This document shows positions 1-64,000 of a DNA stretch of 64,000 nt, piece after piece (position 1 is the stretch's first letter; every line of letters begins with the position of its first letter). The DNA is from Capsulimonadaceae bacterium (GTDB taxonomy: Bacteria > Armatimonadota > Armatimonadia > Armatimonadales > Capsulimonadaceae). The DNA lies in the NCBI GenBank assembly GCA_965215505.1, contig OZ244065.1:1792001-1856000 (forward strand). Direction: 5' to 3'. Both the position numbers and the translations under genes were made by a program. Below the pieces are notes generated by a model, which was not told where the DNA came from, did no database searches, and worked only from the letters and a program-made list of their open reading frames with translations.

Positions 1-959
1 TCATCATGCCGGCCCGGCGCGTCGCCAACAAGGCGCTGGTCAAAGACTACATCAACCGCATCTACACCGGCAACACCACCAACCTCTATGAAGGCTTGAT
101 GACCGCCTGCCAGCAGGTCGCCTCGGTCAAGACGGCCAACACCCTGAACCGCGTCCTGCTGCTGACCGACGGCGAGCCGACGGCGGGGACGCGCGACTTC
201 GCCTCCATCGTCGGCCAGGCCGCCGAGCAGAAGGGACGCGGAATCACGGTAACGGCATTGGGCTTCGGACCCGACTATAATGAGGAGCTGATGGCCGGGA
301 TCGCCCGCCGGTCGGGCGGCAACTACTACTACATCGCCCGGCCCGAGCTGATCCCCGAGGTCTTCCGGCGAGAGCTGGACACCTTGATGAAGATCACCGC
401 CCGCAACCTGCGCCTGCGCCTGGCCCTGTCGCGCGGCGTCACGGTCCGCCAGGTCTACGGTCAGCAGCCGGTCTTCGGCACGCGGACCGCCGAGGTGACT
501 TTGATCGACGTCGAGCAGTCCACCGGCCTGTCGTCGCTGTGGGAGCTGGAGATGACGCCGCGCCCGCCGGGTACCTACCGGCTGGGCGTGGCCGAGCTGC
601 TGTACGACGACGCCCTGACGGGCCGGCAGGAGCAGATCGGCGCGGACGTAGTGGTCGAGTTCACCGGGGACCGCCTGCGGGTGGCGGCGGGCGTGGACCG
701 GCGCGTCGCCTCGGAGATCGAGGTAGCCCGCGCCGCACGGTCGCTGGACCGGACGGTGATGGGGATGAAGACGCAGGCCTTGGACAGAACGCAGGTGATG
801 GGCGAGCTGAACCGGACGAAGACGCTGATGCTAGATCAGGGGAAACTCGCCCAGGCGCAGCAGATCACGCAGGCGATGTCGGACATCCAGGGCGGCGGCT
901 CGGTGGAGAAGACCCTGATGGGGACGATCTATACTCTGGACCAGGGGAAGACGAAGTAA
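1..959 (+). CDS. von Willebrand factor A domain protein (5'-truncated by window edge)
   Basis: vWA motifs GNTTNLYEGL, VLLLTDGEP, VTALGFGPDYNEELM, GGNYYYI. The first MIDAS DxSxS motif is missing, so the gene starts upstream of the window. Confidence 0.85.
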   Translation, partial: IMPARRVANKALVKDYINRIYTGNTTNLYEGLMTACQQVASVKTANTLNRVLLLTDGEPTAGTRDFASIVGQAAEQKGRGITVTALGFGPDYNEELMAGIARRSGGNYYYIARPELIPEVFRRELDTLMKITARNLRLRLALSRGVTVRQVYGQQPVFGTRTAEVTLIDVEQSTGLSSLWELEMTPRPPGTYRLGVAELLYDDALTGRQEQIGADVVVEFTGDRLRVAAGVDRRVASEIEVARAARSLDRTVMGMKTQALDRTQVMGELNRTKTLMLDQGKLAQAQQITQAMSDIQGGGSVEKTLMGTIYTLDQGKTK

Positions 960-973
960 AGGGCAGGGGAAAG

Positions 974-1118
974 GACGAGTGATTGAAAGCACTCGCTGAC
1001 GCCGGATTTGTCCAGGGGACAATGGACCGGATAACACCGGGCGTCCGCCTGTTTACATCGTCTCCCTCTTCTGTCCCCTGGACAAGTCCTCTTCAGCGAG
1101 TGATTTCAATCACTCGTC
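974..1118. repeat. Nested inverted-repeat (REPIN/MITE-like) element
   Basis: 26-bp arms 974-999 and 1093-1118 (1 mismatch), each itself a hairpin. Inner 18-bp inverted pair ggatttgtccaggggaca / tgtcccctggacaagtcc. Confidence 0.8.
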
Positions 1119-1148
1119 TCGGCTTATCATGCTCGGTAAACAGACGAT

Positions 1149-2567
1149 TTGAAAAACTACTACGCGATACTTGAAGTGCCCGTCGGCTGCGGCGTGGCCG
1201 ACATCCGCCAGGCCTATCGTCGGCTCTGCCAGGAGTACCTGGACGACCCCGTCGGGTTTGCCGAGCTGAAAGAGGCGCACGAGGTCCTGACGACGCCCGC
1301 CCGCCGGGCCGACTATGACCGGGCCGCTTGGGGCGAGACGTTCGTCCCCGAGGGGGCCGGTACGGCGGTCCTCCTGGCCGGCGGCTCGGTTTTGCCCGCC
1401 GCAGTGATGCTCTCGTCGGGCGCGGCCTCTTCCTCGGGCGGGTCCCCTACATCCGGCGCAACTCTCCTGCCCGGCGCGACCCTCCTCCCTGGTGCGACTC
1501 TCCTGCCCGGCGCGACACTGATGCCGGGCGGCGGTCTGCCTGCCATGCTTGACACTTCGGGCGGTGGGGGCCACTGCCCGATGGGGCCAGCGGCGCAGTG
1601 CCCCGTCCTCTTGGGCCGCACCGCGCCGAGCGACTCCTATTGCCCCGAATGCGGCTTCCTACTGGCCAGCCTGAGCGCCGTCACCGAGGAAGCGCCCGTC
1701 GAGGATGATGGCGGCATCCGGCTGGAAGAGCCGGGCGGGAAGAGCCACCGGCTGCGCGTCGGCCCCAACGTCGTCGGGCGCGAGGGCGCAGACGTCCTAC
1801 TGCCTGACAAGACCGTGTCGCGCCAGCACGCGCGCCTGGATGTCGCTGAGGACGGCACCGTCACCGCTGAGGACCTGGGCAGCACGAACGGCACGCAGGT
1901 GGGCGGGGAAGTTCTCGTCCCGCACATCCCTCGGACGATCAATGCGGGCGACCGGGTGCGCTTCGGCAGCGTCGTGACCGAGATGCGCCGGCCCTCGGAG
2001 CCGGCCAGTGTGCCTCCCGCAGCCGAAGGGGCTGACACCGCGCCCGAAGCGCCCGAAGCGCCGCGCGAGCCGGCCCGCGCGCAGGTCGTTGAGACGCGCG
2101 AGGAGGGCGGTCAGGCGTTCCCACTCTTCGCGGGTGTGACGACGTTCGGGCGGCGGGCAGACAACAGCGTCGTCCTCCAGGGCGACCCTTATGTCTCGGG
2201 CAGCCACGCGCAGATCGTCGCCGAGGGGGACGTGTTCGTCCTGACCGACATCGGCAGCACGAACGGCACGCTCCTGAACGGGCAGCGGCTGGTCATCGGC
2301 GAGCCGCAGACGCTCAAACCGGCCGACCTCGTCCTGATCGGCGGCACCGCCATGCGCTTCGAGCTGCTGGAGGCGGCTGAAGCGACGACCGACGCAGAGG
2401 CTCCCGCCGAGGGCATCCCCGCCGAGCCGCGCGAGCGGATGGCCCCCGAGTACGATGTTCCGGACGACGAGGCGGACAACGGCATCCCCACGCGCGCCGC
2501 CCACCCGCAGGATGTCCCGGTGCAAGATGTCCCGGCAACAGACCCCCCAACTCAAGTGGAAAGATAG
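1149..2567 (+). CDS. J-like domain + zinc ribbon + two FHA domains protein
   Basis: N-terminal NYYAILEV...IRQAYRRL...AHEVL...RADYD (J fold, no HPD); CPECG; two FHA domains (GR...VSRQHA...DLGSTNGT and GRR...VSGSHA...DIGSTNGT). TTG start. Confidence 0.85.
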   Translation: MKNYYAILEVPVGCGVADIRQAYRRLCQEYLDDPVGFAELKEAHEVLTTPARRADYDRAAWGETFVPEGAGTAVLLAGGSVLPAAVMLSSGAASSSGGSPTSGATLLPGATLLPGATLLPGATLMPGGGLPAMLDTSGGGGHCPMGPAAQCPVLLGRTAPSDSYCPECGFLLASLSAVTEEAPVEDDGGIRLEEPGGKSHRLRVGPNVVGREGADVLLPDKTVSRQHARLDVAEDGTVTAEDLGSTNGTQVGGEVLVPHIPRTINAGDRVRFGSVVTEMRRPSEPASVPPAAEGADTAPEAPEAPREPARAQVVETREEGGQAFPLFAGVTTFGRRADNSVVLQGDPYVSGSHAQIVAEGDVFVLTDIGSTNGTLLNGQRLVIGEPQTLKPADLVLIGGTAMRFELLEAAEATTDAEAPAEGIPAEPRERMAPEYDVPDDEADNGIPTRAAHPQDVPVQDVPATDPPTQVER

Positions 2568-2575
2568 CACACACC

Positions 2576-3559
2576 ATGCCAGAGGCGATGACCAGCTTAG
2601 AAAGCAGCAGCCAGGAGAAGACCGCGCGCCTGGACCGGGACGAACTCAGCGAGGGCTGGGCCGAGGTCGGGCGGCTGCCCCGGATGGTCGCCTCGGTCAA
2701 GCTGGGCGCGAAGACGGACCTGGGCCGGGTGCGCGACAACAACGAGGACAAGTTCGACTTCTTCGAGCCGGAGGACCCGGCCGTGCTGGCGACCAAGGGC
2801 AGCTTCTACGCCGTGGCCGACGGCATGGGGGGCCACTCGGCGGGGCAGATCGCCTGCGAACTGGCCCTGAAGACGGTCATCGGGACCTATTACGCCGGCC
2901 AGAGCGCGGACGTGGAGCTGGGCCTGCGCCGGGCGGTGGAGCAGGCGAACGGGCTGATCTACGATACCGCCCAGGCGATCCCCGACCGGCAGGGAATGGG
3001 AACGACCCTGACGGCCGCCGTCGTCCGCGAGGACCGGCTGACACTGGCGCAGGTGGGGGACAGCCGGGCCTACCTGCTGCGCGGCGGCGTCTTCACGCAG
3101 CTCACCGAGGACCACTCGTGGGTGGCCGAGCAGGTGCGGCTGGGGACGATGACCCTAGCGGAGGCCTCGGTTTCCCCGTTCCGCAACATCATCACCCGCT
3201 CCATCGGCACGGCGGCGGCGGTCGAGGTGGACCTCTTCACGCACGAGGTGCGTGTCGGGGACACTTTCCTGCTCTGCTCCGACGGGCTTTCCGGACACCT
3301 GGAGCCGGAGGAGATGCAGGACCTCCTCCAGCGGCACGGCCCTTCGGTCGCCGCGCTGGCTTTAGTGGAAGCGGCTAACGAGCGCGGGGGCCGCGACAAC
3401 ATCACTGCCCTGGTCCTGTCCGTCCGCGCCCTCGCGCCATATGGCTCCGCGTCCGCCTATGAAGGCAGCGCCCCGGACCAGGCCGGCGCGGGCATGGGCG
3501 CGGACATGAACGGCCCGGCAAAGGAAGAAAAGGCGTCCCGCTGGGGGCGGCGCAAGTAG
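2576..3559 (+). CDS. PP2C/PPM-family Ser/Thr protein phosphatase (PrpC/Stp1-like)
   Basis: TDLGRVRDNNED, VADGMGGH, MGTT, VGDSRAY, LLCSDGL, GGRDNIT. Confidence 0.95.
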   Translation: MPEAMTSLESSSQEKTARLDRDELSEGWAEVGRLPRMVASVKLGAKTDLGRVRDNNEDKFDFFEPEDPAVLATKGSFYAVADGMGGHSAGQIACELALKTVIGTYYAGQSADVELGLRRAVEQANGLIYDTAQAIPDRQGMGTTLTAAVVREDRLTLAQVGDSRAYLLRGGVFTQLTEDHSWVAEQVRLGTMTLAEASVSPFRNIITRSIGTAAAVEVDLFTHEVRVGDTFLLCSDGLSGHLEPEEMQDLLQRHGPSVAALALVEAANERGGRDNITALVLSVRALAPYGSASAYEGSAPDQAGAGMGADMNGPAKEEKASRWGRRK

Positions 3560-3591
3560 GGCCTTCGGCTTAGAGGCAGGAGTATTCAGCA

Positions 3592-5415
3592 TTGGCCGTC
3601 TCGTCCAACACCGTCCTCGGGAAGTACCGCATCATCCGGGAGATCGCCCGCTCCAACGACATCGTTTATGAGGCGATCGACCCGACGATGGCCCGGCGCG
3701 TCGCCGTCAAAGAGTTGCAGCTCCCCCCGCATCTCGCGGGCGCGCAGAAGCGCGAGCGCATCGAGCGATTCTACCGCGAGGCGAAGGCGGCGGGCACGCT
3801 GTCGCACCGCAACATCGTCACCATCCACGACGTGGGGCAGGAGAACGACCGGCACTTCCTGGTCATGGAGTATCTGGAAGGCCAGTCCCTGCGCGACATC
3901 CTGCAAATGCAGGGGGCGCTGCCGCTCAAGGAGACCGTCGAGATCACCTTGCAGCTCTGTGATGCCCTCGCTTACGCCCACTCGCGCGGGGTGGTCCACC
4001 GGGACATCAAGCCCGACAACGTCCATATCCTGCCCGGCGGCATCATCAAGCTGACCGACTTCGGCATCGCCCGCATCACCGCTGAGCCGAGCATCACGAC
4101 GCAGGGGCAGGTCTTCGGGACCCCCTCCTATATGTCCCCGGAGCAGGTCGCCTCGCACACGGTGGACCACCGCACCGACCTCTTCTCGCTGGGCATCACG
4201 CTGTACGAGATGCTGACCGGGCGCAAGCCGTTCGTCGGCGACAGCGTCATCACCATCACCTACAACATCATGAACAACCAGCCGGCCATGCCGGTCGGCA
4301 TCCCCCAGGCCTTGCAGCAGATCTTGCAGCGCGCCCTGGCCAAAGACCCCAACCTGCGCTACCAGAACGCCGCCGCCATGGCCGCAGACCTGCGGGCCGA
4401 GAAGTTCGCCCTGACCTCGCCGACGCCCCCCGCCCAGGCCGCCCATGTCGGGCGGGCGGCACCCCTGACTTTCGCGCCCGGCCCGCCGCAGACGATGGAA
4501 ACCGGCACGGTCCCCCCCGAGATCTCCGGGATGCCCGTCGCCGCGCCCATCGCCCCGTCTCCGCCCGGCTTCTCCGCCCCCGGCCCTTCCCCGACCGGCG
4601 CGCAGGCCTACCCCGCACAGTCTTACTCGTCCCAGATCGATCCGACCCAAGCCATCCCGCCGACCGAGGCCGTCGCCCAGGCGCGCGCCGACGAGGCCGC
4701 CCGCGACCGGCAGTGGCGGCGCTCCGGGACGGAGCGGATGGTGAGCCTGGTCCTGCCGATCCTGGGCCTGCTGGCCCTGCTCGCCCTGATCGCCTGGGGC
4801 ATCCTCAATGTCGTCAAGTCCCTGAGTGCCCACGCGGCCAAGCGCGCCGACGCCGGGCAGCTCGTCCGGCCCGCGCCCGGCTCGCTCCCCACGGACGCCT
4901 ACATCGCCGCCGCCGCGCCCCCGCCGCCCGCGCCCACCGCCCCCGGCTCGCCCGTGCCGTTGACGGCAGCGGCTCCGGCACTCCTCCCCTCGAGCGCCGC
5001 CGCGCCGGCCGCCGTTCCCGCCTCCTACCCGGCCGCCTCGGTCGCTCCGACCGGACCGCGCTACGACTCCACCGCGGCCGCCGCGCTGGACGCCCAGGGT
5101 AACGCCGCCTGGTCATCTGGGCGAGCGGCGGAGGCGCTGGACGCCTGGGAGAAAGCCGCCCAGACCGACCCGACCAGCCCGGCCGCCTCGGAGGCCCGCC
5201 GCAGCGCCGTGAGCCACTACAAGGAGATGGCCCAGGCGGCGGCGGCGGCGGGCCGGACGGAGGAGGCCCGGACGGACTGGCAGAAGATCACGCAGATAGA
5301 CCCCGGCAGCGACGAGGCGATGTTGGCCGCCCAGAGCATCGGCGGCACCGAACCCACGATGGCCCCCGCGACTCCTACGGACGGCGGGATTCCAGGCGTC
5401 GGGATGTCGCGGTAA
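3592..5415 (+). CDS. Hanks-type Ser/Thr protein kinase with TM helix and C-terminal TPR-like region
   Basis: VAVK, HRDIKPDN, DFG, GTPSYMSPE, DLFSLG; TM LVLPILGLLALLALIAWGIL; Pro/Ala linker; TPR-like helices. Confidence 0.93.
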   Translation: MAVSSNTVLGKYRIIREIARSNDIVYEAIDPTMARRVAVKELQLPPHLAGAQKRERIERFYREAKAAGTLSHRNIVTIHDVGQENDRHFLVMEYLEGQSLRDILQMQGALPLKETVEITLQLCDALAYAHSRGVVHRDIKPDNVHILPGGIIKLTDFGIARITAEPSITTQGQVFGTPSYMSPEQVASHTVDHRTDLFSLGITLYEMLTGRKPFVGDSVITITYNIMNNQPAMPVGIPQALQQILQRALAKDPNLRYQNAAAMAADLRAEKFALTSPTPPAQAAHVGRAAPLTFAPGPPQTMETGTVPPEISGMPVAAPIAPSPPGFSAPGPSPTGAQAYPAQSYSSQIDPTQAIPPTEAVAQARADEAARDRQWRRSGTERMVSLVLPILGLLALLALIAWGILNVVKSLSAHAAKRADAGQLVRPAPGSLPTDAYIAAAAPPPPAPTAPGSPVPLTAAAPALLPSSAAAPAAVPASYPAASVAPTGPRYDSTAAAALDAQGNAAWSSGRAAEALDAWEKAAQTDPTSPAASEARRSAVSHYKEMAQAAAAAGRTEEARTDWQKITQIDPGSDEAMLAAQSIGGTEPTMAPATPTDGGIPGVGMSR

Positions 5416-5472
5416 GCTCTCCCCGCGTCACGAGGTGGGTTCGTTCCCGTCCCCGCCGGGTATTTCCTCTCC

Positions 5473-6600
5473 ATGCCTACCTCTTCTCCTTCCCCTGACC
5501 CCGTCCGTATCGGGCTGATCGGCCCGCGCGGCTTTGGCGCGTTCTGCGCCGGTGCTTACCACGCAGCGGACGCCGCCCGTGTCGTTGCCTTCGCGGGCCG
5601 GGACGCCTCCAACCTCAGACTGCTGGCCGACCAGTATGGCGTCCCACGCACCTACACCGACTGGCGCGAGATGCTGCATGACCCGGACGTGGAAGTCGTC
5701 CACATCGTCACGCCGCCTGACAGACACGCCGAAATGACCGTGGCGGCATTGGAGGCAGGGAAGCACGTCTTCGTGGAGAAGCCGCTGGCGACCACCGATG
5801 AGGACGCGCGGGCGATCTTGGCGGCGGCGGACCGAGCAGGAAAACTCGCGGGCATCAACTTCGTCATGCGCTATGACCCGCTGTACCAGGCGGTGCAGGG
5901 CATCGCCCGGTCGGGTTGGCTCGGGCCGCTGACGCACATTGGGTTTGAGAACTATGCTTCGGACGAGGGTCTGGATGACGGCCACTGGTTCTGGGACCCG
6001 GTCGCCTCGGGCGGCATCTTTGTGGAACACGGCGTCCACTTCTTCGACATCATCGGGGCAATCGCCGGCAGTGCGGCCCATAATGTGTCGGGGAAAACAT
6101 GGACGCGCGGCGACGGAACGGATAAGCAAGACAGGGTGATGGCGCTGGTGACGTATGAGAACGGCATCGAGGCGTCTTTCTATCACGCCTTCAACCGGCC
6201 CGGCGCTCTGGAGCGACAGACGGCACATTTCGCCTTTGAGCGCGGCCATGTCGCCCTGCACGGATGGATACCGACCTCGCTGGACCTGACGGCGATCGTA
6301 GACGAGGCAGGCCGGGCGGGTCTGGAAACGCTTATGCCACTGAAAGTCGTGGCTGAGGGTGCCATGGCTCCCCTGGTTCATGGCAACGGCAAACCCTACG
6401 ACGTCTCGGCCCGCGTCCGCGCCCACCGGAGCCTTGGCGAGCCGACGCCGGTCTATCTGAAGGCCGTCCAGGACGCGATGGCGGACTTCGCCCGCGCCGT
6501 GCGGGACCCGTCGCACACGCCGCTGGTGACGGCTAAAGAGGGGGCGGAGAGTTTACGGGTGGCGAACGCGGCGCGGGCGGCGGCGATCAAGGCCGCGTAG
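5473..6600 (+). CDS. Gfo/Idh/MocA family oxidoreductase
   Basis: RIGLIG Rossmann start, TPPDRH, GKHVFVEKP, GGIFVEHGVHFFD. Confidence 0.9.
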   Translation: MPTSSPSPDPVRIGLIGPRGFGAFCAGAYHAADAARVVAFAGRDASNLRLLADQYGVPRTYTDWREMLHDPDVEVVHIVTPPDRHAEMTVAALEAGKHVFVEKPLATTDEDARAILAAADRAGKLAGINFVMRYDPLYQAVQGIARSGWLGPLTHIGFENYASDEGLDDGHWFWDPVASGGIFVEHGVHFFDIIGAIAGSAAHNVSGKTWTRGDGTDKQDRVMALVTYENGIEASFYHAFNRPGALERQTAHFAFERGHVALHGWIPTSLDLTAIVDEAGRAGLETLMPLKVVAEGAMAPLVHGNGKPYDVSARVRAHRSLGEPTPVYLKAVQDAMADFARAVRDPSHTPLVTAKEGAESLRVANAARAAAIKAA

Positions 6601-6652
6601 GGGCGGGGAACCCCGCCCCCTTCAATTCGTGCCTTCCTCAATCCGCGCCCTT

Positions 6653-7465
6653 TCACACTCCCTGCGCTCCCCCACACTCTTTCCGCACCCACCCCGCCAC
6701 AGCCCCCGCATCTTCCAGAGGCAGCAGATGGCCCGCGCCGGGCACCACCGTCAGCGTCGCGCCCGCTATCTTTTCTGCCACTTCGCGCCGCAGGACGTCC
6801 GGCGGCAGGACGGGGTCCGCTTCTCCGGCGAGGACGAATGTCGGCACCGCGATCTTCGCGGCCAGTTCGGAAAGGTCTTCGCGGCTGCCCTCGTCGGCCC
6901 AGCTCTTCCAGGCGACGCGCGAGGCGCGCAGGTTATCGGCGAGGGTCAGCGCCTCATACTCCGGCCCGAGCGGCAGTTTCGCGATGGTCTTCAGCGTCCC
7001 GCGGGCGGCATCCTCTTTCCCCCACCCCGCCCGCATTTTGGCCCGCGCGTCTTCAGTCATCGGCTCGGGGAAGAGGGGCGAAGGGGCGACCAGCAGCAGG
7101 CGTTCCAGGCCCGCCGGGCGGGCGGCGGCTAGAGCCTGCGCCGCCTTGCCGCCCATCGAGTGGCCGACCAGGGTGTACTGGGTCAGGCCGAGGGCGGCGA
7201 TCAGACTTGCCACGTCGCCCGCCATGTCGGCGACGGCGTAGCCGGTCGGGGGCGCGTCCGAGTCGCCCCACCCGCGCCCGTCGGGGGCGAGGCAGCGGAA
7301 CTGCCCGGCCAGCAGTTCCATGACCGGCCCCCAGGTGCGCGCGGAGCCGCCGAAGTAGTGCAGGAAGATCAGGGCCGCGCCGTTCTCCGGGTCGCCCGTT
7401 TCGGCGAGGTTCAGGCGGAACCCGTTGACGGTATAGTTTATACATCTTAATGCTGTGTATCTCAT
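6653..7465 (-). CDS. alpha/beta fold hydrolase
   Basis: IFLHYFGGS, GHSMGG nucleophile elbow, GEADP, GAGHL. Start moved to ATG 7465 to avoid overlap with the divergent gene. Confidence 0.85.
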   Translation of the reverse strand: MRYTALRCINYTVNGFRLNLAETGDPENGAALIFLHYFGGSARTWGPVMELLAGQFRCLAPDGRGWGDSDAPPTGYAVADMAGDVASLIAALGLTQYTLVGHSMGGKAAQALAAARPAGLERLLLVAPSPLFPEPMTEDARAKMRAGWGKEDAARGTLKTIAKLPLGPEYEALTLADNLRASRVAWKSWADEGSREDLSELAAKIAVPTFVLAGEADPVLPPDVLRREVAEKIAGATLTVVPGAGHLLPLEDAGAVAGWVRKECGGAQGV

Positions 7466-7504
7466 GGGGCACTTGTACCCCGAAGAAGCGAGGAGGCTCA
7501 TTTC

Positions 7505-8893
7505 ATGGCGACAGAGACATTCGATGCGATCATCCTCGGCGCGGGCCAGTCCGGTGATCCCTTGGCACGCGCCCTGGCGGGAGCCGGGAAGCGCGTCGCG
7601 ATCATCGAGCGTGAGGCGGTGGGCGGAACCTGCGTCAACCGGGGCTGTACGCCTACCAAGACGATGGCCGCCTCCGCCCGCGTCGCCCACCTCGCGCGCC
7701 GGGGCGCGGACTTCGGCGTGGAAACAGGGCCGGTGACGGTGGATCTGGCGAAGGTGCGCCAAAGGAAGCGGGACATCGTGACCAGCTTCCGTGAGGGGGA
7801 TGAGAAGCATTTGACCGGGACGGACGGCGTGACCCTGATTCGCGGCGAGGGCCGCTTTACCGGCCCGAGGACGGTGGAGGTCGCGCCGAACGGCGGCGGC
7901 GAGGCCCGGACCTTGACCGCCCCGCAGGTCTTCATCAACACCGGGGCGCGGGCGACGGTGCCGCCGATTGACGGCCTGACCGACGTGACGTATCTGGACT
8001 CGACTTCGATCATGGAGCTAGAAGCGGTGCCGGACCATCTGGTCATCCTGGGCGGCAGCTACATCGCCTTGGAGTTCGGCCAGATGTTCCGCCGCTTCGG
8101 CAGCCGCGTCACGGTGGTCGAGAAGTCGGAGCATCTGCTGGGCCATGAGGACCCGGACGTGGCCGAGGAGATGGCGAAGATACTGGCGGAGGACGGCCTT
8201 CAAATCCACCTGGGCGCGTCGGCCTCGCGCGTCTTGAAGACGACCGCCGGCGTTTCGCTGACGGTCAAAACAACGGACGGGGAGATGGTGGTGACTGGCT
8301 CACACCTGCTGGTCGCCGTGGGGCGGACGCCGAACACGGAGGCCCTGAACCTGGAAGCAGCAGGCGTCGAAACCGACGCGACCGGCCACGTCAAGGCGAA
8401 CGAGCGGCTGGAAACGACGGCGGAAGGCGTCTGGGTGCTGGGGGATGTCAAGGGCGGCCCGCAGTTCACGCACATCTCCTATGATGATTTCCGGATACTG
8501 CGGGCCAACTTGATTGACGGCGGCAGTCGGACGACGTCTGACCGTCCAGTCCCTTACACCGTTTTCACCGACCCGCAACTGGGCCGCGTCGGCATGACCG
8601 AAACGGAGGCGAGGAAGGCCGGCAAAAACATCAAAGTCGCCACCCTGCCCATGACCGAGGTGGCCCGCGCCATCGAGACGGACGAGACGCGCGGCTTCAT
8701 GAAGGCGGTGGTTGATGCCGACACGTCCCAGATCCTGGGGGCGGCGATCTTAGGCGTGGACGGCGGCGAGGTCATGGCCGTCCTGGAAGTCGCCATGATG
8801 GGCCACCTGCCCTACACCGCCTTGCGGGACGCGACCCTGGCCCACCCGACATTGGCCGAGTCGCTGAATAATCTGTTCATGGCGCTGGATTAG
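7505..8893 (+). CDS. Pyridine nucleotide-disulfide oxidoreductase (RclA/YkgC, mercuric-reductase-like)
   Basis: GAGQSG, GGTCVNRGCTPTK redox disulfide, C-terminal HPTLAESLNNLF. No C-terminal Cys-Cys pair. Confidence 0.88.
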   Translation: MATETFDAIILGAGQSGDPLARALAGAGKRVAIIEREAVGGTCVNRGCTPTKTMAASARVAHLARRGADFGVETGPVTVDLAKVRQRKRDIVTSFREGDEKHLTGTDGVTLIRGEGRFTGPRTVEVAPNGGGEARTLTAPQVFINTGARATVPPIDGLTDVTYLDSTSIMELEAVPDHLVILGGSYIALEFGQMFRRFGSRVTVVEKSEHLLGHEDPDVAEEMAKILAEDGLQIHLGASASRVLKTTAGVSLTVKTTDGEMVVTGSHLLVAVGRTPNTEALNLEAAGVETDATGHVKANERLETTAEGVWVLGDVKGGPQFTHISYDDFRILRANLIDGGSRTTSDRPVPYTVFTDPQLGRVGMTETEARKAGKNIKVATLPMTEVARAIETDETRGFMKAVVDADTSQILGAAILGVDGGEVMAVLEVAMMGHLPYTALRDATLAHPTLAESLNNLFMALD

Positions 8894-8945
8894 GGGCGGG
8901 CGCGGGGCGCGGGCGCTCCCGGCCCTGAAGGCCCGGGGCTTCATC

Positions 8946-9695
8946 TCACGCCTTCCGCCGCTTCCGCGCCCCGACGACCAACCCGCCGACTCCTAGGGCG
9001 AGCAGCAGGCCGAAGGAGACCGTCGTGGAGGCTTCTGGGACGGGGCTGGCATTCAGCACCAGGGAAAGGTCGTCCGCGTAGCCGTCGTTGTAGGCACCGT
9101 CGGTGCGCGTCATTTGCAGGTTCACGTTCACCGACTGCGCCCCGATGGGCACGAAGCCGTTCATCGAGCGGAACAGCAAGCCCGACGTGCCGCCCCGGTC
9201 CGCCGAGGATACGGGGCCGATCTGAGCCGACCCAAGAGCCGCCCCGCCCGCGCCGAGGAAACTCAGCGACAGTATAGCATTGTCGTTCTGGCCGTCGTAG
9301 CCTCCGAGATACGCGGACAGCGTGAACGCGGCCTTGCCGGCGTTGATGACGCTTGCCTCGGGCAGCAGATTGATGAGCTGGGCGGCGCTGGACGAGGCGT
9401 TGTTCGGCCCGCCGGCGAAGTAATTGAGGCCCCGGTCGGCGGGGCCGGGGTCCGTCGGGAGGGGGCCACCGTTTGGGCCGTATTGTACGACGGTGAAGCT
9501 GCCGGTCGTGGTGAAGCTGGGGACAGGCTCGATGTCGTTGCTGGAGGCGCTGCCGGGGCCAGCCTCAGCATTACCATTGACGATGAGGTTGGAGCCGAAC
9601 TGGGCGCGAACGGGGGAGATGGCGAGTGCTGAGACGGTGAGGAAGGTGGCGGCGAACGCCGCCGTCTTGAGCGTGGCGTGGTTAAAGGTGTGCAT
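8946..9695 (-). CDS. Secreted PEP-CTERM sorting domain protein
   Basis: Signal peptide, NLIVNGNAE CBM-like start, C-terminal VPEAS + TM + RKRRKA. Confidence 0.88.
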   Translation of the reverse strand: MHTFNHATLKTAAFAATFLTVSALAISPVRAQFGSNLIVNGNAEAGPGSASSNDIEPVPSFTTTGSFTVVQYGPNGGPLPTDPGPADRGLNYFAGGPNNASSSAAQLINLLPEASVINAGKAAFTLSAYLGGYDGQNDNAILSLSFLGAGGAALGSAQIGPVSSADRGGTSGLLFRSMNGFVPIGAQSVNVNLQMTRTDGAYNDGYADDLSLVLNASPVPEASTTVSFGLLLALGVGGLVVGARKRRKA

Positions 9696-9858
9696 GAGTC
9701 AGGTCCTTTTGATTCTAATCATAGAGGCTTGATTGCCTGCGGCGGGGGTAAAGCGGGACGCCGGTAAGAATACTTGCTGCACAAATCATGCCAAGTCGTT
9801 GGGATGGGGCGCGGCGGGGCAAAGGGGCGCGATAAATCGCGCCCCTACGGGATTTTCT

Positions 9859-9910
9859 TCAACCCCAGAGGGGTTTTCACTCAAGAGTAGCCCGGCCCTT
9901 CAGGGCCGGG
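9859..9910 (-). repeat. MITE/REP-like two-hairpin repeat; other copies at 33436-33487, 40259-40309, 40381-40431, 53691-53741
   Basis: Shared consensus CCCGGCCCTGAAGGGCCGGGCTACT..TGAGTGAAA followed by a second short hairpin. Confidence 0.75.
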
Positions 9911-9915
9911 TGTTT

Positions 9916-10707
9916 TCACAGCTTCATCAGGGCGCGCAGGCTCCGGATGTGGGCCGTGTTCACCGATTTGAGGCCGACGGTGCGGCCCAGGTCGACGCCG
10001 CTGTCCACCAGGAAGGTCCGCAGGCTGTGCGTGAAGGGCGGCATCGTGAAGGACTTCGGCTGGGAGAAGTCGGAGCAGATGTTGTCCCCGATCAGCTTCG
10101 TGATGCAGCCTTGCATCTTGAACTCGTAGGTGATATTGGGGCGTACCGGCCCGGCGGAGAATCGGCCCCCGGCGTCTTTCGCGCTCACCTCAGCGTTGCT
10201 GAAGCCGCCGCCCTTGGGTGCCCACATGATGTGGAACTGGTCCACGCCCACCGACGGCTCCGACCAGAAGACGACGATGTGGGCGTCGCCGGTCAGCGTC
10301 GCCGGGGTCGTCTGGAACGAGTTGATGACCGGCGGCAGCGGCTTCGGGTCGCCGATGGGCGGGCCGGGCGCGGCGTGCGTCGTGAAGGAGAGGGCCGCCG
10401 TGCAGAACGTCTCCCAGGGCTTGCCGTCCATCTCGTTGTCCGGAATGCCTGCGGTGGTCGTCCTCGGGCACAGGTGGAAGAAGTATTCGGTGCCCGCCTG
10501 GAGGTCGAACTGGGTGGAGTTGTCGGGGTCGTGGCTGTTGATGTCCACGGTCTGCACGAGCTGCCCCATCTCGCTGCTGGCGCCCGTGGCATAGACCTGG
10601 ACGTTGTCGGGCATCTGCCCGAGGACCTGGAAGATGATCCGCACGGTGGCCGTCGAAACGGTGAGCGGGCCGATCTGGGTGATGCTGACGACATTGATCT
10701 CTGTCAT
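9916..10707 (-). CDS. Hypothetical protein with two fibronectin type III-like modules
   Basis: Fn3-like signatures DLQAGTEYFFHLCP and VRPNITYEFKMQGC; good RBS (GGAG); cotranscribed with 10731-11507. Confidence 0.6.
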   Translation of the reverse strand: MTEINVVSITQIGPLTVSTATVRIIFQVLGQMPDNVQVYATGASSEMGQLVQTVDINSHDPDNSTQFDLQAGTEYFFHLCPRTTTAGIPDNEMDGKPWETFCTAALSFTTHAAPGPPIGDPKPLPPVINSFQTTPATLTGDAHIVVFWSEPSVGVDQFHIMWAPKGGGFSNAEVSAKDAGGRFSAGPVRPNITYEFKMQGCITKLIGDNICSDFSQPKSFTMPPFTHSLRTFLVDSGVDLGRTVGLKSVNTAHIRSLRALMKL

Positions 10708-10730
10708 GGTTCTTCTCCCGTCACTTCCCG

Positions 10731-11507
10731 TTATTGGAGCGCGATGAGGATGGGGACCAGGCCCAGGCCCTCGGGCCAGGGGCGCAGCGCCTTGCCGATA
10801 ACGGACCCGAAGGCCAGCAGCGGGTCCCCGGCCTTCATGGCGTGGCCGGGCGTCGGCGAGGTCGTCAGCAGGTCACCCGCCTCGACCGCCCCATACTGCG
10901 CGTCCACCTTGCAGTAGGCTTTGCCGACCAGGGAGATCGGCTGCCGGTCGTCCCCGGACTCCTGCTTGTCCATGACGATGGCGGGCTTGTAGCTGCCTGC
11001 GCCCGAGACGACTCCGACGACGCCCTTCTCGTAGGCCCGCCGACTGGGCCGGATCTCCCCTTCGGCGTTCAAGGCCATCACCGTCCCCGGCTCGGCGAGG
11101 CCGCTCCGCGCGACCGAGAAGTCTTCGGCAAGGTCGGCGTTCACCAGGGTGATGTCGCCCGTCACCGCGACGTTCCCTTCGAAGAACCCGGCGTTGACCG
11201 GCCCCTTCGCGAACAGGCCCGTTCCGCTCGTGCTGAAGGCTGAAAGTCCGTTGCCTCTGGTGCTGACGGCGCGGACCCCGTCATTGCTGGTGCTGATGCC
11301 GCTGACGCCGGGCTGCGTTTGCGACTGCGCGAAGACGGCCGTGCCGGACGTGCTGAACGAGGAAAGGCCGTTGCCGCTGGTGCTGACGGCGCGGACGCCA
11401 TCGCCCGTGGTGCTGATGCCCGTGGTGCCGACGCCGCCCTGGCCGGAGTTCTGGCCGAAAACGGCGGAAAGTTTAGGGTCGTTCGTCGTGCCGGTGAGGT
11501 TCGTCAT
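10731..11507 (-). CDS. Tail-fibre/beta-helix repeat protein with peptidase G2-like intramolecular chaperone C-terminus
   Basis: 10-residue periodic G-V-x-x-x-S-T-S repeats, then NADLAEDF...PGTV...VVGVVS...LVGKAYCKVD...GDLLTTS...GHAM. ATG 11507 follows a CAGGAG RBS. Confidence 0.65.
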   Translation of the reverse strand: MTNLTGTTNDPKLSAVFGQNSGQGGVGTTGISTTGDGVRAVSTSGNGLSSFSTSGTAVFAQSQTQPGVSGISTSNDGVRAVSTRGNGLSAFSTSGTGLFAKGPVNAGFFEGNVAVTGDITLVNADLAEDFSVARSGLAEPGTVMALNAEGEIRPSRRAYEKGVVGVVSGAGSYKPAIVMDKQESGDDRQPISLVGKAYCKVDAQYGAVEAGDLLTTSPTPGHAMKAGDPLLAFGSVIGKALRPWPEGLGLVPILIALQ

Positions 11508-11533
11508 GGGGGTTCTCCTGGATCGGCCTGCTT

Positions 11534-11613
11534 GGAAGTGCTGCTTGGAAGTGCTGCGGTCGGAAGTGCTGCGGTCGGAAGTGCTGCGGTCGGAAGTGCC
11601 GGGATCGGAAGTG
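11534..11613. repeat. Tandem GGAAGTG-core repeats (6 copies, mostly 15-bp period)
   Basis: GGAAGTG at 11534, 11547, 11562, 11577, 11592, 11607. Confidence 0.9.
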
Positions 11614-11839
11614 CGCTGGGGCCGGGGCAAAGGTGCATCGGTGGGCGAGAGGGTCGTCAACGGCGTGTGTCTCAACGCCCGGCGGCATGGCCCCCTCTCG
11701 CCTGCCCCTATTCTAGCAGAAGCAGGCGAGGGGCGTAATGGCCTAAAAGGCTAGGTTTTGTTGTAAAATAAGTCACAGTCGGTCCGCCGCGCCGGAAAGA
11801 ATAGGCGGGAACCCGCTGCGAAGAAAGGCCCCAACGCCC

Positions 11840-12790
11840 ATGCCCCTGTCACACCGGCCCGCGACCCCGCGGGACATAGACGCCTGCTGGCGGATCGTCC
11901 GGGGCGACCGTTTCTACCCGCCTGCCCTGCACGAGAGCCGGACAGCCTTCTGGCAGCGGATGATAGCCGAGGAGGCTCTGCTGTCCGTCGTGGTGGAGGA
12001 CTCCGAGCGCCCCCCGGAGACGCGCCTGCGCGCCTTCTCGTTCAGTGTGTTCGTCTCGGACGCCTTCGCCGCCGAGGCCAAAACCGCGCTGCCGCCCGGC
12101 CTCGCCGGCCACCTGCACGCGCGGGGGCTAGCCGATGACTCGCCGGTCCTCGGGCACTCCGCGGTCGGCCGCGCCAACGCGCACGGCGGGCTGAATGTCG
12201 TACTGAATCCTTTCGGGTACGCCTGGGACGCCACGGAGGAGGCCGTCCTGGAGGTCACGGAGATGATGTTCGGGTGCCTATTCACCTACCACGCGGGGTA
12301 TCAGATCAAGGAGATACTGCTGGAAAACCATAGCTGGGAGCGGGCCGTGAAGAACATGGCAGCGGGTCTGCGGGTACGCACCGACTATCGGACTCACTTC
12401 GCCGCCCGCCCGGACGCCGCGCCGCCGGGGCAGCCGCCGATCCTGCTCGGACTGACCCGCGAAGAAGCGTTTGAATCGCTCGGCAACCGCTTCTTCCCAT
12501 TGTTCGTCTGCTCCCGACCTTGCTTCGGCTTCCGGCGCAGCGAGCAGCGCCTGCTGGAACACGCCCTGCGCGGCGGCACCAATGAGGAGGTCTCCGTGGC
12601 GCTCGGCGTCTCGCTCTCCGCCGTCAAGAAGTCCTGGGAGGCGGTCTACGCGCGCGTCGCCCAGGCCGCCCCGGAGCTGATCGCCCAGCCTTCGGAATCG
12701 CCGGGGCCGGGCCGGGGCGCGGAGAAGAAGAACCGCCTGCTGACCTACCTGCGCCAGCACCCCGAGGAGCTGCGCCCGTACCATCCGTGA
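11840..12790 (+). CDS. Putative transcriptional regulator (GNAT-like N-terminus, LuxR/sigma4-like C-terminal HTH)
   Basis: N-terminal HRPATPRDI GNAT-like start; C-terminal SEQRLLEHALRGGTNEEVSVALGVSLSAVKKSW HTH. Confidence 0.65.
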   Translation: MPLSHRPATPRDIDACWRIVRGDRFYPPALHESRTAFWQRMIAEEALLSVVVEDSERPPETRLRAFSFSVFVSDAFAAEAKTALPPGLAGHLHARGLADDSPVLGHSAVGRANAHGGLNVVLNPFGYAWDATEEAVLEVTEMMFGCLFTYHAGYQIKEILLENHSWERAVKNMAAGLRVRTDYRTHFAARPDAAPPGQPPILLGLTREEAFESLGNRFFPLFVCSRPCFGFRRSEQRLLEHALRGGTNEEVSVALGVSLSAVKKSWEAVYARVAQAAPELIAQPSESPGPGRGAEKKNRLLTYLRQHPEELRPYHP

Positions 12791-12965
12791 GGGCAGGGGG
12801 GATGAAGAAGCGCTCCTGGCCCTTCCGCATCACCGGCCATTCATGGCCGGGTTTTTCATGCAGGAATCCCCATACTCTGCGCCGAAACTACACGCAAGAC
12901 CATCCTAAAAGCATTCGCACACATAAAAGCGTTTCCATCCAAGCATTCGCACAGGAGCAAACCCC

Positions 12966-14072
12966 TTGGCCCAAGTCACCCTCACACACCTCTACAAGCG
13001 TTTCGACAAAACGACCGCGGTGGACGATCTCTCGCTGGAGATCCGGGACCGCGAGTTCATGGTCCTCGTCGGACCATCCGGCTGCGGCAAGACCACGGCC
13101 CTGCGGATGATCGCCGGACTCGAAGAAGTGTCCGACGGCGACATCCGCATCGGCGAGCGGGTGGTCAACACGGTCTCGCCCAAGGACCGCGACATCGCCA
13201 TGGTCTTCCAGAACTACGCTCTCTACCCGCATATGAGCGTCTACGACAACATGGCCTTCGGCCTGAAGCTGCGGCGCGTTCCCAAATCGGACATCGACAA
13301 GCGCGTCGGCGAGGCGGCGGGGCTATTGGGCATCGAGGCCCTGCTCCAGCGGCGGCCCGGCCAGCTTTCCGGCGGCCAGCGCCAGCGCGTCGCCCTGGGC
13401 CGGGCCATCGTGCGCGAGCCGCAGGTGTTCCTGATGGACGAGCCTTTGTCGAACCTGGACGCCAAGCTGCGGGTGCAGACGCGGGCGGAGTTAATCAAGC
13501 TGCACCGGCGGCTGGGGATCACGACGATCTATGTCACGCACGACCAGGTGGAGGCGATGACGATGGGGGACCGGATCGCGGTCATGTCCGGGGGGCAGTT
13601 GCAGCAGTGCGCGCCACCGATGGAGATCTTCCTGCACCCGGTCAACATGTTCGTCGCCGGCTTCATCGGGACTCCATCCATGAACTTCCTGAAGGCGACT
13701 TTGAAGAAGGACGGCGAGGGGTACATCGTGGACGGCGGCAGTTTCACGGTCGCCGCGCCGCCCGCGCCGGACGGGGCCTTGGCCCCCTACGCCGGGAAGT
13801 CGGTGATCTTCGGCGTCCGCCCCTCGGACATCTTCGACAAGAGCTTGCGGAACCCCGTGGACGCCACGGCGGGGAACACGGTGCGGACGGCCGTAGACGT
13901 GTCCGAGCCTATGGGCGACATCATCACCCTGTACCTGACCTGCGGCCCGCACTCCCTGGTGGCGACGATTGACGCCGAGACGGGCGCGAAGGACGGGCAG
14001 GCTTTAGACGTGGTGTTGGACCTGGCGAAGACGCACCTGTTCGACCCGGAGACGGAGAAGGCGATCTGCTAG
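12966..14072 (+). CDS. Sugar ABC transporter ATP-binding protein (MalK/MsmX/UgpC family)
   Basis: GPSGCGKT, VFQNYALYPHM, LSGGQRQ, LMDEPLSNLDAKLR, TOBE-like tail. Confidence 0.95.
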   Translation: MAQVTLTHLYKRFDKTTAVDDLSLEIRDREFMVLVGPSGCGKTTALRMIAGLEEVSDGDIRIGERVVNTVSPKDRDIAMVFQNYALYPHMSVYDNMAFGLKLRRVPKSDIDKRVGEAAGLLGIEALLQRRPGQLSGGQRQRVALGRAIVREPQVFLMDEPLSNLDAKLRVQTRAELIKLHRRLGITTIYVTHDQVEAMTMGDRIAVMSGGQLQQCAPPMEIFLHPVNMFVAGFIGTPSMNFLKATLKKDGEGYIVDGGSFTVAAPPAPDGALAPYAGKSVIFGVRPSDIFDKSLRNPVDATAGNTVRTAVDVSEPMGDIITLYLTCGPHSLVATIDAETGAKDGQALDVVLDLAKTHLFDPETEKAIC

Positions 14073-14112
14073 GCAGAGCCGGCACCAAGACAACACAAGG
14101 AGACACGACTCG

Positions 14113-14832
14113 ATGACCGTTTCGCTGAACAGCCGGATCTGCGCTGGGGGCGCATCGCTGCTGGCACTGGCCGCCCTGGGCGGCGGCGTGGCCCGCGCGC
14201 AGGCACCCGGCGACCCGCCGCCGCCCGCCGCGACTACGCCCGTCACGCCGCCCGCGACCGATACGACGCCGACCGCCCCGCCCGCCCCGGCGACGCCGCC
14301 GGCGACCACGCCGCCCCCGGCGAGTACGACGGGCGGGAACGACCCGGCCTCGTCCACGCCCAGGAAGCGCGCCCGGTTCCGCATCGGGCCGGAAGTGGGC
14401 GTTTATTTGCCGACTTCCTCCAAGGCACGGGACCAGTTCGGCAGCAGTTGGCTGACCATCGGGCTTGGCATCGGCAGCATCGGGCGGGTCCGCAAGGAGG
14501 GGCAGACCTCCTTCGATTTGCAGGTGCTGTATCAGTCCCGCAGCGGCAACCACGCCTTCCTTGCCCCGGTCGGGGTCGGCTACCGCGTGGCACTCAGCCA
14601 GAGCGGCGGGGCGACGACCTATGCCGGCGCGACGGCCGACGTCTACTTCGCGGACATCCGCTCGGGCGACTACGACGTGCATTCAGGGGTACGAACCGGC
14701 TTCGGCGGCAGCCCGCTGATCGGCGTCACTTTCGGTGACAGCGGGTTTCTGGAGGCGCGCTATTTGATCGTCTCCAAGATCAGGGGCTTTGACCTGAGCG
14801 GCCTGAACCTGACGGCGGGGTATCGGTTCTGA
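14113..14832 (+). CDS. Outer-membrane beta-barrel protein with Pro/Thr-rich N-terminal linker
   Basis: Signal peptide, alternating beta strands, C-terminal LTAGYRF beta-signal. Confidence 0.75.
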   Translation: MTVSLNSRICAGGASLLALAALGGGVARAQAPGDPPPPAATTPVTPPATDTTPTAPPAPATPPATTPPPASTTGGNDPASSTPRKRARFRIGPEVGVYLPTSSKARDQFGSSWLTIGLGIGSIGRVRKEGQTSFDLQVLYQSRSGNHAFLAPVGVGYRVALSQSGGATTYAGATADVYFADIRSGDYDVHSGVRTGFGGSPLIGVTFGDSGFLEARYLIVSKIRGFDLSGLNLTAGYRF

Positions 14833-14986
14833 AATTCTGCCGATCCTCTCCCGGCACGCGAGCGTGCCACCCTCCCCTCGGAGGGAAGGGGTTCCGATGA
14901 ACGGGAGGGGAAGCAACTTTTCCGCCCGCTCCGTGTCTCACCTTTTAGAGCCTGCTTTTCCCACCCGGCTCCCAAGGAGACACACG

Positions 14987-16498
14987 ATGAACGGCACGAT
15001 GAACGGCACGATGAACAGAATGGCGACACGCACCGCACTGGCCCTGGCAGCGGCGGGCCTCCTCTGCCTGCCCTTGACCGCCCAGGCGAAGCCGCCCAAG
15101 GCCCCCGCGAAGCCCAAGGCTCCTGCCAAAGGGGCCCCCACCGTGGCCGGCGACTGGAGCGGGACCCTGGACGCTGGCGGGACGAAGCTCCGGTTGGTCG
15201 TACACTTCACCTCTCGGCTCGGCGGCGGGCTGGCGGGGACTCTAGACAGCCTGGACCAGGGCGCGAACGGCATCCCGTTCAGCCTGGTCCGGCAGACAGG
15301 CTCCAAGGTCCACGCCGAGGCGTCAGGCATCAAGGCCGTCTATGACGGGACCCTGAACCCGGCGGGCAAGACGATCACCGGGCAGTGGAGTCAGAGCCTG
15401 CCGCTGCCCCTGACCTTGACCCGGATGACGGCGGCGACGCGCGCCGCGCTGCTGCATAACGACCGGCCCCAGGAGCCGACAGCGCCCTACCCCTATGCCG
15501 CCTCGGATGTCACGTTCCCCGGCGGCGCGGCGGGCGTGACTCTGGCCGGGACGCTGACCGTGCCGCCGGGCGACGGGCCGTTCCCCGCCGTCGTTTTGAT
15601 CGCAGGTTCGGGGCCGAACGACCGGGACGAGACGATCCTGCGGCACAAGATCTTCCTGGTTCTGGCCGACAGCCTGACCCGGCGCGGCGTCGCCGTCCTG
15701 CGCTATGACAAGCGCGGCATCGGGAAGTCCACGGGGAGCTATGCCCTCGCCACGAGCCGGGATTTCGCCGACGACGCCCAGGCGGCCTTTACCTATCTGA
15801 GAGCGCAGCCGCACGTCAATGCCGCCAAGGTCGGCCTGATCGGGCACAGCGAGGGCGGCCTGATCGCGCCGCTGGTGGCCGCCCAGTCACCCTCAGTCGC
15901 GTTCCTGGTCCTGCTGGCCGGGACGGGGGTTTCGGGCGAGCGGATTTTGACCGAGCAGGCCGCTCTGATCGGCCACGCCGAGGGCGCGAGCGACACGGAT
16001 GTGGCGCAGGGCCAGGCCCTGGAAAAGAAGGTGCTGCGGGTGGCGGCGACCGAGACGAACCCGGCCGCCGCCAGGGCGCGGATCGCGGCGCTGATGCATC
16101 AGTCGCTGGCCGCCCTGACGCCCGCCCAGAAGAAGAAGATTGGAGACACCGGTTCGCTGATCCGGGTGCAGAGCGCCACGCTGGTTTCGCCCTGGTTCCG
16201 CTATTTCCTGACCTACGACCCCGCGCCGACTTTGAAGCAGGTGCATTGCCCGGTCCTGGCCCTGGACGGGTCGCTCGATTTGCAGGTGCCGCCGGTCGAG
16301 AACCTGGCGGCCATCGGCGCGGCCCTGAAGGCGGGCGGCAACGCCGACGTCACGACAACGGAGCTGCCGGGCCTGAACCACCTGTTCCAGACCGCCAAGA
16401 CCGGGGCACCGTCGGAGTACGGCACCATCGAGGAGACGATGGCCCCCGCCCTGCTGTCGGCGGTCGGGGACTGGGTGGGAAAGACGTCCCGGCCGTAA
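14987..16498 (+). CDS. Secreted alpha/beta hydrolase (S9/S15-like)
   Basis: AAGGAG RBS, signal peptide, GSGPNDRDE, YDKRG, GHSEGG, DLQV, LNHLFQ. Confidence 0.88.
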   Translation: MNGTMNGTMNRMATRTALALAAAGLLCLPLTAQAKPPKAPAKPKAPAKGAPTVAGDWSGTLDAGGTKLRLVVHFTSRLGGGLAGTLDSLDQGANGIPFSLVRQTGSKVHAEASGIKAVYDGTLNPAGKTITGQWSQSLPLPLTLTRMTAATRAALLHNDRPQEPTAPYPYAASDVTFPGGAAGVTLAGTLTVPPGDGPFPAVVLIAGSGPNDRDETILRHKIFLVLADSLTRRGVAVLRYDKRGIGKSTGSYALATSRDFADDAQAAFTYLRAQPHVNAAKVGLIGHSEGGLIAPLVAAQSPSVAFLVLLAGTGVSGERILTEQAALIGHAEGASDTDVAQGQALEKKVLRVAATETNPAAARARIAALMHQSLAALTPAQKKKIGDTGSLIRVQSATLVSPWFRYFLTYDPAPTLKQVHCPVLALDGSLDLQVPPVENLAAIGAALKAGGNADVTTTELPGLNHLFQTAKTGAPSEYGTIEETMAPALLSAVGDWVGKTSRP

Positions 16499-16545
16499 GC
16501 CCCGGCCCTCGGCATCGCCGGCTAACAAATCCTAGGAAGAACCAC

Positions 16546-17358
16546 ATGCCCCTCGTTTTTGCCTGCATCGCGCCGCACGGCGGCCACCTCCTGCTCCCAC
16601 TGGATGCGCCCGGCCCGGTGCCCGAAGGCCGCCGGGCGATGGCGGCCCTGCACGAGACGTTCCGGGCGGCGAGGCCCGACTGCGTCGCCGTCCTGACTCC
16701 GCACGGGGTCGGGGTGCGCGGCGCGGTGTCACTTGGCGTCACGCCGACCGGCTACGGGGAGCTGGAAGGGGAAGGGGGCGCGGACAGCATCGCCGTCAGC
16801 GTCCAGACCGACCTGGACCTGGCCGCCGCCTGGGCGTACCGGGCGACCGAGCGGGGTGTGCCGGTCGCGCCGCTGTCGGCGCGCGAGGTGGGGGAAGCCC
16901 TACCGCTGGATTGGGGGGTGACGATCCCGCTGGCCCTGCTGGCGCCCGGCGCGGAGACCCTACCGACCGTGGTCTCCTGCCCCGCCCGCGACGTTTCGCG
17001 AGCGCACCTAGTGGACTGGGGGGAAACGCTGGTGGAAGCCGCCGACGCTCTAGGCCGCCGGGTCGCGCTGGTCGTCAGCGCCGATCAGGGGCACGGACAC
17101 GCCGTCGACGGGCCTTACGGGTACACACCGGCCTCGGCGGAGTACGACGCCGCCATGCGGGCCGCCGTCGAAGCGGACGACCTGGGACGCCTGCTGGACT
17201 GGCCGGAAGACTATGCCAAGACGGCCCTGGCGGACTCGTACTGGCAGACGCTAGCCCTGGTCGGGGCGGCGAAGCACGTCCCGCTGCGCGCGCAGTTTTT
17301 GTCCTACGAGGTGGACCACTACTTCGGGCTGCTCTGCGCGGGGTTCGAGGTGGGGTGA
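16546..17358 (+). CDS. LigB/MEMO-like extradiol dioxygenase fold protein
   Basis: IAPHG, LTPHG, LDWGVTIPL, SADQGH, SYE..YFG. Confidence 0.75.
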   Translation: MPLVFACIAPHGGHLLLPLDAPGPVPEGRRAMAALHETFRAARPDCVAVLTPHGVGVRGAVSLGVTPTGYGELEGEGGADSIAVSVQTDLDLAAAWAYRATERGVPVAPLSAREVGEALPLDWGVTIPLALLAPGAETLPTVVSCPARDVSRAHLVDWGETLVEAADALGRRVALVVSADQGHGHAVDGPYGYTPASAEYDAAMRAAVEADDLGRLLDWPEDYAKTALADSYWQTLALVGAAKHVPLRAQFLSYEVDHYFGLLCAGFEVG

Positions 17359-17390
17359 GCGGCCTCCAGGCCGCAGACTGAGGAGGCGTC

Positions 17391-17840
17391 ATGCGAAGTA
17401 CGTTTCTTGTCCCTCTGCTGTTCCCCTGTGCGCTGGCCCTCGCAGGGTGCGGCGGGGGTGACGGGTCGGACACGAACAGGGGCGGCCCGTTGCTTGGCTT
17501 TGCCCCCATCGGTATGCTGGGGGCAAGCAACATCGCGCTCCAGGTGACGGCGGCCGGCGGATCGGTGACGCTGCCCTGCGGCGACACGGGGCAGATCACG
17601 CAGCCACTCACCCTCGACGCGACCGGACATTTCGACGTGACGGGGACTCTGACGGAGGGCGGGGGTCCTCCTCTGATGACCCCAATCAGCCCGATCCCCG
17701 CGCGCTTTACCGGCACGACGGACGGCAAGACGATGACGCTGACGGTCACGCCCGCTCCACTCGGGGCACCCACAGGGGGTCCATACACGCTGACCTACGG
17801 CGCTCCGATGACCACCAACATCGGTGGGTGTCCCGGTTAG
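17391..17840 (+). CDS. Hypothetical lipoprotein
   Basis: GAGGAGG RBS; LAGC lipobox. Confidence 0.7.
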   Translation: MRSTFLVPLLFPCALALAGCGGGDGSDTNRGGPLLGFAPIGMLGASNIALQVTAAGGSVTLPCGDTGQITQPLTLDATGHFDVTGTLTEGGGPPLMTPISPIPARFTGTTDGKTMTLTVTPAPLGAPTGGPYTLTYGAPMTTNIGGCPG

Positions 17841-17863
17841 CCGCCCGCCCCGCTCTCCCGCCG

Positions 17864-19552
17864 TCACGGCTTCCCCTCCGTCACCGTGATATATTTATCC
17901 ACGGCGGGGACCTTCACCGTCTGCATCAGGCCGCTGGGCCAGCGGATGGAGAGGCCATCCATGACCGTCGCCGCGCCCAGGCCGAAGTGGACGCGCTTGT
18001 CCGAGGCGGACAGGTAGGAACCGTCCGTGTGGCACAGGCGGAGCAGCTTATGGCCCCCGACCGTGGCGGTCACGAGGGCACCGATGCCGTCCCGGTTGCT
18101 CTGGGTGCCGATCAGGCGGACGCCGAGCCAGTGGCCCGCACTGGGAACTTCGTTGTGGAGCAGGAGCGGCTTGCCCTCGCTGTCCACGACCAGGATGTCC
18201 TGCTTCCCGTCGTTGTCGTAGTCGCCGACGGCAAGCCCGCGCCCGACGAGGGGCTGGGCGAAGGCCGGCCCACCCTGCGCCGAAACATCGTCGAAGGTGA
18301 GCGGGGTCGCTCCGGAGTTGTGGAAGAGCTGCAAGGGCTGCTTGTAGGTCGTCGAGCTGTCGATGGCGGCGATGTTGTCCTGGACGTGGCCGTTGGCGAT
18401 GACCACGTCTAGATGGCCGTCGTTGTCGTAGTCGAACAGCTTACAGCCGAAGGCGACGTGCGGGATGGTGGTCGCGGCCAGCCCGGTCCGGTAGGTGACG
18501 TCGGTGAACTGCCCCGCCCCGTCATTGTGGTACAGAGACTTGGCTTCCCCTTGGAAGGTGGCGACGAACAGGTCCAGCCGCCCCTCGCCCGAATAGTCCC
18601 CCCAGTCCGTCCCCATGCCGCCGTGAATCTGGCCGTCCCGGTCAAAGGCCGTGCCCGCCTCCGTCCCGATGTTTGTGTAGTGGGCGGCGTTCTTGGTGTC
18701 CGGGCGCAGCAGGTCCCCGGCCATCTCGTCGTTCGAGATCGCGAGGCTCGGAGCTTCGCCCGGCTCCAACGGTGCCCAGGCGACCCCCAGCCCGCGCCCA
18801 TTCGTGGCGGGGATGCCGGCGGCCTTGCTGACGTCGGCGAAGCGCCCGCCGCCGAGGTTTCGGTAGAGGACTCCTTTGAGCGGTGTGTAGTAGCGCGGGC
18901 CGCATGAGGTCTGGACGCCGTGCGAGGGGCAGAGCTGCTGGGAGGACGGGCCGAAGACGGCGTAGTTCGCGACGAACAGGTCCAGCCGGCCCGAGCCGGG
19001 GACGCTCTGCGCCCAGGCCGCCGAGGTGCCCCAGGGCTGCATCTTCAGCCCCGCCGCCATCGTGACATCTTGGAATCGCTTGCCGCCCTCGTTGTGGAGC
19101 AGCAGGCCGGCCCGGTAGCCGCTGATGTAAATGTCGTCATACCCGTCGCCGTCGTAGTCGCCGACCGCACAGCCCAAAAAATGGCCCCTCAGAGTGTCCA
19201 GCCCCATAGCATGGGACACGTCGGCGAAGTGCCCCTTACCGTCCCCTTTGAAGAGCGCGACGTGGTCTGTGCCGACCAGCAGGACCGACAGGTTCCCCGA
19301 GTTGTCGTAGTCCAGGAACGCGCACCCGTTGCCGATAGTCTGGAGGATATTCAGGGGGCGCGTCCCCGGCACCGTCCATTGGTAGCGCAGCCCGGCCTTG
19401 TCTGCCACGTCGGCGAAGAGCAGCGGCCCGGCGGGGGCAGACGCTACAAGCGTCGGCGACGGAGGGACTGCGTCATGGCGGCAGCCGGCCAGCGAGGCGG
19501 CAAGGATAGCGGCGGGCAGCAGGAGGAACGCGCGGCGTGGGGGAGACTTCAT
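17864..19552 (-). CDS. CRTAC1 family FG-GAP repeat / ASPIC-UnbV lipoprotein
   Basis: LAGC lipobox, repeated D(Y)DNDG.LD motifs, SNRDGIGA.V, SYLS....VHFGLG, IRWPSG. Confidence 0.9.
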   Translation of the reverse strand: MKSPPRRAFLLLPAAILAASLAGCRHDAVPPSPTLVASAPAGPLLFADVADKAGLRYQWTVPGTRPLNILQTIGNGCAFLDYDNSGNLSVLLVGTDHVALFKGDGKGHFADVSHAMGLDTLRGHFLGCAVGDYDGDGYDDIYISGYRAGLLLHNEGGKRFQDVTMAAGLKMQPWGTSAAWAQSVPGSGRLDLFVANYAVFGPSSQQLCPSHGVQTSCGPRYYTPLKGVLYRNLGGGRFADVSKAAGIPATNGRGLGVAWAPLEPGEAPSLAISNDEMAGDLLRPDTKNAAHYTNIGTEAGTAFDRDGQIHGGMGTDWGDYSGEGRLDLFVATFQGEAKSLYHNDGAGQFTDVTYRTGLAATTIPHVAFGCKLFDYDNDGHLDVVIANGHVQDNIAAIDSSTTYKQPLQLFHNSGATPLTFDDVSAQGGPAFAQPLVGRGLAVGDYDNDGKQDILVVDSEGKPLLLHNEVPSAGHWLGVRLIGTQSNRDGIGALVTATVGGHKLLRLCHTDGSYLSASDKRVHFGLGAATVMDGLSIRWPSGLMQTVKVPAVDKYITVTEGKP

Positions 19553-19611
19553 CGTGCCTTCATTATAGGCGGGCGGCGGCGGGTTGTCAAGCGGGGGCAG
19601 GCGGAAGCGCC

Positions 19612-19878
19612 TCACGGGGCAAGTGCCTCCCGTAAGGCGTTGGACAAGGCGTTGTGCCGCCGGGCCGTACCCAGAGGGTCATGCAAGAGCAGGCGCACCG
19701 TATCATCCCAATGGGGTGGCCCGCACCCGCACGGCGGCGATGTCGGCCTGATCCTGATCGGCGAGGATCGCCCGTGTCCGCGCCGATGCGGCGGCCAGAA
19801 GCGCCGCCCCCCTCGCTCGGGAGAAGGGGCGGCGCTCGGGGTCGGCTTCCGGGGGGCCGGTGTCCGGGGAGAAGGCAT
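19612..19878 (-). pseudogene. Internally deleted remnant of the TPR gene paralogous to 20867-22540
   Basis: First ~90 bp near-identical to the TPR gene start (with a 1-bp deletion); last ~95 bp encode the homologous C-terminus (..ALREALAP vs ..AVQKALAP). Confidence 0.8.
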
Positions 19879-19881
19879 GGC

Positions 19882-20694
19882 CTAGTTGCAGAGGCTCTTG
19901 TCGATGTACCAGTAGTACGGAGAGCCGTCCGTGTAGGCCGAGGACCTCATGTACTTGACGTGGCCGTCGTAGAACAGGTAGTTGTCGCCGGTGCCGCCAT
20001 GCAGCAGGCCCGGCGTATTGGACATGGTAGCGCTGCCCACCCAGGTGACAGGATGGTTGGGGTAGAACGTGCCGTTGATGTCCGTGTCCGCCGACTCCCA
20101 GATGTTGTAGTAGCCCATCTTGCCGGGAGGATTGTCGGTATTCGTCCGGTTGGTGGCGTCCATCATCATGATGGTATCTGAGGGAGAGGTGATCTGGGAC
20201 AGTGCATCCTTCGCCATGTCGCTGTTGTTGGCCTGTCCCGTGCTGAAAAAGTTCCCGTTCGAGGCCGCGATGATCGAGGCGTAAGCGTAGTCGATGCCGC
20301 CGCCGGGGTTGGTGGTCGTGCTGTAGCAGGTGTTGGGGTTGGTGAGACAGTCGTTCGCGCCGTTGTTGTCAAAATGCACGATCGAGTCCGGGCAGTGGAA
20401 AACGCCCTGAGCCTTGACGAACGGGTAGATCATCTCGGCGTAGGAGGTGCGGTCATTGGTAGCACCATTGAACTGGTAGGAGCCGCTGTACTGCTCGTCG
20501 GCGTCCTGGGAATACTGCGTCTCGGCAAGACCGAGCTGCTTGAGGTTCGAGGCGCAGGAGGCGCGGCGAGCGTTCTCCCTGACCTTCTGGAAGACCGGGA
20601 AGAGGATCGCCGCCAGGATCGCGATTATCGCGATGACGACAAGCAGTTCGATCAGGGTGAAGCCGCTCGACGGCTTCTGTTTGGAACGTGACAT
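19882..20694 (-). CDS. Prepilin-type N-terminal cleavage/methylation, DUF1559, H-X9-DG domain protein
   Basis: [33 protein letters not shown]..(X9)..DGHVK. Confidence 0.92.
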
Positions 20695-20813
20695 GAGAGG
20701 ATACTCCTTCATCAACGTCGGGGCAGTGGTCTGCCTCCCTACTCAAGAGACGCAGCCGCTCTGGAATCGTTCAATCCAGGGCCTGATTGTCGTTTCCTGG
20801 GCTTGGTATCGAG

Positions 20814-20845
20814 AGTCTATCCCGCAAAGATGAAGGAGAGATGAA
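20814..20845 (-). promoter_or_regulatory. Promoter with 11-bp-period TTCATC direct repeats and TAGACT -10
   Basis: Plus-strand GATGAA at 20829 and 20840; -10 lies 9 bp downstream on the minus strand. Same layout as 23499-23552. Confidence 0.55.
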
Positions 20846-20866
20846 AGGCAAACTGAGAGGAGAGCG

Positions 20867-22540
20867 TCACGGGGCGAGCGCCTTCTGGACGGCATCGGAC
20901 AGCGCATCGCGCTGGCGCATCGTCCCCGAGGGATCGGCACGCAGCAGGCGCACCGTGTCCTCCTCCTGCTTCGCCTTATCCGGCCGGCCCAGGCGGGCGT
21001 AAAGGGCGGCGAGCTGCCGGTGCAGGCCGAGGTCCAGCGGTGTCTTGGCGGCGGCATCCGCCAGGGCATCCGCGCGCTGCCGGTCGGCCTGGAGGGACTG
21101 GGCGCGGGCTGCGGTCTGGGCGGCGAGGGGGGGCTTGCCCGCCCGCCCATAGGCGCGGGCCAGGACCAGCAGCAGCTTGGGGTCGTCGGGGGTGCGCGCG
21201 CGGGCGTCCTCGAACAGTGCGACCGCCTCGGCGGTGTGCCCATCGTCCAGCAGGATCTGGCCGAGCTGGACGTCGGCCAGCGGGTTGTGCGGGCTGAGGC
21301 GCAGGCTCTCGCGTGTCTGCGCTTCCGCCTCGGCGGTGCGGGCCGGCGTCGGGGCGGCGTCGCGCAGGATCAGGCCGAGCAGATAGTGGGCCAGGGCGTC
21401 ATCCGGGGCGGACTGGAGCCGGCGGCGCGTCTGGGTTTCGGCCTCGGCCATGCGCGAACTCTGGCGCAGGGCGTCGGCGTAGTCGTCTAGATAGTCGGTC
21501 CGGTTTGGGGCCAGGCGGGCGGCGCGGTCGAAGTCGGCGGCGGCCAGGGCCGGGCCGCGCATCCGGGCCTGGGTGCGTCCCATGCCGATCCAGGCGTCGG
21601 CGTCTCCAGAGGCGAGGGCCGTGGCACGCTGGTAGGCGGCCAGCGCCTGGGTGCTGAGGCCGCTCTGGAGCGAGGCGTTCCCGAAGCCGATCAGGGCGGG
21701 CAGCCAGTGCGGCCGGAGCTTCAGGCAGGCGAGGTACTGGAGGGCGGCCTGCGGCGCGTCGCCCGCCTGAGCGTCATAGTCGGCCAGGGCGAGCGTGGCG
21801 GCGGGCGAGTCGGGGGCCAGCGAGTGGGCGAGGGCGAGGACCGGCCCGGCTTCGGCCACGCGGTGGTCGCGCAACAGGGCTTCGCCCCAGAGGCGCTGCG
21901 CCTGGGCGTTGTTCGGCTGGGCGGCGGCCCAGGCCTGCCGGGTGGCGACGCCGCTCGACTCGGGGTGGAGCCGCCCCCACCACTCGGCCAGGCCGTTCAG
22001 TGCGCTCCCCCGCGCATACCGGGCGCGCAGCGGGCCGGGGCCGAGCGGGTCAATAGCGGCGGCGAGGGCGGCGGGCGGCGCGTCCGCATCGGTGACGCGC
22101 GCCCGTGCCAGGGCACCTTGCAGGGCGGTGGAGTCGGGCAGGGACTTCAGGCCCACGCGCAGGTCGGCGATGGCGCGGGGCCGGTCGCCGGCGGCGGCGG
22201 TGTTGGCGGCCAGAGCTTCCCAGGTGTCGTCGTTCCCCTCCCCCGCCGCGATGGCCCGGCGCAAGACGTCGGCTGCCGCGCCGTTCTCGCCCGCCGCCAT
22301 GCGGCCCGCGCCGACGAGGGCGAGCAGAGGGCCGTCGCCGGGGTCACTGTCGGCCTGCTGTTCCAGCGAAGGCAGGGAGGCCTCGCGGCGTGCTGTCTCG
22401 CGCCACATGCCGGGCAGGATCAGGACGACGGCCAGGGCGAGCAACAGGGCGACGGCCAAAAGCGCCGCCCCCCTCGTTCGGGAGAAGGGGCGGCGCTCGG
22501 TGGTCGGTATCCGGGAGGCCGGTGTCCGGGGAGGAGGCAT
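20867..22540 (-). CDS. Membrane-anchored tetratricopeptide repeat protein
   Basis: N-terminal TM and many TPR units (A...Y..AL.L.P, AHYLLG, LLLVLARAY). Confidence 0.85.
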   Translation of the reverse strand: MPPPRTPASRIPTTERRPFSRTRGAALLAVALLLALAVVLILPGMWRETARREASLPSLEQQADSDPGDGPLLALVGAGRMAAGENGAAADVLRRAIAAGEGNDDTWEALAANTAAAGDRPRAIADLRVGLKSLPDSTALQGALARARVTDADAPPAALAAAIDPLGPGPLRARYARGSALNGLAEWWGRLHPESSGVATRQAWAAAQPNNAQAQRLWGEALLRDHRVAEAGPVLALAHSLAPDSPAATLALADYDAQAGDAPQAALQYLACLKLRPHWLPALIGFGNASLQSGLSTQALAAYQRATALASGDADAWIGMGRTQARMRGPALAAADFDRAARLAPNRTDYLDDYADALRQSSRMAEAETQTRRRLQSAPDDALAHYLLGLILRDAAPTPARTAEAEAQTRESLRLSPHNPLADVQLGQILLDDGHTAEAVALFEDARARTPDDPKLLLVLARAYGRAGKPPLAAQTAARAQSLQADRQRADALADAAAKTPLDLGLHRQLAALYARLGRPDKAKQEEDTVRLLRADPSGTMRQRDALSDAVQKALAP

Positions 22541-22543
22541 GGC

Positions 22544-23350
22544 CTAGTTGCAGAGGCTCTTGTCGATGTACCAGTAGTACGGCGAGCCGTCGGTATAGCG
22601 CGAGGACTTCATGTACTTGACGTGGCCGTCATAGAACAGGTAGTTGTCGCCGTCGTGGCTGCCATGCAGCTTGCCGGGCGTGACCGGGTTCGTCGCGTTG
22701 CCGACCCAGGTGGAAGGGTGGTTCGGGTAGAACGTCCCGTTGATGTCCGTCTCCGGTGTTTCCCACACGTTGTAATAAGCATTACCGCCGCCCTTGCCGT
22801 TCCCGTCCATCATCATGATGGTGTCGGAAGGCGAGCCGATGCTGGACAGAGCATCTTTGGCCTGGTCGCTGCCGTTAGCCTGGCCCGTGTTGACCGAGAT
22901 GATCGCAGCGTAGGCATAGTCAATACCGCCGCCGGGGTTCGGCGGGATCGCACCCTGAGCCATCGTGCTGTAGCAAGTGTTCGGGTTCAGGTCACAGTCA
23001 TTAACGTTGTTCTGGCCGAAATGGGCGGTCGCATCCGGGCAGTGGAAGACGCCCTGGGCCTTGACGAACGGGTAGATCATCTCCGCGTAGGAGTTGCGCC
23101 GCCCGCCGAACTGCGGGGCGTTGTTAGGCTGGAAGGCACCGCTGTACTGCTCGTCGGCGTCCTGGGAATACTGCGTCTCGGCCAGGCCAAGCTGCTTGAG
23201 GTTCGAGGAGCAGGAGGCGCGGCGGGCGTTCTCTCGCACCTTCTGGAAGACTGGGAACAGGATGGCGGCGAGAATCGCGATGATGGCGATGACGACGAGC
23301 AGCTCGATCAGGGTGAAGCCGCTGCGCGGTTTCGGGGGTGAGTGGTGCAT
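22544..23350 (-). CDS. Prepilin-type N-terminal cleavage/methylation, DUF1559, H-X9-DG domain protein (paralog)
   Basis: [25 protein letters not shown]; highly similar to 19882-20694; AGGAG RBS. Confidence 0.92.
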
Positions 23351-23498
23351 TGAATCTCCTAGCGATGTCTTGGTAGAATGGGTGTCGTCCCTTCCTCGGC
23401 GTGCGAGGCACACTGGGCGGGACAGACCTCAGAAAAGACTGGAAAGGGCGTCATATCGAAAGACAACGGCGGCTTCGGACCCTCAGCCTGACTAGTCC

Positions 23499-23552
23499 AG
23501 TATACCCAGATTTGATGAAAATCAGATGAAAGCTGTATTAAATAAAGATTAA
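23499..23552 (-). promoter_or_regulatory. Promoter with four 11-bp-period repeats (Pho/OmpR-box-like) and TATACT -10
   Basis: Plus-strand GATGAA 23514, GATGAA 23525, TATTAA 23536, GATTAA 23547; -10 at 23499-23504. Confidence 0.6.
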
Positions 23553-23654
23553 ATTTAGAAGAGGGATGGTTCCACATGTTCCTTCCCACGCGCAGTCGTC
23601 CTGCGTTCATGCCGGGGAGAGGAGCAGACGGGACATTTCGGGTAGAATGAGAAC

Positions 23655-25031
23655 ATGACTAATGACGACAAGACGGGCGGCGCTCCGGCGGGCGGCGTCA
23701 CGCAGGACCCCGCCTACACGGCTGGACTGGAGTTCAGCCGGCGGGCCGAGTTCCCCGGCGCGATCGCCGCCTTTGAGGCGGCGATCGCCCGCTTCCCGGA
23801 AGACGCGGAGGGGCCGTACCAGCTCGGGCTGGCCTACCAGCGCCGGGCCGAGACCATCCTGCCGCCCGCCTTGCGCGAAAAGGGGGCGGGGACCGGGGTC
23901 GCGGACCTCGCCGCCTCCGTCCTGGGCCTGGGCGTCCTGGCCGCTTCGAAGGCGCTGGGGAACACCGACTGGATCGTGCAGTACCGCGAAGCCTTCCGGG
24001 CGTCCGTCGTGCAGTTCGAGCGGGCCATCATGCTGAGTCCCGACGACCCGCGCTTCCACCACGCGCTGGCCCTGTCGCTGCGGTATCTGGGGCAGACCGA
24101 GGCCGCCGCCGAGGCCGCCCAGGCGGCGTCCGCCCGCGCGCCCGGCGAGGCGGCCTACCGCGAGCGGGCGCAGTCACTGGACCAGGCGGCCCGGCGCGAG
24201 TCGCGCGGGGACAAGGGCACGTCACCGAACAACGTCACTTGGGACGACGTGGTCCTGCCCGCCCGGACCAAGCGCGAATTGAAGCAGATGCAGCTCCTTC
24301 TGGAGAACCCCAGCCTGTCGCGCGACCTGGGCATCGAGCCGCCCACCGGCCTGCTGCTGTACGGCCCGCCGGGCACGGGCAAGACGACCATCGCGCGGGT
24401 CCTGGCCCACGAGTCGCACTGCGCGTTCCTGGCGACCTCGCCCGCCGAAATCAACTCCATGTGGCTGGGAGAGAGTGAGAAGGCGGTCAAGAAGCTCTTC
24501 GACGAGGCGCGGGCGAAGGCCCCGGCCATCGTCTTCTTGGACGAGATAGACGCCCTGCTGCCCTCGCGTTCCGGGGGCGTGAACCAATACAGCGATAAGG
24601 TCGTCAACCAGTTCTTGCACGAGATGGACGGACTAATCAAGAACCGGCGCATCTTCGTGGTGGGCGCGACGAACCGGCGGGACATGCTGGACGCCGCCCT
24701 GCTGCGCGGCGGTCGCTTGTCGCGCGAGATCGAGATCCCCCTGCCCGACGAGCCGGCCCGGCGTCAGCTATTCGCCCTCAGCACAGCGGGCGCGCGGCTG
24801 GCCGACGACGTGGACCTGGACGAATTGGCGCAGCGGACCGACCGCTACTCGGGGGCGAACATCAAGGCGGTGGTCAACGAGGCGGGCTTGCAGGCACTCA
24901 TCCGTCTGTCCGAGGCCGGGGGCGAGGTGAAGCGGGTCCTGACTCGGGAGGACTTCGAGGAAGCCCTGTCGAACTTCACGCCGCCGCCCGTCGAGGAGGC
25001 ACCGAATCCATGGCGGATGTTCGGGGGATGA
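23655..25031 (+). CDS. TPR domain + classic-clade AAA ATPase (CDC48/FtsH-like module)
   Basis: N-terminal TPRs; GPPGTGKT, pore loop SMWLGE, FLDEID, ATNRRDMLDAALLRGGR. Confidence 0.9.
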   Translation: MTNDDKTGGAPAGGVTQDPAYTAGLEFSRRAEFPGAIAAFEAAIARFPEDAEGPYQLGLAYQRRAETILPPALREKGAGTGVADLAASVLGLGVLAASKALGNTDWIVQYREAFRASVVQFERAIMLSPDDPRFHHALALSLRYLGQTEAAAEAAQAASARAPGEAAYRERAQSLDQAARRESRGDKGTSPNNVTWDDVVLPARTKRELKQMQLLLENPSLSRDLGIEPPTGLLLYGPPGTGKTTIARVLAHESHCAFLATSPAEINSMWLGESEKAVKKLFDEARAKAPAIVFLDEIDALLPSRSGGVNQYSDKVVNQFLHEMDGLIKNRRIFVVGATNRRDMLDAALLRGGRLSREIEIPLPDEPARRQLFALSTAGARLADDVDLDELAQRTDRYSGANIKAVVNEAGLQALIRLSEAGGEVKRVLTREDFEEALSNFTPPPVEEAPNPWRMFGG

Positions 25032-25057
25032 TGCCGGCCTCCTTGTAAGGACGCCGC

Positions 25058-27838
25058 TTGCCGCGCCCTCCTTCGCGCCGGGCTGTTTTTTACTTCGCGC
25101 GCCCTTCCAAGATAGAAGGAAAAGAGGGCGCGGCAAGCGGTGCCCCCACGTCTTTGCATAGCCTAAAACATTACCCCACACGCCCCGCGCGCTGGCTCCG
25201 GCGCACCCGCCACTTCCTGTCCCAGACGCGGGCCGACCTGGGCCTGGCCGGCGGGACGCCGCCGGTCTGGCTGCGGGACAACCCGTTCCTCGCCAAAGCG
25301 GGCCGTACCGAAACCCGGCGGCTCGGGCTGCTGCTGCGGCTGGGCCTGACCGTCCTGCTCCTGGCCGGGCTGCTGCTGGGCGGCCTGGGGCTGGAGCGGA
25401 CTTACGGGCAGGCGGTGACGCGCATCGTGGGCTTCCTGTTCGGCATGACCTTCCCCGCCGCCCTGTTCGCCGTCCTCACGTTCATTCACGCCACCGTCGT
25501 GGCGGGCGTCCGCAACGCGCAGGCGACCTCGCTGGCCGATGAGGCGCGGCGGGGGACGCTGCCGGACCTGCTGCTGACGCCCCTGCGCCGGGCCGAGATG
25601 CTGCTGGCGATGGGGGCCGCGCCCGCCCGGACGGCCCTGCTGGTCGCCCTCGCCGGGCTGCCGGTCTACGTCCTGCTCGGCGAGTTCGGGGCATTGACGG
25701 CCGGCGACATTTTCTTCCTTTACCTGCTGTTCGCGCTCCTCAGCTACGCCCCGCCGCTCTACGCCCTCCCCGCGCTCGCGGGCGGGGCGATGACGCCCGA
25801 GACGGCTTTGGGCAAGTTCGGCCTGTCCCAGTCACGCCGCCCGGTCCGCACAGCCGGGTTCGGCAGCACGGGCGGATACATCATCTTCTCCATCTTCTCG
25901 GCCGGTCCCCTGCTCGGCATGATGCGGGGCGGCTGGCTGGGGCACGGGCTGGCGGCCCTGCACCTGCACCTCAACCCGTCCTTCTCGCTCTTCCTGTTCC
26001 TCGGCTGGCCGGTCTACGCCGTCCAGGTCCTGAGCGCCCGGCTGGACTTCTTCCACGGCACCGTCTCCCCGCTGGTCTACGCGCTGCCCCTGCTGGCGGC
26101 CCGCTGGGTCGCCTCCGCGCTCCAGTCGGCGGCGGCACTGTCGGCGGGCGACGCCGACGACATGGCCCGGCTGCCGCTGGCCTCGCGGGCGCGCACCGTC
26201 GCCCGGTGGACGGCGCGGGCGGCGGGCCTGTGCGCCCTGGCCATCCTCTGGCGCGGGTGCGTGGAAGGGGGGGACACGGCGGCCCTGGCGGGCGGGCCGT
26301 TCGGCGTGCCCGGCTGGGACGCGGCGGGGCTGCTGCTGCTGCTGGGCGGGATCGCCCTGCCGGCCGTCTGCGCCCGCGCCCTGGAAACGCCGCCCGGCCG
26401 CAAGGACTCCGCGCTGCGCCCCGCCCTCCTGGTCCTGCGCCGGGCGTTCCGGCGGTGCGCCCGGCCCCTGGCCCTTGCGGGCGGGATGTTTGGGCTGGCC
26501 TGCCTGCTGGGCGGCCTATCGCCGTTCGCCATGCCGGTCTACTCGGTCGCGGGCGAGCTGGCCCTGACGGCCGCGGCCACGGTCTTATGGGGTGTGGGCG
26601 TCCGCCGGGTCCTGCCGTCGGGCGGGCGGGTCGCCCGGAACGTCCTGCTGTATTTGCTGCCCGCCGCCGCCCTGGCCGCGCCGGTTCCGGGCGCATCCTG
26701 GCTGTCCGCCCTCAGCCCCGCCACGGCCTGGCTGCGGTTGTTCCCGGATGCGGCCGGGATGCTGTCCCGCTTCCCGCTGTACCACATCGCCGCGCCGCCG
26801 AGCTTCGCGGTGTGCCTGGCTGGGTCGGCGCTGGTGGGGGCGGTGGGGATGGCCGGGAGGCTTGTGCCGGCTGCCGCGCCGCAGGGCCGGGCACCTTTGC
26901 TGACCCGGCCGTCTTCCCCGGTCCGAGCCGCCTCCGAGGCGAGCGCCCCCCGCCACGCCGCCCGGACCGCCTCCCTGCTGGCCTGGGTGACGGCGCGCAC
27001 CGACAACCCCCTTTTCACCCACGAGGTCCGGACGCGCACCCGGTCGGGCCGGTGGCTGGACTGGCTCGTGGGCGGGCAGCTGCTCCTGCTGGCCGCCATG
27101 GTCGCCGGCCTGGCCTACCCCGACTTCCTGGAGGCGATGGCCGCCACCTCACCGCTGCACTTCTTCGGCAGCGGCGTCGTGAACCCCGGCGCGACGACCG
27201 GGCAGTACGGGATCGCGCGGGTCTGCCTGAACCTCGCCGCCCTGCTGCTGGCGGGGCAGTGCTACGCCCTGGGCTTCCGGGGTCAGATCATCGGCGAGGG
27301 GCTGATCGCGCGGGACCGGCAGCGGGGCATCTGGGGGTTCCTGCTGCTGACGCCCTTGACGGCGCCCCAGATCTTCTGGGGGAAGGTGTGGGGGCAGAGT
27401 TCCCCCGCCGGGGCGCTCTGGGCCGGGTGCGGTCTGGGCGGACTGCTGCTGTACGCCCTGACCATCCCCGCCGTCGGCCCGGTGCCGGCGCTGTGCGCCT
27501 GGCTGGTGGGTCAGGCCTTCGTCGCCTCCCTGTTCGTGCTGGGGCTTGCCTTCGGGGCGGCGCTATCCTCGTACCCAGTCTTTTTCAAGAACCTGCGCGG
27601 GATGGCCGCGCTGCTCTTCACCGCCGCCGTCGGGCTGGCGGTCTGGGCGCAGTTCGAGTGGCTGCCCTTCAGCCTGCCCGCCTGGGGGTCGGCGTCTGGC
27701 TGGAGCCTGCTGTCGGCCCGGCTGCTGCTGGGGATCGGGTACGCGGCGCTCCTGTCTGTCCCGCTGCTGGTGTTCGCGGAGCGGCGGGTGGCGGAGGTCC
27801 GGCGGAAGGACGTGGCGGCGGGGGATGGGGCGGGGTGA
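25058..27838 (+). CDS. Large polytopic membrane protein with two ABC-2 permease-like modules (start uncertain, possibly TTG 25154)
   Basis: Duplicated motifs DNP...RT..R and (E/D)..RG...LLLTPL...; many TM segments. Confidence 0.7.
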   Translation: MPRPPSRRAVFYFARPSKIEGKEGAASGAPTSLHSLKHYPTRPARWLRRTRHFLSQTRADLGLAGGTPPVWLRDNPFLAKAGRTETRRLGLLLRLGLTVLLLAGLLLGGLGLERTYGQAVTRIVGFLFGMTFPAALFAVLTFIHATVVAGVRNAQATSLADEARRGTLPDLLLTPLRRAEMLLAMGAAPARTALLVALAGLPVYVLLGEFGALTAGDIFFLYLLFALLSYAPPLYALPALAGGAMTPETALGKFGLSQSRRPVRTAGFGSTGGYIIFSIFSAGPLLGMMRGGWLGHGLAALHLHLNPSFSLFLFLGWPVYAVQVLSARLDFFHGTVSPLVYALPLLAARWVASALQSAAALSAGDADDMARLPLASRARTVARWTARAAGLCALAILWRGCVEGGDTAALAGGPFGVPGWDAAGLLLLLGGIALPAVCARALETPPGRKDSALRPALLVLRRAFRRCARPLALAGGMFGLACLLGGLSPFAMPVYSVAGELALTAAATVLWGVGVRRVLPSGGRVARNVLLYLLPAAALAAPVPGASWLSALSPATAWLRLFPDAAGMLSRFPLYHIAAPPSFAVCLAGSALVGAVGMAGRLVPAAAPQGRAPLLTRPSSPVRAASEASAPRHAARTASLLAWVTARTDNPLFTHEVRTRTRSGRWLDWLVGGQLLLLAAMVAGLAYPDFLEAMAATSPLHFFGSGVVNPGATTGQYGIARVCLNLAALLLAGQCYALGFRGQIIGEGLIARDRQRGIWGFLLLTPLTAPQIFWGKVWGQSSPAGALWAGCGLGGLLLYALTIPAVGPVPALCAWLVGQAFVASLFVLGLAFGAALSSYPVFFKNLRGMAALLFTAAVGLAVWAQFEWLPFSLPAWGSASGWSLLSARLLLGIGYAALLSVPLLVFAERRVAEVRRKDVAAGDGAG

Positions 27839-27839
27839 A

Positions 27840-28045
27840 CCTCTCCCCGGCGCGAGCGCCGACCCTCCCCTCGGAGGGAAGGGGGTGTGGTGGGGGCCAG
27901 GGCACCACTTGATAGGGGCTTGCCGTTGTCGGGCAGTCTTGTCGAAAAACCGCCCGAACGCAAGGGGCCATCAAGAAACGCGTCTCACCCCCCACCACAC
28001 CCCCTTCCCTCCGAGGGGAGGGTCGGCGCTCGCGCCGGGGAGAGG
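27840..28045. repeat. Perfect 57-bp inverted repeat doublet (CCTCTCCCC...GGGGAGAGG family)
   Basis: 27840-27896 is the exact reverse complement of 27989-28045. Confidence 0.92.
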
Positions 28046-28485
28046 ATCGGAAGTTCGGAGCGCGGCGGGGCGGCGATTAACTCCCGAGCCTTGGCCAGTA
28101 TCCGCCGCCGCACGGCGTTCAGGTCGGCCCGCAACGCGTCGTTGGGGAACCGCAGGACGGACAGCCCGTAAGCCTCCATCACCCGGTCCCGCTCCGCATC
28201 GTACTCCACCTGGTCATCGTGGATAGGCCCGTCCAACTCAACCACGAGCCGGGCGGCGTCGCAGAAGAAGTCCGCGATGAAGCCCTCGATGATCTGCTGC
28301 CGCCGGAAGTGCAGCCCGCCGAGACGGTTGGCCCGTACATGCCTCCAGAGGAGCCGTTCGCTGGGCGTCATCCGCCGCCGCAGTCGGATCGCCAGCGACC
28401 GCTTCAGGGCACTGTGGCCTGCGGTCACGATGAAGTGCCGGGAAAGTCGTTCGTGTACTGGCCTGTCCGTCGGTTTCTCGTCCAT
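27985..28485 (-). CDS. DUF559 (Vsr-like) endonuclease domain protein
   Basis: LRRRMTPSERLLW, FRRQ, FIADF, LVVELDGPIH, DAERD, LRFPN. Confidence 0.92.
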   Translation of the reverse strand: MDEKPTDRPVHERLSRHFIVTAGHSALKRSLAIRLRRRMTPSERLLWRHVRANRLGGLHFRRQQIIEGFIADFFCDAARLVVELDGPIHDDQVEYDAERDRVMEAYGLSVLRFPNDALRADLNAVRRRILAKARELIAAPPRSELPILSPARAPTLPSEGRGCGGG

Positions 28486-28502
28486 AAGTGCTGCCTCCTG
28501 AT

Positions 28503-28712
28503 CCTCTCCCCCGTCGCTACGCGCCGTCCCCTCCCCTCAAAGGGAAGGGTATGTGGTGGAAAGTTTGTTTGTTCCATCGAGTGCCTCGCCCTAACCGGGG
28601 GCAGTGTCCAAAAGACCTTTCGGTCACCGCAAACTCCCAGGAAGAGGTGCCCTGGCCCCTATTTACCCACCCTCCCCTTTGAGGGGGGGTCGGCGCTCAC
28701 GCCGGGGAGAGG
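28503..28712. repeat. Degenerate inverted repeat doublet of the same family, upstream of DUF559 (lone copy also at 14844-14892)
   Basis: cctctccccc...cctcccctcaaagggaaggg..gtggtgg at 28503 and the inverted copy ending ggggagagg at 28712. Confidence 0.8.
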
Positions 28713-28728
28713 ATCGGACACGAGAGGT

Positions 28729-29760
28729 TCAGTGCCCCAGCAGTGAGGACGTCCCGCCCTCGGGGGAGATGACGAACGGCTTCGGGACGCCGTAGCGCCC
28801 GCACAGGCTGCCGAGTTCGCCGTCCGCCGCCGAGCCGTCGGTGTTGACCTGGCCCTGCACCTGGGCGACGGCGCTCAGGTCGGGCAGGCCGTTCGAGTCG
28901 TGGTTGAGCAGGGCCACCTGCATCTTGGAAATGATCGTCGTGTAGTCGCCCAGGAACGTCAGATAGCGCCCGGCCAGCGGCGCGCAGGCGGGAGGGGGGG
29001 GCGTGGCCCGGAAGTCGCGGACCAGGCCCTGCCACTTCAGGGCGTACTGGGTGTAGCCCTGGCTGATGCGCTGGGTGTTCTGCTTGGCCGCCGCCTCCTT
29101 GGCTGCCTGATCCTTCGCCTCGTTCTCGCCCTCCGGGTCGTTGGAGATGTCCGGCATCCCCCCGCCCCCCATCCCGCCCATGCTTTCCGCAAGCCCCAGC
29201 ATCGCCGTAGCGCCCGCCGTGTCGTTGTTCATGGCGACCCGCCGCTGCTCGATCTGCTGCAAAAAGTTAAGATAGGCGGCGACATCGGGCGGCAGGGCCG
29301 GGCCGGGCGCGGTGGGGGCGTTTGTCAGGCCGGGACTCCGGACGGCCGGCGCGGTCGGAGCGTTGGTCAAGGCGGGCGCGGCGTTAGGCGGGGCGGCAGG
29401 GGCATTGGTGAGCGCGGGGGCGGCGGTCGGCGGGCTGACCGGGGCATTCGTCAAGGCGGGTGCCGGCACGGGCGGCGGTGCGGCAGAAGCAAGCATGTTA
29501 GACTGCTGATGCAGCCGGGCGGCGAGTAGGGCGACGCCGAGGGCCAGGACGAGCAGGGCGGCGAGCATACCTGGGACCAGCAGCCTGCGCGAGCCGGAGG
29601 CGGCGGCCTCGACCCCGCTGGCTGCGCCGAGCGGCGGGCGCGGGACGCGGGCCGGCAGGACGGTCGGCGCGGACCCGTCCAGGCGGGCGGCGCAGTTGGG
29701 GCAGAATCGGGCGGTCGAGGGGATCTCCTGGCCACATTCGGGGCAAAATCGGGCTGCCAT
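28729..29760 (-). CDS. Zinc-ribbon domain membrane protein with PALTNAP repeats
   Basis: GGAGG RBS, FCPECG...FCPNC, TM segment, 4x (A/G)LTNAP, helical C-terminus. Confidence 0.8.
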   Translation of the reverse strand: MAARFCPECGQEIPSTARFCPNCAARLDGSAPTVLPARVPRPPLGAASGVEAAASGSRRLLVPGMLAALLVLALGVALLAARLHQQSNMLASAAPPPVPAPALTNAPVSPPTAAPALTNAPAAPPNAAPALTNAPTAPAVRSPGLTNAPTAPGPALPPDVAAYLNFLQQIEQRRVAMNNDTAGATAMLGLAESMGGMGGGGMPDISNDPEGENEAKDQAAKEAAAKQNTQRISQGYTQYALKWQGLVRDFRATPPPPACAPLAGRYLTFLGDYTTIISKMQVALLNHDSNGLPDLSAVAQVQGQVNTDGSAADGELGSLCGRYGVPKPFVISPEGGTSSLLGH

Positions 29761-29865
29761 GTTCACCTCCCAAGGCGTACATCGGGGCTTACAAATGCTG
29801 TTGTCACTATACCGTGCTTTCTCCCCTTCCGTCAAGCGGCGCGCAGGAGATTCTTTCCGCGACCG

Positions 29866-29908
29866 TAGACGAAAAGAGCTATAAACGGGTATAATAGAAC
29901 AAGTGTTC
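29866..29908 (+). promoter_or_regulatory. Sigma70 promoter with Gram-positive-type LexA (SOS/Cheo) box
   Basis: TAGACG 29866-29871, 18-bp spacer, TATAAT 29890-29895, GAAC-AAGT-GTTC 29897-29908. Confidence 0.8.
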
Positions 29909-29973
29909 GTCAGACGTTCTGCCGGCCTTCAGACGACGTTTCTCCCGCTTCGGACCAACTAGGAACCCCGCCG

Positions 29974-30498
29974 ATGACTACCCGAGTGACCAACCGAGAC
30001 ATGGCCGCCACGCTGTTCAATATCGCCACCCTGCTGCGCGACCGCTCGGACAGCCCGTACCGGATTCGCGCTTACGAGCGCGGTGCGCGCGCCCTCCTGG
30101 CCCGCCGCGACCAGATTGCCGACGCTTTGCGCGAGGCCGACAAGACCCTGCCGCACCGCAAGGGGGTTTTGGGTGAGCGCATCCAGCGCCGCCTGAAGGA
30201 GCTGGCCGAGACGGGCCGCGTGGAGACGCTGGACTCCCTCTGCGCCGACCTGCCCCGGCATATCGGGGCCTTGATGGAGGCCCCCGGCGTCGGCCCGCGC
30301 CTGGCCGAGCGGCTGCACGAGAGCCTGGGGGTGGAGACGGCGGACGACTTGGCCCGCGCCGCCCGCTCGGGCCGCGCCCGCCAGGTGTGGGGCGTCGGCC
30401 CCAAGCGCGAGGCGCAGTGGTCTCAGCCGTCCCTGTTCGGGGAAGGGGAGCTGTTCCCGGACGTCGCCGAAGAGACGAAGCGGCGGATGGCGGCCTAA
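29974..30498 (+). CDS. Stand-alone PolX N-terminal helix-hairpin-helix protein (no polymerase palm or PHP domain)
   Basis: TNRDMA..L..IA.LL....PYRIRAYERGA, ELAETG, PGVGPR.A..L...LGVET.DDL..A, GVGPK.E. Confidence 0.85.
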   Translation: MTTRVTNRDMAATLFNIATLLRDRSDSPYRIRAYERGARALLARRDQIADALREADKTLPHRKGVLGERIQRRLKELAETGRVETLDSLCADLPRHIGALMEAPGVGPRLAERLHESLGVETADDLARAARSGRARQVWGVGPKREAQWSQPSLFGEGELFPDVAEETKRRMAA

Positions 30499-30502
30499 CC
30501 TC

Positions 30503-31819
30503 ATGCAAGAAGAAATCGAACTCGACCTCTTCGCCGCCGCCCTGGATACCGGAGCGGCGGACGACGCCGACGGCCCGGACGGCGACGAGCCGCCGGATTG
30601 GCTGGAGGCGGTCGCCGCTGATTATGCCCTGCCGTTCACACTCCCTACCCTGCCGCTCGCCCCGCGCCCGTACCAGAAGGATGCCCTGACGGCATGGGGT
30701 CGGGCATTGGGGCGGGGCGTGGTGGTCTTGCCGACGGGGGCGGGAAAAACGGTCGTCGCCCTGATGACCATGGAGGCGATGCAGGTGACGACTCTCGTTG
30801 TCGTCCCGACGATTGACCTCATGCACCAGTGGCACGACGGGATCAAAGAGAAGTTCGGGCTGGACGAGACGCAGGTCGGCATGGTCGGCGGCGGGTTCAA
30901 GAACGCCCGGCCCGTGACGGTCATCACTTACGACTCGGCGGCCATGCCTAAGCGGGACCTGTCCGACTACGGGCTGCTGATCTTCGATGAAGCCCACCAC
31001 CTGCCCTCGGCCTCCTACCGGACCATCGCGACGCGCGCCGATGCGCCATTCCGTTTGGGGCTGTCGGCGACATTAGAGCGGTCCGACGGGCGGCATGACG
31101 ACATCGCGCGGCTTGTCGGCCCGACGGTCTTTGAACGGCAGCCGCAGACGCTGGCCCGCGACAAGCACATCGCGGACTACAAAGTCGAGCGCGTGTCCAT
31201 TGACCTCACCGACGACGAGCAGGCGCGCTACGACCAGCTCACGTCCGAGTTCTCCTGGTACATGGCTTCCAACCGGACCAAGCTGATGATGACCGGGGCG
31301 GCGAACCTGTTTGAAGCCCTGATCCGCAGCGCGGGTTATGACCCCGCCGCCCGTCAGGCCCTGCGATCCCACCGGGAAGCGCGGATGCTGGCGATGAACG
31401 CCGAGCGCAAGATCCAGGCCGTCGAGGCGCTGCTGACGCGGCACCGGGATGACAAAGTGATCGTGTTCTCCGAGTGGAACGTCATCGTCAATGACCTGTC
31501 CCGCCGCCTCTGCCTGCCCGCGATCACCTACCGCACCCACGCCGACGAGCGGCGCGATATCTTAGACAAGTTCCGGGCGCAGAAGTATTCCAAGCTGGTC
31601 ACGGGCCGCGTCTTGAACGAAGGCGTGGACGTGCCCGACGCCAATGTCGCCATCGTCGTCTCCGGGTCGTCCACGACGCGCGAGTATATCCAGCGGCTGG
31701 GGAGGGTCCTGCGGCCGAAGCCGGGCCACGCGCACCTGTATGAGCTGGTGTCGCGCGGAACGAGCGAGGTCAAGACGGCCCGCAAGCGCAAGCCGGTGGA
31801 GAAGGCCGAGACAACTTAG
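30503..31819 (+). CDS. XPB/Rad25-like superfamily 2 DNA helicase
   Basis: RPYQ, LPTGAGKT, DEAHH, LGLSAT.ER.DG, LNEGVDVPDA, EYIQRLGRVLR. Confidence 0.92.
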   Translation: MQEEIELDLFAAALDTGAADDADGPDGDEPPDWLEAVAADYALPFTLPTLPLAPRPYQKDALTAWGRALGRGVVVLPTGAGKTVVALMTMEAMQVTTLVVVPTIDLMHQWHDGIKEKFGLDETQVGMVGGGFKNARPVTVITYDSAAMPKRDLSDYGLLIFDEAHHLPSASYRTIATRADAPFRLGLSATLERSDGRHDDIARLVGPTVFERQPQTLARDKHIADYKVERVSIDLTDDEQARYDQLTSEFSWYMASNRTKLMMTGAANLFEALIRSAGYDPAARQALRSHREARMLAMNAERKIQAVEALLTRHRDDKVIVFSEWNVIVNDLSRRLCLPAITYRTHADERRDILDKFRAQKYSKLVTGRVLNEGVDVPDANVAIVVSGSSTTREYIQRLGRVLRPKPGHAHLYELVSRGTSEVKTARKRKPVEKAETT

Positions 31820-31887
31820 GGGCGCGATTTATCGTGCCCTTTCTTCGGACGAAAGCATTCAGAGGGCGCGGCAAGCAGCGCCCCTAC
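31817..31887. repeat. GTAG-tagged REP doublet; family copies also near 6597, 9824, 25045/25124, 32839, 33547, 40327, 53766/53838
   Basis: (G)TAGGGGCG...CGCCC hairpins, often in inverted pairs. Confidence 0.8.
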
Positions 31888-31934
31888 AAGATGGCCCGCG
31901 TTCGACCACAAGTATCCCAGGAGCATCACACACC

Positions 31935-33428
31935 ATGGCCTTCCGCCAAGAGGATTTCAAGAAAACCAGCCGCAAAGGGACCGGGGACGCGCCCGCGTCC
32001 GTCTACCCGCACCAACTCAAGGACAAGAAGACGGTCGCGCGGCTGGAGATCGCCATCCGCACCTTCGACGGCGCGGTGGGAAAACGGCGGAAAGACATGG
32101 ACGCGCAGGCGATGACCGACTTCTTCGGCGACCCGCGCCTAGCGCGCGGCATCGTCGCCTGCTTGGGCCAGTTCTACCGCTACGAGACGCTGGACTTCAC
32201 CCAGGCCGTCGGGCGAGAGGCGGCGGGCCGCCTGCGGGCGGCGGGTCTGAACCGGCCCGTGGAGGTTCGCGCGGACACTTACGCCTGGGTTAATGAACAC
32301 GCGGGCGGCTTCCTCACCGAAGCGGGCCGGGCGGAGGCATATGAGCAGCTAGGCGCGCGCTTCTGTCTGTCCGCCCATCAGTGGGACACCTTGCTGCACG
32401 GGGACGCCGAGGACAATCAGGTCCTCGCCCGGCTGGGTGCCGTTCCTACGCCCGGCGACATCATCGCCCTGTACAACTTTCACTCGCTGGACACCGTCCT
32501 GCGCCGGGCCACGGCGGTCGCGCTGCATGGCCTGGCCCTGCCCGCCGGGGAGGCGGGCGACGTGCGCGCGCTGGCGAAATCGCTCGGGGCGCGCGCCGTC
32601 GTGTCCGGCGACGGCGGGACGGTGACGCTCGCCGAGGCCCCCTCCGAGGACGCCTCGGGCGCGGCTTCGCTGTTCCCCCGGCGGGCGGGCCGCCTGGCCC
32701 GGCTGGTCCTGCACCTGACCGCTGCCTACGCCACGCGGGCGACGACCGGCTGGGTGGACGCCAAGATCGGCGCGCGCTGCTTCCGTTTAGCTCTAGGGAC
32801 GGACGCCCTGCGCGCCCTGGGGATGCGTCCCGAACCCCGTAGGGGCGAACCTTGTGTTCGCCCTTCCCCCGCCTTCAAGCGGCGGTTTGAGGCGGGGCTT
32901 GCGCTCCACAAGGACCTCTTGAAGCGGCGGGCGAAGGGGGAGGCGAACGGCTGGCGCATCAAGCGGCTGCCTGACGCCTTGGTGACGGCGACGGGCGTCC
33001 TGCTGCCGGATTTCCTGCTGACGCGGGGCGGCAAGGCAGCCTGCCTGCTGCTCGGGGCGGACGCGCCCGGTACAGTGGCCGAGGAGACGGCGACCGTACT
33101 GACGTTCCCGCTGGGCCGCAAGCCTCTGGACGCCTGCGACGTGCTGGCGCGGGTGGAGGCGGCGACGAACAGCCTGTTCGCTCTGGCCCCCGCTGCCCCC
33201 CCCGCCGTCCCCGCCGACGTGCGCGCGCTCTGTGACCGTGCCGCCCGCGAGGGGCTGGTGCGCGCCGCCGACGCCCGCCGGACCCTGCACCTCCTGGACG
33301 AGTCCCCGCTGATCGCCTGGGTGCGTCAGTGCGAGGACCCGCGCGTCCGGTATGTGCCGGGCGTCGGCCTGTGTTCGCGCGAGATGGTGGCAGCAATTCA
33401 GGGGGATGGGCAATTGGCACTGGCGTGA
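31935..33428 (+). CDS. DUF790 / Bax1-like protein
   Basis: DPRLARG, LHGDAEDNQVL, IIALYN...DTVL..A, GW.I.R.P..L.....V.LPDF; located directly downstream of the XPB-like helicase. Confidence 0.75.
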   Translation: MAFRQEDFKKTSRKGTGDAPASVYPHQLKDKKTVARLEIAIRTFDGAVGKRRKDMDAQAMTDFFGDPRLARGIVACLGQFYRYETLDFTQAVGREAAGRLRAAGLNRPVEVRADTYAWVNEHAGGFLTEAGRAEAYEQLGARFCLSAHQWDTLLHGDAEDNQVLARLGAVPTPGDIIALYNFHSLDTVLRRATAVALHGLALPAGEAGDVRALAKSLGARAVVSGDGGTVTLAEAPSEDASGAASLFPRRAGRLARLVLHLTAAYATRATTGWVDAKIGARCFRLALGTDALRALGMRPEPRRGEPCVRPSPAFKRRFEAGLALHKDLLKRRAKGEANGWRIKRLPDALVTATGVLLPDFLLTRGGKAACLLLGADAPGTVAEETATVLTFPLGRKPLDACDVLARVEAATNSLFALAPAAPPAVPADVRALCDRAAREGLVRAADARRTLHLLDESPLIAWVRQCEDPRVRYVPGVGLCSREMVAAIQGDGQLALA

Positions 33429-33628
33429 AGAACGCCCCGGCCCTGAAGGGCCGGGCGACTGTAGATGTGAGAGTCGCTCCGCGACTGAGGATTGGGAACT
33501 TAGGGACGCGATCCGTCGCGCCCTCTCAGGGCCGGGCTCCCTTCCTGTAGGGGCGCTGCTTGCTGCGCCCTCCTCCCTCATTTCCCCAAGTTCCCTGATC
33601 CCTTCCCTGGCATGATCTATGCACTAAT

Positions 33629-34539
33629 AGACCTCTTGCGTAAGTCGGGTATCCTGCGTGTATGTTTTACGCCGATGCCCGTTTGTTGAAGCCGCCCGTG
33701 TTCAAGCGACTGACCGGCGTCCCGCCGGACACGTTCCAAGCCATGAGGGCGGCCCTCGCTGAGCATCTGCCCACCGGCGGACGCCGGGCCAGGCACTGCC
33801 GGGCCAGGCACTGCCGGGCCAGGCACTGCCGGGCCAGGCACTGCCGGGAAGACCGGCTCCTGATGACCTTGATGTACTGGCGCGAGTACCGCACTTACGC
33901 CCATATCGCCCACACCTACGGCCTGAGCGAGTCCGCCGTCTGCCGCACCGTCCACGCCGTCGAGAACGCCCTGCTCCGCTCCGGCGCGTTCACCCTGCCC
34001 GGCAGGAAAGCCCTGACCCGGAGCGACATCCAGTTCGAGGTCGTCGTCGTGGATGCCACCGAGTGCCCGGTGGAGCGTCCGAAAAAAAGCAGAGACGCTC
34101 CTACAGCGGCAAGAAGGAGCGGCACACTCAGAAAGCGCAGGTCGTCGCGGACCCGAGGACCGGGCGCATCCTAGCCACGGCGTTCAGCGCGGGCAGGCTG
34201 CACGACTTCAAGCTGTTCCCGCGCAGCCGCGTGGCGCTCCACCGGAAGACCGCGTGCCTGGCAGACAGCGGCTATCTGGGGCTGAAGAAGCGCCACGCCA
34301 ACAGCCGCCTGCCGGCCAAGAAGAGCAAACTGCACCCGCTGACGCGGGAGCAGAAGCGAGACAACCGGCAACTCTCGCGGGAACGGTTCGTGATCGAGCA
34401 TATCATCCGCAGCGTCAAGATCTTCCGCATCCTGGCGGAGCGCTACCGTAACCGGCGCAAGCGCTTTGGCCTGCGCTTCAACCTGATTGCCGCCCTCTAC
34501 AACCTGGGGCGGCCGACCTGAGACTTACGCAAGAGGTCT
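33629..34539 (+). mobile_element. IS5-family insertion sequence (ISL2/IS702-like), ~911 bp
   Basis: Perfect 18-bp terminal inverted repeats agacctcttgcgtaagtc / gacttacgcaagaggtct, flanked by AAT on both sides. Confidence 0.9.
33662..34521 (+). CDS. IS5-family transposase split by a -1 frameshift at an A7 run (34082-34088)
   Basis: ORF1 HTH (FKRLTGV, LLMTLMYWREY) and VVDATE..ERPKK; ORF2 YSGKK.RHT.K.Q, HDF, ADSGY.G, R..IEH. Confidence 0.88.
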
Positions 34540-34639
34540 AATGTATCTTACGGCGTTCCAGTCCGCTTCCGCCATAAGCATTCGGCTGCTCTGACACGCC
34601 TTTGCTCTGCGCCTCACGTTTCATTGGCCCACTCCGGCC

Positions 34640-34951
34640 TTGGAAAATGACGGCGTGATCACAGAGTATGCACACAATTCCGCCACCGGCACTTTCGGGG
34701 CGGGCACCACCTTCGCCAGCGGCCTGAACCAGCCGCTCGACCTGAAGACGGACGCGCTGGGGGACCTGTTCGTCGAGAACTACAACGTCGGCGCTATCAC
34801 CAAGTTCACCTTCAACTCAACCACGGGCGTGTTCGGCCCGTCCGACTCCGCGCCCGTGCCGGAAGCCTCGCAGGCGGTCAGCCTTGGCCTGTTGCTGGCC
34901 TTGGGGATGGGCGGAGTGGCCGTGGCGAGGAAGAAGCGACGGAAGGCGTAG
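34640..34951 (+). pseudogene. C-terminal fragment of a PEP-CTERM protein (NHL-like repeat remnant)
   Basis: FASGLNQP..L..D..GDLFV, then VPEAS + TM + RKKRRKA; no signal peptide or RBS; lies just downstream of the IS. Confidence 0.6.
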
Positions 34952-34976
34952 GTCCCCTCCCTCGGCAAAGAAAAAT

Positions 34977-34996
34977 CCCGGCCCGAAAGGGCCGGG
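34977..34996 (-). terminator. Intrinsic terminator between convergent genes
   Basis: cccggccc-gaaa-gggccggg hairpin, followed by a T-rich run on the minus strand. Confidence 0.65.
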
Positions 34997-35011
34997 CTTA
35001 TTGGGTCAGGC

Positions 35012-38000
35012 TCAGTCCGCCAGGGCGACGGCGTTCTGGGCTGCGAAGGGACCGTAGCCGGGCGTCGAGGCGATGGAGCCATCGCTATTAATCTTCCAGA
35101 CCGACATGACGCCGGTGGTGTGCGTCCAGAGGGCGCGCGCCTTGTTGTCGGGGCCGACGGCCAGTCCGGTGCAGGTCCAGCCCTGCCCAGGGTCGTAGCC
35201 CGGCGTCGAGGCGAACGAGCCGTCCGCGTTGATGGTCCAGACCGACATCGCGCCGCTCGCGTTCACCCACAGGGCGCGCGCCTTGTTGTCGGGGCCGACG
35301 GCCAGTCCGGTACAGGTCCAGCCCTGCCCAGGGTCGTAGCCCGGCGTCGAGGCGAACGAGCCGTCCGCGTTGATGGTCCAGACCGACATCGCGCCGCTCG
35401 CGTTCACCCACAGGGCGCGCGCCTTGTTGTCGGGGCCGACGGCCAGTCCGGTGCAGGTCCAGCCCTGCCCAGGGTCGTAGCCCGGCGTCGAGGCGAACGA
35501 GCCGTCCGCGTTGATGGTCCAGACCGACATCGCGCCGCTCGCGTTCACCCACAGGGCGCGCGTCTTGCCGTCCGGGCCGACGGCCAGTCCGGTGCAGGTC
35601 CAGCCCTGCCCAGGGTCGTAGCCCGGCGTCGAGGCGAACGAGCCGTCCGCGTTCACGGTCCAGACCGACATGAAGCCATCGGGCCGCGTCCACAGGACGC
35701 GCTCCTTGTTGTCGGGGCCGATGGCGACCGCACCGGCCGTCCAGCCCGAGATCGGGCCGAAGTCGCGGGCCGTGTCGAGCGGGTCAGCATCGCCCAGCCC
35801 CCAGAGGGAGGCCAGGCCGTCGCCCCAGGACCAGAGGGCGCGCGTCCGACCGTCCGGGCCGACCGCGATGGCGCGGGCGGTGCGGGCGACCGCCTGCTGG
35901 CCGGCGACGTTGTAGCCGGGGGTGGAGGCGATGGTACCGTCGGCGCTCACGGTCCAGACGGACATCGTGCCGTCGCCGCACGCCCACAGGACGCGGTCCT
36001 TACCGTCCGCGGCAACGGCGAGGGACTTGGCGGTCCATCCGGCGATGGGGCCGTAGACGTGGCAGGAGGCGGCGGGGTCCGCGTCGGCGAGGTCCCACAG
36101 GGAGGCGCATCCGCCCGCCGCCGTCCACAGGACGCGGGCGGAGTTGTCCGGGCCGACGGTGACCGACTTGGCGGCCCATCCGGGGAACGGCCCGTAGCCG
36201 GGGGTGGAAGTGAATGAGCCGTCTGCGGCGACAGTCCAGACGGACATGACGCCGCTGGTGTGCGTCCACAGGAGGCGGACGCTGCCGTCCGCGCCGACGG
36301 CGAGGGACTTGGCGGTCCATCCGGCGATGGGGCCGTAGACGTGGCAGGAGGCGGCGGGGTCCGCGTCGGCGAGGTCCCACAGGGAGGCGCATCCGCCCGC
36401 CGCCGTCCACAGGACATGGGCGGCCCCGTCGGGTCCGGCCGCGACGCCGGTGGCGATCCATCCGGGGTACGGGCCGTAGTCGGGGGAAGCGGTATGGCCA
36501 CCCGAGGCGTCCACGGTCCAGACGGACATCCTGCCGTCGGTGTGGTCCCAGAGCAGGAACACGGAGCCGTTCGGCCCGTCCGCGACCGACCGGGCGGTCA
36601 TTCCGGGGACCGGGGCGAAGGTATGAGCGGCGGCGGCGGGATCAGCGGCGGCGAGGTTCCAGAGCGAGACCGAGCCGTCCACGCCGCGCCACAGGACGTG
36701 CGTCTGGGCCGGCGCGGTGTCGGGCGTGGTCGTGGGCACCGTCTGCGTAATGCCCGTCGTGCCTGAACCTGGTGTCGTGCCTGAACCTGGTGTCGTGCCT
36801 GAACCTGGTGTCGTGCCTGAACCTGGTGTCGTGTTCGTCCCTGTAGTCGTCCCCGGATCGGTGGTCGTCGTGCCGGTCGTCGTGCTGGGCGGCGTGCTGG
36901 GCGGCGTGACAGGCGTTGTTGGAGGGACGGGCGGCGTCGGAGGGACGGGCGGCGTCGGAGCGGGCGGGGCGAGGGCGAAGAGAGCGCCGGTGTCATTCAC
37001 GCCGCCGTCGTAGGCCGTCCCATACCACAGGCCGTTCGGTGCGGCCGTCAGGCCCGCGCTGGGGCTGCCGCCGTCGGCCCCCCCGGTGAAACTGTACAGG
37101 GTGGTGAAGCCCGTGCCGTCGGTGTTGAGCGCGAACGCGGTGCCGTAATCGTCCGTGCCGCCGCTAAACGTGGTGCCGTAGAGCATGCCGTCCGTACCGA
37201 GCGCGACCGGGGCATAGGGTGCGCCGCCGTCCGCGCCGCCCGTGAAGGTGTAGAGCGTCACAAAGCCGGTGCCGTCCGGCCGGACTTTGAAGACGGTGCC
37301 GTATTCGGCGGAAAAGGGCGCGTCGCTGGTGGTCCCGTAGAGGAAGCCGTCACCGCCGTCCGTCAGCCCCGCCTGCGGGCAGCCGCCGTCGGCGGCCCCG
37401 GTGAAGCTGTAAAGGACGGCGTATCCCGTCCCGTCGGTGTGGAGGGTGAAGACGCTCCCCGCCGCATTGGCCCCGCCCGCCTCGGTCGTACCGTAGAGGA
37501 CGCCGCCCGCGCCGACCAGGAGCGGCGCGGCGGGCATGTCGCCGGTGGTGAAGGGGTACAGGTCGGCGAACCCGGTGCCGTCCGGCTTGACCTTGAAGAT
37601 CATTCCGAGTCCGGTGCCGCCGCCGCTGGCGGTCCCGTAGAGGAAGCCGTCGCCGCCGTCCACCAGCCCCGCCTGCGGGTATCCGTGGCTGTAGTAGTTG
37701 TTGGAGAAGGCGTACAGGACGACGAACCCCGTCCCGTCGGTGTTGACACGCCAGGCGGTCCCGCCGCCGTTCGGCCCGTCGCTGCTGGCCGTGCCGTAGA
37801 GGGTGTTCCCTTCCAGCAGCAGCGTCCCCGCCGGCGCGGAGCCGTCGGCGGTGAGGCTGAAGGTGTGCAGGGCGGTGAACCCGGTGCCATTGGGGCGGAC
37901 CTTGAAGACGGTCCCCGCGCCCGAAGCGCCACCCGCCGTCGTGGTCCCGTATAGGAAGCCGTCGGGGCCGAGCGTCAGGGCGGCGGACGGGCCGCCCCCG

Positions 38001-38227
38001 TCGGGGCTATCATCCAGGGAGTCGGCCTGGCTGAAGGCGTACACGGGCGCCTGGGTGAGTGCCGGGGCGGAGGCCACACCCGTCCGGGCGAGGCCCAGCG
38101 TCATGCCCACTGTCATGCTCAGGGAGACGCCGAGCGTCAGCAGCAGCGACGGGAACGCCCCGGCTCGGCCCTTCAGAGGCCGGGCCTTCAGGGGACGGGA
38201 GGCGCGCGGGTTATCGAATGGGTTCAT
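35012..38227 (-). CDS. Large secreted repeat protein (GloVer-like choice-of-anchor tandem repeats, Thr/Pro linker, C-terminal ~47-aa beta repeats)
   Basis: Signal peptide; ~6x DG.LYGTT..GG....GTVF....DGTGF..LY.F; PGSGTT repeats; repeated LW...G.MSVW....DG....TPGY. Confidence 0.85.
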   Translation of the reverse strand: MNPFDNPRASRPLKARPLKGRAGAFPSLLLTLGVSLSMTVGMTLGLARTGVASAPALTQAPVYAFSQADSLDDSPDGGGPSAALTLGPDGFLYGTTTAGGASGAGTVFKVRPNGTGFTALHTFSLTADGSAPAGTLLLEGNTLYGTASSDGPNGGGTAWRVNTDGTGFVVLYAFSNNYYSHGYPQAGLVDGGDGFLYGTASGGGTGLGMIFKVKPDGTGFADLYPFTTGDMPAAPLLVGAGGVLYGTTEAGGANAAGSVFTLHTDGTGYAVLYSFTGAADGGCPQAGLTDGGDGFLYGTTSDAPFSAEYGTVFKVRPDGTGFVTLYTFTGGADGGAPYAPVALGTDGMLYGTTFSGGTDDYGTAFALNTDGTGFTTLYSFTGGADGGSPSAGLTAAPNGLWYGTAYDGGVNDTGALFALAPPAPTPPVPPTPPVPPTTPVTPPSTPPSTTTGTTTTDPGTTTGTNTTPGSGTTPGSGTTPGSGTTPGSGTTGITQTVPTTTPDTAPAQTHVLWRGVDGSVSLWNLAAADPAAAAHTFAPVPGMTARSVADGPNGSVFLLWDHTDGRMSVWTVDASGGHTASPDYGPYPGWIATGVAAGPDGAAHVLWTAAGGCASLWDLADADPAASCHVYGPIAGWTAKSLAVGADGSVRLLWTHTSGVMSVWTVAADGSFTSTPGYGPFPGWAAKSVTVGPDNSARVLWTAAGGCASLWDLADADPAASCHVYGPIAGWTAKSLAVAADGKDRVLWACGDGTMSVWTVSADGTIASTPGYNVAGQQAVARTARAIAVGPDGRTRALWSWGDGLASLWGLGDADPLDTARDFGPISGWTAGAVAIGPDNKERVLWTRPDGFMSVWTVNADGSFASTPGYDPGQGWTCTGLAVGPDGKTRALWVNASGAMSVWTINADGSFASTPGYDPGQGWTCTGLAVGPDNKARALWVNASGAMSVWTINADGSFASTPGYDPGQGWTCTGLAVGPDNKARALWVNASGAMSVWTINADGSFASTPGYDPGQGWTCTGLAVGPDNKARALWTHTTGVMSVWKINSDGSIASTPGYGPFAAQNAVALAD
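35125..35690. repeat. Four near-identical 141-bp intragenic tandem repeats
   Basis: ccagtccgg anchor at 35161, 35302, 35443, 35584. Confidence 0.92.
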
Positions 38228-38468
38228 AGTGTCCTTCTGGGAGCCGCCGGCGCGGGCCGGGCGGAGGGTCTTGCGAACAGGTATTGCGAACGGGCATTGC
38301 CTGGAGGGGGCCTCGTCGCCTGTCTTCCTTGTCGGCAAAACGCGGCACAAAAAAAGGGGCGCGCGCCTGCGTGCCCCCCTTTGGGGCATATTCCGGCACT
38401 GTTGCGGGGTGTCAGGCTGGTAGTGCTGCGGGGGCGTTCAGGAACCCAGTACTGCCTGATACCAGGGC

Positions 38469-40246
38469 ATGGCGGTCCCTATTTGACGCAGATCGCTCAG
38501 GCCATCGCTCGAGGCGACGCCACCGAACACACCCACCGTGCAGCATGTCCACCCTCCAAACGCTGCTCCAGAGCCTCGCGCCGGGCGTCGCCGCCACCAA
38601 CGAGCCGAAGCGGATCAAGTGCGGAGCGCCGGACTACATCCTCACGCGCGGCGAGACGCCGCTGGGCTATGTGGAGGCCAAAGACGTCGGCGAGCTGCTG
38701 GACAAGACCGAGAGAACCGGCCAGATGCGCCGGTATTTGGAGAGCCTCGGCAACCTCATCCTCACCGACTATCTGGAGTTCCGCGGGTACGTCAGCGGCC
38801 GGCACCGCCTGACGGCGCGGCTCGGGACGGGCGGGGGTAAGAAGCCGCTCGTGGTGGAGCCGGACGGGGAGGCGCAAGTCAAGGCGCTGCTCCTAGCATT
38901 CTGTGACGCCCAGGTGCCGACCGTCGGCAGCCCGAAGGAGCTGGCCGGGCGCATGGCGAACCTCGCCAGACTGGTCCGGGACACCATCAGCCGCGCGCTC
39001 ATGGACGAAGACAAAGGCGGGACGCTGCACCAGCAGTTCGAGGGATTCCGCAAGACGTTGCTCCATGACCTGACGCCGGACGCCTTCGCGGACATGTACG
39101 CGCAGACCATCGCCTACGGCCTGTTCGCCGCCCGATGCAGCCTCACCCTTGCGGCCAAGCCGGGGCAGCGGTTCACGCGGTTCCTCCCGCCCCACCAGTT
39201 GCCCAAGACGAACCCGTTCCTCCGCAAGACCTTCGGCTACATCGTCGGGCCGGACCTGGATGAGCGCGTCGTCTGGATCGTGGATGACCTAGCCGAGTTG
39301 CTGGACCGGACCGACATGGAAGCGATTTTAACGGACTTCGGGCATCGGACGCGGCAGGAAGACCCGGTAGTCCACTTCTACGAGACGTTCCTGGGGGCGT
39401 GTGACCCAAAGATGTGGGAAGCGCGCGGCGTCTACTACACGCCGGAGCCGGGCGTCTCCTACATCGTCCTCAGTGTGGATCACCCGCTGAAGTCCGACTT
39501 CGGCCTGGCGGACGCGGAAAAGATCACCGTCAAGACGCCGGACGGCACGGGGACGCGGCAGGTCCACCGGGTCCAGATCCTTGACCCGGCGACCGGCACT
39601 GGGACGTTACTGTATGGCGTGATTGACCACATCACCGAGACGTTTGTGAACAACAAGGGGATGTGGAGCGGCTACGTCTCGGAACATCTGCTGCCGCGCC
39701 TGTTTGGCCTCGAGTTTCTGATGGCCCCTTACGCCATCGCCCATTTGAAGCTCGGCTTGCAGCTCGCCGAGAGCGGCTATGACATTGAGAGCGACGAGCG
39801 GCTGGGCGTCTTCCTGACGAACACGCCAGGGGGGCCGTTGATGTGGCCGGCAGCCTGTGTGCATCGGGCGGCGAACTCGTGAGCCTGCACCTGATGGAGA
39901 TGCCGGACCGGCGACCGTCACCTACCCGGTCGCCCTGCCGAACTCGGACGGGGCGAGGGACACGGTGGAGGCCGTGCGCTACGCCGAACCGACTGGCAGC
40001 GAGCCGGGCCGGGTCTACATCAACAGGGCGCAATACTTTGATGGGATGAGGGCGGACGTGTGGGCGTTCCAGGTGGGGGGCTATCAGGTCTGTCAGAAGT
40101 GGCTCAAGGACCGTAAGGGGCGGACGCTGATTTATGACGACATCCGGCACTACCAGGGCGTCGTGGCCGCGCTGGGCGAGACGATCCGGCTGATAGGGGC
40201 CATTGACGAGGTTATAGACGATCACGGCGGCTGGCCGCTGGGGTGA
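38469..40246 (+). pseudogene. Decayed single-chain restriction-modification enzyme (Type IIG/ISP-like N6-adenine MTase)
   Basis: GDATEHTHR in one frame, then a frameshift to PDY...YVEAK, FADMYAQT, HFYETFL, GVYYTP, ILDPATGTGT. It breaks after LTNT and jumps to the C-terminal GGYQVCQKWLKDRKGR; no NPPY motif. Confidence 0.85.
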
Positions 40247-40441
40247 CGGGCAAGGAAGCCCGGCCTTGAAAGGCCGGGCTACTGCTGAGTGAAAGTCGCT
40301 CTGCGACTAGGAGGGGGCGGGCGGGGGGGCGAACCCAAGGTTCGCCCCTACGATCTGCACGTCTTCGCACGCGGTCTTTTCAGCCCCGGAGGGGGGTTCG
40401 TTCAAGAGTAGCCCAGCCTTGAAAGGCCGGGAATTTTCTCT

Positions 40442-40945
40442 TTACCGCCCATCGCGATAATAGCCGCCGCCGACGGCACCCCGGAAGACACGGCCGTCTT
40501 GGAAGGCCCGGCCGTCGCCGAAGCCGCCGGGGGGCTGGGCCAGAGGTGCCCAGGCGAGAGCGATGTCATAGTGCCCACGGCCCGGCTGGGGGTCGTGGAT
40601 GCGGACGGTCGCGGTGAAGTCGTTGCCCGGATTGGGCTGCTGGACGACGCGCACCTGGCCACGCCCGGCCCGCCGGGTCAGGAAGACGCGGATGGGGCCG
40701 TGCGGCAGGCGGTCGAAAACCTGGGCGGAGGTCTGTGTGGAGCCTTTGCCGGAGACATCGCGCGTCCGCACGTCGCGGCTATGGAAGGTAACGAGGGTGG
40801 TGTCGTCCACGTCCCCGCTCCAGATCATGGCGGGCCGGGGGTCAGCGTGGGCCGGGGCGGCGGTCGTGCCGAGAGCGGTCAGCGCGAGGGCCACGCCCCC
40901 CACGGACAGGGCGGCGCATCGTTTCAGGGTGGTATATGGTTTCAT
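40442..40945 (-). CDS. Hypothetical secreted protein
   Basis: Signal peptide ending AHA-D; beta-rich body (WSGDVD, GRG.VRVVQQP...NDFTA.V.I.DP..G). Confidence 0.7.
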   Translation of the reverse strand: MKPYTTLKRCAALSVGGVALALTALGTTAAPAHADPRPAMIWSGDVDDTTLVTFHSRDVRTRDVSGKGSTQTSAQVFDRLPHGPIRVFLTRRAGRGQVRVVQQPNPGNDFTATVRIHDPQPGRGHYDIALAWAPLAQPPGGFGDGRAFQDGRVFRGAVGGGYYRDGR

Positions 40946-41059
40946 GGTCGTTGCTCTTTCTGTTTGGCGGTCATTCAGGGCCGGGCGCGCGGCCCGGCTG
41001 TTTTTACTGACGGCAGACGCGCCGAAAAAGTTCGCTCCCGTCGGACGGCCGGACGCAGC

Positions 41060-41093
41060 GCGGGCCACGGTCCTGAACAGGACCGTGGCCCGC
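41060..41093. terminator. Perfect 16-bp-arm hairpin downstream of 41140-41415
   Basis: gcgggccacggtcctg-aa-caggaccgtggcccgc; no adjacent U tract. Confidence 0.5.
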
Positions 41094-41139
41094 ATCTGTG
41101 GTGTGTCCGTCAGGCGGCCCCCCGTCAGGCGGCCCCCCG

Positions 41140-41415
41140 TCAGGCGGCCTTGCGGCCCGGCTCGTCTGCCTGCCCGATCTGCGCTAGGACGCTGTCCAAT
41201 GCCTCACGGCGCAGTTCCTGCGTGTGCTGCGCCCGCCGCAGATCCTCCTCGGCCTCCCGTCGCCCCTGCCGCCACCCGGTCAGGGTGTCCCAAAACAGCC
41301 GACGGAGGAGGAAATACCCTGCCGTGCCGAGTGCCGCCGCCAGGCAGAGGAAAAAGATGAGTAGTGCCACAGTGAACCCCTTTCGGAATACCGCCTTGAT
41401 GGCCGCCTTGGTCAT
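41140..41415 (-). CDS. Small hypothetical membrane protein
   Basis: One TM helix followed by a charged coiled-coil-like tail. Confidence 0.5.
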   Translation of the reverse strand: MTKAAIKAVFRKGFTVALLIFFLCLAAALGTAGYFLLRRLFWDTLTGWRQGRREAEEDLRRAQHTQELRREALDSVLAQIGQADEPGRKAA

Positions 41416-41493
41416 CGGCAGGGTCCATTGTCGGCAGACGGGGACAGTTCCGTTAGCTCCGGGGGACGGCGGGGGATGAGGGAGGAGGGCGCG

Positions 41494-44295
41494 TCAGGCA
41501 TCGGCGTGGGCGCGCAGGAAGGCCCGGACGCAGGCGGGGTCCCATTGCACCCCCGCGCCTTCTTCCAGGAGGCGGAGTGCCTGGGCGCCGTCCATCCCGC
41601 GGCGGTAGGGGCGGTCCGAGGTCATGGCGCTGAAGGAGTCGGCGACGGACAGCAGGCGGGCGGTGAGGGGGATGGCCTCGCCGCCCAGCCCGTCGGGGTA
41701 GCCCGCGCCGTCCCAGCGCTCGTGGTGGTGGCGGACGGCGGCCAGCGCGCCGGGCGCGGCTTCCTCCAGGCCGGGCACGGACCCGATGATGACGGCCCCC
41801 ATGAGGGGGTGCTGTCGGATGGCCTCGGCCTCAGCGTCCGACAGCCGGCCAGGCTTGCGGAGGATCTGGTCGGGGACGCCGATCTTGCCCACGTCGTGCA
41901 GCAGGGCGGCCACGGCCACGGTCCGGCGGGCCTCATCGTCCAGGCCGAGCGCGCGGGCGATCTCCAGCCCGTAGGCCATGACGTCCTCGGAGTGGCGGCG
42001 CGTGTAGCGGTCCTTGGCACCCACCGCCGTCACGAGCGCGTCCAGCATGGAGAAGCCCGCGACCGAGTCGCGCAGCGCGCCGCGCACCCGCTCGGCGTCG
42101 CCCTCCGGCGTCTCGCGCACGCCGGACTTGGCGAGATACAGCCGCTTGTCGGCCAGGGCGATGGCCTCGGCGCGCGAGAGGCCCTCGTCCGGGAAGACGG
42201 CAAGCCCGACGGACAGATGCAGCGGCACGTCCTCGGCCCCGCCCGGTGGGCGGATGGTGACGTCCTCCAGGCTTTGCGCGAGCCGGGCGGCGACGGCTTC
42301 GCTCTCGGCGAGCCCGACGCCGGGCATCAGCACGGCGAACTCGTCGCCGCCATAGCGGGCGGGCGTGTCGTAGGGCCGGCAGCAAGACCGCAGGGCGTCG
42401 GCCACCCGGAGCAGGGCGTCGTCGCCGACGGGATGGCCGTAGGCGTCGTTGAAGTACTTGAAGTTGTCCAGGTCCAGCATGGCGACGGCCAGGAAGCCGC
42501 CCTCCCGCCGGGCGCGGTCGGTCTCCTCCTCCAGCTTCTTCTGGAAGGCGCGGTGGTTCAGCAGGCCCGTCAGCGGGTCGCGATCGGCCCGCTCGGTCGT
42601 CTCGGCCAGCAGCACCTCGGTCTGGGCCAGGAGTTCCTCGGTCCGGGCCAGGAGCCGCGCCCGCTCGCGCTCGGCCCCCTTCTGGGCGGTGATGTCGCGC
42701 ACGATGAACGCGCGGCCCGTTCGCCCGTCCTGGGCGTCGTGGACCGGGGAGAAGGTGACGGCGACCTCGCGCCGCGTCCCGTCTTTGTGCCGGCGGACCG
42801 CCTCGTATTCCAGGACATCGCCCGCCCTTTCCAGGCTCTCCAGCAGGCGGCGCGTGTCCTCAACCGTCTGCTCGGGGGGGAAGGTGAGACCGAGGTCTTT
42901 GCCGATCGCCTCTTCCGGGGTCCAGCCGTAAAGTCGTTCCGCACCCCGGTTCCAAGAGCGGATCGTGCAGTCCAGGTCCGTGCTGAAGATGGCCTCGTGC
43001 GAGTTCTCGACGATCAGGGCCAGCCGGCGCGTCTCCGCCTCGGCCTCCTTCTGGGCGGTGACGTCGCGCACGATGAACGCGCGGCCCGTCTGCCCGCCCT
43101 GGGCGTCGTGGACCGGGGAGAAGGTGACGGCGATGTCGCGCCGCGCCCCGTCTTTACGCACCCGCACCCCCTCATATTCCCGCTCCGGCCGCTCCCTCTC
43201 TAGGGCGGTCAGCATCAGGCTGGTCTCCTCCCAGGTCAGCCCCGGCGGGAAGGTCAGGTGGATGGGCCGCCCGACGATCTCCTCGGCCGGCCACCCGTAG
43301 AGGCGCTCCGCGCCCCGGTTCCAGGAGAGGACGGTCCCTTGCAGATCGGTGCTGATGATGGCGTCGCGCGAGTTCTCGACGATCAGGGCCAGGCGCCGCG
43401 CCGCCGCCTCGGCCTGCCGCGTCGCCTCCTCGACCTCCCACCGGGCGGTGATGTCCACGGCGGACACTAGGAACCCGGTCACCGCGCCGTCCGGCCCGCG
43501 CTCGGGCGCGTAGGCGCACTGGACGAACCGAACGCCGGTCGTGCTGTAAGGGATCGGGAGGTCAAACCGCACCGACTCGCCGGCGAGGACGCGGTCCACA
43601 TAGGGCCGGAGGGCTTCATAGGCGTCTTCGCCGAGGACCTCGGTCAGCGTCTTCCCGATCACTGAGGCGACGGGAATGCCCAGCAGATCCTCGTAGGCGC
43701 GGTTGGCGAATGTGTAGCGGCATTCGAGGTCCATCCGGGCGATGAGGACCGGGACATTGTCGGCCAGTTCCTGCAAGCGGCCCTCGCGGGCGCGGGCCTC
43801 GGCCTCGGCCTCCACGCGGCCGGTGACATCCATGGAGACGCCGGTGATCCCGCTGACGCGGCCCGCCGCGTCGCGCACGACCTGACCCTTGGCCTCCATC
43901 CAGCGTGTCGCCCCGTCGGGGCGGATGATGCGGTAGAAAGCGTGATGGTCGCGGCCCGTCTCCAGAGTCAGCCGGGCGTCCTCGGCGAACGAGGCGCGGT
44001 CGCCGGGGTGGACGAAGTCCAGCATGGCCTCAAGCGTCCCGCCGAAACCGCCCGGCGGCAGTCCGACGAGTGCCTCCAAGTCGGGGGAGCAGGTGACGGA
44101 ATTCGTGGCGAGGTCCCAGGCCCATGCGCCCAGCCCGCCGGCGCTAAGGGCGCGCGCCTGGAGTGCGTGTGCGGCCTTCCGGTGGGCTGCGGACGCGGCG
44201 CGGCGCGCGGCATGGCGTCGGGCCTCAGGCGTGGGGGCCAGAGTCTTTACTGTCTTTCTGCGGCGGGTGGTCATGGACTCTTCGGCTTCTCTCAC
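41494..44295 (-). CDS. PAS x4 - GGDEF - HD-GYP cyclic-di-GMP signalling protein (start possibly ATG 44274)
   Basis: Four PAS/PAC units; DPLTGLLN, RPYD I-site, YGGDEF; LLHDVGK, HHERWDG.GYP, DRPYR. Confidence 0.93.
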   Translation of the reverse strand: MREAEESMTTRRRKTVKTLAPTPEARRHAARRAASAAHRKAAHALQARALSAGGLGAWAWDLATNSVTCSPDLEALVGLPPGGFGGTLEAMLDFVHPGDRASFAEDARLTLETGRDHHAFYRIIRPDGATRWMEAKGQVVRDAAGRVSGITGVSMDVTGRVEAEAEARAREGRLQELADNVPVLIARMDLECRYTFANRAYEDLLGIPVASVIGKTLTEVLGEDAYEALRPYVDRVLAGESVRFDLPIPYSTTGVRFVQCAYAPERGPDGAVTGFLVSAVDITARWEVEEATRQAEAAARRLALIVENSRDAIISTDLQGTVLSWNRGAERLYGWPAEEIVGRPIHLTFPPGLTWEETSLMLTALERERPEREYEGVRVRKDGARRDIAVTFSPVHDAQGGQTGRAFIVRDVTAQKEAEAETRRLALIVENSHEAIFSTDLDCTIRSWNRGAERLYGWTPEEAIGKDLGLTFPPEQTVEDTRRLLESLERAGDVLEYEAVRRHKDGTRREVAVTFSPVHDAQDGRTGRAFIVRDITAQKGAERERARLLARTEELLAQTEVLLAETTERADRDPLTGLLNHRAFQKKLEEETDRARREGGFLAVAMLDLDNFKYFNDAYGHPVGDDALLRVADALRSCCRPYDTPARYGGDEFAVLMPGVGLAESEAVAARLAQSLEDVTIRPPGGAEDVPLHLSVGLAVFPDEGLSRAEAIALADKRLYLAKSGVRETPEGDAERVRGALRDSVAGFSMLDALVTAVGAKDRYTRRHSEDVMAYGLEIARALGLDDEARRTVAVAALLHDVGKIGVPDQILRKPGRLSDAEAEAIRQHPLMGAVIIGSVPGLEEAAPGALAAVRHHHERWDGAGYPDGLGGEAIPLTARLLSVADSFSAMTSDRPYRRGMDGAQALRLLEEGAGVQWDPACVRAFLRAHADA

Positions 44296-44542
44296 GGGCA
44301 GTACGCGCCCGCCCTTGTGTCACTAACGAGTCAACACACTTTCCATCTCAATATGTCCTTCTATTATTCCACACATTCACCGAAACCGCGCGGATGTATG
44401 CCTGGCGGACACGGCAGCCCTCCATGCAGGGCAGACAGGGGTAGAAAGGGCAGACACGGGAGATCGGCCGACGTATGCCTGACGGCGGTACAATCCCCAC
44501 CCTGGCGGGAACCGTGTGCCGCCCCCATGCGTTGAAAAAGGC

Positions 44543-45952
44543 ATGAAAGCACTACTCTTACTCCCCGCCGCATTGCTCGCCACGGGGTCTGCCTACGCCG
44601 TCCACCATGTCTCCAAGTCCGTCACTTCCAAGCCGGTCATGCCGGTCACAGGCTCCGTCACCGGGCAGAAAGTCGCCCCGCTGGTCCGCACCCCCGCCCA
44701 GTCGGCTGGCCTGCTCACCGGCCCCGCCGCCTTCGGCGACTGGTCCACCGACGCGCCGGGCGTCCGCCGCCTGATTCGCGTGGGCGACCTGCCCGCGCCG
44801 CATGCGACGCCCTCCTCCGACCACGGGGCGGACATGGCCCCGCGGCCCGACGGCGTCTTCCCGAAGGCCCCGGCGGGCTTCAAGGTCGAGCTTTTCGCGT
44901 CGGGCCTGAACAACCCGCGCAAGATCGTGACGGCACCTAACGGCGACCTGTTCGTCGCCGAGAGCGGCGCGAACCGGGTCAAGATCCTGCGGGCCGGCGC
45001 GGGCGCGGGCGCGGTCCAGACGACCTCGGTGTTCGCCGAGGGCCTGCGCCAGCCGTTCGGCATCGCCTTCTACCCGGCGGGGCCGGACCCGAAGTACGTC
45101 TACGTCGCGAACACCGACTCGGTGGTCCGCTTCCCCTACCACAGCGGCGACCTGACCGCGACCGGTCCGGCCGAGGACGTGGTGCCGACGGGCATCCCCG
45201 GCGGCGGGCGGCTGCGCGGCGGCGGGCACTGGACGCGCGACCTCGCCTTCTCGCCGGACGGCAAGACGCTGCTGGTATCGGTCGGCTCGCACTCCAACAA
45301 TGACAACCCGGACACCGAACCCCAGGAGTTCCACCGGGCCGACATCCTGCGCTACACCCCGGACGGCAAGTTCGAGGGCATCTACGCCTCGGGCATCCGC
45401 AACCCGGTCGGCATCACCTACCAGCCCGGCACGGACACGCTCTGGGCCTCGGTGAACGAGCGGGATACTCTAGGCGACATGCTGGTTCCCGACTACGTCA
45501 CGCACGTCACGCCGGGTGCCTTCTACGGCTGGCCCTGGTATTACATGGGCGACCACCACGACCCGCGCTACCCGGACGCCCACCCGGAGCTTGCCGGGCA
45601 CGTCACCGTCCCGGACGTGCTGCTCCAGTCGCACTCGGCGAGTCTGTGCCTGACCTTCTACCCGGCCTCGGGGCCGGCCGCGAAGTTCCCCGCCGCCTAT
45701 CGGGGCATGATCTTCGCCGCCGAACACGGCTCGTGGAACCGGGCCAGCCGGACCGGCTATAAGGTGATCATGGTGCCCGTCGTGAACGGCAAGGCGGCCG
45801 GCGAGTACCAGGACTTCCTGACCGGCTTCGTTACCAATGAGGACGCCGTCTGGGGTCGCCCCGTGGGCGTGACGGTGGCCCGCGACGGGTCGCTGATGGT
45901 GACCGACGACGGTTCCAACAGCGTGTGGCGCGTCTCCTACGTCGGCAAGTAG
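44543..45952 (+). CDS. PQQ-dependent sugar/sorbosone dehydrogenase family protein
   Basis: Signal peptide, FASGLNNPR, HWTRD, GIRNPVG, VNERD, FYGWP, HGSWNR, GRPVGV. Confidence 0.9.
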   Translation: MKALLLLPAALLATGSAYAVHHVSKSVTSKPVMPVTGSVTGQKVAPLVRTPAQSAGLLTGPAAFGDWSTDAPGVRRLIRVGDLPAPHATPSSDHGADMAPRPDGVFPKAPAGFKVELFASGLNNPRKIVTAPNGDLFVAESGANRVKILRAGAGAGAVQTTSVFAEGLRQPFGIAFYPAGPDPKYVYVANTDSVVRFPYHSGDLTATGPAEDVVPTGIPGGGRLRGGGHWTRDLAFSPDGKTLLVSVGSHSNNDNPDTEPQEFHRADILRYTPDGKFEGIYASGIRNPVGITYQPGTDTLWASVNERDTLGDMLVPDYVTHVTPGAFYGWPWYYMGDHHDPRYPDAHPELAGHVTVPDVLLQSHSASLCLTFYPASGPAAKFPAAYRGMIFAAEHGSWNRASRTGYKVIMVPVVNGKAAGEYQDFLTGFVTNEDAVWGRPVGVTVARDGSLMVTDDGSNSVWRVSYVGK

Positions 45953-45980
45953 GGGGTACGGGAGAAAGGACAGAGACAAA

Positions 45981-46018
45981 GGGCGCGGCTTCCTAGATGG
46001 GGAGGCCGCGCCCGTTTC
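45981..46018. terminator. Bidirectional intrinsic terminator
   Basis: 13-bp GC stem between convergent genes, with A/T runs on both sides. Confidence 0.65.
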
Positions 46019-46675
46019 TTATAGAGGCTCCTGCCGGCCTAGGAACTTGGGGCGCGGGTGCGTGACCGTGGCCTGGACCCAGGCGACCTCGGTGGCGGCG
46101 ATCTCGCGCAGGTCGAAGCCGGGCTGCCCGGCGTAGGCGCGCTTGGCGGCGTCCACGCCGACGACGTCCAGCCCCAGCCGGCGGCCCAGGAACAGGGCGC
46201 GGGGGAGGTGGTAGCCCTGCGTCACCAGGATGGCGGAGCGGACGCCGAAGATGTCGCGGGCGCGGTACAGGCTGTCATAGGTGCGGAAGCCCGCGTAGTC
46301 GCAGACGATATCGCGGGCGGGGACGCCCAGCGCCAATGCTTCCTGCCGCATGGCCTCCGGCTCGTTGTAGCCGTCCCGGCTGTTGTCCCCGGTCATCAGC
46401 AGCTTCCGCACCTTGCCGGCCTTGTACAGCTCGACGCCTGTGGCGACGCGGTCAGTCAGGATGTCGCTGGCCGCGCCGAACACGATGGCGACGGGGCGTG
46501 CGGGTGCGGCGGCGACACTGGGGCAGATCAGCCCGCCGTAGCTGCGGACGTTCAGGTAGATCAAGACGCTTCCCAAACCCAGGACCGTCAGCAGGACCCA
46601 GAAGACGCGCCACAGGCGGCGCTTGCGGTCAGGGGGGGAGGGCGGCTTTCGAGGCGGGCGGGGCAGTGTCTTCAT
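46019..46675 (-). CDS. SanA/ElyC/YdcF (DUF218) family protein
   Basis: N-terminal TM, LLMTGDN...YNEP, DYAGFRTYDS, TQ.YHLPRA, RE..A. Confidence 0.9.
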   Translation of the reverse strand: MKTLPRPPRKPPSPPDRKRRLWRVFWVLLTVLGLGSVLIYLNVRSYGGLICPSVAAAPARPVAIVFGAASDILTDRVATGVELYKAGKVRKLLMTGDNSRDGYNEPEAMRQEALALGVPARDIVCDYAGFRTYDSLYRARDIFGVRSAILVTQGYHLPRALFLGRRLGLDVVGVDAAKRAYAGQPGFDLREIAATEVAWVQATVTHPRPKFLGRQEPL

Positions 46676-46721
46676 GCCCTACCATTCGGCCATGTTGCCG
46701 TGTTGTCCTGCGCGCGTGCTG

Positions 46722-47159
46722 TCAGGGCTGGTGCCAGCCGAACTGGACAGCGGTTTTCCGGCGGTGGCACCGGACGCAACGGACCTCACACTTGGCGATC
46801 TCCAGGAGGATTGTCTTCCAAGGAAAACCCGACGACACTAACTGCGAGACGGCACCACGTTTCACGCCACGAACATGGTCAAAATCGAGCATCAGAAGTT
46901 CCGTGTCACCACAGTGTACACAGGGATGGTCCATGAGGTAAACGTTCAGGCGGTCGCGGTTCATGCGGACATACTGCCTACGCCTCATGTTCACATTCAC
47001 GATATGCTTCTCTTTGTTCTCATGATACCAGCGGTTCTGATACTCACGTTTGCACTCACGGCAATGAGTCTGCAAACCGTCGCGCTTGGCATTATTGATG
47101 CCGAAGTCCGAAGAAGCCTTGACGACGCCGCACCCGCAGCACTTCTTTTCCATCAGCAT
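46722..47159 (-). CDS. Phage-like zinc-finger/HNH endonuclease family protein
   Basis: AAGGAGG RBS; CxxC..K....F...DGL...CxxC; PCxxCG...LDFDH...EIAKCEVRCxxCHRRKT; clearly lower GC than its neighbours. Confidence 0.8.
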   Translation of the reverse strand: MLMEKKCCGCGVVKASSDFGINNAKRDGLQTHCRECKREYQNRWYHENKEKHIVNVNMRRRQYVRMNRDRLNVYLMDHPCVHCGDTELLMLDFDHVRGVKRGAVSQLVSSGFPWKTILLEIAKCEVRCVRCHRRKTAVQFGWHQP

Positions 47160-47229
47160 TCGTACCCTCCTTAGCCCGACTGAAAAAGAAAACGGTCCTT
47201 GCTCGATGTACGAACAAAGACCGTTTGAT

Positions 47230-47306
47230 TGGTGCCCCCAGTAAGGGTCGAACTTACGACAACCCACTTAAGAGGCGGGTGCTCTAACCAACTGAGCTAT
47301 GGAGGC
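47230..47306 (-). tRNA. tRNA-Lys(CTT)
   Basis: Cloverleaf GCCTCCA..GCTC-AGTTGGTTA-GAGC..CCCGC-CTCTTAA-GTGGG..GTAAG-TTCGACC-CTTAC-TGGGGGC-A-CCA. Confidence 0.95.
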
Positions 47307-47435
47307 GATGCCTGTCTTCCTGTGAGGAACAAGCCTATTATACTCAGGGGAAGGAGAAAAATCAAGCCGTTTGCAGATAATCAGTGTAAGATTTTTCGGT
47401 GTTCGCGCGGCAAGCGGCGCGGGTAAGATGTGCCA

Positions 47436-48659
47436 ATGAACTCCCCCACCCTCCTCACACGCCCGCAGGCCGGCGGGCGGGACTGGCGCGTCGTGGCCGT
47501 GGCGCTGGCCGGCTTCTGCACGTTCCTGGACCTGTACGCGACCCAGCCGCTGCTGCCGCTGTTCGTGCGATTGTTCCACGCGCCGACGGCGCGGGTCAGC
47601 CTGACGGTGAGCGCGACGACCTTGGCGGTCGCCCTGGCCGCGCCGTTCGCGGGGCTGCTGGCGGACCGGGTGGGGCGCAAGCCGGTGATCGTGGCCTCGA
47701 TCTTCGGGCTGGTCGTGCCGACGGCCCTGGCCGCGACGGCGTCCACGCTGCACGCCCTGATCTTCTGGCGGCTGCTGCAAGGGCTGTGCATGCCGGGCAT
47801 CTTCGGGGTGATGATGGCCTACATCAGCGAGGAGTGGTCGGGCGGCGCGGGGTCGGCGATGGCCGGGTATGTCACCGGGAACGTCCTGGGCGGCTTCTGC
47901 GGGCGGTTCCTGACGGGCCTGATCGCGGAGCATTTCGGCTGGCGGGAGGCCTTCGCCGTGCTGGCGGGGCTGAACCTATTGGGGGCGGTGTCTGTGTGGC
48001 GCTGGCTGCCGCCCTCGCGCCGGTTCCAGCCCGAAACCGACTGGCGCGCGTCGCTGCGGGCGATGGCGGGACACCTGCGGAACCCGGCTTTGCTTGCGAC
48101 ATATGCGGTCGGCTTCAACGTCCTGTTCTCGCTGGTGGCGACCTTCACCTATGTCACGTTCTACCTGGCCGCGCCGCCGTTTCGATTGGGGACACTCGCG
48201 CTCGGGTCCGTCTTCCTGACCTATCTGCTGGGCGCGGTCGTGACGCCGCTGGGCGGGCGGTGGATCGACCGCTTCGGGCCGCGCATCGCACTGGCGGCGG
48301 CGCTGGCCGTGTCCGGTGGGGGCGTCCTGCTGACGCTGGCATCGCGCCTCCCGCTGGTCATCGCGGGGCTGGCGCTGTGCTGCTCCGGCGTGTTCGTCTG
48401 CCAGTCGGCGGCCAGCAGCTTCGTGGGGAAGGCCGCGGGGCGGGCGAGGTCGTCGGCGACGGGGCTGTATGTAACCTTCTACTACACGGGCGGCAGCGTC
48501 GGGGCGACCCTGACGGGCCTGTTCTGGGCGCGCGGCGGCTGGCCCACCTGCGTCCTGCTGGTCGTGGGCGTGCAGGCGGTGACGGCGGCGGTGGCGCTGG
48601 CGTTCTGGCGGGACCGCAAGCAGGATTCGGGCCGGCTTTCGCGAATTGAATCGCCATGA
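47436..48659 (+). CDS. MFS transporter (YnfM-like)
   Basis: LYATQPLLP, motif A GLLADRVGRK, AYISEE, ~12 TMs, YY.GGS.G. Confidence 0.9.
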   Translation: MNSPTLLTRPQAGGRDWRVVAVALAGFCTFLDLYATQPLLPLFVRLFHAPTARVSLTVSATTLAVALAAPFAGLLADRVGRKPVIVASIFGLVVPTALAATASTLHALIFWRLLQGLCMPGIFGVMMAYISEEWSGGAGSAMAGYVTGNVLGGFCGRFLTGLIAEHFGWREAFAVLAGLNLLGAVSVWRWLPPSRRFQPETDWRASLRAMAGHLRNPALLATYAVGFNVLFSLVATFTYVTFYLAAPPFRLGTLALGSVFLTYLLGAVVTPLGGRWIDRFGPRIALAAALAVSGGGVLLTLASRLPLVIAGLALCCSGVFVCQSAASSFVGKAAGRARSSATGLYVTFYYTGGSVGATLTGLFWARGGWPTCVLLVVGVQAVTAAVALAFWRDRKQDSGRLSRIESP

Positions 48660-49918
48660 CACATACCTCGTTTGACCCTGCGCCCCTGCGCGCGCTCTTC
48701 CCCTCCCTTGCGCTCACTCTGGACGGCCACCCCGCCGTGTTCTTTGACAATCCCGGCGGGACGCAGGTCCCCGGCACGGTCATCGAGGCCGTGTCGGACT
48801 ACTACCGGGGCAGCAATGCCAACGTCGGCGGGGCGTTCGCGACGAGCCGCCGGACGGACGCCGTCGTGGCCGGGGCGCGGGCGGCGGTGGCGGACCTGCT
48901 GAACGCGCCCGGCCCCGAGACCATCGTGTTCGGTCCCAGCATGACCGCCCTGACGTTCCATCTGGCCCGGTCGCTTGCAGAAACCATCAGGCCGGGGGAT
49001 GAGGTCATCGTCACCACGCTGGACCACGACGCGAACGTCGCGCCCTGGCTTGATTTGGAGGCGTCCGGCGCGGTCATCAAAGTGGTAGACATCCACCCGG
49101 AGGACGCGACGCTGGACATGGACGGACTGGAGGCCGCCCTTTCACCCCGGACGCGGCTGGTCGCGGTGACGGCGGCCTCCAATGCAGTCGGCACGATGCC
49201 GGACGTAGCCCGGATCACCCGGCTGGCTCAGGAGGCGGGGGCACTCGTCTTCATAGACGCCGTGCAGTTCGCCCCGCACGCCCCGGTGGACGTGCAGGCT
49301 CTGGGCTGCGACTTCCTGGCCTGTTCGGCCTACAAGTTCTTCGGGCCGCACATGGGGGTTCTGTACGGCAAGGCGGACCACCTGACGCGGCTCAGACCGC
49401 ACAAGGTCAGGCCCTCCAAGGACGCGATCCCCTACCGGTGGGAGTCGGGGACTCTGAACCACGAGGGGCTGGCGGGTGTCACGGCGGCGGTGGACTACCT
49501 GGCGAGCATGGGGGAACGATTCGGCCCTCCGGCCCCGGATCGGCGGCAGACGCTGAAGGCGGCGATGTCGGCCATCCGAGAATACGAGCAGACGCTGTCG
49601 CGGCGTCTGCTGGAAGGGCTGGCGGGCATCGGAGACGTCAAAGTCTGGGGCCTGACGGACACGTCGCGTCTGGACGAGCGGCTGCCGACGGTCGCCTTCA
49701 CCTGGCCCCGGCTTTCGCCCCGGCATACGGCCGAGTATCTGGCAGCACGGGGCTTCTGCGTCTGGAGCGGCAACTATTACGCGCTCGGGCTGATGGAGCG
49801 GCTGGGGTTGGAGGAACACGGCGGGGCGGTGCGTGTCGGGCTGGCGCATTACAACACGGCGGAGGAGATAGACCGGATGGTGGCCACGCTTCAGGACGTG
49901 CCGAAGGCCAGCGCATAG
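48656..49918 (+). CDS. Cysteine desulfurase-like class V PLP aminotransferase
   Basis: FDNPGGTQVP, LDHDANV.PW, DAVQ, CSAYKFFGPH, ESGT, RVGLAHYNT. Confidence 0.9.
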   Translation: MTHTSFDPAPLRALFPSLALTLDGHPAVFFDNPGGTQVPGTVIEAVSDYYRGSNANVGGAFATSRRTDAVVAGARAAVADLLNAPGPETIVFGPSMTALTFHLARSLAETIRPGDEVIVTTLDHDANVAPWLDLEASGAVIKVVDIHPEDATLDMDGLEAALSPRTRLVAVTAASNAVGTMPDVARITRLAQEAGALVFIDAVQFAPHAPVDVQALGCDFLACSAYKFFGPHMGVLYGKADHLTRLRPHKVRPSKDAIPYRWESGTLNHEGLAGVTAAVDYLASMGERFGPPAPDRRQTLKAAMSAIREYEQTLSRRLLEGLAGIGDVKVWGLTDTSRLDERLPTVAFTWPRLSPRHTAEYLAARGFCVWSGNYYALGLMERLGLEEHGGAVRVGLAHYNTAEEIDRMVATLQDVPKASA

Positions 49919-50826
49919 GTCGCATCAAAGGAGCGGACGCCGGTCGTCGCGCCCAGAGCCTGGACGGCGCAGGCCGCGGCGGCGTTGGCGAAGCGGGCTG
50001 TCTTTTCCAGGTCCCAGCCGCGCGTCAGCCCGCACAGGAAGCCCGCCGCCCAGCAGTCGCCCGCGCCCAGGGCGTCCACGGACTCGACGGGAAAGGGCGG
50101 GACGTGCAGAACGTCCCCGAATGCCGTCCGGAGGTACGCGCCCTCCGCGCCGAGTTTCAGGCCGACTGCACCGACGCCGGCATCAAGGAAGACCTGGGCG
50201 ATGTCTCCGGGCGTCTCGCGGCCCGTCAGCAGGCGGGCCTCCTCCCAGGACGGCAGGAGATAATCCAGGTACGGCAGGCAGGGCGCGAGGACGCGCATCC
50301 AACGGCCCGTCGCGTCCCAGACCGTGTCCAGCGTCGTCGTCTTGCCCAGCTCCCTGGCCCGCTTCAGGACGGCGGCGTTGTCCGCGCCCATGTAGCGGGG
50401 CATCAGGAACGGCCCGGCGACGTGGAAGATCGGCGCGGCCTCGACCTCCGGCCAGAACACGTCGGCGGCGGTATAGGCGGCGTTCGCGCCGGCATAGTGC
50501 AGGAAGGTGCGCTCCCCCGCACCGTCCACGGCCACCATGGTCGCCGCCGTCGCCTCCACGGCATCGCGGATCAATCCGCGCGTGCTGACGCCGTGGCGCT
50601 CCAAAGTCCCCGCCAGGAACTGGCCGAAGCCGTCCTCCCCGATCTTGCCCAGGACGGCCGTTTCCACGCCCAGCTTGGCGAGCGCGAGGCCCGTATTGGC
50701 GGCGCACCCGCCGACGTGCAGTTCCATCCGCTCGACGGCGGCCAGCGTCCCCTTGGGCGGGAACGCCTCGATCGGCTTGCCGACGACGTCGGCGACCAAG
50801 ATTCCCAGGCAGCAGACCTGTGACAT
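49891..50826 (-). CDS. PfkB family carbohydrate kinase
   Basis: GGCAANT..ALAKLG, GKIGEDGFG, DALGAGDCW.AGF. Confidence 0.92.
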   Translation of the reverse strand: MSQVCCLGILVADVVGKPIEAFPPKGTLAAVERMELHVGGCAANTGLALAKLGVETAVLGKIGEDGFGQFLAGTLERHGVSTRGLIRDAVEATAATMVAVDGAGERTFLHYAGANAAYTAADVFWPEVEAAPIFHVAGPFLMPRYMGADNAAVLKRARELGKTTTLDTVWDATGRWMRVLAPCLPYLDYLLPSWEEARLLTGRETPGDIAQVFLDAGVGAVGLKLGAEGAYLRTAFGDVLHVPPFPVESVDALGAGDCWAAGFLCGLTRGWDLEKTARFANAAAACAVQALGATTGVRSFDATYALAFGTS

Positions 50827-50938
50827 GTACGGTATTCTCCCGACAATGAGTGTACCCGATGCCGCCTGCCTCCCGGATAGCAGGGAAACGGGCACGGCGC
50901 GGCGTATAGTCTTTCCATAAAGACGTGAGGGAGAACAC

Positions 50939-51394
50939 ATGGTGGCAGAGATGGCAGAAGAAGCGGACGTGGAAGAGGCCCTGCGGCGTCAGGACGAAGC
51001 GATGGCCCTGCTGGAACGGCTCCGCATCGCCGAGCCGGCCGTCGTCCCGGAGGCGCACCCCGGCGGCGGGCGGCGCGAGGCGCGGCGCTGGACGGCCCCG
51101 AAGAGCGTGACGGTCGAGCTGCACGACGGCCTGACCTGGCGGGCGGCGACGTGCAGCGACTTGGGCATCGGCGGTGCGCGCCTGACCGCCGTTCCCGCCT
51201 GGATGGAAGGCCCCGCCCCGATCCGGCTGCGCGGCGTGTCCGGCCCGGCGATCCTCGCTCTGGCCGATCTGGTGTGGCGCGACGCCAAGATGAATTCGGC
51301 GGGCCTCCAATTCGAGTTCGGGGACACCGAGGAGCGGGACCAGTGGACCGTCATACTGATCGACGCTTTGCTGGCCCGTTACGCGCTGGGGTAG
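50939..51394 (+). CDS. PilZ domain protein
   Basis: RREARR (RxxxR) and DLGIGG motifs, LVW, GLQF. Confidence 0.7.
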   Translation: MVAEMAEEADVEEALRRQDEAMALLERLRIAEPAVVPEAHPGGGRREARRWTAPKSVTVELHDGLTWRAATCSDLGIGGARLTAVPAWMEGPAPIRLRGVSGPAILALADLVWRDAKMNSAGLQFEFGDTEERDQWTVILIDALLARYALG

Positions 51395-51400
51395 AGGACG

Positions 51401-51970
51401 ATGAGCGAACTGCGCGCCGAAGTCTTTCATCGCTTCCCCATCCTGGAAACGGAGCGGCTGCGGCTGCGCGCGTCCGGCCCCGATGATGCCGAGGCGACTC
51501 TGGCCGTGCTGTCGTCGGAAGAGGTCTGCCGCTACTATGACCTGTCGCCGCTAACCGTGCGTGATGAGGCGATGAAACTGATCGCGAACCGGGCGGCGGC
51601 GTTCGCGCGTGAGGAGCGCATCCGGTGGGCGCTGGCGCGGCGGGAAGACGACGTGGTGATCGGCTCCTGCGGCCTGTCCCGCTGGGACGAGGAGGCCGCG
51701 CAGGCGGAGGTCGGCTACGAGTTGTCGCCCGAATGGCAGGGGCGCGGGCTGATGCGGGAGGCGCTGGCGGCGGTGCTGGGCTTCGGCTTCACCCGGATGC
51801 GGCTCGCGCGGGTGGAGGCGAACGTCGTGCCAGGAAACGAGCCTTCCCTGCGTCTGCTCCGGCGGCTTGGCTTCCGCGAGATAGAGCTGCGCCGGGGCAG
51901 GGGCTTTTGGAAGGGCGAGTCACACGACCTGATCTACCATCTGCTATATCAGGAGGACTGGCATGGATAG
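51401..51970 (+). CDS. RimJ/RimL-type GNAT acetyltransferase
   Basis: LETERLRLR, EVGYEL.PEWQGRG, N..S.RLL.RLGF. Confidence 0.92.
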   Translation: MSELRAEVFHRFPILETERLRLRASGPDDAEATLAVLSSEEVCRYYDLSPLTVRDEAMKLIANRAAAFAREERIRWALARREDDVVIGSCGLSRWDEEAAQAEVGYELSPEWQGRGLMREALAAVLGFGFTRMRLARVEANVVPGNEPSLRLLRRLGFREIELRRGRGFWKGESHDLIYHLLYQEDWHG

Positions 51971-52664
51971 CCGTCTCCGGCTGGCCGCAGTGGGCCTGCT
52001 CCTGTGTCTGCGGCCATCGATTGCGGCGGGCCACGCGCCGCCGCTGAGGCCCGTCAAGCCCCAGGTCATCACGCACGGGAGCCGGGCGGTCAAAGCCATC
52101 GCGCTGACCTTCGACGCCTGCCAGACGCGCAAGCCGTCCGGCTATGACGCGGGGATCATCGGCATTTTGCGGGCGACGCACACGCCCGCAACACTGGTTC
52201 TGGGCGGGCGCTGGATGGAGACGCACCCCGCCGCGACGCGCTCCCTGGCCGCCGACCCGCTGTTCGAGCTTGGCAACCACTCCTATTTGCATCCACACAT
52301 GACGAAGATCACGCCCGCGCAGATGCGTCAGGAGTTGCAGCAGACGCAGGACGTCATGTACCGGCTGACCGGCAGGCAGGGCGGCCTGTTCCGCCCGCCC
52401 TACGGCGAATACGACCCCATTCTGGTCCGCGAGGCCGCACGGATGGGCCTGAAGACGCTGACCTGGGAAGTGGTGACGGGCGACCCCGACAAGAACATCA
52501 AGGCACTGGACATTGTTCATACCGTGCTGACGCGCGCCCGGCCCGGCTCGGTCGTTATCATGCACATGAACGGACGCGGCTGGCACACGGCGGAGGCCCT
52601 TCCCGCCGTCATCCGGGGCCTGCGGCGGCACGGCTACCGGCTGGTGACGGTTTCGCAGCTATGA
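51963..52664 (+). CDS. Polysaccharide deacetylase (CE4/NodB family)
   Basis: IALTFD, GNHSYLH, FRPPYG, VVIMH, LVTVSQL. Confidence 0.9.
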   Translation: MDSRLRLAAVGLLLCLRPSIAAGHAPPLRPVKPQVITHGSRAVKAIALTFDACQTRKPSGYDAGIIGILRATHTPATLVLGGRWMETHPAATRSLAADPLFELGNHSYLHPHMTKITPAQMRQELQQTQDVMYRLTGRQGGLFRPPYGEYDPILVREAARMGLKTLTWEVVTGDPDKNIKALDIVHTVLTRARPGSVVIMHMNGRGWHTAEALPAVIRGLRRHGYRLVTVSQL

Positions 52665-53663
52665 TTCTCGCGCCAACCGCGGGATGTTGATCGCCGCCGA
52701 GCGGAGCAGGGCCAGCGTTCCTAAAGTCTCGCGTGTGCCGAGCGCCTGTTCCTCCGGGTCCTCCGTCGCCCTGCCGAGGGAGCGCAGCATATTGAACTTT
52801 AGCCAGCCACACCAGTTCCCGCAGTAGGCGTACAGGCCGTGTCCGACTTCCTGGTCTGTCAGCAGGGCTTCCCGGCGGTAGCCGGCGAGGTAGGCCCGGA
52901 AGACAGCGACGTCCAACGCCCCGGCAGCCTGACCGCCCCAATCCAATGCCCCGCAGACCGCTTCGATGGCGGGCTGGACATACCCGGCGGCCTCCCAGTC
53001 TATCAGGCTGGGCGTGGATTCATCCGACCAGAGGACGTTCTTCTGGTCGAGGTCGCCGTGGCTGAGGACCCACTTGTTTCCGAGCGCCTGCCGTGACTCT
53101 TCGGCGGAGCGCAGCCAAACCGCGATCTGCGGGAGCAATCCCCGTACCTCCCCCGCCCATGTGAACTGCTCACGTTCGGCCTCTTCCACCAGCAGCGCCC
53201 AGTCTGCCTCCTCGTCCTCCGAGGGCCTATGCAAAACAGGCAATGGCAGCCCTTCAACGTGGAGGGGCAGGACGTGGATGCGCCCCAACAGGCTCCCGAT
53301 CTGCTGTGCCTGCGCGGGGGAAGCGGCGGCGGAAGTGAGCGCGCGGCCCTCCACCCAGGGGAACACCAGGACAGTGACTTGGCCGAGGTCGTGGATCACT
53401 TCGCCCTCACACTGAAGGGCAGGGACGGCAGGAAGGGACGCGGCGGCCACGGCTGATGCGATCCGCTCACTCCGCCGGAAGTTCTCCCGGACGTTAGGGT
53501 ACTGCATGACGGTGGGGTTCAGCACCTTGACGGCGAACCGGCCCGACGCCGTTTGGAGGCGGTAGACCCGGTGCAGCAAGCCGCCTGTGACGGGTTCCAG
53601 GGGAGCCATCGGTTCGCCCAGGGCATACAAATGGCATAGGTCGGTCAGCGTGAGTTCGTCCAT
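52659..53663 (-). CDS. Aminoglycoside phosphotransferase / choline kinase-like protein
   Basis: TGGLLH..Y, FAVK, SHGDLDQKNVLW, IDWE.AG. Confidence 0.85.
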   Translation of the reverse strand: MDELTLTDLCHLYALGEPMAPLEPVTGGLLHRVYRLQTASGRFAVKVLNPTVMQYPNVRENFRRSERIASAVAAASLPAVPALQCEGEVIHDLGQVTVLVFPWVEGRALTSAAASPAQAQQIGSLLGRIHVLPLHVEGLPLPVLHRPSEDEEADWALLVEEAEREQFTWAGEVRGLLPQIAVWLRSAEESRQALGNKWVLSHGDLDQKNVLWSDESTPSLIDWEAAGYVQPAIEAVCGALDWGGQAAGALDVAVFRAYLAGYRREALLTDQEVGHGLYAYCGNWCGWLKFNMLRSLGRATEDPEEQALGTRETLGTLALLRSAAINIPRLARES

Positions 53664-53957
53664 TGCCGTGTTTCCGGGTAGGGCAGAAGCCCCAGCCATG
53701 AATGACCGGTCTACTCTTGAGTGGAAGCCCTTCCGGGGTTGAGGATTGAAGACGTGACGACCATTGTAGGGGTGCCGCTTGCCGCGCCCTCTTTCGTAAT
53801 CTGCGCCCTCTTGATCCTGCCACCGGTTGGCCGTTAGGAGGGCGCGGCAAGCGGCGCCCCTACAATGCTTGGGTGGCTTCGTCCGAAGCCCCGAAGGGGC
53901 GGCCCACCGGCGGAGCCGGGAACAGACTCGCCCTTCAAGGCCGGGACGACAGAAAAC

Positions 53958-55748
53958 CTAGCCGCGCCGGGCTTCCAGCTCCTCCCAGCGGGCGTAGAGG
54001 GCGGCGGCTTTTTCACGCGCGATGGGGAGCGCCTCCCAGACCTCGTGCAGTCTGGGGGCGTCGGAGGCGACTTTCGGGTCCTCTAGCTGCCGTTCCAAGG
54101 CGGCGACTTCCTCCTCGGCGGCCTCGATCTTCCCTTCGATCTGTCCAAGTTCCCGCCGCTCCGCCGTGGAAAGGCGGTTCAGGGCGGGGGCAGGCACTTT
54201 GGGCCGGGACGCGGCGGGGGCGGCGGTCGGCGGGGGCATCTGGGCGGCCTGCCACTGGGTCAGGCTGGCGAAGTGGCGCGCGCCGCCCTTGCCGTCCAGG
54301 GCGAGCAGGTCGTTGGAGACGTTTTCGAGCAGGTAGCGGTCGTGGGTGACGAGGACGAGCGCGCCGGGGAACGAGAGCAGGCTGTCTTCCAGCACCTCCA
54401 GCGTGGGGATGTCCAGGTCGTTGGTCGGCTCATCCAGGATCAGCACGTCGGCGGGCTGGAGCATGAGCTGGGCGATCAGGATGCGGGCCTGCTCGCCGCC
54501 GGACAGGTAGCGGATGGGGGTCGTGAGCTGTTCGGTCTTGAATAGGAACCGCTTGGCCCAGCCCGAGACGTGCATCGGGTTCCCCCGGTAGATCACGTTG
54601 TCGCTGTTCGGGCTGAGGGCGTCGCGCAGGCTAAGGCTCCTGTCGAGCTGCGCCCGGTTCTGGTCGAACAGCACGACGCGCAGGCCGTCCGCCCGCTTGA
54701 CGGTGCCGGCGTCCGGGGCCAGCTCGCCTGTCAGCAGCTTGATGAGTGTCGTCTTGCCGCTGCCGTTCGGCCCGAGCAGGCCCAGGCGCGTGCCGGGGGC
54801 GAGTGTCAGACCCAGACGCTGGAAGAGGGCCTTGCCGCCCAGGCTCTTGGTCAGGTCCTTGCCGACCAGAAGCTCGCGCGTCTGCCGGCCCGAGGCACTG
54901 AACTCGATGCCCGCCGTGCGGGTCTGGCCGTTCCGGTACTTCAGCTCCGCCAGCTCATCGATCATCTGCCCGGCCTGGTTGATGCGGCCCTGCGCCTTGG
55001 TGGAGCGGGCCTGCGCTCCCCGCTGGAGCCACTCGATTTCGCGCTTCACCTGAGTCGCCAGGGCGGACTGCCGGTTGGCCTGTGCGCCCAGATACTCCTC
55101 GCGCTGTGCCAGAAAATTGCTATAGGTGCCGCTGACGCTCAGGAACCCCTCGGCGTACTGCGGGTGCAGCTCGACGATGCGCGTGGTGACGTTCTCCAGG
55201 AACACGCGGTCGTGGCTGATGAGGATGAAGGCGAAGGATGCCTCCCGCAGCAGGCCCTCCAGCCACATCACCCCTTCCAGGTCCAGGTGGTTGGTCGGCT
55301 CGTCTATCAGCAGAAGCTCCGCCTCGCGGACGAGGGCGCGGGCCAGTGAGAGCCGCTTCTTCCAGCCGCCGGACAGCGTTTCCACGGCCTGATCGCGCCG
55401 GTCGAAGCCGACGCGGTTCAGGGCGACCTCGATCCGCACTTCACGCTCGACCGCGTCCAGAGGCTCGCCCGCCAGGGCGTCGGTCAGGACGCTTTCCACG
55501 GTCGCGCCCGAGGGGAACAGGTCTTCCTGGGCGATGTAGGCGGTCCGCAGCCCGCGCCGGGGCGAGACGGTGCCGCCGTCGGGTTTCTCCTCGCCGGCGA
55601 AGATCCGCAGGAGGGTTGACTTGCCCGCGCCGTTCGGCCCGATCAGCCCCATCCGCTCGCCGTCGCCGACCCCGAGCGAGATGTCGTGGAAGAGGGGCCG
55701 CGCGCCGTAGGCCTTGGTGAGTGTTTGACAGCTTAACAGGACAGCCAT
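53958..55748 (-). CDS. uup: ABC-F family ATPase, Uup-like
   Basis: Two NBDs (GPNGAGKS / GPNGSGKT, LSGG, DEPTN), linker WLQRGAQARSTK, C-terminal coiled coil ..LYARWEELE. Confidence 0.85.
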   Translation of the reverse strand: MAVLLSCQTLTKAYGARPLFHDISLGVGDGERMGLIGPNGAGKSTLLRIFAGEEKPDGGTVSPRRGLRTAYIAQEDLFPSGATVESVLTDALAGEPLDAVEREVRIEVALNRVGFDRRDQAVETLSGGWKKRLSLARALVREAELLLIDEPTNHLDLEGVMWLEGLLREASFAFILISHDRVFLENVTTRIVELHPQYAEGFLSVSGTYSNFLAQREEYLGAQANRQSALATQVKREIEWLQRGAQARSTKAQGRINQAGQMIDELAELKYRNGQTRTAGIEFSASGRQTRELLVGKDLTKSLGGKALFQRLGLTLAPGTRLGLLGPNGSGKTTLIKLLTGELAPDAGTVKRADGLRVVLFDQNRAQLDRSLSLRDALSPNSDNVIYRGNPMHVSGWAKRFLFKTEQLTTPIRYLSGGEQARILIAQLMLQPADVLILDEPTNDLDIPTLEVLEDSLLSFPGALVLVTHDRYLLENVSNDLLALDGKGGARHFASLTQWQAAQMPPPTAAPAASRPKVPAPALNRLSTAERRELGQIEGKIEAAEEEVAALERQLEDPKVASDAPRLHEVWEALPIAREKAAALYARWEELEARRG

Positions 55749-55854
55749 GGGTTGTGTGTCTCGGACCGAGGTATCCCGGCAAAGAAAAGCGACCTGGGCC
55801 GGAGGCGGCGGGCAGGTCGCGGAGAGTTCGTTTCGACAAAAAACATCGCACGGA

Positions 55855-55927
55855 TGCACCCGGAGCGATTTGAACGCCCGGCCCTCTGTTCCGAAGACAG
55901 ATGCTCTATCCACTGAGCTACGGGTGC
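55855..55927 (-). tRNA. tRNA-Arg(TCG), CCA not encoded
   Basis: GCACCCG..GCTC-AGTGGATA-GAGC..TCTGT-CTTCGGA-ACAGA..GGGCG-TTCAAAT-CGCTC-CGGGTGC-A. Confidence 0.93.
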
Positions 55928-56424
55928 GAGCGAGTAGATTATAGCACATGGCGGCCTTGAAAAACAAGGACGTGTCCTCAGCGGAGGCGTTTTGTGAACA
56001 GTTCATCCCTCTCGACGCCGTCGCCCTGGGCCGGGGCCGGACGCGGCGAGATTTCCGCCATGCCGACCGTGCAGGACGACTCCCATGGCTTCCAGACCGG
56101 CCTACGTCTGGCTCACCCGAACACCCACGCGGGCGCGGGATCGGGGGGCACGGACGACGCCGACAGCGCCGGCCACGGGGGGTGCCGTAGAAGACATGCC
56201 AGGCCCGCGCGCAGCGCCTCGGCCCTTGTCACATCAATAGATTCCATGTATTTGATCAAGATTTCCTTGTCCGATGGGCGCATCGGTGTCATACTCATCA
56301 TGGCTTGTTCCATCAAGCCGAATTTTAACGCCGAACTTTGCTTCTTTTCTTCGGCCTGCTGATGAGTGCGCTCCGGGTGAATGCGGTTGGCCGACCGCCA
56401 GGACTCGAATGAAAGTGTACTTCC

Positions 56425-58899
56425 ATGACATCACCGAAAAACATGTCCGCCATGTGTTCCCCAGATCCGTTCCCCGGTTTGCTTCCCCTCAGCCGCCGCC
56501 GGTTTTTGCGGGCGGCCGGCCTCGCCGGGGTCGGGCTGGCATTGGGGTCGCGCGGCAAGTCTGCCACGGCGCGCGCCTCCACAGGGCCGGTTGAAAACGC
56601 CGTTCCCGAGGCGGCGCGGCCGCTGCCGCTGTCCGCTGTCCGCCTCACGGGCGGCCCCCTCAAGCACGCCCAGGAACTGGACGCCAAATACCTGCTGGCG
56701 CTGGAACCGGACCGCATGATGGCCTATTTCCGCAAGCGCGCCGGGTTGAAACCGAAGGCGGCGGGGTATGGCGGCTGGGACGGCGACGGCCGCAACCTGA
56801 CGGGCCATATCGCGGGCCACTACCTGTCCGCCGTCAGCCTGATGTATGCCGCGACGGGGGACCCGCGCTTCAAGCAGCGGGCCGATCACCTGGTCTCGGA
56901 GATGAGGCTGGTCCAGGATAGAAACGGGAATGGCTACCTCGGCGCATTGGAAGGCGCCGAGGAGAGCTTCGCGCGTTTGTCCCAGGGTCAGATCCGCTCC
57001 GGGGGCTTCGATCTGAACGGTCTTTGGTCGCCCTGGTATGTCGAGCACAAGATATTCGCCGGGCTGCGCGACGCGCACCGCCACACCGGGAACCCGGACG
57101 CGCTGGGCGTGGAAACGAGGTTCGCCGGCTGGGTGGAAACGGTCCTCTCCCCGCTCGATGCGGACCAGGACCAGAAGATGCTGAACACCGAGTTCGGCGG
57201 CATGGGCGAGGTGCTGGCCGACCTCTATGCCGACACCGGCGACCGGCGCTGGCTGGCCCTCTCGGACCGGTTCGAACACCACGCCGTTCTGGACCCGCTC
57301 GCGCGCGGGGAGTATCGCCTCGGCGGCCTGCACGCGAACACCCAGGTCCCCAAGCTGATCGGCTCGGCGGCCCGTCATGCCTACACCGGCAACCAGGCCG
57401 ACGGCGCGGCCGCCCGCTTCTTCTGGGATGCGGTCGTCTCCCACCAGACCTTCGCGACGGGCGGCCACGGCAAGGATGAGTATTTCGGGCCAGCGGACCA
57501 ACTCAGCAGCCGCGTCAACGGGCGCACCGACGAGAGCTGCAACGTCTACAACATGCTCAAGCTGACGCGCACGCTGTTCGCGCTGCGGCCCGACATCAAG
57601 TATGCGGAGTTCCAGGAGCGGGCCTTGTTCAACCATGTACTCGGCTCGATGGATCCGGAAGACGGACGCACCTGCTACATGGTCCCGGTGGGCCAGGGAG
57701 TCCAGCATGAGTATCAGGACATGTTTGAGAGCTTTACCTGCTGCGTCGGCACGGGTATGGAGAGCCACGCGCTGCACGGGCACGGCATCTACTACGAGGA
57801 CGGCCACCGCCTCTGGGTCAACCTGTACGCGCCTTCCCATGCCGAGTGGGAAGCCGCCGGGGTGAGCCTCGCGGTCACCACCACATTCCCGGAAGGCGAT
57901 CATGCCGCGCTGGCCATGACGCTCAGATCACCCCACGCCTTCACGCTGGCCTTGCGCCGCCCCTCCTGGGCGGGGGCGGGCTTCGCGGTGAGGGTCAACG
58001 GGAAACCCGTCCGGGCCGTGTCCAAGCCGGGTTCCTATGTGGAGATCAAGCGCACCTGGAAGACCGGCGACATCGTGGCGCTGACTCTGCCGAAAACACT
58101 CCACGCGGAGCCGCTGCCGGATAACCCGCGCCGCGTCGCCTTGCTCTGGGGGCCGCTGGTGCTGGCGGGCGATCTCGGGCCGGAACGGGAGGAGGCCGCC
58201 GGCAGCCCGGTAGCCCCCGTGTTCGTGGCGGCGGAGCAGCCGGTCGCCGCGTGGCTCAAACCGGTCGCCGCCCAGCCGGGCCGGTTCCGCAGCGACGGGG
58301 TCGGGCGGGACATCACCGTCTCCGGCCACGTCTCCGATGTGGACTTCGTGCCGTTCTACCGCCTGCACCGGCGCGCTTATGCCGCGTATTGGGACCTGTA
58401 CACACCTCCGGAGTGGGAAGAAAAGGCCGCCTCCATCGCCGCCGCCCAGGAGAAGCTGCGCCGGCTGGAGGCCGCCACCGTCGGCTACGCCCAGCCGGGG
58501 GAGATGCAGCCGGAGCGCAATTTCCACCAGCAGGGGGCGGACACCACGCCGGACCGCGTGCTGGGGCGCGCGGGCCGCCGGGGGAAGAACTGGTTCTCCT
58601 TTGACCTGCCGGTGGATCCGGCGTACCCGATGACTCTGATCGTGACATACAGCACGCAGGAGTTCCGGGAGCGGACGTTCGATATCCAGGCCGACGGCAC
58701 CCGGATCGGGCAGCAGAAGATCGAGCGCAGCGGCCCCGGAAGCGCCTCCGCAGAATTCTTCGATGTCCTCTATCCTCTGCCGGCGAGCCTCGTGTCAGGC
58801 AAATCCACAGTGACCGTGCGCTTCCAGGCGACCGGCGGCAATGAGATCGCCGCCGTGTTCGGCCTCCGCATGGTCCGTGCGGATGCGCCTCTCGGTTAG
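56425..58899 (+). CDS. Tat-exported GH127/GH146-like beta-L-arabinofuranosidase (DUF1680)
   Basis: SRRRFL Tat motif; YGGW, GH..GHYLSA, EFGGM, HANTQVPK, ESCNVYNMLKL, FTCCVGTGME. Confidence 0.88.
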   Translation: MTSPKNMSAMCSPDPFPGLLPLSRRRFLRAAGLAGVGLALGSRGKSATARASTGPVENAVPEAARPLPLSAVRLTGGPLKHAQELDAKYLLALEPDRMMAYFRKRAGLKPKAAGYGGWDGDGRNLTGHIAGHYLSAVSLMYAATGDPRFKQRADHLVSEMRLVQDRNGNGYLGALEGAEESFARLSQGQIRSGGFDLNGLWSPWYVEHKIFAGLRDAHRHTGNPDALGVETRFAGWVETVLSPLDADQDQKMLNTEFGGMGEVLADLYADTGDRRWLALSDRFEHHAVLDPLARGEYRLGGLHANTQVPKLIGSAARHAYTGNQADGAAARFFWDAVVSHQTFATGGHGKDEYFGPADQLSSRVNGRTDESCNVYNMLKLTRTLFALRPDIKYAEFQERALFNHVLGSMDPEDGRTCYMVPVGQGVQHEYQDMFESFTCCVGTGMESHALHGHGIYYEDGHRLWVNLYAPSHAEWEAAGVSLAVTTTFPEGDHAALAMTLRSPHAFTLALRRPSWAGAGFAVRVNGKPVRAVSKPGSYVEIKRTWKTGDIVALTLPKTLHAEPLPDNPRRVALLWGPLVLAGDLGPEREEAAGSPVAPVFVAAEQPVAAWLKPVAAQPGRFRSDGVGRDITVSGHVSDVDFVPFYRLHRRAYAAYWDLYTPPEWEEKAASIAAAQEKLRRLEAATVGYAQPGEMQPERNFHQQGADTTPDRVLGRAGRRGKNWFSFDLPVDPAYPMTLIVTYSTQEFRERTFDIQADGTRIGQQKIERSGPGSASAEFFDVLYPLPASLVSGKSTVTVRFQATGGNEIAAVFGLRMVRADAPLG

Positions 58900-58908
58900 G
58901 AGGCGGCG

Positions 58909-59910
58909 ATGCCCGGAAAGACGATCACGCCGGTCTGGACGCCCGCGCCGGAGCGCCGCCTTAAAGACATGGTCTCCCCCAGCGCCTCCTGGGACGCCGA
59001 CCGGCTGCGCGAGACTTTGCTTGAGGTCGGGATGGAGGCACTGACCACACAGGAGCCGTCACGGCTGATGCTTCCGCCCCCGAAGACGTTCGCGCCCAAG
59101 CGCATCGTGAACCGGAAGGACCTGAACCGCCACCGCTACATCGAGATCGGGATCGTCACCCAGGGCGAGATGTCTCTCTGGTGGGAGGGCGCTTTTTCCC
59201 GATGCCCCGCCGGTTCCGTCTTCATCATCCAGCCAGGGATGCGCTACATGTCGCATGCGGAACTTCCGGAGGAAAACCCGCGCCCCCATTCCGTGGTCTG
59301 GCTGGCGCTGCACCGAGGGTGCGCCATTGTCCACAGATGCTCGGTGCGGAACAGGGACCACTACCTGAGCGAGTATTACTCGCTTGTTGATGTGCAGCTA
59401 ACGGCTTATGCCCGCAGCATCGCCCAGGAGATCGCCGAACGGCCCTCCCACTTTGAAACCGTGGTCCGCGGCAGCCTCCTCTGCCTGTTCACCCTGCTGC
59501 TGCGCGCCCCCATCTACAGCATCTCGCGCCACAGCGGGGCGGGCCGCGAAACGAAAGAAGCCGGGGCGAACCCGTTCAGCGACCGCGTCAGATCCTACCT
59601 GCTTTCGCATTACCACCGCCCTCTGACCCTGGCACAGATCGCCCGCTCGATCGAATGCAGTCCGGCACACCTGTGCCGGCACTTCCGCGAACTCACCGGC
59701 CAGACGCCGTTTCAGTATCTCCGGGCCGTGCGCCTGGAGGCGGCGAAGGCGCTCCTCCTCTCGGAAGTACCGATCGCGCGGATCGCGGAGATGGTGGGCT
59801 TTGACGACCCGCTTTATTTCAGCAAGGTGTTCTCCAGTCAGGTCGGCCAATCCCCGCAGAGCTACCGCGCCGCCTGCCGGGCGTCGGACGTGAGGCCGGC
59901 ATCCCCCTGA
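58909..59910 (+). CDS. AraC family transcriptional regulator
   Basis: Cupin-like N-terminus; HL.RHF...TG, RLE.AK.LL, IAE.VGF.DP.YFS.VF....G.SP..YR. Confidence 0.93.
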   Translation: MPGKTITPVWTPAPERRLKDMVSPSASWDADRLRETLLEVGMEALTTQEPSRLMLPPPKTFAPKRIVNRKDLNRHRYIEIGIVTQGEMSLWWEGAFSRCPAGSVFIIQPGMRYMSHAELPEENPRPHSVVWLALHRGCAIVHRCSVRNRDHYLSEYYSLVDVQLTAYARSIAQEIAERPSHFETVVRGSLLCLFTLLLRAPIYSISRHSGAGRETKEAGANPFSDRVRSYLLSHYHRPLTLAQIARSIECSPAHLCRHFRELTGQTPFQYLRAVRLEAAKALLLSEVPIARIAEMVGFDDPLYFSKVFSSQVGQSPQSYRAACRASDVRPASP

Positions 59911-60132
59911 TCTCATGTCAAAACTTCATCTCATGTCAATGATTTCCATGTCTGGAACATGCATTCCATTGCCGCCGTGGGCCGACTGCGGACATAATAC
60001 ACTCGCCCTTCGGGTTCACTGCCGAGCCTTTCTTCCCCTTCTCGTTTCCCACGTTGCCACTGACGGCGGCGCGGAGGGCCTGCGCTTCCAGCCTTATCCG
60101 TTCCGGCATCCGTGTCACCGAGAGAGACAAAA

Positions 60133-61287
60133 ATGAAACCTACCTGGAAGGGCGTCTTCCCCGCCGTCACCACACAGCTCCATCGGGACCAGTCCCTCGA
60201 CCTGGAGGCCACCGCGCGCCACATCGGGGTGCTGCTTGACTCCGGGATCGCCGGCCTCATCATGCTCGGCTCGCTCGGCGAGAACATCGCCCCGGAGCCG
60301 GACGAGAAGCGGAGCGTCATGCGGATGGCGGTCGAGGCGGTGAGCGGCCGCGTGCCGGTCCTGAGCGGCGTGTCGGAGTGCAGCACGGCCGCCGCCTGCC
60401 GCTACGCGCGTGACATGGAACGGCTCGGGGCGGACGGCCTGATGGTGCTGCCCGCCATGGTCTACAAGGCCGACGCGGACGAGACCATGGAACACTTTCG
60501 GGCGGTCGCCGGCTCCAGCGGCCTCCCGATCATCTGCTATAACAACCCCCTCGCTTATGGCGTGGACATCACGCCGGAGATGTTCGCGCAGATGGCCGAT
60601 GAGGAGAAATTCGTTGCGGTCAAAGAGTCGTCGGGCAACGTGCGGCGCATCACCGACCTCATCAACCTCGTCGGCGACCGCTACACGCTCTTCACCGGCG
60701 TGGACGACCTCACCCTGGAAAGCATCATGCTCGGGGCCGAGGGCTGGATCGCCGGGGTCGGGCTGGCCTTCCCGAAAGAGAACCAGTATCTGTGGGACCT
60801 GTGGGACCTGGCGGCGGGCGGGCAGTGGGAAAAGGCGCGCGAGGTCTATCGGTGGTACATGCCGCTGCTGCACCTGGACATCCCGGTCAAGTTCGTGCAG
60901 TACATCAAGCTGCTGCTCCAGGAGTGCGGCCTGGGGGCCGAATGGGTGCGCGCGCCGCGCCTGTCCCTTCAAGGCGCGGAGCGCGTAGCCGCCCTGAAGA
61001 TCATCCGGCAGGGCATCGAGACCCGGCCGATGATCCCGGCGGGGCATCTGCCGGCCCCCCCTACTGACGGACAGGGGGTGGGATTTTGGAGACCATGCAA
61101 AAAGTCCGTGTCCTCGACTCACACACGGGAGGCGAGCCGACCCGCGTCATCCTCTCCGGCGGCCCAGACCTCGGGGGCGGCACGGCTGAGCAGCAGAGGG
61201 CCGTCTTCCGCAGCCGCTTCGACTCGTTCCGGACCGCAGTCGTCGCCGAACCGCGCGGCTCGGATGTCCTGGTCGGCGCGCTCCTGA
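60133..61287 (+). CDS. DapA-like protein, probable 1-pyrroline-4-hydroxy-2-carboxylate deaminase (C-terminus likely extended by stop loss)
   Basis: WKGVFPAVTT, GSLGE, YNNP..YGVD, VKESSG, GVDD, FVQYIKL; adjacent to the Hyp epimerase. Confidence 0.85.
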   Translation: MKPTWKGVFPAVTTQLHRDQSLDLEATARHIGVLLDSGIAGLIMLGSLGENIAPEPDEKRSVMRMAVEAVSGRVPVLSGVSECSTAAACRYARDMERLGADGLMVLPAMVYKADADETMEHFRAVAGSSGLPIICYNNPLAYGVDITPEMFAQMADEEKFVAVKESSGNVRRITDLINLVGDRYTLFTGVDDLTLESIMLGAEGWIAGVGLAFPKENQYLWDLWDLAAGGQWEKAREVYRWYMPLLHLDIPVKFVQYIKLLLQECGLGAEWVRAPRLSLQGAERVAALKIIRQGIETRPMIPAGHLPAPPTDGQGVGFWRPCKKSVSSTHTREASRPASSSPAAQTSGAARLSSRGPSSAAASTRSGPQSSPNRAARMSWSARS

Positions 61288-62033
61288 GCAGGCCGGCGGA
61301 CCCTTCCTGCGTCTCGGGCATGATCTTCTTCAATGGCGTGGGCTTCCTCGGCATGTGCGGCCACGGCACCATCGGCGTCGTCGCGGCGCTGGCGTTTCTC
61401 GGCAGGATCGGGCCGGGCGAGTTCCGATTCGAGACTCCGGTCGGGGTGGTGACGGCACACCTGCACGAGTCGGGGGCTGTCTCCGTCAGGAACATCCCCA
61501 GCTTTAGGCTTGCCAAAGACGTGCGGGTCGCCGTGGAAGGCCACGGCAGCATCACCGGCGACATCGCGTGGGGCGGCAACTGGTTTTTCCTGGCCCACGA
61601 CCACGGGCAGGAACTGGTTCCCGCCAACGTGGAGGCCCTGACCGACCTGACCCGCCGCATCCGGCGGGCGCTGGCCGCGCAGGGGATCACCGGGCGCGGG
61701 GGCGCGGAGATAGACCACATCGAGCTGTCCGCGCCCTCGGACACGCCGGGGGCGGACGGCCGCAATTTCGTCCTGTGTCCGGGGAACGCCTATGACCGGT
61801 CGCCCTGCGGCACCGGCACCAGCGCCAAGCTGGCCTGCCTGTTCGCCGACGGCCGGCTGAAGGAGGGGCAGGTGTGGCGTCAGGAAGGCATCCTCGGCGG
61901 CCAATTTGAAGGGACGGTCGCGGTGGACGGCGACCGGCTGATCCCGACCATCACGGGCCGCGCCTATGTCACGGCGGACACGACGCTGCTGTTCGATCCC
62001 ACCGACCCGCTCCGAGAAGGGATACGCCGATGA
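61095..62033 (+). CDS. 4-hydroxyproline 2-epimerase (proline racemase family)
   Basis: DSHTGGEPTR, EPRGSDVLVG, MCGHG, GGNWF, DRSPCGTGTSA (both catalytic Cys present). Confidence 0.9.
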   Translation: MQKVRVLDSHTGGEPTRVILSGGPDLGGGTAEQQRAVFRSRFDSFRTAVVAEPRGSDVLVGALLSRPADPSCVSGMIFFNGVGFLGMCGHGTIGVVAALAFLGRIGPGEFRFETPVGVVTAHLHESGAVSVRNIPSFRLAKDVRVAVEGHGSITGDIAWGGNWFFLAHDHGQELVPANVEALTDLTRRIRRALAAQGITGRGGAEIDHIELSAPSDTPGADGRNFVLCPGNAYDRSPCGTGTSAKLACLFADGRLKEGQVWRQEGILGGQFEGTVAVDGDRLIPTITGRAYVTADTTLLFDPTDPLREGIRR

Positions 62034-63289
62034 CCAGTCCGAAACACATCCTCATCGTCGGCGGCGGCGGCGTCGGCCTGTGCGCCGCCTACTACGCGAT
62101 GCAGAAGGGGCACCAGGTCACGGTCGTCGAGCGCGGCGGCCCGGCGCACGACGCCTGCTCCCTGGGCAATGCCGGGATGATCGTCCCCAGCCATTTCGTC
62201 CCGCTGGCCGCGCCCGGCATGGTCGGCTACGGCCTGCGGATGATGCTCCACCCCGAAAGCCCGTTCTACATCCGGCCCCGCCTGGACCTCGGCCTGATCC
62301 GCTGGGGCCTCCTCTTCGCGCGCTCGGCCACTGCGGCCCATGTGGCCCGCTCGGCACCCCTGCTGCGCGACCTGAGCCTGGCGAGCCGGGGCTGCTATGA
62401 GGACCTCGCCGCCCGGTTCGGCGACGTCTTCGGGCTGACCAAGCGGGGCCTGCTGATGCTCTGCAAGTCAGAACACTCCCTGCACGAAGAAGCGCGGATG
62501 GCGGCGGCAGCCTGCGCGCTGGGCCTGCCCGCCGATGTTTTATCACCCTCCGAGGCCGCCCGGCTCGATCCGGGCGTGCGGATGGACATCGTGGGCGCGG
62601 TCCACTACCCGCAGGACTGCCACTTCTTCCCCCAGGTCTTCATGGCGCGACTGACGGAGGCCCTGGAAGCGGGCGGGGCGCAGTTCTGCTGGGAAACCGA
62701 GGTGACCGGCTGGCGCGCGGACCGGGGCCGGATCATCGCCGTGGAAACCTGCCAGGGCGACAAGCAGGCCGACGAATATGTGCTGGCCGGCGGCTCCTGG
62801 TCACCGCAGACGGTGCGCGGGCTGGGCCTCCGGCTGCCCACCCAGGCGGGAAAGGGCTACAGCCTTTCTCTGCCCGAGCCACGGCAGATGCCGCGGCTCT
62901 GCTCGATCTTTACCGAAGCGCGCGTCGCCGCCACCCCGATGGGTTCCACCCTGCGTTTCGGCGGGACGATGGAGATCACCGGGCTGGACCCCTCGGTCAA
63001 TCGGTCGCGCGTGGACGGCATCCTCAAGGCGATCCCGCAGTATTTCCCGGACTTCAGGCCGGAGGACTTCCGGGACCTGCCCGTCTGGAGCGGCCTGCGG
63101 CCCTGCTCGCCCGACGGCCTGCCGTATGTGGGCCGCTTCGGGCGCTACCTCAATTTGTCGGCGGCCACCGGCCATGCGATGATGGGGATGAGCCTGGGGC
63201 CGGTGACGGGTAAACTGATCGCGGAGATCCTTTCGGGGGAAACCCCCGAGATCGCGCTCGATGCTCTCAGCCCGGACCGGTTCGGTTAA
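62030..63289 (+). CDS. FAD-dependent D-amino acid dehydrogenase (probable D-hydroxyproline dehydrogenase)
   Basis: GGGGVG, S.GNAG, GKGYS, WSGLRP.SPDGLP..G, GH...G..LGP.TG. Confidence 0.88.
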   Translation: MTSPKHILIVGGGGVGLCAAYYAMQKGHQVTVVERGGPAHDACSLGNAGMIVPSHFVPLAAPGMVGYGLRMMLHPESPFYIRPRLDLGLIRWGLLFARSATAAHVARSAPLLRDLSLASRGCYEDLAARFGDVFGLTKRGLLMLCKSEHSLHEEARMAAAACALGLPADVLSPSEAARLDPGVRMDIVGAVHYPQDCHFFPQVFMARLTEALEAGGAQFCWETEVTGWRADRGRIIAVETCQGDKQADEYVLAGGSWSPQTVRGLGLRLPTQAGKGYSLSLPEPRQMPRLCSIFTEARVAATPMGSTLRFGGTMEITGLDPSVNRSRVDGILKAIPQYFPDFRPEDFRDLPVWSGLRPCSPDGLPYVGRFGRYLNLSAATGHAMMGMSLGPVTGKLIAEILSGETPEIALDALSPDRFG

Positions 63290-63294
63290 AAAAC

Positions 63295-64000
63295 ATGGAA
63301 AAAAAGTTGTCACGACGGAAATTCTTGCAGCAGGCAACCGCGGTCGGCGGCGCGACCCTCCTCGCGGCCTCCGGGGCGGGCGCGGCCATCCCCGCCGCGC
63401 CGCCCAAAGGGAAAGGCGGCCCGCCGCGCCCCTACCGCCCGACGCGGGCCGAGATCAAAGAGGCATTCGAGCGCCAGAAGGAGTATGACGCCCGAGCGCG
63501 TCTGCCCGTTTATCAGGCCAAGATCACGCCGTACTGGTTTGCCGAGAATACCTCCTTCTGGTATCGGACTGATCTGCCCGAAGGACGCCGCCGGTTCGTC
63601 TGCGTTGATGCGGTGCGCGGGGTCCGCGCGGCGGCCTTCGACCACGCGCGGCTGGCCGCCGGCCTGTCCAAAGAAGCGGGGAAAGTCTACACCGCCGACC
63701 GTCTGCCGATCCAGGAGATCGAATACACGCCGCAAAAGCGGGCCATCCGGTTCGCCGCCGACGGGGCGGCCTGGCAGTGCGACCTGGCCTCCTATGTCTG
63801 TACGCGGATCGCCGCCACCGACCTGACGCCGGCGGCCGTCGTCACGGACCAAGGGCCGAGTGGCGGGGGCCGAAGATCGCGCAGAAACCGCGCGCCGGAG
63901 GACGCGGCACCCGTGTTCGTCAGGGACCATAACCTCTGGCTTCGCGCCCAAGGGGGCGGGGCCGAGACGGCGCTGACCCACGACGGCACGGCGGACCGGC
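63295..64000 (+). CDS. Tat-exported DPP-IV / S9 family peptidase, N-terminal part (3'-truncated; absent from the ORF track)
   Basis: Own translation: MEKKLSRRKFL..., P.W....FWY, AFDHARLAAGL, FVRDHNLWLR...ETALTHDG. Confidence 0.75.
   Translation, partial: MEKKLSRRKFLQQATAVGGATLLAASGAGAAIPAAPPKGKGGPPRPYRPTRAEIKEAFERQKEYDARARLPVYQAKITPYWFAENTSFWYRTDLPEGRRRFVCVDAVRGVRAAAFDHARLAAGLSKEAGKVYTADRLPIQEIEYTPQKRAIRFAADGAAWQCDLASYVCTRIAATDLTPAAVVTDQGPSGGGRRSRRNRAPEDAAPVFVRDHNLWLRAQGGGAETALTHDGTADR

Follow-up and report, generated by a model that had tools for sequence, protein, structure and literature searches.

In the stretch of DNA analysed (the window, 64,000 nt from a Capsulimonadaceae bacterium, phylum Armatimonadota), we identified a three-gene unit that is probably a LexA-repressed (SOS) operon encoding a remodelled subtype of the XPB–Bax1 pair. 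Judged from sequence, the subtype is distinct and monophyletic, and the gene order mini-PolX, XPB, Bax1-like is conserved in an Armatimonadota family and in Chloroflexota-type genomes, with a LexA-type box at the same promoter position. The promoter elements and the three co-directional genes are the following:

29866–29871, + strand: −35-like hexamer TAGACG (with the −10, 10 of 12 matches; spacer 18 nt)
29890–29895, + strand: −10 hexamer, consensus TATAAT, from the promoter scan
29897–29908, + strand: candidate LexA-type operator GAACAAGTGTTC, an exact palindrome, by sequence match
29974–30498, + strand: mini-PolX gene, encoding a 174-aa HhH protein (Pfam HHH_8 and HHH_5)
30503–31819, + strand: XPB-type SF2 helicase gene, 438 aa (Pfam ResIII, ERCC3_RAD25_C and Helicase_C)
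31935–33428, + strand: DUF790/Bax1-like gene, 497 aa (Pfam DUF790, 59.9 bits; cut-off 28.8)

The scan of 29600–33900 returned two promoter-like sites, compared with 0.3 in shuffled sequences. A conserved GTAGAC occupies 29865–29870, with column identity of ~90–100% across 21 orthologous promoters. The operator candidate starts 1 nt 3' of the −10 and thus covers the expected transcription start; the original prediction had described this arrangement of TATAAT and GAAC-N4-GTTC at slightly different coordinates. By GC arithmetic, the combination of a consensus TATAAT and an exact box 1–2 nt later is expected ~0.005 times per genome, and any −10-like hexamer at most 12 nt upstream of the box (at most one mismatch) is found at only 24 sites in the genome.

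Boxes of the same type are present in the host at the promoters of lexA1, recA1, recA2 and uvrA, agreeing with the proposal that the host's own lexA and recA should carry them; lexA, recA and uvrA are usual members of the SOS response. At lexA1, the tandem CGAACATCTGTTG and CGAACGGATGTGC comes after TATAAT; at recA1, TATATT precedes the tandem CGAACAGATGTTTG and CGAACACGGTTTAG; and recA2 has TACAAT-n3-GTACACACGTTC. The uvrA gene has GAACAGATGTTT 54 nt upstream, likewise 3' of a −10. The lexA1 arrangement is kept in all five lexA1-type promoters, and those of recA in the recA promoters of relatives that we examined. LexA is represented by three paralogs in the genome, and at least two box types go with them; we think that LexA1 is probably the one acting on the operon, lexA1 autoregulation being our sole guide.

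The conservation of the box in other genomes points in the same direction. Within the family, the −35, the −10 and the box are kept in 21 of 21 promoters, the −10 being TATAAT or TACAAT in every case and the box exact in 6, with one mismatch in 14 and with two in 1; conservation is higher in the half-sites than in the N4 spacer or the flanking sequence. In other genomes, all 13 HhH-bearing loci, 10 of them Chloroflexota-type, carry a box (7 exact, 6 with one mismatch) located 1–6 nt 3' of a −10-like hexamer, so that the suggested conservation across phyla is borne out in a second phylum. Two HhH-less loci of the same XPB clade, L072 and L104, have the box directly 5' of XPB. Among 67 HhH-less loci, an exact box lies within 450 nt in L072 alone, and no exact box was found in the 13,319 nt upstream of 19 canonical Chloroflexota XPB loci outside the clade. 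Because the box type is common to lexA1, recA1, recA2 and uvrA and is kept in orthologous promoters, LexA repression of the three-gene unit appears likely.

It could be argued that the palindrome is the target of a different regulator or merely a conserved initial transcribed sequence, and that the unit lies outside the SOS response. The bare box shows no enrichment across the genome (67 exact GAAC-N4-GTTC matches in 6.18 Mb against ~60 expected, the latter by our own arithmetic from 66.5% GC), and other S24 proteins are present besides the three LexA paralogs. We nevertheless give this explanation little credence, as the unit shares both box type and box placement with the four SOS promoters, the box is kept in two phyla with GAAC-N4-GTTC-like boxes and, where the LexA box of the family has shifted to AAAC-N4-GTTT, the box of the HhH gene has shifted likewise. 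Regulons of the GAAC-N4-GTTC type are described for B. subtilis and M. tuberculosis (PMC3323433); as far as the portion of that source available to us goes, the operator type is alike and the box overlaps the promoter, and our host differs in having three LexA paralogs.

The HhH gene ends in TAA and is followed by 4 nt (CCTC) and the helicase ATG, which upholds the predicted co-directional layout with a 4-bp gap. The DUF790 reading frame is open from 31644; we placed its start at the ATG at 31935 from codon-position GC and the relatives, leaving a gap of 115 nt with a GC hairpin after the helicase stop. In most relatives, the HhH and XPB genes are separated by ~100–300 nt of strongly folding sequence (about −0.4 to −0.56 kcal per nt), and such structured inserts could act in read-through attenuation. 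The order HhH–XPB–DUF790 is found in all eight extended family loci, in each of which DUF790 adjoins XPB, and in 19 of 20 short loci, the twentieth ending at a contig edge; across phyla, it is found in 13 of 80 XPB loci. In the XPB tree, all 12 HhH-linked loci group with the window and with L072, L073 and L104 in a single clade (support 100). The tree also suggests transfer between phyla. Synteny across the genus covers the locus as well as the divergent promoter upstream of it, and a fragment of an IS5-family transposase lies just downstream of the unit.

The identification of the second gene as XPB-like proved sound. The family profile matches AfXPB (2fwr/6p66) with an E of 7e-127 over Af residues 90–469, and the protein is a true XPB relative with the following features:

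30503–30658, + strand: acidic N-terminal tail, about residues 1–52, in place of the canonical damage-recognition domain (DRD)
30518–30538, + strand: ELDLFAA within the acidic tail
30728–30751, + strand: motif I, LPTGAGKT
30986–31000, + strand: DEAHH
31076–31096, + strand: ERSDGRH, the RED region

The RED region has an invariant R193 and D195 but does not keep the E. The N-terminal DRD is absent, the alignment to AfXPB beginning only at Af residue 90, and the acidic tail of the subtype carries the motif [DE]LF/LL-x-A-L. Outside the clade, the DRD is present in the XPBs of HhH-less loci; for that of L098, the alignment with AfXPB begins at Af residue 22. The window protein misses the NCBIfam repair_heli_XPB cut-off (251.7 vs. 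610 bits), its best stretch covering model positions 183–402 only.

The third protein is similarly a true relative of its family, as had been predicted. In addition to the Pfam match, the DUF790 profile matches Bax1 (6p66_B) with an E of 3.4e-12, and the subtype aligns to canonical DUF790 over its full length (hhalign, probability 100%, E 3.7e-51); it misses the NCBIfam endonuclease Bax1 cut-off (21.2 vs. 500 bits). According to the part of the source available to us, the catalytic residues of AfBax1 are E275, D305 and E318, and D133, E135, Y155 and N156 lie at the XPB interface (PMC7293015). The two sets have fared differently in the window protein:

32400–32414, + strand: D157 and E159, XPB interface
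32469–32480, + strand: Y180 and N181, XPB interface
33000–33014, + strand: PD motif (D359), the sole kept acid of the nuclease triad
33042–33059, + strand: hydrophobic CLLLGA, where canonical proteins have lEI.GFW

All four interface equivalents are retained, D157 and Y180 being invariant and N181 nearly invariant in the family alignment and E159 present in the window. The Asp of the PD motif is kept; GFW is lost, as are the counterparts of E275 and E318. In canonical DUF790 proteins, D381, E394, G397 and W399 are invariant. The pattern E-x-x-G-[FY]-W is found in 0 of 20 HhH-linked DUF790 proteins vs. 38 of 39 HhH-less ones, and the one exception, L104, is inside the clade. With two of the three acidic residues and GFW lost, the idea of a helicase–nuclease machine acting on bubbles is unsafe, and that of a plain XPB–Bax1 with an added HhH subunit gives way to an XPB without DRD and a Bax1-like protein without the nuclease motif.

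The archaeal XPB–Bax1 pairs of A. fulgidus (6P66) and S. tokodaii (6P4F; PMC7293015) resemble the window unit in the helicase core, in the RED region (R and D kept) and in ThM/HD2, which align end to end, as well as in the conserved interface residues and the DUF790 partner encoded next to XPB. The window unit differs in lacking the DRD, the E275/E318 equivalents and GFW, in its additional mini-PolX gene and LexA-type box and in its bacterial host. Canonical bacterial XPB–DUF790 pairs (Ktedonobacteria, Rubrobacteraceae, cyanobacteria, Myxococcota and others) have the same two families in the same order and with full-length homology, but they keep the DRD and, in 38 of 39 cases, PD...E-x-x-GFW, and they lack the HhH gene. 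In the accessible part of a paper on bacterial XPB enzymology, M. tuberculosis XPB is studied alone, and the authors state that no XPB–Bax1-like complex had been identified in bacteria (PMC3353954).

The helicase also matches the PbeA and dnd-restriction helicase models, and a damage-induced system against phages or mobile elements, rather than one of repair, might be proposed. The transposase fragment and the inter-phylum transfer suggested by the XPB tree would fit such a role. The helicase matches, however, are explained by shared XPB-type cores, and no PADLOC model is matched by the HhH and DUF790 proteins. The locus is syntenic with its divergent promoter across the genus, and the loss of the nuclease motif leaves none for a restriction-like effector. 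We regard a defence role as very improbable.

The first protein is a PolX fragment, consisting of an 8-kDa-like HhH domain and a fingers HhH domain, without palm, thumb and PHP domains, and ending ~30 residues past the fingers. Its residues 7–147 align to residues 3–142 of Thermus PolX (3au2; E 1.8e-16), and the family profile matches the same structure with an E of 1.6e-34. The NCBIfam PolX cut-off is missed by the protein (45.3 vs. 426 bits; positions 2–139 of 571 only), and the genome has no full-length PolX above that cut-off. The alignment with Thermus PolX (3AU2; PMC3479172) takes in both HhH motifs and a third hairpin of GxGxK type (WGVGPK); without palm, thumb and PHP, the mini-PolX should have neither polymerase nor exonuclease activity, and it adds a QLSLF-type tail. 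A 2026 survey of bacterial polymerases, in its accessible part, lists only the PolX1 and PolX2 architectures (PMC12926913). Two short elements are located in the C-terminal tail:

30424–30438, + strand: QPSLF, residues 151–155, candidate beta-clamp-binding motif
30481–30495, + strand: C-terminal RRMAA, possible ssrA-like degradation signal

Of 92 HhH homologs of at least 140 aa, 79 carry the pattern Q(x)[LPIMV][SDTA]LF, mostly as QLSLF, while the Chloroflexota versions read QLALPA, QLPLPI, QLTLAL and QLALFS. Across 4669 crude ORFs of the genome, Q[LM][SDNT]LF occurs only four times. We take QL[SD]LF to be the beta-clamp-binding consensus; the window has QPSLF rather than QLSLF, and its tail is a candidate motif resembling that consensus. 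The proteins end in -AA in 41 of 88 homologs, mostly as RMAA or RLAA, an ending that we read as ssrA-like; a role as a degradation signal of the HhH protein is speculative.

The loss of the nuclease motif coincides with the presence of the HhH gene, and the HhH protein might therefore be an AP/dRP lyase replacing the lost incision of the Bax1-like protein in a helicase–lyase machine. Its 8-kDa domain is of the PolX lyase type, topoisomerase V HhH repeats are among the matches of the profile, and the Lys of LAEKI in Thermus PolX, a position that we assume to correspond to Lys72, the lyase residue of Pol beta, is Lys in most family members (19 of 26 aligned rows). The window protein has Arg at this position, making a lyase role doubtful; Arg, Thr, Ala or Val also occurs there in some relatives, and the family has no invariant Lys. 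Subject to the presumed mapping onto Pol beta, we consider the lyase explanation unlikely.

Whether the HhH protein belongs physically to the helicase is a separate question. In the sister family, the HhH gene occurs on its own, preceded by a LexA-type box and surrounded by unrelated neighbours, and a search of 16 genomes found no DUF790, implying that the HhH protein works without XPB and the Bax1-like protein. The predicted PolX-type domains are confirmed, while the subunit role is unproven; likewise, the anticipated linkage recurs in the family and in other phyla but is missing in the sister family. The HhH protein may instead be an independent SOS factor binding the clamp or gaps or nicks, perhaps a replication brake or a helper of base excision repair, that merely shares a promoter with the other two genes. 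The HhH proteins of the two Armatimonadota families group together in a single clade (support 99), stand-alone HHH_8+HHH_5 proteins of 155–215 aa form many clusters in several phyla (to be read as leads only), and the structured inserts separate HhH and XPB in most relatives. On the other hand, the three-gene order is kept in two phyla, and the presence of HhH tracks the loss of the DRD and of the nuclease motif (20/20 vs. 38/39), although this co-occurrence may reflect one historical event because the loci are related. We see such independence as a serious possibility, albeit one that we do not favour.

With similar reserve, we propose that the remodelled operon encodes a damage-induced, clamp-tethered XPB translocase, present in at least two phyla, in which a detachable mini-PolX module would replace the DRD and Bax1 would be a non-catalytic helper. 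In the mechanism that we favour, DNA damage would lead to cleavage of LexA, probably the LexA1 paralog, and to transcription of the operon. The HhH protein would bind gapped or nicked DNA ends, as PolX domains do, and dock on a beta clamp left at a gap or a stalled fork, providing in trans the recognition of DNA structure that the DRD provides in cis elsewhere. Held via the conserved ThM/HD2–NTD interface by a Bax1-like partner of reduced catalytic capacity, the DRD-less XPB could then serve there as an ATP-driven translocase or opener. Any strand cutting would fall to the D-x-E site that the Bax1-like protein retains in its N-terminal part, or to another enzyme.

Eukaryotic TFIIH has XPB as its motor, and the archaeal partner of XPB, Bax1, is the model for the coupling of XPB to incision. 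We know of no SOS member that unites mini-PolX, XPB and Bax1-like proteins, and our literature search found no description of such a unit, in line with the initial view that it is undescribed. The clade represents a natural experiment in which one XPB lineage appears to have lost the DRD and the nuclease site and gained a PolX fragment with a candidate clamp motif and a LexA-type box, yielding predictions of where XPB acts (at clamp-marked gaps or forks) and when (during the SOS response). It also draws attention to stand-alone mini-PolX proteins, a class not yet characterised. If the proposal is true, the unit would be a surprising addition to the SOS regulon of Chloroflexota and Armatimonadota and would reveal a previously unrecognised pathway that works at stalled forks or post-replicative gaps and not at the bubbles of excision repair.

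The genome holding the window is a single contig of 6.18 Mb with 66.5% G+C. Within the window, a promoter carrying a LexA-type box (GAAC-N4-GTTC) precedes genes for a mini-PolX HhH protein, an XPB helicase and a DUF790/Bax1-like protein:

29866–29871, forward strand: -35-like hexamer TAGACG, 18 nt before the -10 hexamer
29890–29895, forward strand: -10 hexamer TATAAT, followed by one A before the box
29897–29908, forward strand: box, exact palindrome GAACAAGTGTTC, 1 nt past the -10 hexamer
65 nt between box and HhH gene, forward strand: leader
29974–30498, forward strand: HhH gene, 174 aa (Pfam HHH_8 and HHH_5)
30503–31819, forward strand: XPB gene, 438 aa, 4 bases after the HhH gene (ResIII, ERCC3_RAD25_C and Helicase_C)
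31935–33428, forward strand: DUF790/Bax1-like gene, 497 aa, 115 nt after the XPB gene (Pfam DUF790)

The DUF790 frame is open from 31644, and its start was set at 31935 by codon-position G+C and by the MAFR start found in all relatives; the GC3-based gene caller, crude and only a rough guide to intergenic regions, missed this gene, and gene calls outside the window are likewise crude. The 115 nt separating XPB from DUF790 showed neither a further box nor a further promoter. The 12-mer of the box is by itself not above chance, with 67 exact copies genome-wide against ~60 computed from base composition. The combination of TATAAT and an exact box within 1–2 nt is by arithmetic expected ~0.005 times per genome, which places the arrangement beyond chance, and a -10-like hexamer lies within 12 nt of a box (≤1 mismatch in the box) at only 24 places in the genome.

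Upstream of the unit lies a divergent zinc-ribbon membrane-protein gene (28729–29835, reverse strand) with a promoter of TTGACG (29835–29830) and TATAGT (29811–29806); across the genus, its opposite-strand promoter (TTGACA...TATGAT) is also kept beside the HhH promoter. An IS5-family transposase fragment (33662–34174, forward strand; HTH_Tnp_4, 170 aa where the model has 285 positions) is found immediately downstream of the DUF790 gene. A gene on the reverse strand (35012–38389) encodes a 1125-aa protein that contains seven choice-of-anchor repeats of the GloVer (Gloeo_Verruco) type and has a C-terminal domain rich in Trp.

In the window's genome (G000:C1), LexA is present as three paralogs and RecA as two genes, a set conserved throughout the genus:

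G000:C1 483472: lexA1 (locus L001)
G000:C1 4951723: lexA2 (L002)
G000:C1 1658128: lexA3 (L003)
G000:C1 1655096: recA1 (L005)
G000:C1 3300281: recA2 (L006)

The original prediction had proposed looking for the same box upstream of the host's own lexA and recA, and the box type is indeed present at the promoters of lexA1, recA1 and recA2. At lexA1, TATAAT is followed by tandem CGAACATCTGTTG and CGAACGGATGTGC, at recA1, TATATT by tandem CGAACAGATGTTTG and CGAACACGGTTTAG, and recA2 has the arrangement TACAAT-n3-GTACACACGTTC; in the promoters of relatives examined, the lexA1-type arrangement recurs in 5 of 5 and the recA arrangements recur as well. The Pfam-identified uvrA gene has GAACAGATGTTT 54 nt upstream. 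According to PMC3323433, LexA recognises GAAC-N4-GTTC in B. subtilis, in M. tuberculosis and in Gram-positive bacteria. Operators of at least two types are found at the lexA genes, lexA1 having GAAC-N4-GTTC and lexA3 having CAAAC-N4-GTTTG: lexA3-type promoters carry the different palindrome CAAACAAAAGTTTG (5 of 5), with direct CTTATTCGC repeats after the -10 hexamer of lexA3. No box was seen at lexA2, which sits within an operon and is preceded by a small membrane-protein gene. Because lexA1 carries autoregulatory boxes, LexA1 is on sequence grounds the likely regulator of the three-gene unit, and we consider control of the unit by a LexA-type repressor to be probable. A position-weight matrix built from six seed sites was used solely to pick sites beside recognisable genes, its matches in a genome of 66.5% G+C being mostly AT-rich chance sites; high-scoring sites before TonB receptor, ParA-like, GH127, GH92 and OEP genes are unrelated to repair and were not counted as regulon members. 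Two small ORFs without a Pfam match, which may be small SOS genes, each lie behind a -10-like hexamer and a box close to consensus, TACAAT-a-GAACATCGGTTT (L162; G000:C1:206124–206384) and TATCAT-acc-GAACTCGGGTGC (L163; G000:C1:210993–211373).

Both the promoter and the gene order are conserved in the Armatimonadota family of the window. The HhH gene is present in 22 of 24 other genomes, XPB follows it in 19 of 20 short loci, the twentieth stopping at a contig edge, and all eight extended loci retain the order HhH, XPB, DUF790. Homologs place the genome in Armatimonadota; they include proteins of Capsulimonas corticalis, at 59% and 70% identity, and loci of "Armatimonadales" MAGs. All 21 family promoters, the window included, consist of GTAGAC, 17–18 nt, TATAAT or TACAAT, and a box 1–2 nt on (2 nt in two of them, as read by eye); the box is exact in 6 of them, carries a single mismatch in 14 and two mismatches in 1. 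Column identity reaches ~90% or more across the hexamers and half-sites; the N4 spacer is less conserved, and identity falls in the flanks.

The gap between HhH and XPB is only 4 nt in the window versus structured inserts in most relatives. These inserts span ~100–300 nt and may modulate read-through. Those at L009, L010, L013–L015, L017–L020, L023, L024 and L027, of ~200–300 nt, fold very strongly (-0.4 to -0.56 kcal per nt, approximately) and contain long inverted repeats reminiscent of REP or MITE elements; no operator-like box was seen in the gaps of relatives, the boxes of two loci sitting inside hairpin repeats. At L043/L014 (G015, a relative's genome), the XPB gene matched as three pieces in different frames, reflecting frameshifts or assembly errors.

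A scan with the XPB alignment against one genome per species returned 80 loci across phyla, and in 13 of them XPB is immediately preceded by an HhH gene. Of these 13, three are of Armatimonadales type, and ten are from Chloroflexia, Thermomicrobiales, Ktedonobacterales, Roseiflexaceae, Oscillochloris or unclassified. In all 13, a box (7 exact, 6 with one mismatch) lies 1–6 nt past a -10-like hexamer. The 67 loci lacking HhH gave an exact box within 450 nt upstream once, at L072, and 19 Chloroflexota XPB loci outside the HhH-linked clade contained no exact box in 13,319 nt (searched to 400 nt beyond the open frame). One locus, L066, comes from a record titled as a Janthinobacterium lividum MAG, but the contig is probably mis-binned: L066 and the Armatimonadota locus L021 encode identical HhH proteins, and the XPB of L066 falls among those of Armatimonadales.

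The XPB of the unit scores 251.7 bits against the NCBIfam XPB model, below the cut-off of 610. In a FastTree tree of helicase cores with 59 rows (our trees are all unrooted and made by FastTree or a quick method; the midpoint root here serves display only), one clade with support 100 unites the window, the HhH-less L072, L073 and L104, and those 12 HhH-linked loci that were included. This clade branches within the Chloroflexota XPBs and itself contains the Armatimonadota rows. The contig of L073 begins at XPB, L072 has TAAAAT-aa-GAACATAAGTTC immediately before XPB, and L104 has GAACGTATGTAC 35 nt ahead of the XPB start. The family XPB profile aligned to AfXPB, the helicase of the A. fulgidus XPB–Bax1 complex (6p66), only from residue 90 (E 7e-127). 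In the position of the damage-recognition domain (DRD), the subtype has an acidic tail, ~50 residues long, that includes a short hydrophobic motif: ELDLFAA in the window and DLFAAL, LLDPL and similar in others. Outside the clade, the XPBs encoded at HhH-less loci begin with a DRD-like N-domain, that of L098 aligning to AfXPB from residue 22. The motif [QE]L[DSNE][LIM]F occurs in only 27 of 116 homolog tails, mainly of Armatimonadota; as a clamp motif of general occurrence it was discarded, and the tail is here regarded as an acidic amphipathic peptide.

The third protein of the window matches Pfam DUF790 with 59.9 bits (cut-off 28.8), and the Bax1-like proteins of the subtype are homologous to canonical DUF790 proteins over their full length (hhalign 100%, E 3.7e-51) and to the solved Bax1 (E 3.4e-12). 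For AfBax1, the text available of PMC7293015 names E275, D305 and E318 as nuclease-domain acidic residues, and D133, E135, Y155 and N156 as residues of the XPB interface and also of a second, N-terminal active site. D305 aligns with the retained PD (D359) of the window protein, E318 (in YIEIAGFW) aligns with a hydrophobic residue (CLLLGA), and the motif-1 Glu is without a counterpart; D157, E159, Y180 and N181 are conserved in the Bax1-like proteins. In canonical DUF790 proteins, D381, E394, G397 and W399 are invariant. With five truncated rows excluded, the motif E-x-x-G-[FY]-W is found in none of 20 HhH-linked proteins versus 38 of 39 HhH-less proteins with the region covered, the sole exception being L104, a member of the clade. 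We are highly confident in this description of the subtype. The co-occurrence of XPB, Bax1-like and HhH features in the clade is striking; as the loci are kin, it may reflect a single historical remodelling and not repeated co-evolution.

The HhH protein covers only positions 2–139 of the NCBIfam PolX model, and its residues 7–147 align with residues 3–142 of Thermus PolX (family profile E 1.6e-34); no palm, thumb or PHP is found in it. The tail past the fingers contains QPSLF in the window and QLSLF in most homologs, a motif of this type occurring in 79 of 92 homologs of at least 140 aa, with QLALPA, QLPLPI, QLTLAL and QLALFS in Chloroflexota. It resembles the beta-clamp-binding consensus, QL[SD]LF or QLxLxL. 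Among 4669 crude ORFs of the window's genome, Q[LM][SDNT]LF is found in only four. The sole exact QLSLF in these ORFs is C-terminal in a 273-aa metallo-beta-lactamase-fold protein (422–1243 of locus L176; G000:C1:407821–408642), by its sequence possibly another clamp-binding repair nuclease. An ending in RMAA, RLAA or similar -AA, seen in 41 of 88 HhH homologs, resembles, speculatively, ssrA-type degradation tags. Most members have a Lys at the position that we presume to be the lyase Lys72 of Pol beta, and for these a lyase role is possible; the window protein has an Arg there, making such a role doubtful. Prediction of an XPB–HhH complex, run without controls, gave "no answer" (its score was 0.00, the mark being 0.32) and speaks neither for nor against binding. 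No full-length PolX exceeds the NCBIfam cut-off in the window's genome. A second small PolX-type ORF of ~120 aa outside the window (G000:C1:2660708–2660953, reverse strand) matches only the 8-kDa part (positions 5–83), with no LexA-type box nearby.

Short HhH homologs (38–48% identity) also occur in the sister family, which belongs to the same order, where they stand alone among unrelated neighbours: no XPB accompanies HhH at 8 short and 5 extended loci, and the same query finds DUF790 in 0 of 16 genomes versus 22 of 24 in the window's family. Upstream of these HhH genes lies GCAAAC-N4-TGTRTG, overlapping TATAAT, the box type found at the main lexA of sister-family genomes, whose product is closest to LexA3 of the window's genome. 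The HhH proteins of both families form one clade (support 99) apart from the Chloroflexota ones, and a sample of 301 genomes from the phylum yielded short HhH frames in these two families only (13 of 18 and 7 of 14), the remaining matches being full-length PolX frames. The HhH protein thus appears to stay in a LexA-type regulon despite a changed operator type and the missing XPB and Bax1-like partners, which argues for LexA control and for a role independent of XPB.

Full-text searches, with most subscription journals outside their coverage, found no publication that describes the three-gene unit, a bacterial XPB under LexA control or a clamp-motif mini-PolX. XPB, Bax1 and LexA came up together only in a study of M. 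tuberculosis XPB, in whose accessible text LexA appears just in a reference and an XPB–Bax1-type complex is stated not to have been identified in bacteria at that time (PMC3353954). A 2026 survey of bacterial polymerases gives, in the portion available, two PolX architectures, neither of them the mini-PolX (PMC12926913).

In the likeliest scheme, one to which we give as a whole a probability well below even, DNA damage would lead to LexA cleavage, and the boxed promoter would then be transcribed. Of the products, the HhH protein would bind the beta clamp and also the ends of gaps or nicks, the latter a known role of these PolX subdomains. The Bax1-like protein would hold XPB via the conserved interface, and XPB would translocate on or open the DNA there. 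Recognition of DNA structure, given in cis by the DRD elsewhere, may here come in trans from the HhH protein, possibly via the acidic XPB tail.

Follow-up and report, generated by a model that had tools for sequence, protein, structure and literature searches.

The operon and its control region

The window, that is, the whole stretch of 64,000 nt that was analysed, carries an operon of three genes, which encode an HhH protein resembling the N-terminal part of PolX, an XPB-family SF2 helicase devoid of the damage-recognition domain (DRD), and a Bax1-like PD-(D/E)XK nuclease of the DUF790 family (all features lie on the forward strand unless stated otherwise). The product of the first gene (29974..30498, 174 aa) exceeds the Pfam cut-offs for HHH_8 (36.2 bits) and HHH_5 (36.5 bits), and the profile of its family aligns with residues 1-146 of T. 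thermophilus PolX (PDB 3au2, E 2.3e-26); in its AlphaFold2 model, residues 1-150 are folded. We rejected the identification of this protein as a family-X DNA polymerase: it has 174 aa, it matches only residues 1-146 of PolX, and palm and thumb are absent. The helicase gene (30503..31819, 438 aa) starts 4 nt after the stop of the HhH gene. Its product matches Pfam ResIII and ERCC3_RAD25_C (78.6 bits for the latter) and scores 251.7 bits against NCBIfam XPB, for a cut-off of 610, the best stretch being positions 183-402 of the 548 of that profile. The helicase profile covers residues 89-469 of A. fulgidus XPB (2fwr, E 7.7e-129), with the XPB core (HD1, ThM, HD2) present. Both the NCBIfam and the 2fwr matches start past the DRD, which is absent from the helicase. 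The product of the third gene (31935..33428, 497 aa) matches Pfam DUF790 with 60.9 bits (cut-off 28.8), and NCBIfam Bax1 matches it weakly, far below its cut-off. The start of this gene lies inside a longer open frame; it was set at 31935 because the operon's own protein, P0220, has 497 aa and because the start MAFR is conserved.

Most of the 81 loci examined have a DUF790 gene downstream, and a cultured relative, Capsulimonas corticalis, has the helicase and an HhH protein with QLSLF. The cluster representatives and the loci are mutually related, so that the homologue and locus counts given here overstate their independence. The 115-nt spacer between the helicase and DUF790 genes holds a REP-like element (31862..31894), which is 91% complementary to an inverted copy downstream of the DUF790 gene (33540..33572, reverse strand); the 12-mer core of this element has 17 copies in the genome, for 0.7 expected. 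The operon has an IS element and a DUF559 endonuclease gene as neighbours.

Upstream of the HhH gene, a consensus scan found a sigma-70-like promoter with 10 of 12 matches (29866..29895), made of TAGACG, a spacer of 18 nt and TATAAT (29890-29895). Abutting this -10 hexamer, 1 nt past it, lies the palindrome GAACAAGTGTTC (29897..29908), a LexA box of the Cheo type, GAAC-N4-GTTC (consensus from an extract of PMC2248561). Of the 31 loci with an HhH gene, 17 have an exact box upstream of it and 11 more have a box with one mismatch (28/31), while the remaining 239,510 nt of these loci contain only 2 boxes; the box is conserved in two phyla. In the same genome, recA is preceded by CGAACGTCTGTTCG at a distance of 197 nt. 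Over the whole genome GAAC-N4-GTTC shows no enrichment (67 copies for 59 expected), and of the three LexA-like genes of the genome, two have no box within 350 nt and the third has only versions with one mismatch. The LexA box of the operon fits a role in the response to DNA damage, and its position and conservation indicate that the operon is probably switched on by such damage (LexA/SOS).

The tails of the HhH protein and of the helicase

The earlier note had drawn attention to a peptide resembling a beta-clamp-binding motif near one end of each of the three proteins: QPSLF, ELDLF and QLALA. The translation confirms the coordinates of all three exactly. The clamp-binding consensus is QL[S/D]LF, whose positions 1, 4 and 5 are the most important (extracts of PMC12309361 and bioRxiv 10.64898/2026.05.27.728225), with an aliphatic residue preferred at position 2 (extract of the same bioRxiv text). 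As had been noted, each peptide matches it only in part: there is a proline at position 2 in the HhH protein, a glutamate at position 1 in the helicase, and an alanine at position 5 in the DUF790 protein. The disorder proposed for the ends was borne out by AlphaFold2 for the HhH and helicase tails.

In the HhH protein, QPSLF (30424..30438; codons CAG CCG TCC CTG TTC, residues 151-155) comes directly after the last helix, in a tail of low confidence (block-mean pLDDT about 50-57 for residues 151-174). It fits QxxLF and keeps the consensus residues at positions 1, 4 and 5. Among the 98 homologues listed, 69 have QLSLF at this place, 11 have QPSLF, and 85 have Q..LF or QL.LPL somewhere in the tail; conservation reaches 90% or more in the columns of Q151, S153, L154 and F155, amid a variable flanking tail. 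The residue following QLSLF is acidic, as in many clamp ligands. Judging from these alignments, the QPSLF of the window is a local variant of a near-invariant QLSLF, which is the exact beta-clamp consensus. The motif is entirely lost in one clade of Armatimonadota (P0154, P0172, P0173, P0198, L006). Outside Armatimonadota, a strict Q..LF or Q[LIVM].L.[LIFM] occurs in only 4 of 23 tails of the HhH-type loci, and 16 of the 23 are without any strict or partial pattern; the looser Qxx[LMF][FW] or Qxx[LM]x[LIV], which were picked post hoc, occur in 12 of the 23, for a mean of 0.91 in shuffled tails, and none of 1000 shuffles reaches 12. Two smaller features follow the first motif. One is ELFP (30448..30459), an instance of [EKV][LM]F[PA], a pattern which takes this place in 11 of the 98 homologues, every one of them a close relative. 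The other is the C-terminus RRMAA (30481..30495), made of basic residues and then Ala-Ala: an AA end is present in 40 of the 48 HhH homologues which extend at least 7 residues past SLF, for 3.3% of the proteins of the genome. Taking the HhH and DUF790 proteins together, Ala-Ala ends are far commoner than in the proteome.

The helicase begins with an acidic tail, predicted to be disordered (residues 1-27, pLDDT below 50), in which a conserved motif, ELDLFAAALD (30518..30547), starts with ELDLF (GAA CTC GAC CTC TTC, 30518-30532, residues 6-10). The pattern xxx[LI]F-x-A is found in 46 of the 48 closest helicase homologues (ELDLF in 25, DLDLF in 6, QLDIF in 2), position 1 being E or D in 31 of these and Q in 2. 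Across the HhH-type loci the motif is present in 27 of 31, in 21 with LF or IF and in 6 with LL or IL; the LF or IF pair is missing from 10 of the 31 tails. In Chloroflexota the motif reads DLF-AA-L or ELL-AE-L (a drift to ELLAEL). The conserved residues extend beyond LF, as A-A-x-L-[DE], and the periodicity of these suggests an amphipathic helix. From its sequence, ELDLF could serve either as another clamp motif or for docking to a different partner.

Are such matches expected by chance? Among the 4493 ORFs of a rough proteome of the genome, 65 contain the loose pattern [QE][LP][SDA]L[FA], which was drawn up after the fact, with only 9 matches at most 45 residues from an end. It is therefore unlikely that three neighbouring genes all match by chance. 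The same genome encodes a Y-family polymerase with ...TPSLFGED, a UDG-family protein which starts with MAQSSLF and an MBL-fold protein which ends with QLSLF. Hence two DNA-repair enzymes of this genome, the Y-family polymerase and the UDG-family protein, have similar motifs at or close to an end.

Possible partners of the terminal peptides

The character of the helicase tail goes together with the presence of the HhH gene. In 31 of 31 loci with an HhH gene the tail is acidic (acid fraction 0.21-0.38). In loci without an HhH gene from Ktedonobacteraceae and two archaeal contigs, the helicase has a different, less acidic and more basic N-terminal region (acid fraction at most 0.19), and the helicase frames of Competibacteraceae, likewise from HhH-less loci, start with a different conserved sequence. 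This strict co-occurrence, with the change of helicase N-terminus where the HhH gene is missing, speaks for terminal peptides which assemble the complex from within and are not clamp ligands: for example, the LF-AA-L helix of the acidic helicase tail might bind the basic HhH protein, which would stand in for the lost XPB DRD, and the tail of the HhH protein might bind the helicase or the nuclease. The conserved A-A-x-L-[DE] after LF, unusual among clamp motifs, points the same way, as does the replacement of LF by LL, LW or LD in some Chloroflexota. Nevertheless, we consider it unlikely that these peptides serve assembly in place of clamp binding. The QLSLF of the HhH orthologues, with its acidic neighbour, matches a well-defined clamp consensus exactly. 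Moreover, two loci which have no HhH gene upstream, L036 and L038, keep both the LexA box and the helicase tail; the genome of L036 has only a long PolX-like frame and that of L038 no HhH match, both being MAGs and possibly incomplete. Lastly, in the archaeal XPB-Bax1 complex the nuclease binds ThM and HD2 and not the N-terminus (extract of PMC7293015).

The proposal of the earlier note, that QPSLF, ELDLF and QLALA are all functional clamp-binding motifs which jointly recruit the complex to DnaN, meets its main difficulty in the DUF790 protein. QLALA (33411..33425) forms the final five residues of this protein and is unconvincing as a clamp motif: it has an alanine at position 5, one of the three most important positions, where F, L or W is required. 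It is not conserved either, since 96 of the 120 DUF790 homologues have no C-terminal motif, a large clade ending directly with ...TTIRGE, and an end of the form QL[SA]LA is found in only 8 cluster representatives, all from the window's own clade. We rejected it as a clamp motif; the homologue tails suggest no more than a lineage-specific end, most likely decayed or non-functional. The helicase motif, for its part, lacks the glutamine at position 1 except in a few lineages. The location of all three peptides at protein ends favours the joint proposal, and so do some relatives. The DUF790 C-terminus is QLSLF, QLTLF, QMSLF or QQTLF in 7 of the 120 homologues, from some Armatimonadota, and these ends co-occur there with QLSLF in the HhH protein and ELDLF in the helicase when contigs are paired by their length. 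In the order HhH, helicase, DUF790, this pairing gives QLSLF, ELDLF and QQTLF for contig 4970, and QLSLF, ELGLF and QQTLF for contig 132985; locus L007, where the genes are adjacent, has QLSLF, ELDLF and QMSLF. In the HhH-less loci, DUF790 proteins of the Ktedonobacteraceae type carry a basic linker and then a clamp-like motif in all eight complete tails listed (L057, L058, L060, L063, L065, L068, L073, L074), which is Q-x-D-L-W in six of them, QNNLW in L058 and TPSLF in L074. For the operon of the window, a function of all three peptides in clamp binding seems very improbable to us. The expected conservation was found in the HhH protein and in the helicase and failed in the DUF790 protein; the resemblance to clamp motifs holds for the HhH tail, is incomplete for the conserved helicase tail and is lost for QLALA; only for the HhH subunit, most orthologues of which have the exact consensus, does the sequence give good support to recruitment to DnaN.

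We find it hardly credible that the module (helicase and PD-(D/E)XK nuclease) belongs to anti-phage defence or to a mobile element instead of chromosomal repair, with the motifs serving that role: the helicase core does match PADLOC PbeA models (4.8e-56) and a Dnd-type restriction model, and the IS element and the DUF559 gene adjoin, but the helicase matches in PADLOC span the generic SF2 core only, the HhH and DUF790 proteins have none there, the LexA box is kept in two phyla, and the nearest solved relatives are the repair proteins XPB and PolX.

Proposed mechanism and known systems

The identities of the genes, the conservation of the motifs, the predictions of disorder and the conserved LexA box are directly supported. 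On this basis we give slightly better than even credence to an SOS-induced, three-gene helicase-nuclease repair operon whose products would be tethered to the clamp through the HhH protein; clamp binding, the formation of a complex, its substrate and the order of events are what we infer. Upon DNA damage, LexA would leave the box abutting the -10 hexamer and the three proteins would be produced together. The HhH subunit would recognise a discontinuity in the DNA, and its flexible Q[L/P]SLF peptide would grip a beta sliding clamp that has stayed on the DNA. Next, the helicase would open the duplex and the nuclease would cut, as in archaeal XPB-Bax1, while the N-terminal [E/D]LDLF-AA-x-L peptide of the helicase would provide a second tether. 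Its target could be the second pocket of the clamp dimer, which we find quite possible though somewhat short of an even chance, or another partner, for example the HhH subunit. In this way the peptide of the HhH tail suggests how a helicase-nuclease machine may reach damaged DNA.

We also propose, tentatively and with some doubt, a joint reading of these observations: a hitherto undescribed, SOS-induced repair machine of Armatimonadota and many Chloroflexota, in which a free-standing PolX-like HhH protein takes the place of the XPB DRD, in which loading of the whole XPB-Bax1-type helicase-nuclease at beta clamps relies on short terminal peptides which have moved between subunits during evolution (HhH tail, helicase N-tail, DUF790 tail), and in which the Ala-Ala ends mark the proteins for later removal. 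If true, this would be a bacterial counterpart of PCNA-coupled excision machinery. The LexA box, the clamp-type peptide and the separate HhH subunit are testable handles on its timing, its loading site and the replacement of the DRD.

XPB-Bax1 is studied as an archaeal model for the TFIIH step of eukaryotic nucleotide excision repair. To our knowledge, little has been established about the role of bacterial XPB/DUF790 pairs. DUF790 is scarcely mentioned in the literature searched, a search there for XPB with a clamp-binding motif gave only an unrelated review, and the papers found on the LexA/SOS regulon in Chloroflexi deal with other matters, judging by their titles and abstract openings. The XPB of Mycobacterium tuberculosis is a bacterial representative of the XPB family (abstract of PMC3353954).

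The HhH protein resembles the 8-kDa and fingers region of T. thermophilus PolX, but it has no palm, thumb or PHP domain and adds the QxSLF tail and the Ala-Ala end. The QLSLF of its orthologues is identical to the consensus of bacterial clamp motifs (QL[S/D]LF, QLxLxL) and, like them, lies in a terminal, flexible segment; the Q-x-D-L-W-G end of the Ktedonobacteraceae DUF790 proteins resembles the clamp motif of ImuB, QLPLWG (extract of PMC10421592). Another of the closest known systems is archaeal XPB-Bax1 (A. fulgidus, S. tokodaii; PDB 2fwr, 5tnu, 6p4f, 6p66), in which a gene for an XPB-type SF2 core likewise adjoins a gene for a DUF790/Bax1-type nuclease, and with which the operon presumably shares the unwind-and-cut mechanism (extract of PMC7293015). 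The operon differs from it in several respects: its proteins fall far under the NCBIfam cut-offs for XPB and Bax1, the DRD of its helicase is replaced by a disordered acidic tail (the match to 2fwr starting at residue 89), it adds a third, separate HhH subunit, and it carries clamp-type peptides of the bacterial kind together with a LexA box.

The operon and its putative promoter region

The region, from a member of the Armatimonadota, is made up of three genes, all in the same direction. The first (29974-30498) encodes a helix-hairpin-helix (HhH) protein of 174 aa, in which Pfam HHH_8 and HHH_5 are both above cut-off; the second (30503-31819), starting 4 nt past the HhH stop, encodes an SF2 helicase of 438 aa (Pfam ResIII, ERCC3_RAD25_C); the third (31935-33428) encodes a DUF790 protein of 497 aa, P0220, whose true start is the conserved MAFR..., invariant in the family alignment, and not where the longer open frame begins. 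Our helicase profile matched residues 89-469 of A. fulgidus XPB (2fwr) with an E value of 7.7e-129, and S. tokodaii XPBII similarly, while the best stretch of the NCBIfam XPB model on the helicase covers positions 183-402 of 548 with a score below the cut-off. Judged by these matches, the helicase has the core of XPB but lacks its damage-recognition domain (DRD). The third protein belongs, as a DUF790 member, to the family of the Bax1 nuclease (Pfam; excerpts of PMC7293015). A PADLOC scan gave generic matches only for the helicase and none for the HhH or DUF790 proteins, so that a defence-system reading was rejected; an Rfam scan of 29500-34000 gave no match.

The 115-nt spacer between the helicase and DUF790 genes, whose reading frames overlap in the related locus L006, is accounted for by a 33-nt REP-like palindromic element (GGGCGC...GCGCCC core). 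One copy lies on either side of the DUF790 gene, the two being inverted (31862-31894 and 33540-33572), and the 12-mer core of the element has 17 copies in the genome when 0.7 are expected. Just downstream of the operon lies an IS element (33662-34521), whose two overlapping frames carry HTH_Tnp_4 and DDE_Tnp_1; the first frame contains four copies of a 15-nt tandem repeat, GCCGGGCCAGGCACT (33783-33857). One can also notice a 60-nt inverted repeat, 98% complementary (27837-27896 and 27989-28048), at the 3' end of a minus-strand gene for a DUF559 (Vsr-like) endonuclease, and a related 36-nt copy at 28683-28718.

The comparative loci were chosen from 546 helicase relatives found by scanning one genome per species: the best 80 loci were kept, which makes 81 with the window, and all were searched with profile HMMs that we built ourselves. 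An HhH gene precedes the helicase in 31 of the 81 (8 from Armatimonadota and 23 others, mostly from Chloroflexota). In the window, a promoter-like site (TAGACG, 18 nt, TATAAT, the latter at 29890-29895) is followed after one base by a perfect Cheo-type LexA box, GAACAAGTGTTC (29897-29908), predicted from sequence; the consensus appears in part of PMC2248561 as GAACn4GTTC or CGAACRNRYGTTYC. Of the 31 loci, 17 have the exact box no more than 430 nt ahead of the HhH domain and a further 11 have a version with one mismatch there, the upstream boxes often reading TAGAAC-N4-GTTCTA; the remainder of these loci (239,510 nt) has 2 boxes. Where loci lacking HhH have sufficient upstream sequence, the box occurs in only 3 of 45 (L001, L036, L038), all three with a tail-type helicase. 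The recA gene of the window's genome is preceded, at a distance of 197 nt, by CGAACGTCTGTTCG. Of three LexA-like genes (genome positions are prefixed C1), the first two (C1:4951723 and C1:1658128) have no GAAC-N4-GTTC box within 350 nt upstream, and the third (C1:483472) has one-mismatch versions only over that distance. GAAC-N4-GTTC is not enriched genome-wide (67 found against 59 expected); only its position and its conservation among orthologues are informative.

The tail of the HhH protein

An earlier note had proposed that all three proteins carry a terminal peptide resembling the beta-clamp motif, in likely disordered ends, by which the complex would be recruited to the clamp DnaN. The peptides lie exactly where it placed them: QPSLF is residues 151-155 of HhH, ELDLF residues 6-10 of the helicase and QLALA the last five residues of DUF790. 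Disorder was upheld for two of these proteins by AlphaFold2 with family alignments: pLDDT is below 50 over helicase residues 1-27, and its block means are about 50-57 over HhH residues 151-174, residues 1-150 being well folded. The consensus of clamp motifs reads QL[S/D]LF or QxxLF, there is also a variant of six residues (Q-phi-x-L-x-L), and positions 1, 4 and 5 weigh most (parts of PMC12309361 and of bioRxiv 10.64898/2026.05.27.728225).

Among the 98 HhH homologues listed, the tail reads QLSLF in 69, QPSLF in 11, QL[SC]LPL in 2, and QMSLF, QISLF and QINLF in one each; of the 13 without the motif, 2 read KLSLF or RLSLF, 4 form a clade which lost it, and the others are fragments or distant. 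In the 85-row alignment conservation reaches 90% or more at Q151, S153, L154 and F155 but not in the tail around them, and many homologues end 1-3 residues past the motif. On these alignments the motif is canonical across the family, and the window's version retains QxxLF. Of the 23 tails from outside Armatimonadota, only 4 fit the strict patterns, 3 more have QLxL[PV] and 16 fit neither. Looser patterns (position 5 may be W, and QxxLxL is admitted), which were picked post hoc and applied to loci that are kin, fit 12 of the 23 (QESFW three times, QSTLW, QLALF, QTRLF, QLPLPI, QLTLAL, QERLDL, QEALAL, QERMEI, QSSLSV), when the mean for shuffled tails is 0.91 and none of 1000 shuffles reaches 12. 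In 11 close relatives the first motif is followed by another small one, [EKV][LM]F[PA], which is ELFP in the window (30448-30459).

The background was estimated in a rough proteome of 4493 ORFs from the same 6.18-Mb genome (longest ORFs, GC3-filtered). Of its proteins, 65 contain the loose pattern of the earlier note, which lies 45 residues or less from an end in only 9 instances, counts which are approximate at N-termini, as these may be over-extended; strict QL[SD]LF occurs once in all. PSLF is not unique to HhH in this genome: a Y-family polymerase has ...QWTPSLFGED near its C-terminus (C1:762924-764123, plus strand). A UDG-family protein begins MAQSSLFDS (C1:923097-923813, minus strand), so that similar peptides mark two DNA-repair enzymes of this genome, and an MBL-fold protein of 273 aa ends ...QLSLF (C1:407821-408642, plus strand). 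A 1239-aa protein with TPSLF, guessed to be DnaE, turned out to be an R3H/SpoIIIAA-like ATPase and is uninformative on clamp motifs. The dnaN gene itself has a second, partial copy outside the window (C1:4721133-4721894, minus strand), sharing 97% identity with residues 145-399. Another dnaN-like fragment, with a TAG stop (C1:4682885-4683043, minus strand) and also outside the window, lies close to a GAACATTCGTTC box at C1:4682740.

The HhH protein of the window ends in RRMAA (30481-30495). An Ala-Ala end is found in 40 of the 48 homologues having at least 7 residues past the motif, typically as R-[RL]-M-A-A, and overall in 43 of the 98 listed and in 19 of the 31 loci. DUF790 proteins of loci within L011-L054 also have it; Ala-Ala C-termini make up 3.3% of the genome's proteins, against their strong enrichment on HhH and DUF790. 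Such an end is reminiscent of the ssrA/ClpX signal and, by analogy, may be a degron of this kind for an SOS protein. Control by ClpXP is reported for RecN, an SOS protein, in a portion of PMC10165496.

The helicase peptide and its possible partner

In the helicase, the short motif is real and conserved: the form xxx[LI]F-x-A is present in 46 of the 48 closest homologues (at least 67% identity), as ELDLF in 25, DLDLF in 6, QLDIF in 2, and others such as TNLF and DDLF. Set against the clamp consensus, it agrees at positions 2-5 but not at position 1. The 31 HhH loci all have an acidic tail before the helicase core (acid fraction 0.21-0.38), and 27 of them have the motif (LF or IF in 21, LL or IL in 6; e.g. 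DDLFAAL, EELFAEL, EELLASL). In loci lacking HhH (Ktedonobacteraceae and two archaeal contigs), the position of the tail holds an N-terminal region of another kind, less acidic and more basic. Because of this difference, the separate HhH protein and the acidic tail together look, from their sequences, like a replacement for the DRD. Competibacteraceae helicase frames start with a different conserved sequence, and the acid-fraction measure gave no value for them.

The clamp is a possible target of this peptide, though we hold it to be somewhat doubtful; the target would otherwise be a partner within the complex. The peptide might thus dock on HhH rather than on the clamp, for which the co-occurrence of HhH gene and acidic tail (31 of 31) is the main argument, but L036 and L038, a Chloroflexaceae lineage, retain both the tail (MRQRELDELLAEL...) and the LexA box; the gene upstream of them is a divergent TetR-like one and not HhH. 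An HhH gene was sought throughout both genomes, where only a long PolX-like frame was found for L036 and nothing for L038; both are MAGs, so that its absence is not proven. A complex prediction combined DnaN (30-row alignment) with residues 1-149 of HhH and, as partner, residues 1-52 of the helicase, and was designed so that replacement of DnaN would show which protein the peptide prefers; it gave a score of 0.01 and a mark of 0.32 without controls, which favours neither binding nor its absence.

DUF790 ends and comparison with known systems

QLALA, the third peptide, departs from the consensus at position 5, and 96 of 120 DUF790 homologues have no motif at their C-terminus, a large clade ending straight at ...TTIRGE; 8 have a QL[SA]LA end like the window's, 7 a true QxxLF (QLSLF twice, QLTLF, QMSLF, QQTLF three times) and 4 the QTLPL/QILPL form. 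The window's QLALA is probably not functional, judging from these alignments. A DUF790 profile search of a 50%-identity library gave 343 representatives (E at most 0.001), of which the best 150 were used; 85 of these have at least 430 aa. Ala-Ala ends occur in 30 of the 85, and the final 30 residues of these never contain QxxL[FWL]; the other 55 include 7 with it, when 500 shuffles average 0.69 and never exceed 4. The cluster representatives of HhH, helicase and DUF790 were paired where their contigs have the same length, a heuristic, and such pairing is no proof of linkage.

Loci with a DRD-type XPB and no HhH (Ktedonobacteraceae type) behave otherwise: the complete DUF790 tails listed (L057, L058, L060, L063, L065, L068, L073 and L074) consist, 8 out of 8, of a basic low-complexity linker and then a terminal motif. 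This motif is Q-x-D-L-W in 6 of the 8, five ending QEDLWG, QQDLWG or QQDLWA and that of L063 being QPDLW with two residues further to the end; L058 has QNNLW and L074 TPSLF. By sequence, then, clamp-type peptides recur at varying termini of the machine, lineage by lineage, which backs the general idea of the earlier note better than the window's own DUF790 end does.

The three termini differ as clamp motifs: that of HhH is canonical at the level of the family, that of the helicase agrees in part and that of DUF790 fails at position 5. The best reading, which we consider on balance probable, would be an SOS-induced repair machine of HhH, DRD-less XPB and Bax1-like proteins, anchored on the beta clamp by the HhH tail at least. 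In the one library searched, no earlier paper was found that describes the arrangement of the three genes, the clamp peptides or the LexA box. Among known systems, T. thermophilus PolX (3au2) is matched by the HhH profile over residues 1-146 (E 2.3e-26): the HhH protein corresponds to its 8-kDa and fingers region, whereas the catalytic domains of PolX are absent. The terminal motifs of the Ktedonobacteraceae-type DUF790 proteins resemble the clamp motif of ImuB, experimentally defined as 352-QLPLWG-357 (PMC10421592, in part).
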